A DNA stretch of 62,569 bases, filler included, from Squatina squatina (taxonomy: Eukaryota): assembly GCA_031763465.1 (NCBI GenBank). It is 3 parts of 3 records of this genome, joined end to end, with 100 filler letters (N's around TTAATTAATTAA, not from the genome) between each part and the next. Parts side by side here need not be neighbours in the genome. Positions count along the whole stretch, not along the records: positions 23,812 to 49,795 come from JARFOE010000004.1; 2 more parts are not named here. The stretch is one strand, 5' to 3'. The first letter of the stretch is position 1. Every line of letters begins with the position of its first letter. The notes beneath the pieces were generated by a model that saw nothing but the letters and a program-made list of their open reading frames with translations, was not told the DNA's origin and did not search any database. Made by a program: the position numbers and the translations under genes. Below are positions 1-62,569 of this stretch, one piece after another.

Positions 1-11780: not shown

Positions 11781-14289
11781 CAAATATACAGAAAACCGTT
11801 TAACAGAACAGTTACCAGTGTAATTACTTCCTTCGGAACAGAAAAACTCAGAGGCATGTCAATTTTTCTCTCTTTGCTGTTTAAATTTAGATTTATCATT
11901 ATTCCAAGGTAAAGAAGCCTTAAGTGGTGATGTCAGAACAGTTTAGACACAGCTGCAAGTCTGGCAGCTAAAACATGCACTGAATCTGTCACAGAAAATT
12001 AGATGAACAGGGAGAACTTGCGGCCACCATTGGCAGGTCTACATGTTCAGATTGGGAACAAGTACAAACTCCTCATGAATGTGAATGTGGACCAGGAGAA
12101 ACACTGCCAGTTCCAATCCAGCTGCCAACCAATCACTGCAGCAGACAATAAACTAACAAGTCATTTGTCTGAAACACATTTACAGGAAGTATCTGATTTC
12201 TCTTCAAAGTTTAACAGCCCGTGATGATCATAATGCAAACTGTTTGTCACGAGACTCCTAGAACATTGACAGGTTGGGGTGGACCAGGGGTCATTCATTA
12301 AGACAATGCAAGGAAGAAGTGGGAGTAGGTTAGATGTTTGGCAGTTCTTATTTTCCTAGAGAGTAGTGAGCCTCTAGAATTTGTTGCTGGCTGNNNNNNN
12401 NNNNNNNNNNNNNNNNNNNNNNNNNNNNNNNNNNNNNNNNNNNNNNNNNNNNNNNNNNNNNNNNNNNNNNNNNNNNNNNNNNNNNNNNNNNNNACATTGG
12501 TCTATTTGCACCCCCGCCCCCCCCCTCACAAATGAGATTGGTCAGTTCAGGGCCATTATTCATTGAAAGTATTGAGTAAAAACTGTGTTAGTGAAATATA
12601 CACAGGACAAATGTTGGTAGTAAGCTAAATGGAAATGAATAGATAAGTCATTGAATCCTGATTATCGTAGTGGTTAAGTAAGGAAACATCAATACAGCCT
12701 AAGAGCCTGCTTTCTGCATTGACTGGCACAGCCTGTAGCACAATAGTGACGTCACCATTAATCTAGTATTAATCGGAATGAACATCACAGCCTGTCAGAG
12801 CCCATCAGGAGCACAGCGTGCAGTTCTGGTCACTGAACCCGAGGAAACATATTGCCCTTGAGAGGAGGTAGAGATAAGCAATGGAGAGGATTCTTGGTAT
12901 TGGGTATGTAGAAATGGTAAACGAGGATCATCCTGGAGGGCAGATCCAAGGTTTCTTTTCTCTTTTATCAACTGCCTCCTTAAACCCAGTCTCACCTCTA
13001 ACAACAAGTGCAAGGAGCTCATGGATTTCGTCATCGTCAATATAGAGCCATTTCTGCTGCTTCCCGTTTATTCCATTGCCCACCAAACTGCACCCCCATT
13101 TCTGTGTAGATTCTCTCCCATCTTGGGTGAATAGTTTTATTGAAGACCAGCACTGAGCTTTCAACCCTCGAAAATTCCACTGGCACCAGTGTTTGTTTTA
13201 TTTGAAGGGAAGTTCATCTGAATTCCACACTTCAAACAGTTCTTCGCTTAGAAGTAAATAAGGACATCCTGCAGTTTATCAACATGCTGCTGGTGACTGT
13301 GTCATAATCCCCTGCCATTTGCATGTTACAGGAAGTACAGTGCATGAAGCCTGCTGGGCTTAATAATTGTATCTCGGAACAAGTGTCTCCTTCACAATGG
13401 AGGCGAATGGTAATGTATGAGGAGGAGTGCACCTGTCACGTTTATTAGAAGCGTAAAAGATTCACTTTGGCATGCAGTCAAGCTTAAGAGGGAAAAGAGA
13501 TTCAAGAGTGTTACAGTTCGTGATTGCCACACACCTCAGAGTCCATTGCTGCAATTAAATCACACCCACCTGGATGACGGCCCAATAACTGTCAGTTACC
13601 TGAACAGGATAAGCTGTTACTCTACTGCCCCCAAACCATTTGTCAGTTCTACACGATCCCTGAATGTATTAGGTTTATTTCGCCTGACAAATTCTCTCAT
13701 TTTTTTTGATGTTCTAATTAGCTGCAATTTAATGCCTGAATGTCAGATTCAAATAATTAAGCTTTCTGGTTGTCAGCATTCGAAAGAGAAATATGTGTCA
13801 ACATTTGTAAATTGCCATGTTGGACAGCAAAGGTTAGCTGTAGGGAAAGAGAAAGAGTTTACAACCTGAGCATTTCAGTTTCCGTGCATCAGCAAAGTGT
13901 GAGATGCAGTTTTTGGTATTCAGCTACAGAAGANNNNNNNNNNNNNNNNNNNNNNNNNNNNNNNNNNNNNNNNNNNNNNNNNNNNNNNNNNNNNNNNNNN
14001 NNNNNNNNNNNNNNNNNNNNNNNNNNNNNNNNNGGAAACACAGGAGCCAATTTGCATGCAGCAAGCTCCCAAAAACAGAAGTGTGATAACGACCAGATAA
14101 TCTGTTTTTAGTGATGTTCTTTGAGGTATATAGACTGTGGTCATCTCCCTTTACTCAGCCCAGGTATTCATATATATTGTGGCCTTCTCTCATCCCAACC
14201 CAAAAGAGCATCTTTCACTCGCGCGATATTTTTTTCAGTTCCCACACCAGCCACCTCACAGCCACTCTAAATGATGCTGTCACCGCTGT

Positions 14290-14474
14290 ACTAAATCGAA
14301 GGCAATTTTGTGCTTTGGGACCATGCCCACAGAGTCTGGGTTGAGACTGTCCAATCTCATTTGTCATGCAGCCAACAGAGTGAAGGCTTACATTCCATCA
14401 GTCTGGACTGAAATTGAAGCCAGGTCCCAGCGATGAAAGGTCAGTGTCTAATCCATAGAACCGCCCAGTCACCC
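14290..14474 (-). mobile_element. Ancient tRNA-derived SINE, LF-SINE-like
   Basis: Minus strand has a tRNA-like head and aaatgagattggacagtctcaacccagactctgtgggcatggtcccaaagcacaaaattgcc, resembling the recalled LF-SINE core. Confidence 0.5.
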
Positions 14475-17400
14475 ATTACATCAAGATCTGTCAGGTTTAA
14501 AATTACATTCTGAAAAGGAATTATTGCTCTCAGCCACATCACCGTCAGACAGCAATAAAAACTGGTTCCTTCTCTCTGGAATTCCCTCCCCAAACCCCTC
14601 TGCCTATCTGCTTCCCTCCCTGCCCTTTAAAAGTATTNNNNNNNNNNNNNNNNNNNNNNNNNNNNNNNNNNNNNNNNNNNNNNNNNNNNNNNNNNNNNNN
14701 NNNNNNNNNNNNNNNNNNNNNNNNNNNNNNNNNNNNNCCGTCCAAAGGTCAGTTATGAGTGGCAGAGAGTGCAGGATATATCTGCTGCCAAATAAAGGCT
14801 GTTTATTCCCGGAATGTTGCGGGCCGTCAAAGGACTTTGCATTTCATCCCACAGCATATCGCCATCTGCACTCCCCAAATCATTGGGGGCTGGTGTGCAG
14901 ATTCCAGTGATCCTCCCCTTCAGTGGTTGGAAGGCGCCTTCACCAGTGCTCACTTCTGAATACACAACACCTCATATTCGTTATCATTTGGAGCCTAACA
15001 CCACTCACCTATGCCATTCACGCCTGATTTAGCGCTCCCCTGCATTCTTTCAGCACTGAGACTGCATTTAGCGGGCAGCATGATTGATTAGCACCTGATA
15101 CTACACTTCCAACTTTTTAAAAGTTCGCAACCGGTGGTTCTACCGAAGTACCTGCACGATGATTCTATAAATGCCTATCACCTATGTGAGTAATTTGTGA
15201 CATGATAAGTGTAGTGCTTTGGAGGTACAGGTGACTGTGGACCTATGATTTCTAAAGCTCTCCACTGCTGGGGGTTTTCCTCGCATCATGTCTGAGTCTG
15301 TTGCAGACTAATTGACAGAGATTGATTGGTCATATCATACCAGCACCAGGGTGGTAGAAGGTGAACTAAATGGACCTTGGTCTTCTTTCATCTAACAATT
15401 CCTGTGTTCCTATATGGTGTAGGATTCCTGAGAGTAGCCTTGGGTTGTGATTGTCGTTAGTGAAACATTGACAAATAGGGTGAAATTATCCCAGACCCCC
15501 GTACTACATAGAGTCCTTATACACAGAAGGCAGTTTATTGGGAAGTTGTGGGTGTGCTGAGAATTTCCAACCATCGGTCTCAATGGTTTATAATGAAACA
15601 TAATAAAACTTTTGAAAAAATAAATTGCACTGTAATAAACTTTTAAGACATGATGAATAACACTGATGGACATTTGAGTTAAAGGAATTGAGAGGCTTGT
15701 GGGAATTGAAGATAAAACAGATGGAGCTGCAACTTTATCGCAAATGTCAGCGGTAAGAGGACCCAGCTGGACACCACAGATGTTATCTGAACAAGGTCCG
15801 GAAAGCCAGATGGTCTCCAAGTATTGGGAGCCTGGAGACCAATAAGAGTAACAGACCCTCTTATATGCCCCTGAAATTATGGTGTTGCAATGAAAAACTC
15901 CCTTCGGGATGAAAACAATGAGCACTTGGCTAAAAATGCAAACAGAACATCATGGTGAGAACATGGTGACTGAAAATGAAATAAAAGCCCAAGTCTACGT
16001 TTAAGGGGGCTTATATAGTTTTACAAAAACAATATACTCCACATTTGTAAAGGTTAATGAGGTGCGGTTTCCTTTAGGAGCTATTTTTAATGAAATTGTA
16101 AAGTAATTTGGAAGAATGAACTTCTCTGCTCAGGTCATCATTCTGGAAGAGCATAGATTGCAAAGGAGGTGGCAGTTCTGTGAATTATGATCATGAAGAA
16201 AGTTGGACAAAAGGCTGGAAGAGAGGCAACTATCAAACCATGGAGCTGGTGCTATTTTCATCCAACAAGACCCGCAACGGCAAAGTAGGACACACACTTC
16301 TCCTTGTTCCAGATACTCTGTGAGGAATGTTTCCCAAGAGATGTGTGGAGCAAGGAGTGAGCCAACTTTGAAATTGAAATATCAATTATTCAACAAGTGG
16401 CAATATAGCCTGGAATGAAAATTGGAGTCTCTCCAAATTCAGCAGCAAGCTGGAGATCATAAAGCTAAATCAGTAGATAAAGTCCCAATTGACACAGGAG
16501 GGGAACTACAAAGATGAAGCAACGCAGAGAACATCATTAGGACTATAGGTCCACCCAAAGTTCACAACTTCCCACTCGAATATTAATGTACTCCAAGAAA
16601 AACCAGACAACACGTATTCTGAGGACAAACTGAGGCGTGCACTACTGCAGGCTTCATTAATAGACTTCTAAAATAAAAGTANNNNNNNNNNNNNNNNNNN
16701 NNNNNNNNNNNNNNNNNNNNNNNNNNNNNNNNNNNNNNNNNNNNNNNNNNNNNNNNNNNNNNNNNNNNNNNNNNNNNNNNNAGGACCACCTAGTTTGAAA
16801 TCTTGAACAAAACGTCCACAGATGCAAGTTGCCTCTGCCTGCAGTGAATGTCACAGGCCCGCTTATTTGCTCAATTATATCTGGTCTCGGGATAAAAATA
16901 CCCTCTCAATGTGTTTCACCATAATCATTAGTATGCGATCTTCATCCCAGCACAACAATTCTGTTTTAATAGAAGCATCTGACTTGCAGGGTGTAAAATG
17001 AACCATTAAAAAGGAATGCTTTATGCTTATTCATGAGATTCAAATTGGCACTTCCTATATAATGTACTAATTATTAATAAGAATGTGCTTGGAACATTTC
17101 CAATCTTCCTTCCCAATCTAAATTTTCTGCTGTTTTGCCTTTCTCTTCAAGTCTTCCTTCAGCTCCCACAGTCCTAAGTTCCTATAACACCTTCAACTGC
17201 AGTTTTCTCCATTTCTTCACTGGGCAAAACAGAGAGGAGACATAATCCAGCAGAAATGGATGAAATAAACCTCGGAACAGGAGGAATCCATTCAGCCCCT
17301 CCAGCCTGTTCTGTCATTCAGTTATATCTTGCTGGATCTGGATCTTGACTCCATCTATCAGCCTTGGTTCCATAACNNNNNNNNNNNNNNNNNNNNNNNN

Positions 17401-17476
17401 NNNNNNNNNNNNNNNNNNNNNNNNNNNNNNNNNNNNNNNNNNNNNNNNNNNNNNNNNNNNNNNNNNNNNNNNNNNN

Positions 17477-17640
17477 TCTGCCTCTCTATCTCTCCTCCTT
17501 TAAGATGTTCCTTTTAGTCATCTGTTCTAATTTCTCCTTATGTGGCTCAGTGTCAAATTTTGTCTGACAACGTTCCTGTTAAGGGCCTTGGGATGTTTCA
17601 CTACATTAAAGGCACTATGTAAATACAAGTTGCTGTTATC
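17477..17640 (+). mobile_element. L2-clade LINE 3' tail
   Basis: tgtggctcagtgtcaaattttgtctgac...aaaggcactatgtaaatacaagttgctgtt. Confidence 0.7.
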
Positions 17641-19011
17641 AATTTGGACCCATTTCTCAGATGCTAACTGGCCAACTAAAACCCCCAATCTGGCAGGTGG
17701 GGAGCTTATGCGTATTTTTGGCCAGAAGTGCATCATATTGGTAAAGGAAAAAAAATAGGTGTCCAGGGCCCACGCCTGAAAATTTTACATTACAACTGTG
17801 ACTACACTTCAAAAGGTAATATGCTGGCTGTAGAACTGTGATGGGATTTTCTGAGCTCAGGAAAGTTTCTGTGTAAGTCCGGGTTCTTTTTATTTCTTAT
17901 AGGCTCCAAGTTCCTGAAACAGTATTTGAACCCACTGCCTACCGGGCAAGAGTGCGACCAGCTGAGTTAAGGGGACATGATGGTTAGAATTCATACATTC
18001 CTGGGAGCTGGATACAGTTCAGAAAGGAAACTGAACTGCATTTGCAATGCAATTTTTTTTCAATGCTATTTTTTGCACAAAAAAAAAATGCCTTCTGAGC
18101 CCACATCTAAGCCTATTGTGGCCAGCTGGTCCCAGATACTGATTCTTCCTAATGCCAAGTTTCAGCAGGGGTCTGAAGGCCACTGCAGTGATGGTCAGAA
18201 ACAGGTCCAATTTTTTTTTTTGTGTGTGTGTGCAAAAGAGCAAGCCAATTTCATCTTTCCTGCTGTCACCGCCTGAATTATAAATGAGAGTTGGCCAGGA
18301 CAAAGAGAGAGGGAGATCGTAAAAAGCCCAGAGCTCCACGTGTTAGAATTCAAGTCAAAAAAGACAAATGCTCATTTCAAATGAGTTCTGATTCCCCTCT
18401 GAGCCAAGTCAAGGGTNNNNNNNNNNNNNNNNNNNNNNNNNNNNNNNNNNNNNNNNNNNNNNNNNNNNNNNNNNNNNNNNNNNNNNNNNNNNNNNNNNNN
18501 NNNNNNNNNNNNNNNNCGTGCTGGTGGGCTGCACCATGGGTTTTGACCCTTGACCTTGACTTTTTGTACAAAAGATATTCTGTACTCTACCATTCCCAGG
18601 CTATTTATTGACCACATTCCACATATATTAAACTTATTTTAGGAAAGGAAAATAGCAATATAAATGCAATGGATGGAAGCAATTTGCCCGAAGATGCAGC
18701 CAACTTTGGGTTGCTCATGTGTTTTGTTTATATCACGGATGTGGATTGCTATTTTAGTAACTGGTATCACTTATCTAAATTCACCAGCCATTTGCCTCAA
18801 GCAACCACTGTGGTTCACCTTTGAAGATGCCAGAATTCCCCGCAGATTGCTCTATCGAGACACCATGTAAAAGACAATTAAGTTATTGGAGGCCGACTAC
18901 AGCGTTCACCGGGAATTTTTTTTTTAATGTCATTTTGCTTCTTGGCATCCTCTGATTCATTGACAATTGGAGATAAATAAATATATATGAATAATGAATA
19001 TATACACATGC

Positions 19012-19038
19012 ATATATATATATATATATATATATATA
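19012..19038. repeat. (TA)n microsatellite abutting a SINE head
   Basis: Perfect TA run followed directly by gctgcggctcagtggttagc. Confidence 0.9.
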
Positions 19039-19808
19039 GCTGCGGCTCAGTGGTTAGCTCTTTCGCCTCTGAATCAGAGAGTTGTGGATTTAGCACACAA
19101 ATCCCGGGCGTGCTGGGGGCGTNNNNNNNNNNNNNNNNNNNNNNNNNNNNNNNNNNNNNNNNNNNNNNNNNNNNNNNNNNNNNNNNNNNNNNNNNNNNNN
19201 NNNNNNNNNNNNNNNNNNNNNNCTGTCCCTTCACCAATGTAATTTTGATAGTTAAAAGCCATATGGTTGAGAGTTAACCATTACACATTGGACTGAGACC
19301 TATGATCAGCATCTTTCGAGCTGTTTTCGATTAATTTCGCAAGAATAGGTTCACTTTGTTTGCTGTGTGTTTTGACAGATTATGGACATGTGGACAGAGG
19401 AACGAGAAGAGTATCAGACCCACCCCCAAGCCAGTCGAAGGTGCAGCCTCACATACCATTCACACATCCCCTTAGTATCCGTGAGAGATGTTTAAAAACA
19501 AGAGAAAAACCTACAGCCTATTCAAGAAAAACTCCAGGAAATTCTTTCCTAACTCCTTAAGGCAATCAAACAAGCTCCAGGAGATGACAATTGTTCATGA
19601 CTCATCACAATCTCAGCTACAAGTAACTTATCCACTATAAATGCAAATATCCTTTCTTAGGCACTAGTCAGCTTCTTTTTTAAAAGGACTACAGTGACTT
19701 CACACTTGATTATTAAAGAGGCACAGTTGGGTTCAGCAATGGCTCAGTGAGTAAGTACACCATATGGCGAGTGAACGGTGCTGTTCATATCAGGAAAGTT
19801 CCCAGATC

Positions 19809-20270
19809 TAAGAACATAAGAAATAGGAGTAGACCATAAGGCCCCTCAAGCCTGCTCCGCCATTCAATGAGATCATGGCTGATCTTCGACCTCAACTCCA
19901 CTTTACCGCCTGATCCCCCTATCCGTTGATTCCCTTAATGCCCAAAAATCTATTAATCTCAGCTTTGAATAAAATCAATGACTGAGCATCCACAGCCCTC
20001 TGGGGTACAAAATTCCAAAGATTCACAACTTTTTGAGTGAAGAACTTTCTCCTCCTCTCAGTCCAAATGGCCAACCCCTTATCCTGAGATTGTGGCCCTG
20101 TGTTCTAGACTCTCCAACCATGAGAAACAGCTTTAAGCATTTACCCTGTCAAACCCTCTCAGAATCTTATATGTTTCAATGAGATCACCTCCCATTCGTC
20201 TGAACCTCAGAGTATAGGCCCAGTCTACTCAATCTCTCCTCAAAGGACAAATCTCTCCTCCCAGGAATCC
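19809..20270 (-). mobile_element. CR1-clade LINE 3' end, apparently inserted in an older SINE
   Basis: aagaacataagaaataggag tail and cctgctccgccattcaatgagatcatggctgatc. A SINE-like head ends at about 19808 and SINE-like sequence resumes after 20270. Confidence 0.8.
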
Positions 20271-20519
20271 ATCAATTTGATCCCCAGACTGCACTGTGTT
20301 AATTAATCACAGCCAGGGCAGGGATTGGAGGTCACAACGATTGTCTATGGGCTGGGAAGGGGACAATCGGCCATGTTTTACATTTCCAATTTTCGTCTAG
20401 TGCCCCAGCTGGGAATGTAAATGGGATCATGGCAAGATTTTGCTCCACTGTGTTTCTGTTCATAGTGACACTCACTTTCTAGCATCATTCCGAAAGTATT
20501 ATTTTATTATTTGTTATTG

Positions 20520-21140
20520 GGTTATGGGTGATGTCGGCAAGGCCAGTTATTGCCCATCCCCAGTTGTCCTGGTGTGGTGGTCATGGTGGGGGCCTTCTCG
20601 TAGAACTCCTGCAGTCCTTGTGGTGATTGCACTCCCACAGTGAGGTGAGGTAGGGAATTCCAAGATTTTGACCAGGTGACGATTAAGGAACTGACGATAT
20701 ATATCCAAGACAAGATAATGTGTGACTCGGAGAGGAAAATGGAGGAGATGGTGTTTCTGCTCTTGTCCGTCTTGGTGGGAAAGGTCACACAATGTGCTGT
20801 TGAAGTAATCTTCATGAGTTGGTACTGTGCATCCTGTAGATTGTACATGCTGCAGCCATAGTGCACCAGTGGTGGGCGGGATGNNNNNNNNNNNNNNNNN
20901 NNNNNNNNNNNNNNNNNNNNNNNNNNNNNNNNNNNNNNNNNNNNNNNNNNNNNNNNNNNNNNNNNNNNNNNNNNNNNNNNNNNTCCAGTAATTGAGGATG
21001 GGGGTTGCAACATTCTGAAGGGATTGTCTACAGTCTCCAGGCTAACACTCAGACCTATGGACTGATAGGAAGAGTGTTTGTTTTCATAGTTACTGATATG
21101 GTGAGTACTTGCAATGTGATCTGAGCCAAAGCTAAGCATT
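20520..21140 (-). mobile_element. CR1-group LINE (second family), degraded 3' and internal fragments
   Basis: ttattgcccatccc tail shared with 52780-52880 and 62215-62320; remnant ORF2 C-terminus; spans a gap. Confidence 0.7.
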
Positions 21141-21364
21141 TATCCATGGGGAGAGGGATGAAGAGATATGGAAGGTAAATTGGTGGGTAGACCACCTCCC
21201 TCATGTCCGTTCTTCCTAACAGTTGCACAGCAATACCTCATAGATTACCTCATGGACTTGTTCTTACCCTTGGAGTGATACCCAGCACATGGTGAAAACC
21301 TGTAACATTTAAGTCACTTGAAACAGACTTCAGGCTGCTGATTACTTACTTTTTTTGTGTTGTT

Positions 21365-22560
21365 GCTCGTCCTGTCTGAGACCCACTTCCTGCTCCCTTG
21401 ACCCTATTCCCACCAAACTGCTGAGCACCCAACTTCCTTTTCTGGTTCCCATGTTAGCTGATATTGTGAACGGTTCTCTCTCCTTAGGTACTGTTGCCCT
21501 CTCCCTCATATCTGCTGTTATCATCCCTCTTCTCAAAAAAACCATCCTTCGACCTCTCCATCCTTGCAAACTACCTCCCCATCTGCAACCTCCCTTTCCT
21601 CTCCAGTCCTTGAACGTGTTGTCGCCTCCCAAATCTATGCCCATCTTTCCCACAATTCCATGTTTGAATCCCTCCAATCCAGAGATCCTTTGTGACTGTG
21701 ACAAAGGCAAACTATTGCTCCTCACGTTCTTGTCTGCAGCCTTTGACATGGTTGACTGCTCTATCCTTCTCTAACGCCTCTCCACCATCATCCAGCTGGG
21801 TGGGACTGCACTCGCCGGGTTCCATTCTTATCTATCTAATTGTAGCNNNNNNNNNNNNNNNNNNNNNNNNNNNNNNNNNNNNNNNNNNNNNNNNNNNNNN
21901 NNNNNNNNNNNNNNNNNNNNNNNNNNNNNNNNNNNNNNNNNNNNNNCCTCCAACGCCTCTCCACTGTCGTCCAGCTGGGTGGGACTGCACTCGCCTGGTT
22001 GCATTCTAATCTATCTAATCGTAGCCAGAAAATCACCTGCAACGACTTCACTTTCTGCTTCTGCACAGTTACCTCGTGTCCCCCAAGGATCTAGCCTTGG
22101 CCCCTTCCTATTTCTCATCTACATGCTGACCCTCATTGTCATCATCTGAAAACACAGCTTCAGTTTCCACATGTACGCTGACGACATGCAGTACTGGATG
22201 ATCAGAAATTTCCTCCAACTAACTATTGGGATGACCAAAGCAATTGTCTTCAGTCCCCGCCATTAACGTCGTTTCCTAGCCACCAACTCCATCCTTCTCT
22301 CTAGCAACCGCCTGAGGCCGAACCAGACTGTTCGGAACCATGAAGTCATATTTGACACGGGTGTGCTTCCGACTGCATATTACAAAGACCGCCCATTTCA
22401 ACCTCCGTAACATCGCCCGACTGCCCTTGCCTCAGCTCATCTGCTGCTTATCCGTGCCTTTGTTACCTCGAGACTTAGCTATCCCAGTGCACTCCTGGCT
22501 GGCCTCCCACGTTCTACTCTCCAGAAACTTGAGGTCATCTAATACTCGGCTGCCCCTCTG
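21365..22560 (+). mobile_element. L2-clade LINE ORF2 (RT) fragments
   Basis: PTSCSLDPIPTKLLSTQLPFLVPMLADIVNGSLS, LSAAFDMVD, VPQGS.LGP and HMYADD remnants, frameshifted. Two different copies flank the gap. Confidence 0.9.
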
Positions 22561-22674
22561 ACAGTACAGCACTCNNNNNNNNNNNNNNNNNNNNNNNNNN
22601 NNNNNNNNNNNNNNNNNNNNNNNNNNNNNNNNNNNNNNNNNNNNNNNNNNNNNNNNNNNNNNNNNNNNNNNNNN

Positions 22675-23125
22675 CATGCCAGAGATCGTGCCGACAAGGG
22701 GTGGAGGGTTTCTTCCCAGACGATTGGAAGGCAGACATCGACCAACTTCGATGTTGGCCGACGCGTAGAGGTGGCGTCCAATGGCGTGGGCCAAGCGCCT
22801 TTAAGGGTCCTTTGCTACAACAGGGGAAACCTGTTGTAGCCTGCGCAAGTGGTGCTGGGGAGGAGGCTGCCTGCAAATCCGGAGGCGGCGCCCCTGTGGG
22901 GCACAGGGGGAGTTGAGGACAGGCGCAGAAGGGTTGGCACGCGATGTTATGATGTCGCGCGCCAGCCCCTGCACCACCGATGACGGAGCATTTATACCAC
23001 CGACGTCACAGGCCCTATTCTTATATTTCCATTCTTAGGCCTTACGCTGATGTCACACCCGTGTTGTGCCGCTATTTAGAGCAACCTGGGCATGAGGTCA
23101 GACCAATTGCAGCCGCTAAATTTCT
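22675..23125. mobile_element. GC/CpG-rich MITE-like fragment
   Basis: CpG-rich block with cctttaaggg and gatgtcg/gacgtca motifs like 33543-34218. Confidence 0.5.
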
Positions 23126-23711
23126 ATCTGTAACACAAATCCCCCTCTTCTCCGAAATTCCCACCTTTTCCAAATAAAACACTCTGTTTAACTTGCTCCG
23201 GTTGAGACACTCTGTNNNNNNNNNNCAGATCATCTGAAAGACGGCTCGCCCAATAGTGCAGCATTGGTGTGACAGCCTAGATTTTTGTGCTCAAGTCTTT
23301 GGAACCTTAAACCCACAAACCTTCTGATTCAAAGGCGAGAATGCTACCCATAGAGCCACGGCAAACACCTAATCCTAGCTGACGGGGATATCAAGGTAGA
23401 TGATTCATTGATGGTGTGACACGCAACTGTGTCTCCACCAGGCTCCACTGTGGCAACGCAATCATCGACCGCAGAAGAAATGAACCCTTCCATCAAATTA
23501 AAGGGCAGTGCATTTGGAAAGATAAAAGGGCCTTTTCACCGGCTAATGTTTAAAGCTTTCATTTTAATTGAAAACTTAATGGAAAACTGTGTTTCCCCCA
23601 TTAGGAGCACTATGCGTTTTAGAAACAACTGGTGTACGCGCAAGAGGGTGGCGATGGATCTCCCAGTGGAGATCAGCAGTGTAACACTCCTAAGTGTAAG
23701 AGATCTCATTA

Positions 23712-23811
23712 NNNNNNNNNNNNNNNNNNNNNNNNNNNNNNNNNNNNNNNNNNNNTTAATTAATTAANNNNNNNNNNNNNNNNNNNNNNNNNNNNNNNNN
23801 NNNNNNNNNNN
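23712..23811. other. Artificial scaffold linker (44 N + TTAATTAATTAA + 44 N)
   Basis: 12-mer at 23756-23767 giving stops in all six frames, centred in a 100-base gap. Identical construct at 49796-49895. Confidence 0.95.
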
Positions 23812-25741
23812 TCAAATATCGTACACCCTCTGAAACCAAAATCCGACCTTCATCCAACACAAACATTATAGATATTAGGCAGCAATTATTAAAGATTAAA
23901 AAAAAATATGCAAAAGGCTTAGGCAGAAGTTGCACAATCTAATTTCTTGAGGAAATGACATTGAATTAGAAGCCAGCATTTTAACAGCATGCCAGCTACT
24001 CTATTATGCATAAAAATTAATTATATCAGGTGAATTTGAAAGGAATATGGATTGCTTGTGTCTGTTTCCAATCATCTCCTCGATCCCAATCTACTCCATG
24101 AAACAAATGAATGACAGAATAAATTAGGGACAATATCCTTATGCCAAGAATCTGCACCAACCATTAATTCCCACCTACACATTTCCTGCATAATCACAAG
24201 CAGAGTGATGCTAATAGCCGTGTCTCGACACTGCTAAAGCAAGGGAGAAAATAAAATATACAAGCTTGGAAACAGATCGTCACATCCAGTTCAAACTGGA
24301 ATATGATTCACGGCATCAAATTGCAAAAACTCCAAACTGAAACGGTTATTGAGCAAAAAAGTAATTGCTGACAGCAATTAGCTAGATTAGTCATTGGGAA
24401 GGCTCTCTCATCGCAGAGGGTCACCGACTTTTGGACGATGTTGTTGGCTCATGCAGTGAGTGCAGATTCATGGCAAACATTCATAAGGAACTTGGACAAG
24501 TTCCTGAGTTTATCCTAAAATGGCCAAAGTATTTTTCTCGCCTCTCCCATGAGATTGGTTGGCTTGGCGTGGGGCAGACAGGGGTCATGCTATGCAGAAG
24601 TTACACCACGACAGTCTCGGGTAGGCCTGATGGAAAAGCTGATCTTTTCTTGCCCTTTGTTTTTATATGTCTGCATGCTTTGGAAGAGACCTAGGAGTAG
24701 GTTGTCTGACTGTCCTTTTGAGCTGGCAATGGTACATGGGGCTGGTAGAGAAGAGGATGGAAGGATTAATAGAAGGGGAGGAAAATGAATGGCATTTTGT
24801 AATAATGATGTACTATATGATAAAATAAGATTAGAGTTTAGAAAATGTATAAATCACATTATACTGCTGTGAAAATATCACAAACACCTTTTCATGAAGG
24901 CAGTTCCCCATTCAAAGTTTACTATCAGTGCTGNNNNNNNNNNNNNNNNNNNNNNNNNNNNNNNNNNNNNNNNNNNNNNNNNNNNNNNNNNNNNNNNNNN
25001 NNNNNNNNNNNNNNNNNNNNNNNNNNNNNNNNNCAAAGCTGCATCCTCCAGCTTCTCTTCTCCCCCCCCACACCCCCCCCCCCACCCTCAGGTGTAGTTA
25101 GCACGTTGCACGACAGTAAAGATCCCACTGGCTCCAGTTCACCTCAGTGTTGTGCGATAACATCACCTCTGCAACTCGCCATGCACTTTGCTGCCGCCCT
25201 CCCCGGCCCCAGTGACCAACCTGTACCCACCAGCACTTCTCCAACAGCAACCCAAGCTTGGAGGGACATCTGAAATTGTACTGCTGGGTGTTCGACACAG
25301 TTTAGGTGAGTGAGTCTCGGACCTTGGTGAGTGCTGAACGCGTCATTTGTTTACAGAAGCGAAATACTGCGAATGCTGGAGTCTCGAATACTGACTGAAA
25401 ATCATGACATCAGTAAATGGATCATTTTCTGAAAATATATTTATGAATTAAGATATTTAATTCTGGTGATCGCCTGCCTCGCAGTTCGCCCGCTCCCTTC
25501 ACTACATATTAATTGTGTGATTTGGAATTTTCTTTCAGGGAGGGGTTTAAAATGCAGTGTGATTACCACCTCCTGTTTGGATTAAGAAAGAATTTGCCGT
25601 AATATATTGCTTCATTTGTTTATGTAATTATACTGGTAAAGTTGATGAATATGTGTAAATATATACATATATATGTAAAAATTTATAATATATAAGTTGG
25701 CAGCAGAATCAGAAGAGTGACTTTAGAAGCACGCTCCGCCA

Positions 25742-25772
25742 TGCCACCTGCTGGCTGCAGCCTGTAACTACA
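25742..25772 (-). promoter_or_regulatory. Candidate CTCF site (core plus upstream motif)
   Basis: Minus strand TGTAGTTAC-AGGCTGCAG-CCAGCAGGTGGCA fits the CCASYAGRKGGCR core with a TGCAG-like upstream motif at plausible spacing, in unique sequence. Confidence 0.55.
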
Positions 25773-26347
25773 CCGTGACAAACAACTGTTTACATATGAA
25801 AATTCCCATTATAAAATGCAATGATCTCGAAGCCTACAGAGCTTGGAGAATAATTTATTTCCAGTCTTAGTGAAACAGCATTGTTCGCTATAAACTCTTC
25901 TCAAAAGAACATTATTATCTGAGCAATGACACTCGACATCACTGATGAGATAACTACCGTAACTGTAAATGAAAAAAATACAAAAGCAGTGCCCTGACTA
26001 ACTCAAATATAAACATGCCTTATTATAGTACAAGCACACACAATATATTAGTTACCGACCTTTACTTTATGGCAGTTTGTAATACTATTCAAATTTTTAA
26101 AAAAATTAAGTTGTATTCATGCAACTCATGATAGACTCTATTTCGGGTGATATGAATGTTGCAAGTTAATGAAATGTTTATGACTATTTAATATTATTCT
26201 GATAGTTCCCTGAAATGCCGGCAGAGCTTCATTATGTGTAGTGAACTNNNNNNNNNNNNNNNNNNNNNNNNNNNNNNNNNNNNNNNNNNNNNNNNNNNNN
26301 NNNNNNNNNNNNNNNNNNNNNNNNNNNNNNNNNNNNNNNNNNNNNNN

Positions 26348-26700
26348 ATCCACAGCCTTTTGGAGGGGCGGGGTGGGGGTGGGGGGGAGACAGTTTTTCA
26401 GATTTCCACTACGCTTTGTGTGAAGAAGTGCTTCCTGACATCACCTCTGAATGGCCGAGCTCTAATATTAAGGTTATGCCCCCTTGTTCTGGACTCCCCC
26501 ACCAGAGGAAATAGTTACTTTATCTACCCTATCAAATCCTTGAATCATCTTAAACACCTCAATTAGATCACCCCTTAATCTTCTACACATAAGGGAATGC
26601 AAGCCTAGTCTGTGTAACCTGTCCTCATATTTTAACCCTGTTAGTCCTGATATTACTCAAGTGAATCTGCGCTGTACCCACTCCGAAGCCAACATATCCT
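26348..26700 (-). mobile_element. CR1-clade LINE ORF2 3' fragment
   Basis: gtgtgaagaagtgcttcctgacatc, ccttgttctggactccccc and tagatcaccccttaatc are CR1 C-terminal sequence on the reverse strand. Confidence 0.8.
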
Positions 26701-27194
26701 GCAAATTTAGATGGTCTGCATGCCCTGTTGTGATCTCTCATCTATGGATAATGATTTCATGCCCATCAGCATTATGTCTCGGCATGCAATTTCTGACGTT
26801 AAGCTGGAAGGTGTTCAGTAACTTGCGGCAGTCTGAAATGCTGGGCAGAGGAGCTTTTTCCAGTAGTACAAGCATTGGTTAATAATGATGGATTTGCCAT
26901 CCATTTAGACCAAAGCTTTCCCATCACATCTGTGGATTAGGCCTCTGTCTCACATCTGTCACCTTCCGTCAGCCTGGAAGGTTACTTGCTGCTATGTGTC
27001 AGGATTTGTTTTCCGATTTGCTCTTTGCAAACACAGACTGTCACATTTTGTACAGCTGATATCAGCCATCGCATTTCTCTCTAGTAATAGCCTGATGATT
27101 AAATGTCACCTGCACATTAGCTACAACCCTGAAACAAAGCAGTGATTCGTAGCACTCCTTCCTTTCTCAATAGAAGCAATTAAATAATGCAATT

Positions 27195-27469
27195 CTTTCG
27201 GATGAGATGCTAAATTGAGGCCCCGTCTGCTCTCTCTTAGGTTGAAGTAAAAGATCCCACAGCACTATTGCAAAGAAGAGTAGGAGAGTTCATCCCAGTG
27301 TCCTGGCCAATATGTATCCCTCAACCAACATCACTAAAAACAGATTATCTGGTCATTATCACACTGTTGTTTGTGGGAGCTTGCTGTGTGCGAAATGGCT
27401 ACTGCACTGGGAGTATCAGCTTAGATTTTGTGCTCAAGTCTCTTAAGTGGGGCTTGAACCCACAAACCT
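27195..27469. mobile_element. Two Deu-type SINE fragments joined in opposite orientation
   Basis: Plus-strand core at about 27195-27398 runs directly into a minus-strand head at about 27400-27469. Confidence 0.7.
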
Positions 27470-27678
27470 NNNNNNNNNNNNNNNNNNNNNNNNNNNNNNN
27501 NNNNNNNNNNNNNNNNNNNNNNNNNNNNNNNNNNNNNNNNNNNNNNNNNNNNNNNNNNNNNNNNNNNNNGGTTATGCGAACAGCTGCTTAATAATGATGT
27601 CGGGAGAGTGAAATCAGCTCAGACAACTGACGGGAATGCTTTCTGAAGTTAATTATGTTTGCATTTCCTTCTCCCTCA

Positions 27679-27804
<126 letters not shown>

Positions 27805-29403
27805 TTAAAGTAAAGGGAGAGGGGTGGGAGAGGAAGAAGGGAAAAAAAAGAAGAGGAATTGTCAGTCATAGCGAGATAAATTAATTGTCAAATTAGAAGT
27901 CTTTTGTGCATGCAGCAAATATCCCAAAGCTTCCGTGATTAGAAGCAGGACCGAATCAGTCAAAACGGGAGCCTACATAAATTACTACCAGGATGGATTT
28001 ATTTCACCACACCATACACCACTGTAGCGACTGGCTGAAACACACACTAATCTTCCCTGTTTCTGAAATGTATTTTGATGTTGCAGAACTTGGCTTTGGG
28101 GGTTAGGCCTCAGCATCCCATTCCAGTCATAATTTGAGATATAAATGAAGGATGGAGGGTTGGGAGTAAATCACATGTGGGTAAGGGCAGACAGAAAAGA
28201 TCCCTGACTGNNNNNNNNNNNNNNNNNNNNNNNNNNNNNNNNNNNNNNNNNNNNNNNNNNNNNNNNNNNNNNNNNNNNNNNNNNNNNNNNNNNNNNNNNN
28301 NNNNNNNNNNCTCAACTCCTTGCATCAATATAATTTAGTCCCACTGTCAGGCACCCCATTAAATATGATGGAACATATACAACAGACTATGGGAAACATG
28401 AGAACTTGCCCATTACAATACATAATCATCAATCAATTGCATGGCTGACTAACAGATTACATTTGGTACGTGAGGTGTAGCAGAATAAGTTGCCCACAAG
28501 TCTACTGCCAGCCCAGAAGGAAGGGGGTCCCAAGGGGGCCGTAGGTTTTGGGGTGCCAAAGATCGAGCTTAACTTGTGGAGGAACAATTAATAACAGTTC
28601 CTTTGACAGAACTTTTCTAGCGTTACGTGTAATTATAGTGAACTTCACCAGGCTTGTGGAGATACAATTTATTAGGATTGCTAACCCACTGGGGAATTCT
28701 CCAACCAAGTTAATAAGTATCTCTACCGGCAAAGTGCATATGTGCATGTTGGCTGAGTGCATCGCTTACCTGACAATAGCAGTAAATCAGGTGAGTTACT
28801 GCTCTTACACAAAGCTACAATTCCCCCTGCTGATTTAGCTGTAAATCACCAGTGAAACTTTGTGCTCTAAACTGCAATTAAGCCATTAACCAATTAACCC
28901 TTGTTAATGATGATAATGAGGTGCATGACATTTAATGAAGAGGGTTACTGTACAAGCACTGATGGGAAAAGTGATGAAAATTCTCACAAGGACAAATGGC
29001 TGGGTCAGAAGGACCTTTACTTTTTTTTTGCGGTGGGGAGATGGGGGTGGATTCTGAGGTAGAGGCACTCGCTGATGAGGTGCCAAGAATAAAGAAAATC
29101 TCCATGGCTAATGACGACAAAAGATCTACAAAAGGAAATTGGAGGTAAAATAAAAATCTTGTCCCATGTAAGAAAAGGTCAGGGAGGGGCGCACGATATG
29201 TTGGGGTAAAAATCTGTCTGAATCCAGTTTCGGGCCCAGAATCGGTGCTACGCTGGCACCTCGTGCCCTGACCGGCAGGCTCGAAGCCTGCCCAAAATTG
29301 GGCATATGTAAGGCGACCAGATTTCCATGACCGTAAACCGGGACAATCAGGTAATTGGGTACCTGATGTCCTGGCTTTATGCACAGACCTGATTGCGCAT
29401 GCG

Positions 29404-29749
29404 GAGCCAGGGCTCCGTTGAGATGGCGCATGCACAGTCAGGGCTCCGTCGAAACTGCCTATGGCCAGTCAGGGCTCCGTCGAAACTGCCCATGGCCAGT
29501 CAGGGCTCCGTCGAAACTGCCCATGCCCAGTCAGGGCTCCGTCGAAACTGCCCATGCCCAGTCAGGGCTCCGTCGAAACCGCCCATGCCCAGTCAGGGCT
29601 CCGTCGAAATCGCCCATGGCCAGTCAGGGCTCAGTCGAAACCGTCCATGCCCAGTCAGGGCTCCGTCGAAACCGCCCATGGCCAGTCAGGGCTCCGTCGA
29701 GATGGCGCATGCACAGTCAGGGCTCCGTCGAGACTGCCCATGGCCAGTC
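29404..29749. repeat. 31-bp GC-rich minisatellite, at least 11 copies, truncated by a gap
   Basis: Unit CAGTCAGGGCTCCGTCGAAACTGCCCATG(G/C)C starting at 29435, 29466, 29497 and so on. No spacers. Confidence 0.95.
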
Positions 29750-30209
29750 NNNNNNNNNNNNNNNNNNNNNNNNNNNNNNNNNNNNNNNNNNNNNNNNNNN
29801 NNNNNNNNNNNNNNNNNNNNNNNNNNNNNNNNNNNNNNNNNNNNNNNNNCATTGCACTTTCCCTTCTCAATTTGCACTCTGTGCTTAGGTGAGTTGGCTC
29901 AACCATGCATACTTCACCATCTGGAAACTATTCCTCATTCCAGAAACATCATTATCGTCATAATTGGGTAGAACCCTGTCACTGTTTCCATCCAGTACCT
30001 AATGGCATCAATAATTAGTAGCTGAAGTGAAACCACTTTGTGAAGTAAAGCATGGTGGAGTAATCCTGTTCTTATGGAGCGTGGAATAAAATCCCCTTTA
30101 AAACTGAGCCTTATAAAAGTGAGTTTACTAGAAGATTTACTTTGCTAAAGTACATTGCACACATAGTGACTTGCGAGATAAAAGCTTTAAAAGTGACATT
30201 TGAATATAG

Positions 30210-30560
30210 AAACAGTCCAGACAGGAGTGAAATTAGGAAACACTTCTACACACAAAGGGTGGGAGGAGCTTGGAACTCTCCTCCGCAAATGACAATTAAT
30301 GCAAGGTCAATTGTTCATTTTAAATCAGAGATTAATAGCTTTTTGCTAACCAAAGGTATTAAGGGATAATAAGGAGGAGGCCATTCAGCCTCTCGAGCCT
30401 GTTCCGCTTGNNNNNNNNNNNNNNNNNNNNNNNNNNNNNNNNNNNNNNNNNNNNNNNNNNNNNNNNNNNNNNNNNNNNNNNNNNNNNNNNNNNNNNNNNN
30501 NNNNNNNNNNCCATGATTTAACTGAATGTCTGACCAGGCTCGAGGGGCTGAATGACTTAC
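30210..30560. mobile_element. CR1-clade LINE 3' fragments
   Basis: RKHFYTQRVGGAWNSPPQ remnant on the plus strand, then 3' UTR pieces in both orientations around a gap. Confidence 0.75.
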
Positions 30561-31650
30561 TCATGCTCCATCCTATTTTCCTAAGAAAGTGGGACATGTG
30601 TTCCAGTCTCCTACTGTTCCTCCCTAAAGCACCACCCCAAAAGTATTATTGTTGCTTGCGAGATCTTGCTGTACACAAAAACATCTGCCGAGTTTGACAA
30701 TTTCAAAGTTTCAAAATATATTTCATTGGCACATGAATCACTTTGGGATGTTTCTGAGGGGTTTGAAGTGGTGCTATGTAAATACTGTCTTCTACTTTTT
30801 TAATCTTTGAAGGGAAGTGGGGAACGAAGACAATTCGAAAAGGGTTTCCGCGCCAAATAACGGACAGGTTGCCTGGAGTGGCATTTAGAGATGGGCCTTA
30901 TTTCTTTTTAATTCAGGTAGATAAATGTAAAACGGTGGCAAGTGTCTTTGCAAATAAGATGTTAATAATCTGTAAGCAAGGAATTGTCTAACCTGAAAGA
31001 ATAGAAATAATTAAAATAATTATGTTGTTTTGCATCAGTAACTGAAAATAAAACACGCCGACACTCTGCTCAAACTAGCTTCCTGACGACTGCTGATTTC
31101 AGCATAATACACTGACTTTCTCATTGTCACCTTCCAAAGTCACAGAAACATCCAATGTCTGATGCCAGATCTTTTCCACCTACTTTTTTCTGTTACCATA
31201 AATAATGTTACAGAAGCCTAAACTTTACATTAAGCGAACCTTTCTAACACTGGAATGTAAAGAAATGCTATCAAGGTTCTCAAATGTGCATGCGTGTGTT
31301 AATAATAATAAAAAAAATCCCCCATGGAGCATGGAAGAGATAGCAGCGAGCTTTATCTATGAACTCTGCAAGGTGCACGAGCCCATTAATATGTAACAGA
31401 TTTCCTTTGGGATTTATGCAGTAAATTCCAAAAAGGAATGGCATTGCAATATGTATTACATTCTGGGAAATGGTGCTTCACTGGTAGTACACAAAGTTGC
31501 AATGACAACCTTTCTTATTGTTGTTGAAATTTGCAGATAAGGCAGGATGAGCTCTCCAGCTTTATTCACAACTGCGATGAGTCGAAAAATAAAACAAAAA
31601 GTTCGCAGGGTATTTAATGCTTGAATGTTACTCTTAACAAGATAGCTCAC

Positions 31651-31755
31651 CTTGTGCACAACCACAGGAGTACTCGCCAATCATATTGACGCAAGTTGCT
31701 CCATTTTTGCAGGGATCAGAAGCACATTCATCAATGTCTGTTGAGCAGTTCTTGT
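31651..31755 (-). CDS. EYS: Calcium-binding EGF-like coding exon, probably EYS (resembles human exon 13)
   Basis: 105-bp phase 1-1 exon with ttttctttcctgccag| acceptor and |gtgagc donor. Translates [35 protein letters not shown](G); recalled human EYS has [16 protein letters not shown]. The cbEGF motif is generic, so the gene assignment also rests on strand and order. Not called in this frame by the ORF track. Confidence 0.7.
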
Positions 31756-32142
31756 CTGGCAGGAAAGAAAATGAAACATTAAAACTATAAATCATGCTGA
31801 GCTATAATAGGCAGCTAATGTCGCTTCACAGTCCGTGCAGCATCAATATAATCTGGCTTTACAAGTCCACAAAATGTCCCTTTACTGGGTGAGATACAGA
31901 ACAAGTCAACTCGCTCGCTCACTCTTGCTGTCTGTCTCTCTACACATATTGAAAATCTTTTAAGACTATTAAACCAATTAGGTGTCCCTTAGTCAAAGTA
32001 GTATAGCTGGCTTGAATACTTTAGGGGAGATTTTCCTCTTGGTTTCTCAGCTCCCAAGCATAGCGACAGGGAAATGGCGATATGGACCTGCAATGTTGGG
32101 TCTGCATTACCACGATGCTGCTTTGGGCTTTCCTAAGATTTC

Positions 32143-32263
32143 AGCCATGGCTCAGTGGGTAGCACTCCTGCCTCCAAGTGAGGAGAAGGTTGTGGGTTCA
32201 TAGTCCCACTCCAGAGACCTGAGCACAAAGTCTAGACTAACACTCCAGTGCTGCATTGCAAGA
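32143..32263 (+). mobile_element. Deu-type SINE head
   Basis: cagccatggctcagtgggtagcactc...gggttcatagtcccactccagagac. Confidence 0.8.
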
Positions 32264-32954
32264 NNNNNNNNNNNNNNNNNNNNNNNNNNNNNNNNNNNNN
32301 NNNNNNNNNNNNNNNNNNNNNNNNNNNNNNNNNNNNNNNNNNNNNNNNNNNNNNNNNNNNNNNCCAACATGGTCGGAGGCAGTTTAAGGTAAGTGTAAAA
32401 TGTGAGGGTAATTGTAAAATGTGAGGGTAAATCACAGCCCAGCACCCAGCACAACAATAACTTTTATTTATATAGCATCTTATCATAATTCTCAGAAATG
32501 TCAGGAGCAAGTCAGCCAGCCCACAGAAAGAATGCAGGACGTGGTTTACTTTTTCTCATTTTCTGAGAAATGAAAATAGAGTGAACTAAGTGAGGTTTGT
32601 TTGCTCGTGTTGTCTGTAAAAGAAAGCAACTTAACGATTCACCTCAGGTCTCCTCATACTAAAAAGTGTTGTGTCAGCCTGCCTTTTAGAAAGATCGGAT
32701 AGGCAAGTGTAAAAGGCACGTACAAAAGACACAACCTTCAGTTCAAACCACAAATGGGTACTGTTGTTACACCCCCAGGGTATGCTATTGTATGACTAGA
32801 TATTGGACAGTACAGGCACAGTTCTGAATGCAAGATGCTCGGTCCACTAATGGGAGTAACCAGTACAACTGTACGAGAGAGAATTCCGGGTCAGGCCTGA
32901 AACTTGTAACAACATGGTACGATCTGGAATCTGTCCGATGTACTCCAAGATAAT

Positions 32955-33345
32955 ACTTGCATTTATTCAGTGCCTACCACATCAAAACATCTCAAAGTAG
33001 TTCAAGCAAGGAGTTACTTTGAATTGTGACTGCTATATAGATAAACATAGAAACACTCAACAACAACAATGAAGTGAATGACCAGTTCATCTGTTTTAGC
33101 TGGTGCTGTTTGAGGGAGGCATGTTTGTCAGGATCCAAGAAGAATTCCTTGTCCTTCTTCAAATAGTGCCACAGAACACTTAACATGCACCTGTTTAATG
33201 TCAGCCAAAAATTGCATCCTCTGGCAATGCAGCAGTCCCTCAGTACTGCAGTGGAGTGTAACCTACACTAATGTGCTCAATTTCTGGCATGACCTCAAAC
33301 CCATAACCTTCTGATGTAGAGGCAAGAGTGCTACCAATTGAGCCA
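32955..33345 (-). mobile_element. Deu-type SINE, diverged
   Basis: ccctcagtactgcagtggagtg and ttcttcaaatagtgcca motifs in reverse orientation. Confidence 0.75.
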
Positions 33346-33542
33346 TGTTCACACACAATACTGATATTAACATTGCCTGTTATAGCACCTTACCTCTACA
33401 GTGTACCCAAGATAGTTTGCATGTGTGTATGTACATCTGTGTGCATGTATGCTTGCAACTGGGCAGTACAACTTATGGAATCAGGATTGTTAGGTCAAGA
33501 TTTCAACAGTAGATGGAACTGAAAGTAGAAACAAACACACTG

Positions 33543-34218
33543 GGGACGAATTTGCCCTACACCCTGACTGGGGGTGATAACCTCTGGGGATAGGACTCTT
33601 AGCACCCAGTGCAGAAGTCCCGTCCCGCTGAGGAATTGCTCTTACCGCCCCTCAAAGGAAGCGGAACACAATCTCGTGTGCTCCACTTCCTTTGGGGGTG
33701 GTAACCAGGGTGCTACTAGGGCTTACAGGGGAGGGGCGCTGCACACTCTTCAAGGCCTCTCTCTTATGGTCTCCACTAGGCCCCCAGGGTAACATGCAGC
33801 AGGGCCTGCAGCCCAGACCATGCTAGGACCACCATCGTTGAGCCAGCCCAAGAGTTGGCAGGCAAAAAAAGATGGCGGCCCTCCCTTTTAAGGAGCACCC
33901 CAAGAGCGGATGTCCGCCAGCGTCGCGACTCGCGAAGCTGTCGTTGACATCCGCTCGCGCCAGCCTCGTGGCTCGAAAGGCAGTTTCCCCCATGGGGCAT
34001 TAAGCGGTCGGTGCAGAACAGTGAGGGATATCCACGTATGGCGATGACGTCATCGCCGGTTGCACGGCGGCCCGAGGCGCTAACCGTGGGGCTTGGTGCT
34101 GCCATGGCAGCGTCTCCACAAACTCCCAGGCAATTTCCCAGGAGGCAGTCGTGCTCCCCCTCCCCTGGGCACTCCCCAGAGTCACTAATCAGGCTATAAA
34201 AAGGGGCAATTTCGCCCT
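33543..34218. mobile_element. MITE-like non-autonomous DNA transposon with TIRs (possibly PIF/Harbinger-derived)
   Basis: Left end gggacgaatttgccc and right end gggcaatttcgccct are imperfect inverted repeats. CpG-rich interior is similar to 39607-40176 and 60158-60791. Confidence 0.7.
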
Positions 34219-37200
34219 CAGAGTTTTCTCATCTTGGAAGTTTTAACTGTAGTTATTCAATTGCCTCCAAGGATCAATTAAATTAGAGAGAGGCTATGAT
34301 GGTGCAAATTGTACTTGATCTGCGGGAAAGAGGTTGTTCAATGAACCAAACAGCCTTTTGTTCTCTCATGCTTTCTAATGTTCTCATAATGTGGATTCAG
34401 CTGAGACTAAGAAAAAGTAATAGCAAGAGATTTATAATGAGTGGTTATTAGAAGAATGTTTGACTGCAGTACCTTTACAGGCTCAAGCTCAGTTCACTAG
34501 GAAAAATAAAATATTTTATAAATAATTCTTCCTACTTATTCTGCACCACAATCTATGGAGCAACTTTTTAATACAATTGTTCTTGAGATGTGGGCAGTAT
34601 TTATCCAAATCCTCATTGCCCTGTGTGCATTAAAATTCAACCACATAATGTGGGACTGAAGTCACATGTAGGTTGGTTTGGGTAAGGCTGCCCTGAAGGA
34701 CATTAATAAACCAATTGGGTTTTTACAACAACTCAGGAGCTTTCATAGTTTTTTCTTGTGCGAGGCCACAAATTGCCTTGGNNNNNNNNNNNNNNNNNNN
34801 NNNNNNNNNNNNNNNNNNNNNNNNNNNNNNNNNNNNNNNNNNNNNNNNNNNNNNNNNNNNNNNNNNNNNNNNNNNNNNNNNNNNNNNNNNNNNNNNNNNN
34901 NNNNNNNNNNNNNNNNNNNNNNNNNNNNNNNNNNNNNNNNNNNNNNNNNNNNNNNNNNNNNNNNNNNNNNNNNNNNNNNNNNNNNNNNNNNNNNNNNNNN
35001 NNNNNNNNNNNNNNNNNNNNNNNNNNNNNNNNNNNNNNNNNNNNNNNNNNNNNNNNNNNNNNNNNNNNNNNNNNNNNNNNNNNNNNNNNNNNNNNNNNNN
35101 NNNNNNNNNNNNNNNNNNNNNNNNNNNNNNNNNNNNNNNNNNNNNNNNNNNNNNNNNNNNNNNNNNNNNNNNNNNNNNNNNNNNNNNNNNNNNNNNNNNN
35201 NNNNNNNNNNNNNNNNNNNNNNNNNNNNNNNNNNNNNNNNNNNNNNNNNNNNNNNNNNNNNNNNNNNNNNNNNNNNNNNNNNNNNNNNNNNNNNNNNNNN
35301 NNNNNNNNNNNNNNNNNNNNNNNNNNNNNNNNNNNNNNNNNNCTGGATAATTTGCACGTTAATAACGGTGTGCGCATTAAACTCGCCATTATTTTTGCAG
35401 CAATTCTGGACTAATAATACAAAAACTATTCAGAAGAATGGAATTAAAAGGAACATGTACACAGTCAACATAAATGTAAAGAGTGTACAAAGGGAAAATC
35501 TATGTTGCTTTACAGTCCCATGTCTTTCAAGACAGTAAATTTGAAGTATCTTTGTGATTGCTATAACTCTGTAGTTATCTTCTAGCTTAAAAACAATGGT
35601 TCATCACTGGCTGACGTTACAGTGCAGCTGCTATGCAGGTCAAATGTGGTGACCTCAAGATGGTCTCACACCATTTACCAAAACTCAGCCACACTCAGAT
35701 CAGCAACGTCATACTGTGTTCTGTGAACCAATGTGTTGTGGAAACGATGTCACACCAACACAAAAGATGCAGGACAACCGGATTCTCACACTACAAAACT
35801 GTGTGAGGCTTCTGCTCAGGTTTCAGGGCATGAAAGCTAAATGACTGGTTAAATTAAAAGAATGAGTTGAAGTGAGAAATGAAAGATGAGTGGCACCAAG
35901 CCAACAGCCTTCAACTTATTCTAGATTGTCCGGCATATAACATTGCATACTAATGACTGAAGAGGAGCTTGGAAAAGGGTCCGATGAGAGTGTCAGACCA
36001 GCAGTATATCAAGGGAGCACCAATATAATGGAAGGAGAGCATGAAACATGTTCAAGCAGGTCAGTCAGGGTTAGGAAATGAGGCAGCAACTAAAATCTCA
36101 ATCATGTTAGCAACCTAGGTAAGTACTACAAGGCCTGACCTATTTTTAACATTGGGATAATCTGCATTCTTTTAATTATTACAAGCCTCTTATCTAACAA
36201 CACAAACGCTGACAGGTTACATCAGTCACTGAGCTAAAGTCATTTGTGTCAGGCTATTTTTCTATATTGAAGGAGACATAAAAATGTTTGATGTTATTTA
36301 CAACACTGTTACTATAATATAGTTAATAAAGCAACCTGATCCATGCCAATTCAATCAGATTCTTTTCATTTTAGGTCCAAGTTTGCTTTACTTTCTGCAA
36401 TACAATTTATTCTTAAATAGCTCGATAGGGTAATTAGTTCAAATTTGACTTTGAAAATGTTAAAACTCAGTGCCCATTCTCATCAATAATGTAGTTAAGA
36501 ATCAATAAGTTTTCATTGGTATATTGATGTCATGGTGAAGTGCCCTGTTGTATGCATACAGAAATGGTGCAATGATACCTTATTCTGTAACCTCTTCCAG
36601 CCCTACAACCCTCCGAGGTCTCTGTGTTCCTCCAATTCTGGCATCTTGCGCATCCCCGATTTCCTTCACCCCACAATTGTCTTTTGCTGCCTCGGCCCCA
36701 AGCTCTGAAATTCCCTCCCTAATNNNNNNNNNNNNNNNNNNNNNNNNNNNNNNNNNNNNNNNNNNNNNNNNNNNNNNNNNNNNNNNNNNNNNNNNNNNNN
36801 NNNNNNNNNNNNNNNNNNNNNNNACACCTACCCCATGTGAATTATTGAGCCGAGCACTGCCCTCGCAACCGCATTACTGACAGTACAAGCCTGCTATTTA
36901 GTTTATTAAATGCTACTGTACCCCTGTGGATAGCATTATTTCCATTAGAAGTCAAGTGAATGAATAGCTTCACTTTATTTCCACACTAATTCAAAGCAGC
37001 TTTATTAAGTTTCTCAATCCCTCTCATATGTCTTTGCTGCACTCAAGACTAAATCTCCCTCATTGACAAATCTTGCACTACAATAACTTCAAAAAGCTGC
37101 ATTACTTAAAGTGAGATGTCGGGTTGCTCCCATAAGATTTAGTATATGCTTAAAAATATGAAATAAAAATGGTAATATTGAGAGAACTAACAAAAACAAA

Positions 37201-38114
37201 CCAAAAATTCCCAACCATCTCTCACTGTTATTTTAGTCCTTATCCCTCATGTCAGCATTCATTCAATCATTTCTGTCACCACACGGAATAGTGACTAATG
37301 TAGCTGAAATCCAGAATTTTCGGTATAGCTCATAATATTTTAGCCAGTCATCCCATGAAGATTGCTCATATGCTTAATTTAAACTCCAGGATCATTATGG
37401 TAGAATAAGCTCAAAATGAATTCAATCATATTAGCTTTTCTAGCACGTCAATCAAAATACACCAGTTGATGCCGCTCCTTACTTAAACAAGTCTGGTACC
37501 ATAAACCAGAACTGAAAATACACTGCAGGTAAGTCAGGATTTGCAAACAGATAGNNNNNNNNNNNNNNNNNNNNNNNNNNNNNNNNNNNNNNNNNNNNNN
37601 NNNNNNNNNNNNNNNNNNNNNNNNNNNNNNNNNNNNNNNNNNNNNNNNNNNNNNATATAGGTTCCCAGGAATGATTCCCCACTCAGTTGAGTTCCTATAT
37701 CCTGAAACTTCACCATAGCTGAGCAATACACTGTACTAATGTCCTCATGGTGACGCTGCTTTCTTCTTTGAATCTCAAGAACGACGCTGGGCTTCAATTG
37801 TGTTTTTTATGGGAGATGAATGACAGAGGGTCCAAACTGTCAGCCTCACAGCATGTTTGCTCAGTAAGCTGACCCATGCTGACAGCCACACGTACCTGTC
37901 TAGTCAGTTAGCTTGTTCAATTTGACAGCCACATCACGACTATTCAGTCAGCCTTCTCACTGAGCTATAATTATCAGCTCCCTCTGAACATCCGGTCTAT
38001 CATCTTCCTCAGCAGATTTCAAGTAGCCTTGTCAGAATCTGCTTACCATTGGCTACATAGTGGAGGTATGCTGCCAGTAATCATGATGTAAAACAATATG
38101 TGAATTGGCTTTAC

Positions 38115-38196
38115 CTGTATCCTGGCAGTTCTCCAGTCCAATAGGTTGATCTACGCACTCCATACCACATAGTACCTTCTTTCAACACCTTTTGAC
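38115..38196 (-). pseudogene. Decayed duplicate EGF pseudo-exon, paralogous to the 38501-38634 exon
   Basis: cag|...|gtaaag boundaries. Encodes GMECVDQPIGLEN versus GLQCVDRPIGLEY in the neighbouring exon, but has an upstream in-frame TGA and apparent frameshifts. Confidence 0.65.
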
Positions 38197-38500
38197 CTGA
38201 CATAAATATAGATATATTTATCCTTCAGAACATGGAATAACACATAGGGGTCTGGAGACTCCTCTGCGATCCTACCAGAGGTGGGTGCACAGTCATATGC
38301 AGTCAGGTGAGATTGACCCTGAGAATCCTAAACATGGACTCTGGACCCTATAAAGCTACATGGCTTCAGGTCAAACATGGGCAAGGAANNNNNNNNNNNN
38401 NNNNNNNNNNNNNNNNNNNNNNNNNNNNNNNNNNNNNNNNNNNNNNNNNNNNNNNNNNNNNNNNNNNNNNNNNNNNNNNNNNNNNNNNAAGCTGGCTTAC

Positions 38501-38634
38501 ATGTCCAGAACATGGTGCGAGGCAGATGTACTCCAAACCGATCGGACGATCCACGCACTGCAATCCCCTGGGACAGGTGGCACTTAGTATTGTACAGGCG
38601 TCTGAATCTACTTCGCAATTCTTGCCTTCAAATC
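38501..38634 (-). CDS. EYS: EYS coding exon, EGF-like domain (probable equivalent of human exon 10)
   Basis: 134-bp phase 1-0 exon with ttcttgcag| acceptor and |gtaagc donor. Translates (G)FEGKNCEVDSDACTILSATCPRGLQCVDRPIGLEYICLAPCSGH, alignable by eye to recalled human EYS GSEGEKCQGVIDAYFFLAANCTEDATYVNDPEDNNSSCWFP. Same strand and correct order relative to the 43.4-kb exon. Confidence 0.82.
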
Positions 38635-38989
38635 CTGCAAGAAATGAAATGTCAGGAAATTTGAAGTTAACAGTGGAATGGCAATTCACTGAGGCAAATT
38701 CAACAGTGGTAACTTGGATTTAATATACCCGATAGAGATTAATTACATCATTTTACAAAGCAATGTTAGAACTCATGCAAAACTTAAGCCTTGCTGACAT
38801 TTGAATAGATTTTGAGTGCACTTACATGTTGCTGTGTTTTTTTTTGCATCATTGAGAAACCTTAGTGACAGGCCAAGTGCAGGGTGTTGCCCATGTGGAA
38901 AGGAGCAGGGGGAAGGACAAGGATATTTCCCAAATAACATCTGGGGAATGCCAGATTGCTGCTTTCTGTTTCCAGTGCAATGCCAATGT

Positions 38990-39345
38990 ATGTAGCAAGC
39001 CCAATAAGAGAGGGGCTGGTTCTGGACTTAGTTTTAGGGAATGAAGCTGGGCATGTGGAAAGGATATCAGTTGGGGAGCATTTTGGTGGAAGTGATCATA
39101 ATTCAGTTAGATTTAGGGTAGTTATGGAAAAGGAAAAGATAGACCCGGAATAAAAGTTCTAAATTGGGAAAAAGCTCATTTTACTGAGCTAAGATGTGAT
39201 TTAGCTAAAGTCGACTGGAATCAGCTACTTGCAGGTAAATCAGTGTCAGAGCAGTGGGAGGCATTCAAGGAAGAGATACTGAGGATTCACAGCAAGTATG
39301 TTCCCTTAAAGAAAAATGTGGGACTAACAAATCCAGAACAGAGCA
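38990..39345 (+). mobile_element. CR1-clade LINE ORF2 fragment (endonuclease C-terminus and linker)
   Basis: PIREGLVLDLVLGNEAGHVERISVGEHFGGSDHNSVRF contains the APE SDH motif. Confidence 0.9.
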
Positions 39346-39606
39346 GGACGGGGACCGATAAACTCGCGGTGGGTGTTTGCTAGTGCCGTTGGGGAGGGTT
39401 TAAACTAGAATGGCAGGGGGAAGAGAACCTGAGCAGGGAGACAGAGGAGAGGGAAACGAGGATAGAAATGAGAGACAGAAAAGGAGAAAGCAAAAGTGGA
39501 AAGCAGNNNNNNNNNNNNNNNNNNNNNNNNNNNNNNNNNNNNNNNNNNNNNNNNNNNNNNNNNNNNNNNNNNNNNNNNNNNNNNNNNNNNNNNNNNNNNN
39601 NNNNNN

Positions 39607-40176
39607 CACTAATGGCACCGGCAGCTTCTTGGGGTGTGAAGCTGCCGATCATCGGTGCCCGGGCCACCCTTAAAGGGAAGGACTTTTGGGCCCCTGGCCG
39701 CCATATTTTTTTGTTGGCCGACTCTTGGGTTGGCCGACCGATGGCAGCCCTTGCATCAACTGGGCCACTGTCCTTTAGCCCAGCCCGCCGACTAGCATGC
39801 CGGGCTGCTGGTCTGGTCGATCACTTCCCTGGTGGCCCAGTGGCAGCCATTGGGGCGTGCTGAAAAGTGGGCGACGGCCCTCCCCTTTAAATAAAGGGGA
39901 GGGGCGTTGTAGCGCTTCAGTGCTCCGTGGAGCATCTGCCGAGTGTTGACCTCCGAAGCATGCTGCTGAACATACAAGCGCCGTGCTTGACGCAGCGCCA
40001 TGCTACCGCCACATTACCATCCCGAAACTGAAGCAGACAGCACTCCGCTTCATTTCCAGGGCGGGCAAGGGTAAGGGCAATATCACATTGGGGGCGGGAC
40101 TGCCGGGGCTGGTGCTAAAAGTTCTGCTCCCAGAGAGTTACCACCCCCAAACGAGACGCTCTGCAATTTCACGCCC
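39607..40176. mobile_element. GC-rich MITE-like element, right part
   Basis: Shares ggccctccctttaa and gttgac-tcc motifs with 33543-34218 and ends ctgcaatttcacgccc. Confidence 0.65.
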
Positions 40177-42512
40177 GATGTTTCCTGCAGTGAATCGGTA
40201 CAGTTTCTGCTGTATGAGTTATGGTTATTAACAGCTGAAAATCAAAGCCGTACTGTAAAGCAATCACTAACATCATAAAATGTTATAAACGAGAGAGATT
40301 TCCTTGAACAAGATCTCTGTGGAATTCAATTGTTTCGAAGGTGAATATTAAGCCTGGAGATGGTCCTCAGTGGCCAGTATAGGTTATCACATGACAAATA
40401 CAAAGAAAAGATTGTAGTTTCCCGTATTCCAGACTGGCCGGCAGTCAGACTCAGTGCAAGGTATGATGTTTGTCAGCATGTTTAGAGATTACCAATCCGC
40501 TCACACGCTTACTGATTCATCTTCCCTTTATGCCTAAATATGTAAAATAATGAATAGGTGTGTAAAGTACTCAGTATGGCAGCAAAAGGTGGAGGCTATA
40601 TGATTGGTCCAAAGTTTAGGTTGAGGCTGGGTTCCAGGCTGAGGTTCAGCAGGCTACTGTAAAGAGGTGGCAGTGAGCTCATAAGTGCAGAGTAGGAAAT
40701 TGGGTGCAAATTCAGGCTGGGAGCAGGAAGTCAGGAGGGTGGCACAGTGCCGGGAGAGGAAGCAATGGGAAAATTGACCGCAGGGATAGGTGGCTACTGT
40801 AGTATCAATCATGGTGGCTTTATTTGTTATAGTTCTTGGATTAGGTGGATTCCCCTGCTACATGGCTGATAATACTATGGAATTAGCATAGAGCAATCAG
40901 TGTACACAAAAGGGACAGGTAGACATGGGTCAACACCAGCATTCTTTTGAATACTATATAGATGTTGCATTGTATTTAAGAAATGCTTGATGAAATCCAC
41001 AGCTCAGTGACTAGATGATGCAAGCTCAATAGTATGTCATGTATGAAGCTTATCTTGTGCTAACCAAGTGTACACTCATGACAATGACTACACTGCTAGC
41101 ATTAGGAAATTTTATTCATTTCAGCATCAGGAGACACATTCTCTTGATATCGTTTGATTTCAAAACCTCTTATAATTCCCTTGCAGATAAGATTTTTCTC
41201 CATAAGGNNNNNNNNNNNNNNNNNNNNNNNNNNNNNNNNNNNNNNNNNNNNNNNNNNNNNNNNNNNNNNNNNNNNNNNNNNNNNNNNNNNNNNNNNNNNN
41301 NNNNNNNAATTTTTTTTTCCAAAGAGACCAATGCCTCATTATTTTGCAGGACCCTGAAACCGACGCGAACAAATCCTTTTTTCGGCAGCTAACACTGCCA
41401 CTGTGGTGCTAACCAATTTGGACACCCTTGTCTAAAGTTGCAAAGCAAGCAAGAGAAGCAAACGTCCACAGCAGCAACAGACTCTCCACCAAAAGGGGTT
41501 CAGGTTTCCAAAACCGTCACCAGACATTTCATTCCAGGGAACAAAATCAGTAGCCACTCATTCTGTGCCAAGTGCAATGAAGCCTAGCTTTATATCCAGT
41601 AATTTCCTGTTTAATCATTTGTCATGTCTTTAATAAAACATAATTGATATCCAGTGATCCAGAGAAAGTGAATTGGAAGAAGTGCCAACTTTCAGTGATT
41701 GGAAGTATCACATTCAAATGTTGAAGGTCAAGCTGTGTAGTTCGCTCTTCTATCCCATACTTTTAGCTATTGGAACAGACAATCTTTTGTATCAATTAAC
41801 GAAGGGAAAGGTCTTGGGAGTTTGGGTCAAAATTGAAAATTCTGAGGAGATCGATGCCTTTGCTTTTTAGGTAAATCCAGTGTAATCTCAATTTATTTGA
41901 CAGTCAAGAATCCATTAATTCCCTAAAGGATATTTAATTTAAAAAATTAAGGGTTGAAGTGATAGAAGGCAAAATCCAATGAGATTCTATAGTTTCAGTC
42001 ATACAAAAATCTACATTAGTGTGAAATTAAAGCAAATGCACAATTTAAAAATGCCTAACCTGATATGAATGTGCTGTGTTTATGATACAACTTTAAAATG
42101 TGAAAACTGGATGCATGTTGTACAGGAAGAGATTTGGACAATAAATTAAGTACACAGTACAGGAAAAGAATTACCCTTCGCACATTAAAAATGCAATAAT
42201 TACTTCTTGTCCCGTTTTAATACTATCTGATAACAACAATGTTACTCTGTACGTTTTCTGAGGTATCAGGCAAGTTATAACAGATGGCACAACTGAGTAG
42301 CTAATCACAATATTAGATTTGGGCAATGCAACTGTGAAGTGTGCACTATTTTGTGTGGTCATGGTACAAGAATACAGATCACTGAACTCAGCTTATTGTC
42401 AGCAGCATGAAGGCCCAGTGAAGTATTATTTTCAAATTGGAGGGAAAACCAATTAAAAAGCAAAGTATAGCAGGCATGGGAGGTAATCACACAAGTCTCA
42501 CACCACACCCAT

Positions 42513-43226
42513 AGGCTGGAATTTTGCTGTGCTCAGAGGGCAGGATTGGAGCCTGGACCCCGCTGTCAATCCGCCTGCATGTCAGTTTCCCAAATGCCTG
42601 ATCTGCCTGCATTTTACAGACCTAACACCAAGTGGCAGGGCAGACAATTGACATAGTTAAGGGTCAGTTAAAAAGTACTTAAACAGCACTTTACCATGTG
42701 CTTACCACTTTTCTAGGTTTTTGATAAGCTTCATGATACTCGGGGATCACATCATGTAAGTAGGTCGAATTTTCAATGACTCTCCATTCTTCTGAATAGG
42801 TGACAGTTGTAAAAGTAGTATAAAAGCTACCATTTCACAGCTATTTACTTTTCAATGTTAGAAGCTGGAGCCTTCAGGATTTGAAATACACTTTTCAGCT
42901 TTAGGAAGATTAGTAGTGTTTGGAGTGAACTCTCTATCCACTGCCCCCTCCTTGGAGCAAGCTCTCTCACCACTGACAGATCTCTTCTGTCATCTCAACT
43001 TCAGCTGCCATCTATTCCAGCAGCATTGGTGCCCTTGAAGATATCTCACCTTGGTCCTCAGGAGCCCATCACGATCAGCCCCAACACCAACAGCACCAGA
43101 CACAACAACACCTACCTGCTCCGCAATCACCTGATGCTGCACAAGACTTTGGGCATCAACACATGACCACATTGCTGCCCGGGAGGCCAAGGATGGCCTC
43201 ACCATGGCCAGATTTACTTCACTTGA
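42513..43226. mobile_element. Degraded DNA-transposon/MITE-like element
   Basis: Starts ggctggaattttgc like other elements here; interior diverged; ends at a gap. Confidence 0.4.
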
Positions 43227-43414
43227 NNNNNNNNNNNNNNNNNNNNNNNNNNNNNNNNNNNNNNNNNNNNNNNNNNNNNNNNNNNNNNNNNNNNNNNNNN
43301 NNNNNNNNNNNNNNNNNNNNNNNNNNATGAGTAGTAATTATTAGCAAGCAACAGTCAAATTAATAGTGAAAATAAACTGGGAACTAAACAACCCAACGCC
43401 GATTTGAGCTTTAC

Positions 43415-43528
43415 CTTTGTACTCACGGTCACACATGCAAACAAAAGTATTCAGTGTCATGTTGCTGCAGTTTCCATGGATACAGACATGTGGCTCACAC
43501 TGCCCAATCAGCTCAGAACAATTATCAC
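43415..43528 (-). CDS. EYS: EYS coding exon, EGF-like domain (equivalent of human exon 5)
   Basis: 114-bp phase 1-1 exon with tttgcacag| acceptor and |gtaaag donor. Translates (G)DNCSELIGQCEPHVCIHGNCSNMTLNTFVCMCDREYK(G), close to recalled human EYS GKNCSEIIGQCQPHVCFHGNCSNITSNSFICECDEQFSG. Confidence 0.93.
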
Positions 43529-45599
43529 CTGTGCAAAACATCAAAATTAAGAGTTAATTATATAATTCACCATCAGCTTTAGCCGACCGACTGCAACATT
43601 AACCTGCAGGCCTTTTATAGTAAAATGAGCTAATTACAATAAATGTCAAAATGCATTGTTAAATGCCAACTCGCATTTGTGAACCATTTACTTAATAATC
43701 AGCTACAGACTACGTCTAAACCAAAATGATAACATAAGAGCGAATTATTGCCATTGCTAGTAGTTTTGCAGTTAACCAATCAACCCTGTGGCGTTTTCCT
43801 TTGATAGAGCAGTTCACAAACAGCTTATAGATATCATTGTGACACCCACAAAGGGTGGTTGGCACTTCAATTGTAAAGTCAGCAGGCTGCCTGTAATTCC
43901 AAGGAAAAATATTTGCCTCTCGTATAGCGATGGTATACATTGTTTTAAACAGACTCACAATGCAAGTGTAAATTGTTTATTGAAAGGGCTCTTGGACAAA
44001 GCAGAACATGTAACTCCTGTAAATGTACTCTACTGATTTGTCACAAGCCTGGATCATTGCTTACTCGATTACAACACGAAAAAACTTTATTTAAAGTCCT
44101 CTCCTCCATCTCCCAGTGGACTACTACAGCAACAACAATGTGAATTTACATAGCACCTTTAACATGGTAAAATGTCTCAAGTGTAGAATTCAGTATAAGA
44201 ATTCTCAATTTCTGCCCAGGACATTTTTGTATCCAAAATGGCGTTTTGTCCCATTTAAAAGAAGATGGCAGTAATCAAAANNNNNNNNNNNNNNNNNNNN
44301 NNNNNNNNNNNNNNNNNNNNNNNNNNNNNNNNNNNNNNNNNNNNNNNNNNNNNNNNNNNNNNNNNNNNNNNNNNNNNNNNCCAGCAAGGAGCAATTATAC
44401 ATTTGTCAATATCGACACAAGCTCATACATTGTCATACGTCTGATGGAGGTTAGACTTTATGTCAGCCAAAGAGATAAAAAATCAATATAGCACAAGGCT
44501 TTTCTTTTGAAGGCTAGCTCTACAGGGATAAGTTTAGGGGGAAAAAAATCAAATTTTGAATTTTCATTCTTACTGATTTATAGCCAGAACCCAGGCGATA
44601 ATTTGAGAGATTTGTTTCCAGTTCAGCTGAAATCAAAACAATATCATAAGCTGCTCGTGGTGTCATTTAATTCAGAGAGCTGTCTGTGAAAATCCAGATA
44701 AATGGCTGCTTTGTTATAGTGTCCTTTTAATGAAAAATAATGCTGACAATTGGGTACTAGAAGTACGTTTTTATATAAAAGTAGCACTCTGGTCTGGTTT
44801 GCAATAGAGCATTTGTCTTCCATTGAGAAGGCCCAGCTTTTATTGATACTGAAACTTGGCTGTCCTCTGAGGATAGTTTGTGTTGTTGCTTGGCAGGCTC
44901 ATCAACTAGAATGGCCCATNNNNNNNNNNNNNNNNNNNNNNNNNNNNNNNNNNNNNNNNNNNNNNNNNNNNNNNNNNNNNNNNNNNNNNNNNNNNNNNNN
45001 NNNNNNNNNNNNNNNNNNNATTTTTTTTCAAGCCATATGGGAAGCAATTTAAATTAACATCATGTTCCCTTCTTGTTGGAATTTGAAATAGGAGTGGGGT
45101 AGTTAAGAAGACATGCAGCACCTTATTTACTGAAGCAATTGCTTTTTGACTACTTTCCAGAAATTATAACTTCTCAATTACCTACTTGGCTAAATGCAAA
45201 CAGATGGCAATAACCACTAAAGTTAATTTAATGGACAAATTACTATTGTTCTTTGGGTAGTAATGGCATCTAGGAAGATTTTGTTTCAGATCTCCACTCC
45301 ATATGAACAATCTGTATTTAGAGAAAATGCAATGAAAAACTAATATACCCATTAACAGCTCATAAAGCTATTAGCCAAACAAGATTTTTTTAGAAGGCTG
45401 TAAGTTCTTTCCAGTTCCAATTTCCATCACAAGTTCCAGCAAGATGTACTTGTGGTATTTGGGTCAGGGTAGAATTAAATTGAGCTATGACAACTAACAA
45501 GGTTCAATAGCCACTGCTTCAGGCAGTGCTTCATGTAAAGAATCAGACTCCAGAATAAGGAAGGAAAAATTGGATGCAAAAAAACCCACTTCTATTTGC

Positions 45600-45875
45600 A
45601 AGAAAGAAGAACTTGCATTTATATAGAGCCTTTCATGGCCACAAGACACCACAGAGGTACTTTTGTAGTGTAATAACTGTTGTAGTGTANNNNNNNNNNN
45701 NNNNNNNNNNNNNNNNNNNNNNNNNNNNNNNNNNNNNNNNNNNNNNNNNNNNNNNNNNNNNNNNNNNNNNNNNNNNNNNNNNNNNNNNNACAGTGCAGCA
45801 CTCCCTCAGCACTGCAGTGAAGTGTCAGCCTAGATTAATGCGCTCAAGTTCCAGGAGTATGACTTGAACCCACAA
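45600..45875 (-). mobile_element. Deu-type SINE spanning a gap
   Basis: Tail aacttgcatttatatag and head cagcactccctcagcactgcagtgaagtgtcagcctagat. Confidence 0.75.
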
Positions 45876-45889
45876 GAAGAACAAAGGAG

Positions 45890-46515
45890 CATAGAACACC
45901 TGGTACATAAATCATTTAAACTTACCTCGCAGGTGCAAAAAGTGATCAAAAGACTAATGGGGTGCTGGCATCAGAAGAGGAATAGTGATGTAAAATATTA
46001 AAGCAACTGCAATTATCCAAAGCTTCTGTCAGATGGAATTTGGAAGACAGTCAGATTTGGATGTCCTACCTTAGGAAGGATATATTGGCCTTGGAAAGTC
46101 CAGTGATAATTGACGAGGATGACTTACAAGATGAAGGAATTGAGAGACTAGGTAAAATTTGGTTATATTCCCTGGACAATGTATGATATGATTAACAGTT
46201 AAAGTAGAGGGGAATAGATAGAGGGGAATCCAGAAAAAGACAGCAAATTTAAAAATTAGAGCTAAGCCATTCAGAGGCGAAATCAGGATGCAATTTTTTC
46301 ACACAAAGGACAGTGGAAATCTTGAACTTGCTCCGCAAAAGGCTGTGGATGCTGGGTCAATGGACATTTTAAGACTGAGGTGGATAATTTTTTTTTTAGG
46401 TAAAGTCATCAAGGGATATGAATCAAAGGTAAATGGAGTTGAGTTACAGATCAGCCATGATCCAATTGAATGGCAGAACAGCTCGTGGGGCTGAATGGCC
46501 TCTTTCTGTTCCTGT
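45890..46515 (+). mobile_element. CR1-clade LINE 3' end, degraded
   Basis: cttaggaaggatatattggccttgg, tttttcacacaaagg and 3' UTR cagatcagccatgatc...gggctgaatggcc. Confidence 0.8.
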
Positions 46516-48591
46516 GCTCCATTCATCTCACTTGTTGTTCATGGGATCTGCTGTTGCCAAATTGACAGCTGCCTTTGCTTACACAACAGTGCTTACACTT
46601 CAAGAGTAACTCATTCATTGTGAAGCTTTTGGATGTTCTGATGATGTAACAAGGTGTTCTTTAAATGCTTTATGGGGAATGAAAGGTTGATGGCTGGTTC
46701 TTCCCCCTTGCCCCAACTCCCACCCCCCATACAGCTCAATTATGTTTCCTGGTGGTTGGAACAAGGAGTAGCTTTGTTNNNNNNNNNNNNNNNNNNNNNN
46801 NNNNNNNNNNNNNNNNNNNNNNNNNNNNNNNNNNNNNNNNNNNNNNNNNNNNNNNNNNNNNNNNNNNNNNNNNNNNNNGAGTTGCTCCAGTGAATACCAA
46901 GTCATTTAGACAGCAAGGGTCCCAGTTCCAATCCCTGATGGGTCATCTGATCCCTGCCAGGACATTGGTAGTTGCCATCCATCCAGGTCCTAATTATTAT
47001 CCCTGGAACTCGCGATATGTCAGCATCAGGTGAGACCAGGATCAGACTCAGCTGTCACACCCCCAGGGTAAAATAACCTGCCCCTGCTGACTGTAGTGAC
47101 TCACATAATAAGGTGCACTTGGGTATGGAACTATCACCCAACAAAAAAAGTCCAGATCTTTGGGAGCAGAGGAGAGAAGGGAAAATTGGTGATTTAAAAC
47201 ATTCTCACAATCATTTTAATATAGCATTATTGTCTTACATTACACTAAAATAGATGGCTCATTTACAAGACTCTGAAGGCCCTACTAATTAAACTGCAAG
47301 GACATCACTAATTGTTTTACATTGTTCCCAGACTAGCATGAAATACTTTTCAAGTTATTTATGTTCACATCTCTCAGTGTTAGGCTTAGATTTACCAGAG
47401 GCTTCAAACATTTTAATAGACTTACATTACTAAGCTCTATAATTAGATGTAAATTGCACTTAATGGTGACCTTTTTCAGTCCAAGACTAAACAACTAACG
47501 TCTTACTGATAAGCGCGAGTGTTCTGTTAGATATTATATTGTCAAATTTTCATGGCTCCTCCAAAAAAGGTGTTTTGTTAGAAAATGTACCAGATCTGTA
47601 GTCATTTCACGTAAGATAATTATCATATCTTGTTTCTATAGTGATGTAACATTTGTACAACAGTACAAAACTACACTAAAATCACAAAATAAATAGAGAT
47701 GAGCAAGACCACTTGACCCATATGATCTCAGCAGTTTATAAAACTAAAGTACTCCCCTCATCACAACATCCAACTGTCTCTTAAACGACTCCATTACCCT
47801 ACTTAGCAGTCCATTGCAATTTTTAATCCTTGGACACGAAGAAGAGATTGCAATACCATTCTTAAATTCAGTTTCAACACTTTGAACCTGTGCCTCCCCC
47901 AAACTTTCTTTCCGGCCACGCCCATGAGATGTATGCATGCTTACTATCTCACCTACCTCTGTGAGGCCCTACCCTGTCACCTCTTTCACGGTTGAAGGAC
48001 CACAAAATTCTCCAATGTTCCCTCATAGTTCAATTTTGTGCCATTAAGGAAGCGAATCTGGTGCCTCTTCTCAGCATCAACTCAAAGGCTGGAATCTTTC
48101 CTTTATATCTTTTTGACCAACATTTAACACTGCACTGAAGTCATAGTCTGTTTAGTGCACTGTAGATTATATATTTTTTAAACTTTACAAGAAAACAAAA
48201 ACAACACAAACATAACTTACCCAACAAAGATACTGGTTTTCTGAGGTAGATTTTCCAATTCATGCCCTTGGTGTTGAGATTCAGATGGTCCAACCCAAAT
48301 GGATGAAAATCAAAGCCCAATGATGTCAATTGGCCAGATCACTGTTGTGGGCAGTTCCGTACTCTGGTGTTCCAGGCAGACAGTAGTGCTCACAGGAAAT
48401 GTGGCTCCCCGCTGGGATCATGGAATCATCTGATATTTGCTCCCAATGATGAAGCTCCACACTTCGAGTTTGAGAGTGTTAAAATTTACCCCATTGTACT
48501 TGGAGTCCTTGGACAACAGTGTCACACTATTGCTGTATGGCTACCTGCCTAGAAAAACCTTAAATTGATCATGAATCTAAATATTGAACTA

Positions 48592-49443
48592 TTGAGCCTG
48601 AAATTGCGGTTGTAGGCTTCCGGGTGATCTCGGAGGTTTGGGCACTTGCGCTCTTGGGCCTCGATGTGTAGGCCTGCATAGAGGCCCACGTATCCCAGGG
48701 GTGCAGGCGGTTCACAAGTGCCCCTGGGATCATTTGGGCTGGCCCAACCAATGAAAGCAGGGATTTCCCATTCATACTTATGAGGATTGGAATCCCGTAA
48801 ATATGAATGGGAATACCCTCAAAATACACGTAAACTTAAAATTAATTTTTTTAAATTCACATATTTAAAATGAATTAAAATNNNNNNNNNNTGGGTCTCT
48901 CCAGGTACCTGCGGGCAGAGGCCCATGTATGTACGGAATCCCCATAAGTATGAATGGGAACATCCCCCAAAAATACCTCTGCACTTAAAATAAATTTTAA
49001 ACAATTATATATTTTAAATTAATTAAAATGGCATTTAATTAAATATTTAAAACAAAACTTTAATTTTTTGAAAAATAAATTTACATGTTTTAATGAGTCT
49101 AGAAATAAATGTGCCTTATTTTACATGTGTTTTAATGTTAAAATGAATGAAAAACAATGTATTATTATGTCCTTTGATAATGTCTTATGCCTGCTAAAAG
49201 CAGGCCTTACGTCTGCTTTTACATGGCGTAAGAATTTCACGGGCATTCACTGGGCATAAGTTTAGCAAATAACTCAACTCTCTGCCTGCAGAGGCCCTTT
49301 TCCAGGGAGTGTGTGCGATCTACAGATCGCAAGTTCCGGGTTCAGGCACATGCGCAGTGTATGTCTAATTCTGGAACTTGCGCGGTCCCTATGAGCATGT
49401 GCTCACCTCGTAGATGCCCGTACGGGCTACACATTATGGCCCA
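48592..49443. mobile_element. MITE-like element(s) with GC-rich arms and an AT-rich core
   Basis: Starts gagcctgaaattgcgg; arms are similar to 51040-51800 (acttgcg-tcttgggcctc, ctggaacttgc-gtccctatg). Confidence 0.7.
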
Positions 49444-49795
49444 TTAAAGCAGATCCTTCTAGCCAACAATATCCAATTAAGTAGTTCAAGTCATGGAGCA
49501 ACCATCTTGGTTAGGTGCTCTTTTGCCATTCTATTTTATTCAAGGTATCATTTTGAACTGCAGCTTTAGTTCTTCAGAAGTAGCTCTGGGACCTCAGTAC
49601 AACCACCATTCAGGATGTTCTCAACCAATGTTTTCAACATGTAAAAACAAAAAGAGCCTCATTGAAGAGGACAAACTCTCCAAATTAATGCACCAATACC
49701 ACATTGGATCTCAAAATCACATACAGTCAACCCTGCTTTCATGATGACAGTTAAAGCACAGTCTGGACCATAAGGAATTAAGGTGGCTTGTCAGG

Positions 49796-49895
49796 NNNNN
49801 NNNNNNNNNNNNNNNNNNNNNNNNNNNNNNNNNNNNNNNTTAATTAATTAANNNNNNNNNNNNNNNNNNNNNNNNNNNNNNNNNNNNNNNNNNNN
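49796..49895. other. Artificial scaffold linker (44 N + TTAATTAATTAA + 44 N)
   Basis: 12-mer at 49840-49851 with the same geometry as 23712-23811. Confidence 0.95.
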
Positions 49896-50682
49896 CTGCA
49901 AATTTTCCCCCTTCAAGTATTTATCCAATTCCCATTTGAAAGTCATTATTGAATCTGCTTCCCGACCTTACAGGCAGTATATTTCAGATCATAATGTGCA
50001 GCCTGAAATAAAAATCTTCATCTGGTTCTTTTGCCAATTACCTTAAATGTGCCCTCTGGTTACCAACTCTTCTTCCACTAGTTAACAGTTTCTCCTTATT
50101 TATCCTATCAAAGCCCTTCATGATTTTGAACACCTCTATCAAATCTCTCCTTAACCTTCTCTGCTCTAAGGAGAACAACCCCAGTTTCTCTCGTCTCTCC
50201 ATAAACTGAAGTCTTTCATCCTTGGTACCATTCTAGTAAATCTCCTCTGTACCATCTCTAAGGCCTTGACAACCTTCCTAAAAAGTGTGGTGCCCTGAAT
50301 TGAACACAGTTCTCCAGCTGAGGCCGAACCAGTGTTTTAAAAAGGTTTAGCCTAACTTCCTTGCTTTTGTACTCTATTTATAAAGCCAAGGATCCTGTAT
50401 GCCTCAACAAACTTCTCAACTTGTTCTTCCACCTTCATGTACTTGTATACATAAACTCCCAGGTCTCTTTATTCCTGTACCCCATTTAAAATGGTGCCAT
50501 TTAGTTCATATTCATTCTTCCTACCAAAATGAATTACTTTACACTTCTCTGCATTAAATTTCATCTGTCACGTCTCTGCCCAAGTCTCCTCCTAAGGGCT
50601 TCAATTTTACAAAGTCTTTTATGTGGTAATTTATCAAACGCCCTTTAAAAGTCCACATACACAACATCAACCACACTACCCT
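49896..50682 (-). mobile_element. CR1-clade LINE ORF2 fragment
   Basis: Reverse-strand CR1 RT-region remnants (ggtgccctgaattgaacacagttctccagctg; cctttaaaagtccacatacacaacatc). Confidence 0.85.
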
Positions 50683-51039
50683 NNNNNNNNNNNNNNNNNN
50701 NNNNNNNNNNNNNNNNNNNNNNNNNNNNNNNNNNNNNNNNNNNNNNNNNNNNNNNNNNNNNNNNNNNNNNNNNNNNNNNNNNATGTGTAGAACTTTAAAG
50801 TTGTTTGTATTAAATTTCATCAATTGTTGTTCCAACCACTTAAGTGTCCTACTTATTTAATTTCTGCATTGTCTCTTCTAATTCCACTGTCCCTCCTAGT
50901 TAGGAATCATCTGTAAATTTTACAGAATCTTAAGTAATTGATGTAAATTAGAAATTGACATGTTCCTGACACTGAACCCTGGGATACCTTACTCAGTAGT
51001 TCCCACATCCCTATTTACCTGCTGTAATGTGTACTCATT

Positions 51040-51800
51040 GCGGCTGAAATTGCTGTGGGAGCCTCACTGCAGATGCAGGCCTCTAGCCGGAAAGATCCAT
51101 ACGAACTTACCTGATAGTCCGGGAGCTGCGAAAACTTGCGTTCTTGGGCCTCCACAGGTAGGCAGGCAGAGTGGCCCACAGTCCTTTCCAGTCTAGGCAC
51201 ACTGGTGGGATCACGTGGAAGACCCCAAACAATCAGGTCGGAGTATGTCCCATTCATGCATTTACAGATCTCTGCCATATGGGAGATTTGTAGAAGCATG
51301 ATTGGGAGATAGTAAAACTGTACAGTCACTTAAAAATGTACTTTAAAAACTACTCAAGCATTAAAATTTAATAAAATTATATATAATTAGATAAATAATA
51401 CAAAAAAATTATGAAATATTTTTTTAAATCTTTTGAAATGTATAAAAACATACTTACCTTAATGGACATGGTTTTTAAACAATGTACCACTAATTTATTT
51501 TAATTTTACATTTTTAAGAACTCTTATACTGGTGAAAAACAAGCCTGTACGCTTGCTTTTATCATGCGTAAAAAAATTAAAGAGCTTTCTATGGGTAAGA
51601 GTTAGGCAAATAGTGCAATTCTCTGCCCAGGAAAGCTCTTTTTCTGTCCAGGCAGATGATCGATCAAGAGAAATCTTGACAGAATGCAAATTTCAAATCT
51701 ATGGGTATGCAGAGTGCAGCCCTAGATCTGGAACTTGCAGGGTCCCTATGGGTGCGTGCGAGCATCGTATGCACTGGCTGGACCCAATGGGACCCCAAAT
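51040..51800. mobile_element. MITE-like element, same family as 48592-49443
   Basis: Starts cggctgaaattgc with shared arm motifs and an AT-rich core. Confidence 0.65.
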
Positions 51801-51887
51801 TCAGCTCCATTGTTCATTACGCATCAGCAATTTTTTTTTACCACTTCTCAGCAAATTCCCTGAATCATCACTACAGGTTTAATTAAT

Positions 51888-52730
51888 AGCCTTTTGTGCG
51901 GAACTTTATCAAAGATTTTTTCGAGGTCGAGGTACACCACATCATAGGACTTACCATAGTCCACTTGGATTGTCAGTTCCTCAAAGAAGTCGAGGAAATT
52001 GGTCAGGCAGAATCTTCCCTTTGTTGACTGCTACTTACTAGATTGCTATTGTACAGATGATCCTCAAGTTGACTCTTGATAATTGTTTCTATTATTATGC
52101 ATGGAAGACTGATGGGTTTGTAGTGGTCTTTTTTTATCACCCTTTTTGAATATGGGCACCAAATTAGCCTGTTTTCAATCCGTTGGTCTATTGACTCCTT
52201 AATAATGATTGTCAGTGACTCACAAATCTGCTCCCTAGTCTCTCTCAGCACTCTTGGATAAGTACCATCTATCCATGGGGATTTGTTTATTTTGAGCCCT
52301 TTTAGCCTTTCTAGGACTTCCTATTTATTTATAATGAAGTAATTGATTTTACTTGAGATACCTTTGTTTGAGGATACACATTTTTCCCTTGTGAATACTT
52401 GGAGAAAGTATTCATTCAGAATATTTACTATTTTGTGCTTATCCTGAATTTCGAGCCCAGTTGTATCTATTCTATTTCACTTCTCTGACTGCCATCTTGC
52501 TGTTGTGATACTGAAAAATAATGTAATGAAATTCTTAGCCTTAGCTGTTATGCTTTTAACTATGTGTCTCTTTGCCATTCTGAACACCTTTTTAATATGC
52601 TATTATATTTTCTTTTATTCATCCCAGTGGGCTCCTTCTCTTTCCGTGCAGGATTTGAACAGTTTTCCATCTTTGTTTTACTTTTAATTGGTTTGTTTAT
52701 CTATTTAGGGCAATCTTTGTTTACTCTGAG
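51888..52730 (-). mobile_element. Old CR1-clade LINE ORF2 fragment
   Basis: LRETREQICESLTII and YKPISL remnants, plus a VYLDLEKIFDKVPHKRL-like RT motif near 51890-51940. Confidence 0.8.
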
Positions 52731-52744
52731 TTTGTCGGGTTTTT

Positions 52745-53232
52745 TTAATTTATTCATTCCTGGGTTGTGGGCATCGCTGGCAAGGCCAGCATTTATTGCC
52801 CATTCCTATTTGCCGTTGAGAAGGTGGTGGTAATCTGCCCTATTGAACCGCTGCAGTCTGTGTGGTGGAGGTCCCACAGTGCTGACTGTGTTGCAGTGGT
52901 TTGGTACAAGTGAATGGCTTGCTAGGCCATTTCAAAGGGCAGTTGAGAGTCAACCACTTTGCTGTGGGTCTGGAGTCACATATAGGCCAGAACGAGTAAG
53001 GACAGCAGATTTCCTTTCCTAAAGGACACTAGTAAACCAGTTGGGTTTTTCTGACAATCTGGTATTTTCATGGTCGCCATTACTGATGCTAGCTTTTTAA
53101 TTCCAGATTTTACTTAATTAACTGAATATAAATTCCCCCAGCTGCTGTGGCGAGATTTGAACTCATGTCTCAGATTATTAGTCCAGTCCTCTGGATTACT
53201 AGTTCAGTAACATAACCACAATGCTACCGTAT
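52745..53232 (-). mobile_element. tRNA-derived SINE, second family, near full length
   Basis: Reverse complement of 11415-11780, with a LINE-derived tail (tttattgcccattcc). Confidence 0.85.
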
Positions 53233-54339
53233 CCATAATGTTGAGAATATATTTATCCTGCATGCATAGCATTATACCTTCAAAGGTAATCCACTTGTCT
53301 TCTACTGAATTGTTGTTCAACAATCTCTCACAATCTATTCACTTTAATAGTTCCCTTATTTCATTTCCATTTAAAGTTATATACCTAGCTCCTGGTATTA
53401 GGTATTTCTGCTGTACAGATCATGCTTAATTTATCATTCTGTGGTTGTTGTCTCCAAGAAGTGCTATGACTTCCATTTTGTATACATTTTCTGAGTCTTG
53501 TACAAACAGCAGATCAAGATAAGCATTCCATTCATGTGTTCCTTGATGCATTGGGTCATGAAGTAGTCCTGTATTACATTTACTGACTCTGACTCTAAAT
53601 CAGTTGGATATTCCCATGTTTTTATTAGGTTGATTGAAGTCTCCCATTAAGTTTTCCTGTTCTCACATAATCTTCCTATCTCTTGTTAGCTTGTTTTTTT
53701 GCATTAAAGGGCCTGGGAATTACACAGATGTTCTTTAGTCTCCTGATGTAAGTGTCGTGGGAGATCAGTGGAAATCCCAGAGAAATGTGCACTTGGCCAT
53801 TATCAGCCATTCACACCATTATTTGGGGGGGGATTCTGCCAACCTCCTACCAAAGTTACAGTGGAAGGCTCTGAAATTCCATAGCGTTTTCCACCACTTT
53901 CTTGAACGTTCCACTGGTCTCCTGCCAGAGCTACAGTGAGAGACTGGTGGAGCCCCCAAATAATTTTGTGCCATTGTTACATGTACATTGCTACAACATG
54001 TTAAAACAACATATCAAAATCAGAAGGTTTCTGCTCCAGGAACTCCTGCTATAAATTCTATACGTGTGAGATGAGAACAGAATCAGACTGGGCTATGCTG
54101 TTCTTCATGGTGGAATAGCCTGACAAACTCAACATTAAAATGCTCACTGGGGCTGGAAGACAGAATCAGCACCTTTCAGGACAGAAGTGGAACGCATTGG
54201 CGGAAAAATATACCATTTTCCACATTTTAAGTTTTTTAATATCATTTTTTATCAATCATTTTATACATAAGATTATAATAATGGCTAAATTAAAATTATT
54301 CTAACCATGTTTCTAATAACAATTTTTCCACAACCTGAG

Positions 54340-54770
54340 GAACATATGAACAGGAGTCGGCCATTCAGTCTCGAGAGCCTGTTCAACTCTTTGCTGGCCT
54401 GTACCTCAACTCTATTTTCCTGTCGTTCATCCATATCACTTGACATCTAATAAAAATCTGTCAATCTCAGTCTTGAAAATGTCAATTGATTCAACATNNN
54501 NNNNNNNNNNNNNNNNNNNNNNNNNNNNNNNNNNNNNNNNNNNNNNNNNNNNNNNNNNNNNNNNNNNNNNNNNNNNNNNNNNNNNNNNNNNNNNNNNCCG
54601 CATTATATTCCATTTGCCATGTTCTTGCCCACTCACTCAGCCTGTTTATATCCTCTTGAAGCCTCTTTGCATCCTCCGCAAAACTTACATTCCTACCTCG
54701 CAAATGTATCAGCAGCAAACTTGGATATATTACATTTGGCCCCCTCATCCAAATCATTGATATAAACTGT
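54340..54770 (-). mobile_element. CR1-clade LINE fragments
   Basis: EDAKRLQEDINRLSEWARTWQMEYN RT C-terminal motif and 3' UTR. Confidence 0.85.
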
Positions 54771-55460
54771 ATAGATTTAGGCTTGTGTGAAAGAATATAG
54801 CTTCATATTCAGTGCAGAATGATCTCCAGTTCTAAACAAAGCACATCAGGTATTGTGATTACAATTTAAATTATATGCAGTATATAGAATATAACCTGAA
54901 AAGAAGGACCCAAACACATTGTCAGGTCATTCATCTCATTGTCAGGTCTTACTTTTCAAAAATTGTCTTCTGTGTTTGCCTTCATAACAATCGGCATTGC
55001 ACCTCAAAATAATTCTTTGTATGTGAAGCTAATGGAGAAGTTTCTGAGAGACCTGATCAGGTGCTCTATAAATACAAGTCTGTTCTTTCCTTCCTTCCCT
55101 CAACTTGAGAATTGTTATGTTTCGCAAGGACCTAGAGGCTTGTCAACAGTAATCGGAGACTATAAACAGGTGTGATGTTGGAATGGATGGTACAGAGTTC
55201 TCACCTTGGTATGACAGTAAATATCATAAAATAAAAAGTGATTTGTCTTTGCTGTTGTGCGCTTTGACTATGCCAGGGCCTTTGGACTACCAGCTTGGAC
55301 CTTTTGCTAATAGTTCAAAGGTTCAAGTTGTGGTCCAAATGCCCTGGCATAGTCAAGGCATCAGCAGGTCAGGCAGCATCTGTGGAGAGAGCAACTTTTA
55401 ATGTTTGATGCTATCTCTTGGTGTGTTTTTAGGAAAGNNNNNNNNNNNNNNNNNNNNNNN

Positions 55461-55865
55461 TATTGGAGAGTAAGTGCCGCGTGATGGCACTGTCACCTTC
55501 CATCACTTTACTGATGATTGTGAGTAGACTGATGGGGCGGTAATTGGCTGGATTGGATTTGTCCTGCTTTTTGTGGACAGGGTATACCTGGGCAGTTTTC
55601 CACATATTCTATTAGATGCCAGTGTTGTAGTTGTACTGGAACAGCTTGGCTTGAGGCACGGCTTGCTCTGGAGCATGACATCCGGGGTGTTTTCAGGGCC
55701 CATAGCCTTTGCTGTCTCCAGCCGTTTCTTGATTTCACGTGGAATGAATCAGTTTGGCTGAAGACTGGCTTCTGTGATGATGGAGGCCAAGATGGACCAT
55801 CCACTTGGTACTTCTGGCTGAAAATTGTTGCAAACGCTTCAGCCTTGTCTTTTGCACATGTGTGC
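55461..55865 (-). mobile_element. CR1-group LINE RT fragment
   Basis: Minus strand encodes PVHKKQDKSNPANYRPISLLTIISKVMEG. Confidence 0.85.
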
Positions 55866-56649
55866 TGTACGACTCTACTCTTGTCCTGGGTAGTGGACCC
55901 CTAGCTTTATGACCAAAACTGAGCCAAACACACTAAAGATTTAATTTTTAAAACATTTCATTTTATTTGATTGGTACAAATAACCTGCATCATACAGTTT
56001 CACAATCAATCAGCATGCAGTACAATATGAGGCTGTATGGACTCCTAATCTTTTCTCTTATTTCCACAAAGTTACACTACCATACTCACTATCACCTTTC
56101 TGTTGGTTTTCTGTGGTGAAGTGCGCCTCTGTGAAGTGAGTGCTTTTGTCTTCTTCCGGCTGTGTGGGTCCACAGCTCTCAGCCAAAATCTGAGCTGTTT
56201 TTAAGTACAAATTCTGTGTCTGTCTTCTTTCTCACAAGCTGTCTTTTTCTCTCTTTTCAGAGTCTCACATCAATCAGAGAGAGAGACATGAGAGTATCTC
56301 AAGTGTTCCCTGTTTTCAAAGCCGTTAACCTAATTATTGAATTCCTTTCTGTGAGGGGTGTCAGAGTTTCAAAATCAATCAGAGAGACAGCCGCGGGAAT
56401 ATCTCAAGTCCTTGCAGTTTCAAATCTGTTTTCCTAATTCCTGAATTCCTTTATTTGAGGAATGTCTGAGTCTCACAATCAATCTGATAAGCTTGTTTAG
56501 CACCTTTGTTTTACAGTCAGTAACTTTCCACTGTTGTTGAGCCCAAGTCTTGACCAAATTTCTCATCATTCTGTTGGTCTCAAGGCATAATCTGAGCAAG
56601 TCCTTTGAACTGGGACTTTTAAACCTTCAGTCAATTCACTACCACTACA
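55866..56649 (-). mobile_element. Solo LTR-like element with an internal 104-bp tandem duplication
   Basis: TGTA...TACA termini, minus-strand AATAAA at 55962-55967 and about 2.2 diverged 104-bp repeats starting at 56258, 56362 and 56466. No clear TSD. Confidence 0.6.
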
Positions 56650-56824
56650 GCGAGGCCAACGTCACATTGTAGACAATTAAGNNNNNNNNNNNNNNNNNNN
56701 NNNNNNNNNNNNNNNNNNNNNNNNNNNNNNNNNNNNNNNNNNNNNNNNNNNNNNNNNNNNNNNNNNNNNNNNNNNNNNNNNCCGTGAAGTAGTTCTTGAT
56801 CTCTTTAAATAGCACTGGTGGGGG

Positions 56825-57605
56825 GTCCATCACGACCTTTGACACAGTTGACTACATTAGCCTCCTCCAATGCCTCCCCTCGGTCGCCTGGCTGGGTGGG
56901 ACCACACTTGTCCAGTTCCATCTTTATCTATCCAGTCGGAGGCAGAGAATCGCCTGCAATATCTTCTTTTCCCACTCCCACACAATTACTTCGGGAGTCT
57001 CCCAAGGATCTATTCTTCGCCCCCTCCTATTTTTCATCATATGCCTCTCCTCGCCGACATCATCCGAAAATACATCAGGTTCCTCAGGTGCGCTGATAGC
57101 ACCCAGCTCTGCCTCACCACCATCTCTCTCGACCGATCCATTGTCTTCAATTTGTCAGACTGCTTGGTCAACATCCAGTACTGGGTAAGCAGAAATTTCC
57201 TCCAACTAACTATTGAGAAGACTGAAGCCTTTGGTCCCAGCCACAAACTCTGTTCCCTCGCCACTGACTCCATCCCACTTCTGGCAACTGTCTGAGGCTG
57301 AACCAGGCTGTTTGCAGCCTCAGTGTTGTATTTGACCCTATATCCACTCCACCATTAAGACTTCCTATTTCAACCTCCGTAACATCACCCGACTCTGCCC
57401 CTCACCTCTGTGCTCATTGACCTATATCGGCTCCTGGTTCGGCAGCTCCTCGATTTTAAAATTCTCATCCTTGTTTTCAAATCTCTTCATAGCCTCACCC
57501 CTCACTATCTCTGCAACTTCCTTCGGCCCTACAACCCTCCTAGATCGCTGCGCTCCTCCAATTCTGACCACTTGCGCATTCCCGATTTTAATCACTCCAC
57601 CATTG
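56825..57605 (+). mobile_element. L2-clade LINE ORF2 fragment
   Basis: TFDTVDY..LL, ITSGVSQGSILRPLLF, CADSTQL and DFKILILVFKSLH remnants. Confidence 0.9.
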
Positions 57606-57934
57606 NNNNNNNNNNNNNNNNNNNNNNNNNNNNNNNNNNNNNNNNNNNNNNNNNNNNNNNNNNNNNNNNNNNNNNNNNNNNNNNNNNNNNNNNNNNNNNN
57701 NNNNNCATTCAAATTTTGAATGTTATAACTGATAGTTGTACTAAGGTTTCCCTAGGGACTGAGCTTACAAGTTATGGATGGGCTGTGTGAGCAAGGACAG
57801 GACAACTTAATGAGCCACTCAAGCCTGTCCACTTCCTGTAATCACTACAGTAATATGATTCTTTGCTCCACCTTTCAAAGTAACTTTTCAACTTGAAATG
57901 CAGTTTTAGATGTTACATCCGGCAATGCCTCAAA

Positions 57935-58252
57935 GACCATCCCTATTTCTGTAACCTCCTCCAATCCTACAACCTTCCCAGATCTATGCGCCCCTCTAAT
58001 TCTGACATCCCTGATTTCCTTTGCTCCACCAATGGTGTCCATGCCTTCAGCCGTCTAGGCCCTAAGCTCTGTAATTCCCTCCCGAAACCTCTCTTCCTTT
58101 AAGTCGCTCCTTAAAACCTACCTCTTTGACTAAGCTTTTGGTCACCTATCCTAATGTCTCTTTAAGTGGCTCGGCATCAAACCTTTGTCTGATAATGCTC
58201 CTGTGAAGTGCCTTGGGGCTGTAAAGGTGCTATATAATTATAAGTTGTTGTT
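57935..58252 (+). mobile_element. L2-clade LINE 3' end
   Basis: tccttaaaacctacctctttgac...aaaggtgctatataat...gttgttgttg tail. Confidence 0.85.
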
Positions 58253-58379
58253 GGTTCTTCGTCTACATTTATTGTCGAATTGTGCCAGAGCTGAGGGGAT
58301 GCACTTTCTTCACTGTGTGTTAATTGGAGCCAGTCCTGGGTTTACACTACTAAATCCAGCTCTTTTAACCATTTGGTAT

Positions 58380-58790
58380 ACTCATTTTATGGGTGTGTCC
58401 AGTTTTGGACCCCTGACATGGTGATATAAAGGCCCTAGAGCCAGTTCAGAAGTGGGCCACGAGATTGACACCTAGCTTAAAAACCAATAGCTATCACAAT
58501 AGGTGTGGAGATTTTTACTTTAGAAAAACAGACTTTTAGGAGATTTGATTTGAAGTATTTAAAAATAATGGAACTAGATTGTACCTGTGGATAGACTATT
58601 TGAATTAGATAGGTTGAGGAGAACCAGGGGACATGCATAAATCACATTAGCAGAGAGCTAGGTTCGACATCAGGATGCTGTTTTTGGAGAGAATCATTGG
58701 TCTCTGGAACAAGTCGCTGGCTTATGCAGTGAGTGCATATTTGCTGCAAGCTTTCAAAAGGGAGCTGAATGAGTTCCTGGTCGAGGCTGA
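58380..58790 (+). mobile_element. Old CR1-clade LINE 3' fragment
   Basis: gtgtccagttttggacccc, gaaccaggggacatgc and tctctggaacaagt remnants. Confidence 0.7.
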
Positions 58791-59113
58791 TGTGACTGAT
58801 CACAGATAGTTAACTGCAACAAGCCAAGTAATATTTGGTGATAGAAGGGTGCAGCTACAAAACTGTTGTGGTCGGTGAGTGGCAAATATCCATTTCTGAA
58901 AATTCTCTGCTCCCTTGGTGACAATGACATTTATTTCAATGAGGGGGCTATTTGGGAAATGCTTTGTAATCAAACAAAGGAAACCTAGGGATTTCGTTTA
59001 TGTGTAAAATCCTTGGGCTCTGGAGACACATTCAGAAAGTAGGGATACATTTTATTTATTTTTCCTTCTTTCCTATTTGCCTCCTCCCCACCTTTTATAT
59101 AAAAAAAAATGAG

Positions 59114-59227
59114 GACTGGGACAAGCCAGAAAATATTCCAGATCCTGATGCCAAGAAACCAGATGTCTGGGAAGATGAGATGGACGGTGAATGGGAGCCT
59201 CCTATGATTCGGAATCCAGAGTATAAG
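59114..59227 (+). CDS. CALR: Isolated calreticulin-family P-domain exon (equivalent of CALR exon 6); functional status unknown
   Basis: Translates [38 protein letters not shown] versus recalled human [42 protein letters not shown]. 114 bp, phase 0-0, upstream pyrimidine tract, ag| and |gtgaaa boundaries. No other CALR exons seen; paralogue identity (CALR vs CALR3-like) is not resolved. Confidence 0.8.
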
Positions 59228-59456
59228 GTGAAAATTGGAAATGTTGCAATTTATTTTTCATGGCGTACGTTCCTTTCATGTTATACTATCTCTAAATTAC
59301 TTTATTTTTAATAACTTGTTTTCCAGTTTAAGATGCATGTGTTGCCAACAATTGAANNNNNNNNNNNNNNNNNNNNNNNNNNNNNNNNNNNNNNNNNNNN
59401 NNNNNNNNNNNNNNNNNNNNNNNNNNNNNNNNNNNNNNNNNNNNNNNNNNNNNNNN

Positions 59457-59885
59457 TTGGATATTCAGTTCCCAGCCTTGGTCACCCTGCAACCATGTCT
59501 CCGTAATTACGATTATATCGTACCCGTTTACAACTATTTGCGCTGTTAATTCGTCTACCTTATTGCGAATGCTTCGTACATTCAGATAAAGTGCCTTTAG
59601 ATTTATCTTTTTAACATTTTTAAACATCTTAACATTTTTTTGTACTATGGCCCTATTTGCTGCTCACCCTCGTTTCCTCTGCCTTCCAATTTTGCTTTCT
59701 ACTTTTCTGTCTTTCATTGCTAGCTCTGTTTCCCTCTCTTCTGACTCCCTGCTCAGGTTCTCATCCCTCTGCCGCTCTAGTTTAAACCCTCCCCATCAGC
59801 ACTAGCAAAGCCCGCTGCGAGGATATTAGTTCTGGTCCTGTTGAGGTGTAACCCGTCTGGCTTATACAAGTCCCACCTGCCCCAG
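59457..59885 (-). mobile_element. CR1-clade LINE ORF1 end / ORF2 start
   Basis: FWGRWDLYKPDGLHLNRTRTNILA (ORF1 SGNH-esterase end) followed by LKALYLNVRSIRNKVDEL...ITETWL (APE N-terminus). Confidence 0.9.
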
Positions 59886-60157
59886 AAATCTACAGCCCTC
59901 CCTCCTGGCTTATCATGATTCTCCATCAATTCGTCCATACTATAATAAAATGCCCCAAACTGATTCATTTATTTAACTGTAGCCAATCACTCAAATATGA
60001 TGTGCTTTTCAACTGACTCAAGTATATGCCGCAGCTGTTTTCCAATTGTGTGCATCCTGTGACGTACTAATAGGACTGAAATGCCAAACAGAGCTATCAC
60101 ACTGTAGACAGATTCAGACATTTCTTCTTAATATATAAAATAACTGCAAAGCACAGA

Positions 60158-60791
60158 GAGGGCGAAATTCCCTTGCCCTGCGTTCCCGGCGCAAAAGTAA
60201 AAAACCCATTAGCGCCTTACCTTCTCCAAATGTCAGAAGATTCCGAGAAAATATTTCAAGTGGGAAGAGGAACGCTAAATGAGGTGCTCCTCTTCCCTCT
60301 TGGAGCACTAAAGAGGTAGCTCTGGGGCGCAGAGCTCAGCAGTTGCAGGAGCTCTTCCTTCATTTTAAAGGGAAGGGCTCCCCGCTGCGAGCTTTGCATT
60401 GAAAAAAACTGACTGCTGCAGGACCGGAAAGCGGGAGTGGTACGCCACTGGTACGTTCAAATTAAAAATTTCAAAAGTGTATTTTTTTTTTGGCCGGCTG
60501 CCCACCGCACCTTTAAATGGCGCCCTTCGAGCGGCTGGACGCCATGTTTGCGACCCCAGTAGTAGTCTCTGCCGTTGCCCGGCGTTGCTGCTGGGGTCAC
60601 TAGAGAATTTGCTGCCATGTTGCTCAGAAGGGCCGAGTGCCGCCGATCGCCTCACTGCCAGCGGGAGAATGGCGCTGTTTGTCAGCCAGCCAGCCAGATT
60701 CTGTAGCGGCCGGCTGGAGCGCCACCCCGGCTGCCACAAACTGCTGATCGGCCAGCCTCCCCAGCTGACCAGCAATGCCGAATTTTGTCCC
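60158..60791. mobile_element. MITE-like non-autonomous DNA transposon with TIRs
   Basis: gagggcgaaattc and gaattttgtcccc imperfect inverted ends; CpG-rich; same style as 33543-34218. Confidence 0.7.
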
Positions 60792-60794
60792 CAT

Positions 60795-60930
60795 TGGAAC
60801 AGGAGTAGGCCATTCAGCCCCTCGAGCCTGTTCCGCCATTCAATGAGATCATGGCTGATCTGCGATATAATTCCACATACCCGCCTTTCGCCCATATCCC
60901 TTAATGCCTTTGGTTAACAAAAATCTATCC
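60795..60930 (-). mobile_element. CR1-clade LINE 3' UTR
   Basis: ggagtaggccattcagcccctcgagcctgttccgccattcaatgagatcatggctgatc. Confidence 0.8.
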
Positions 60931-61367
60931 TTAGATTTTTGAAGGCTACTCTGACAGTGAGAATCCGTCGTTAATGCTCACTATAAGTACGCGGGCTACC
61001 CGGCATTGCATTTTATGACAGTACTTATTCCTCCTTCTTATTCTGTACTCACAATCAGAGCGGTGCCAGCTCCCGAATGCTGCAGTAAGGGGCAGGGGCT
61101 CAGCACAGCCATTGCCATGTTATAAGCACCAAATGCTGTACCAACCAGAGAGAGGGATCCAAGCAGCACCAAGGATCTGAGAAATGAGGGGGAGACATAA
61201 AAAGAACATCAGCTTGAACCTAGTCAATTTCTCACTGCGACATTCCCTAACAAACTGTTTTATCAAAATCAGTTATAGTGCCAGACAATAGGGATGTCTG
61301 TGCTGACACAGATATCAATTTAGAACTTCCTTTTGCAATTACATAACCTATGGATGTATCATAGATA

Positions 61368-61544
61368 AACATAAGAACATAAGAATTAGGAGCAGGAGTA
61401 GGCCATTTGGCCCCTCGAGCCTGCTCCACCATTTAATAAGACCTTGGTTGATCTTCTACCTCAACTCCACTTTCTTGCATTATCCCCATATCCCTTATTC
61501 ACCTAATGTCCAAAAATCTTTCAATCTCTGTCTTAACTATACTC
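61368..61544 (-). mobile_element. CR1-clade LINE 3' UTR
   Basis: (aacataag)n terminal repeat followed by ggagcaggagtaggccatttggcccctcgagcc. Confidence 0.85.
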
Positions 61545-62329
61545 NNNNNNNNNNNNNNNNNNNNNNNNNNNNNNNNNNNNNNNNNNNNNNNNNNNNNNNN
61601 NNNNNNNNNNNNNNNNNNNNNNNNNNNNNNNNNNNNNNNNNNNNGAGAATGGAATGAAAAGAATGGGCTTTAGTCCCCCTTTAACTGTGATACAGTGCAA
61701 TAGTTAATGACATATTTCCAACAGAAATGAATGCATTGATTAGAACTCGGGTGGTATAATGAGGTGATTTAAAAAGGTGTATGACAGTTCTTGTAAGATT
61801 TTGTCGGGTAATCAGCTAATTAAGACTTTGTTGGAGACTTTTCTCTGGCAATAAAATGGCAAAACTAGTTAAAGATATTCCCTTCTCAACTATATCACGA
61901 ACTATTACATCTCTCCTGACCAATTGGAAACAATTCTTACTACTGCCAAAGAACATAAACCGAAAAGTTAGAAGCTGGGAATGTGTGAAAAGGCTGCTGC
62001 AACTAGCAGCCTCATAGTTGCTGAAAATTACTATTTTTGTTGTCTCTGTGCAAGTGTCTTTTTCTATATTCTTTCAATTTTATCTCAGGAAAGTGTTGGC
62101 TAACGTGTTGTTGGGTGGCCATATTTCATATGTAAGTCTTGATAGTCAGTTTTGACAAGATGTTCAGCGGTCCAACATCCATATGTTTCTTTTCCAGCAG
62201 TTTTTTTTAATCATTCATTGAATGTGAGCGTCACTAGCACGGCTAGCGTTTATTGCCCATCCCTAATTACCCTTGAGAAGGTGGTGGCTACCTTCTTGAG
62301 CTGCTGCAGTCCATGTGGTGAATTCTTAA

Positions 62330-62569
62330 TGGTCCTGAAATTGCGATTCTCCCGGGGTGGGAACGATGTTCCCCCGCACCCGTGGAGACATCGCAAAAGC
62401 CGGTTATTGGGCTAGAAAATGTAAGCCCGCATAACCGGCATTTGCGATCTGTCCAGAAACTAGTGGACAGATCCAAGACTGAGGCTGCAGAGCCCATCCC
62501 CAGCACTGAGCTTTGCGATATTTTTGCAAAGCTTTCTGCTGGGGATTTGTTATGTACTGGAAATGGGTT
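62330..62569. mobile_element. Left end of a GC-rich MITE-like element next to a LINE tail (62215-62320)
   Basis: ggtcctgaaattgcga start followed by an imperfect hairpin; runs off the window. Confidence 0.5.

What the first reader, a model, noticed from the sequence alone, without database searches (positions are those of the whole stretch)
38115..38196. Decayed duplicate EGF exon about 300 bp downstream of an EYS exon, with a signature of past coding constraint
Seen: minus strand ggt atg gag tgc gta gat caa cct att gga ctg gag aac (GMECVDQPIGLEN) versus gga ttg cag tgc gtg gat cgt ccg atc ggt ttg gag tac (GLQCVDRPIGLEY) in the 38501-38634 exon. Over these 13 codons, 3 are identical, 6 differ synonymously and 4 are replacements. 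The segment keeps cag| and |gtaaag boundaries, begins like GQ(K/R)CE and ends like LPGY-G in a shifted frame, but carries a TGA and indels. Inference: an old tandem exon duplicate, possibly once a mutually exclusive or extra EGF exon, was under protein-level selection and then decayed. It may now act as a poison exon. A 100-N gap separates the two copies, so adjacency is not guaranteed.
Basis: partly seen in the sequence, partly recalled or inferred. Interest (0 to 1): 0.7.

Follow-up and report, generated by a model that had tools for sequence, protein, structure and literature searches.

The report
Fossil duplicate exon in shark EYS
Inside the eye gene EYS of a cartilaginous fish lies a broken copy of one of its own exons that is drifting like non-functional DNA, likely an ordinary leftover of an old exon duplication rather than a working control element.

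Summary
Window 38166-38128 (minus) is a unique, non-chance copy of part of the intact EYS exon at 38634-38501: 3 identical, 6 synonymous and 4 replacement codons; protein score 56 against a null maximum of 49 in 3000. It is dead now. In a related species (coded run X2) the segment diverges like its flanks (9/82 vs 25/244). Eight of its 9 changes are non-synonymous, the GT donor reads AC, and the in-frame TGA is shared, so the stop is not an assembly error. The true next exon lies intact on an unplaced contig. None of 90 EYS-type proteins, nor the other catshark isoforms or a basking shark protein, shows a second copy. The parent exon is phase 1->0, so the copy could only have coded as a mutually exclusive alternative, never as an 'extra EGF'. 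Past coding constraint is only modestly supported (about 5-14-fold over dead-on-arrival in simulations). 'About 300 bp' is unsupported because the scaffold hides whole exons in its gaps. A live poison exon is unlikely (~6%). This is an ordinary decayed tandem exon duplicate.

The parts
38501..38634 (-). Intact EYS exon ('exon A'), 134 nt, phase 1->0; parent of the copy. Encodes FEGKNC...CVDRPIGLEYICLAPCSGH, a four-cysteine EGF-like module running into the next EGF (cysteine reading is inference)
   Evidence: 86% to sawfish EYS; catshark EYS X1 aa 532-580
38115..38196 (-). Decayed copy between cag| and |gtaaag, 82 nt, with an in-frame TGA at 38184-38182; 52 nt shorter than the parent
   Evidence: single copy in the assembly; orthologue without indels in run X2
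38128..38166 (-). 13-codon core homologous to exon A 38566-38528 (GMECVDQPIGLEN vs GLQCVDRPIGLEY)
38103..38127 (-). 3' end and donor side, weakly alignable to the end of exon A and its donor; the GT at 38114-38113 reads AC in run X2
38271..38388 (.). Dispersed repeat (about 80% identity to many copies) at the contig end facing the gap
38389..38488 (.). 100-N scaffold gap of unknown size between parent and copy
43413..43604 (-). Upstream placed EYS exon region (catshark aa 242-304)
31649..31756 (-). Next EYS exon placed in the scaffold (catshark aa 836-871); the exons between are missing from the scaffold
27688..27804 (-). Further placed EYS exon (catshark aa 1066-1104)

Best explanation
The segment is a broken copy of the neighbouring EYS exon that diverges from its counterpart in one related species at the rate of its flanks; it likely arose by tandem duplication, likely served for a time as a mutually exclusive alternative to the parent, and likely does nothing today. 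Shown: homology to exon A; single copy; in-frame stop shared with a relative; neutral divergence; donor lost in that relative; an intact true next exon elsewhere. Inferred: a local duplication created it. Because the parent is phase 1->0, including both copies would shift the frame and trigger NMD, so any coding life had to be either-or. The stop and deletions came before the split from the relative, and the copy is now spliced out with the intron. 'Dead now' (this reading plus the dead-on-arrival rival) is about 0.83.
For: Homology. The best hit of the segment's frame 0 in catshark, basking shark, sawfish and gar EYS is this module. Single copy. Neutral now: 9/82 vs 25/244 differences, Fisher P=0.84; 1 synonymous and 8 non-synonymous (one makes a second stop) against a neutral synonymous share of 0.20-0.26. 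Donor GT->AC, and pyrimidines lost before the acceptor, in run X2. The TGA is unchanged and there are no indels within the segment in X2, so the damage predates the split. The next exon (LCANGG...) is intact and starts in phase 0. In 87 of 90 EYS-type proteins the best hit was this module, followed directly by the next EGF; the other 3 hit a different EGF, and no second copy was seen nearby. Five other catshark isoforms and a basking shark protein differ from catshark X1 nowhere near it. Past constraint: P(>=6 synonymous and <=4 replacement) reaches 0.106-0.185 (fixed window) or 0.37-0.51 (best window) with 75-90% of the branch constrained, vs at most 0.013 / 0.066 if never constrained. CpG hypermutability does not close the gap: 0.012 / 0.047 vs 0.077 / 0.24.
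Against: Only one related species covers the segment; the two raw-read runs laid nothing and X1 held only exon A. With exon A as outgroup, all 5 polarisable core differences fall on the relative's side and none on this species' side (two-sided P about 0.06 if rates are equal; also biased by how the segment was found). That leaves some room for constraint in this lineage. The 5' third is unalignable (P=0.27), which fits poorly with a short neutral period and so weakens the past-coding step. The simulations ignore indels and use exon A as the ancestor. Adjacency across the gap is not shown. Gene models cannot show NMD exons. No RNA evidence was available.
Confidence: 0.5

Rival explanations
1. 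Dead on arrival: a partial or complete tandem copy of exon A that was never translated. The synonymous excess comes from selection on the living exon plus picking the best-preserved 13 codons.
For: The same neutral-now evidence. The 5' part is not alignable. The pattern arises in up to 6.6% of simulations when the best window is chosen. No annotated alternative exon in three chondrichthyan species. In run X2 the same core keeps only 5 of 13 residues, so the signature is fragile.
Against: About 5-14 times less likely than models with 75-90% of the branch constrained, depending on the statistic. Six of about 8 synonymous sites differ, against 5 of about 31 non-synonymous sites.
Confidence: 0.33
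2. A live poison exon. Inclusion after exon A would put TGA five codons in. Use instead of exon A would shift the frame to a stop early in the next exon. Either would tune EYS level by NMD.
For: AG and GT are present, and the donor matches 7 of 9 consensus positions, as the parent's does. Both inclusion modes give a premature stop. No polarisable core change lies on this species' branch.
Against: The donor is destroyed and the acceptor weakened in run X2, and there is no excess conservation. Such site pairs occur about 1.2 per kb. Described cryptic poison exons sit in conserved intronic elements (PMC11632617, abstract).
Confidence: 0.06
3. A relic of a different EGF exon (a lost EYS exon or another gene), or a contig misplaced by scaffolding.
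For: The LPGY-like tail in another frame fits a canonical phase 1->1 EGF exon, which exon A is not. Catshark X1 lacks an EGF that gar has at aa ~748-790, with LCGM and MECV in it. The gap is unbridged.
Against: The core matches exon A best in shark, sawfish and gar EYS; the gar-only EGF is not among the top three gar windows. No clear orthologue of it was found in the assembly (best E 0.93). A phase 1->1 exon cannot splice in frame between exon A (ends 0) and the next exon (starts 0).
Confidence: 0.06
4. Chance resemblance in intron DNA.
For: The DNA-level score is marginal (35 vs 31). The flanks do not align: 1108 of 2000 shuffles reached the upstream score.
Against: Protein score 56 was reached by 0 of 3000 nulls. 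It lies on the same strand in the adjacent contig, and the donor side is weakly homologous.
Confidence: 0.03
5. A normal exon whose stop and deletions are assembly errors.
For: The assembly is very fragmented (1.15 million contigs).
Against: An independent contig from another organism has the same TGA and no indels across the segment. The gene's next exon is present and in frame without it.
Confidence: 0.01

Closest known systems
Unannotated intronic tandem exon duplicates (Ivanov and Pervouchine, PMC9013439; passages read)
   Same: An intronic stretch homologous to a neighbouring exon of the same gene. That paper lists 4,027 such human intronic targets and cites about 10% of animal genes as having tandemly duplicated exons.
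   Different: Their candidates are on average more conserved than controls and some have split reads; this one is not more conserved than its flanks, is only 72% identical over 39 nt and carries a stop.
SCN-alpha mutually exclusive exons 5a/5b (PMC12772994; passages read)
   Same: A duplicated exon whose length is not a multiple of 3, so double inclusion shifts the frame and NMD can enforce either-or use; lineage-specific gains and losses are described, including in elephant shark.
   Different: 5a/5b are both open and expressed, with conserved intronic elements; the EYS copy is broken and no intact state was found in any relative.
Conserved cryptic poison exons (PMC11632617; abstract and outline read)
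   Same: An exon-like intronic segment whose inclusion would give a premature stop.
   Different: Those are conserved and read-supported; this one is neutral, loses its donor in a relative and has no RNA evidence.

Membership tests
Decayed tandem exon duplicate (pseudoexon) | Non-chance homology to an exon of the same gene | tested here: met
Decayed tandem exon duplicate (pseudoexon) | Same strand, inside the same gene, near the parent | tested here: inconclusive
   adjacent contig in the scaffold, but the gap is unbridged and hides unknown length
Decayed tandem exon duplicate (pseudoexon) | Real disabling lesions | tested here: met
   TGA and shortened length shared with run X2
Decayed tandem exon duplicate (pseudoexon) | Neutral evolution | tested here: met
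   9/82 vs 25/244, 1 synonymous: 8 non-synonymous; one relative only
Living mutually exclusive exon | Open frame with the parent's phases (1->0; length 2 mod 3) | tested here: not met
   82 nt is 1 mod 3 and the homologous frame has TGA
Living mutually exclusive exon | Either-or inclusion in transcripts | not testable with these tools
   no RNA holder listed; six catshark isoforms show no alternative here
Former mutually exclusive exon | dN/dS below 1 on the copy's own branch | tested here: inconclusive
   about 5-14-fold support in simulations; no multi-species codon model was possible
Regulated poison exon | Inclusion creates a premature stop | tested here: met
   (by frame arithmetic)
Regulated poison exon | Conserved sequence and splice sites | tested here: not met
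   donor GT->AC and flank-level divergence in run X2
Regulated poison exon | Junction reads, raised by NMD inhibition | not testable with these tools
   no RNA holder listed
EYS exon (parent, 38634-38501) | Orthology and exon order | tested here: met

The most novel reading that the evidence does not exclude
A lineage of cartilaginous fishes once made two EYS isoforms by mutually exclusive use of a duplicated EGF-module exon. The second exon survives intact in some relative, or in this species has been kept as a retina-specific NMD switch that sets EYS dose.
Probability: 0.1. Interest if true: 0.55.

Novelty: new member of a known kind. Interest (0 to 1): 0.2.

Why it matters
Little as it stands: decayed exon duplicates are common in long introns. 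It is a small record that the EYS EGF array gained and lost a module in cartilaginous fishes. It is also a clear case of how a synonymous excess between a live and a dead copy overstates past selection. It would matter more if an intact alternative exon or a regulated NMD switch turned up, because EYS is a frequent cause of recessive retinitis pigmentosa (PMC8127272, start of abstract in a search listing). No paper on an EYS exon duplicate in sharks appeared in four searches, which cover open-access text only.

Tried and rejected
No RNA holder listed; this is no evidence either way. Raw-read runs X13 and X14 laid 0 reads, which is no test, and X1 held only exon A. Flank alignment upstream of parent and copy: nothing. 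Decayed copies of neighbouring EYS exons in 8 nearby stretches (block-duplication idea): none convincing; best score 50, heavily gapped, for a 400-aa query. Second copy of exon A or of the segment elsewhere in the assembly: none (only best candidates are scored). Gar-type missing EGF exon as the source: not supported. HMMER over 1.84 billion representatives: 26 hits, mostly single-copy EYS modules plus a few unrelated proteins, none seen with a tandem second copy. No chimaera EYS was retrieved. Earlier findings of this scan: none. Supplements were not consulted.

Full report
Setting. The finding lies in the middle stretch of the pack (23812-49795), on scaffold C4 of a 1.5-Gb assembly of 1.15 million contigs. 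The exon at 38634-38501 (minus; 'exon A') is EYS: 86% identical to sawfish EYS and matching catshark EYS X1 aa 532-580. Other EYS exons lie in order on the same strand. The organism is inferred to be a cartilaginous fish. The scaffold is gappy. Exon A is followed in it by the exon for aa 836-871 only 6.7 kb away. The true next exon (phase 0 start, LCANGG..., intact) and the preceding exon sit on unplaced contigs C593186 and C974397. The 100-N gap therefore has no known size, the copy's contig ends in a dispersed repeat at the gap, and no listed contig piece bridges it. 'About 300 bp' cannot be kept.

Observation. The codon tally is right: 3 identical, 6 synonymous, 4 replacement, 28/39 nt. DNA similarity alone is marginal (35 vs 31 elsewhere in the window). 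The protein score of 56 was reached by 0 of 3000 Markov nulls, and among 114 real pieces only four true EGF exons scored above 38. The core's best match in catshark, basking shark, sawfish and gar EYS is this module; in zebrafish, bass and anole the scores are low and not decisive. The segment is single-copy. Outside the core, the donor side aligns weakly to the parent's end (P=0.011); the 5' part (P=0.27) and the upstream intron do not. Read from the cag in frame 0, the 82 nt give the GMECVD frame with one TGA. The 'LPGY' tail has no counterpart in exon A, which ends PCxxx| across vertebrates. AG...GT pairs of equal quality occur about 1.2 per kb here (56 in 47 kb, a few of them real exons).

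Is it alive? One of four runs laid covered it. A 1201-nt contig of coded organism B (run X2) spans 37900-38290 with 42 differences and no indel in the segment. Of these, 34 are listed, between 37933 and 38258; I infer from the ranking of rows that the other 8 lie near the ends. Nine fall in the 82 nt and 25 in 244 flanking nt (P=0.84). In the homologous frame 1 is synonymous and 8 are not, one creating a second stop; in the other open frame it is 1 and 7. The donor GT reads AC, pyrimidines are lost before the acceptor, and the TGA is unchanged. So the lesions are real, older than the split, and the segment drifts at the flank rate. Against this: with exon A as outgroup, 5 of 5 polarisable core changes lie on B's side (P about 0.06 at equal rates). 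Slower evolution or discovery bias can explain that, but it leaves some room for constraint in this lineage.

Relatives' proteins. Of 90 EYS-type proteins (88 after dropping 31 non-EYS rows and the first listed non-EYS row, plus two earlier ones; mostly teleosts, with gar, birds, lizards, catshark and sawfish), 87 gave this module as best hit followed directly by the next EGF. Three hit another EGF, and no second copy was seen nearby. Five further catshark isoforms and a basking shark protein differ from catshark X1 nowhere near it. Gene models would miss an NMD exon, and no chimaera EYS was retrieved.

Mechanism. Exon A is 134 nt, phase 1->0. Two copies in a row shift the frame, so the copy was never an 'extra EGF'. 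A coding life would have been either-or, with NMD removing double inclusion, as proposed for SCN exons 5a/5b (PMC12772994, passages). Today inclusion after exon A would meet TGA at codon 5. Use instead of exon A would shift the frame to a stop about ten codons into the next exon. I found no decayed copies of neighbouring exons that would point to a block duplication.

Past constraint. A synonymous excess is partly expected from the living exon alone. In simulations the chance of at least 6 synonymous and at most 4 replacement codons peaks at 0.013 (fixed window) or 0.066 (best window) for a never-coding copy. It peaks at 0.106-0.185 or 0.37-0.51 when 75-90% of the copy's branch is constrained. 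With CpG hypermutability the values are 0.012/0.047 vs 0.077/0.24. That is 5- to 14-fold support, offset by the unalignable 5' third and by the prior that many duplicates are never used (my judgement). I put former mutually exclusive use at about 0.5 and dead on arrival at 0.33.

Known kinds and verdict. Intronic homologues of neighbouring exons are common (4,027 human targets in PMC9013439, passages). Functional cryptic poison exons are conserved (PMC11632617, abstract), and this one is not. Four literature searches and three look-ups in this scan's notes showed no earlier description. It is a real but ordinary fossil exon: a new member of a known kind, interest 0.2.

Noticed in passing
G000 contigs C593186 (L022), C974397 (L024), C321251: EYS exons flanking exon A lie on unplaced contigs; the scaffold holds only a subset of EYS exons, so distances across 100-N gaps are unreliable. 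C321251 was seen only as a search hit.
   Followed up: partly
window 38501-38634: Exon A encodes an EGF-like module with only four cysteines that runs straight into the next EGF, the same across the vertebrate EYS proteins seen.
   Followed up: partly
window 38528-38551: This species, sawfish and gar have PIGL(E/Q) where catshark and basking shark have PA(D/A)LE.
   Followed up: no
catshark X1 aa ~755 vs gar aa ~748-790: An EGF present in gar and bass EYS is absent from the catshark model; no clear match in this assembly. Loss or annotation gap not resolved.
   Followed up: partly
window 38988-39337 and 38271-38388: Two dispersed repeats, about 90% and 80% identical to many copies.
   Followed up: no
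catshark EYS isoforms: Annotated isoforms skip whole EGF or laminin-G exons at aa ~756-835, 1065-1103 and 2382-2443.
   Followed up: no
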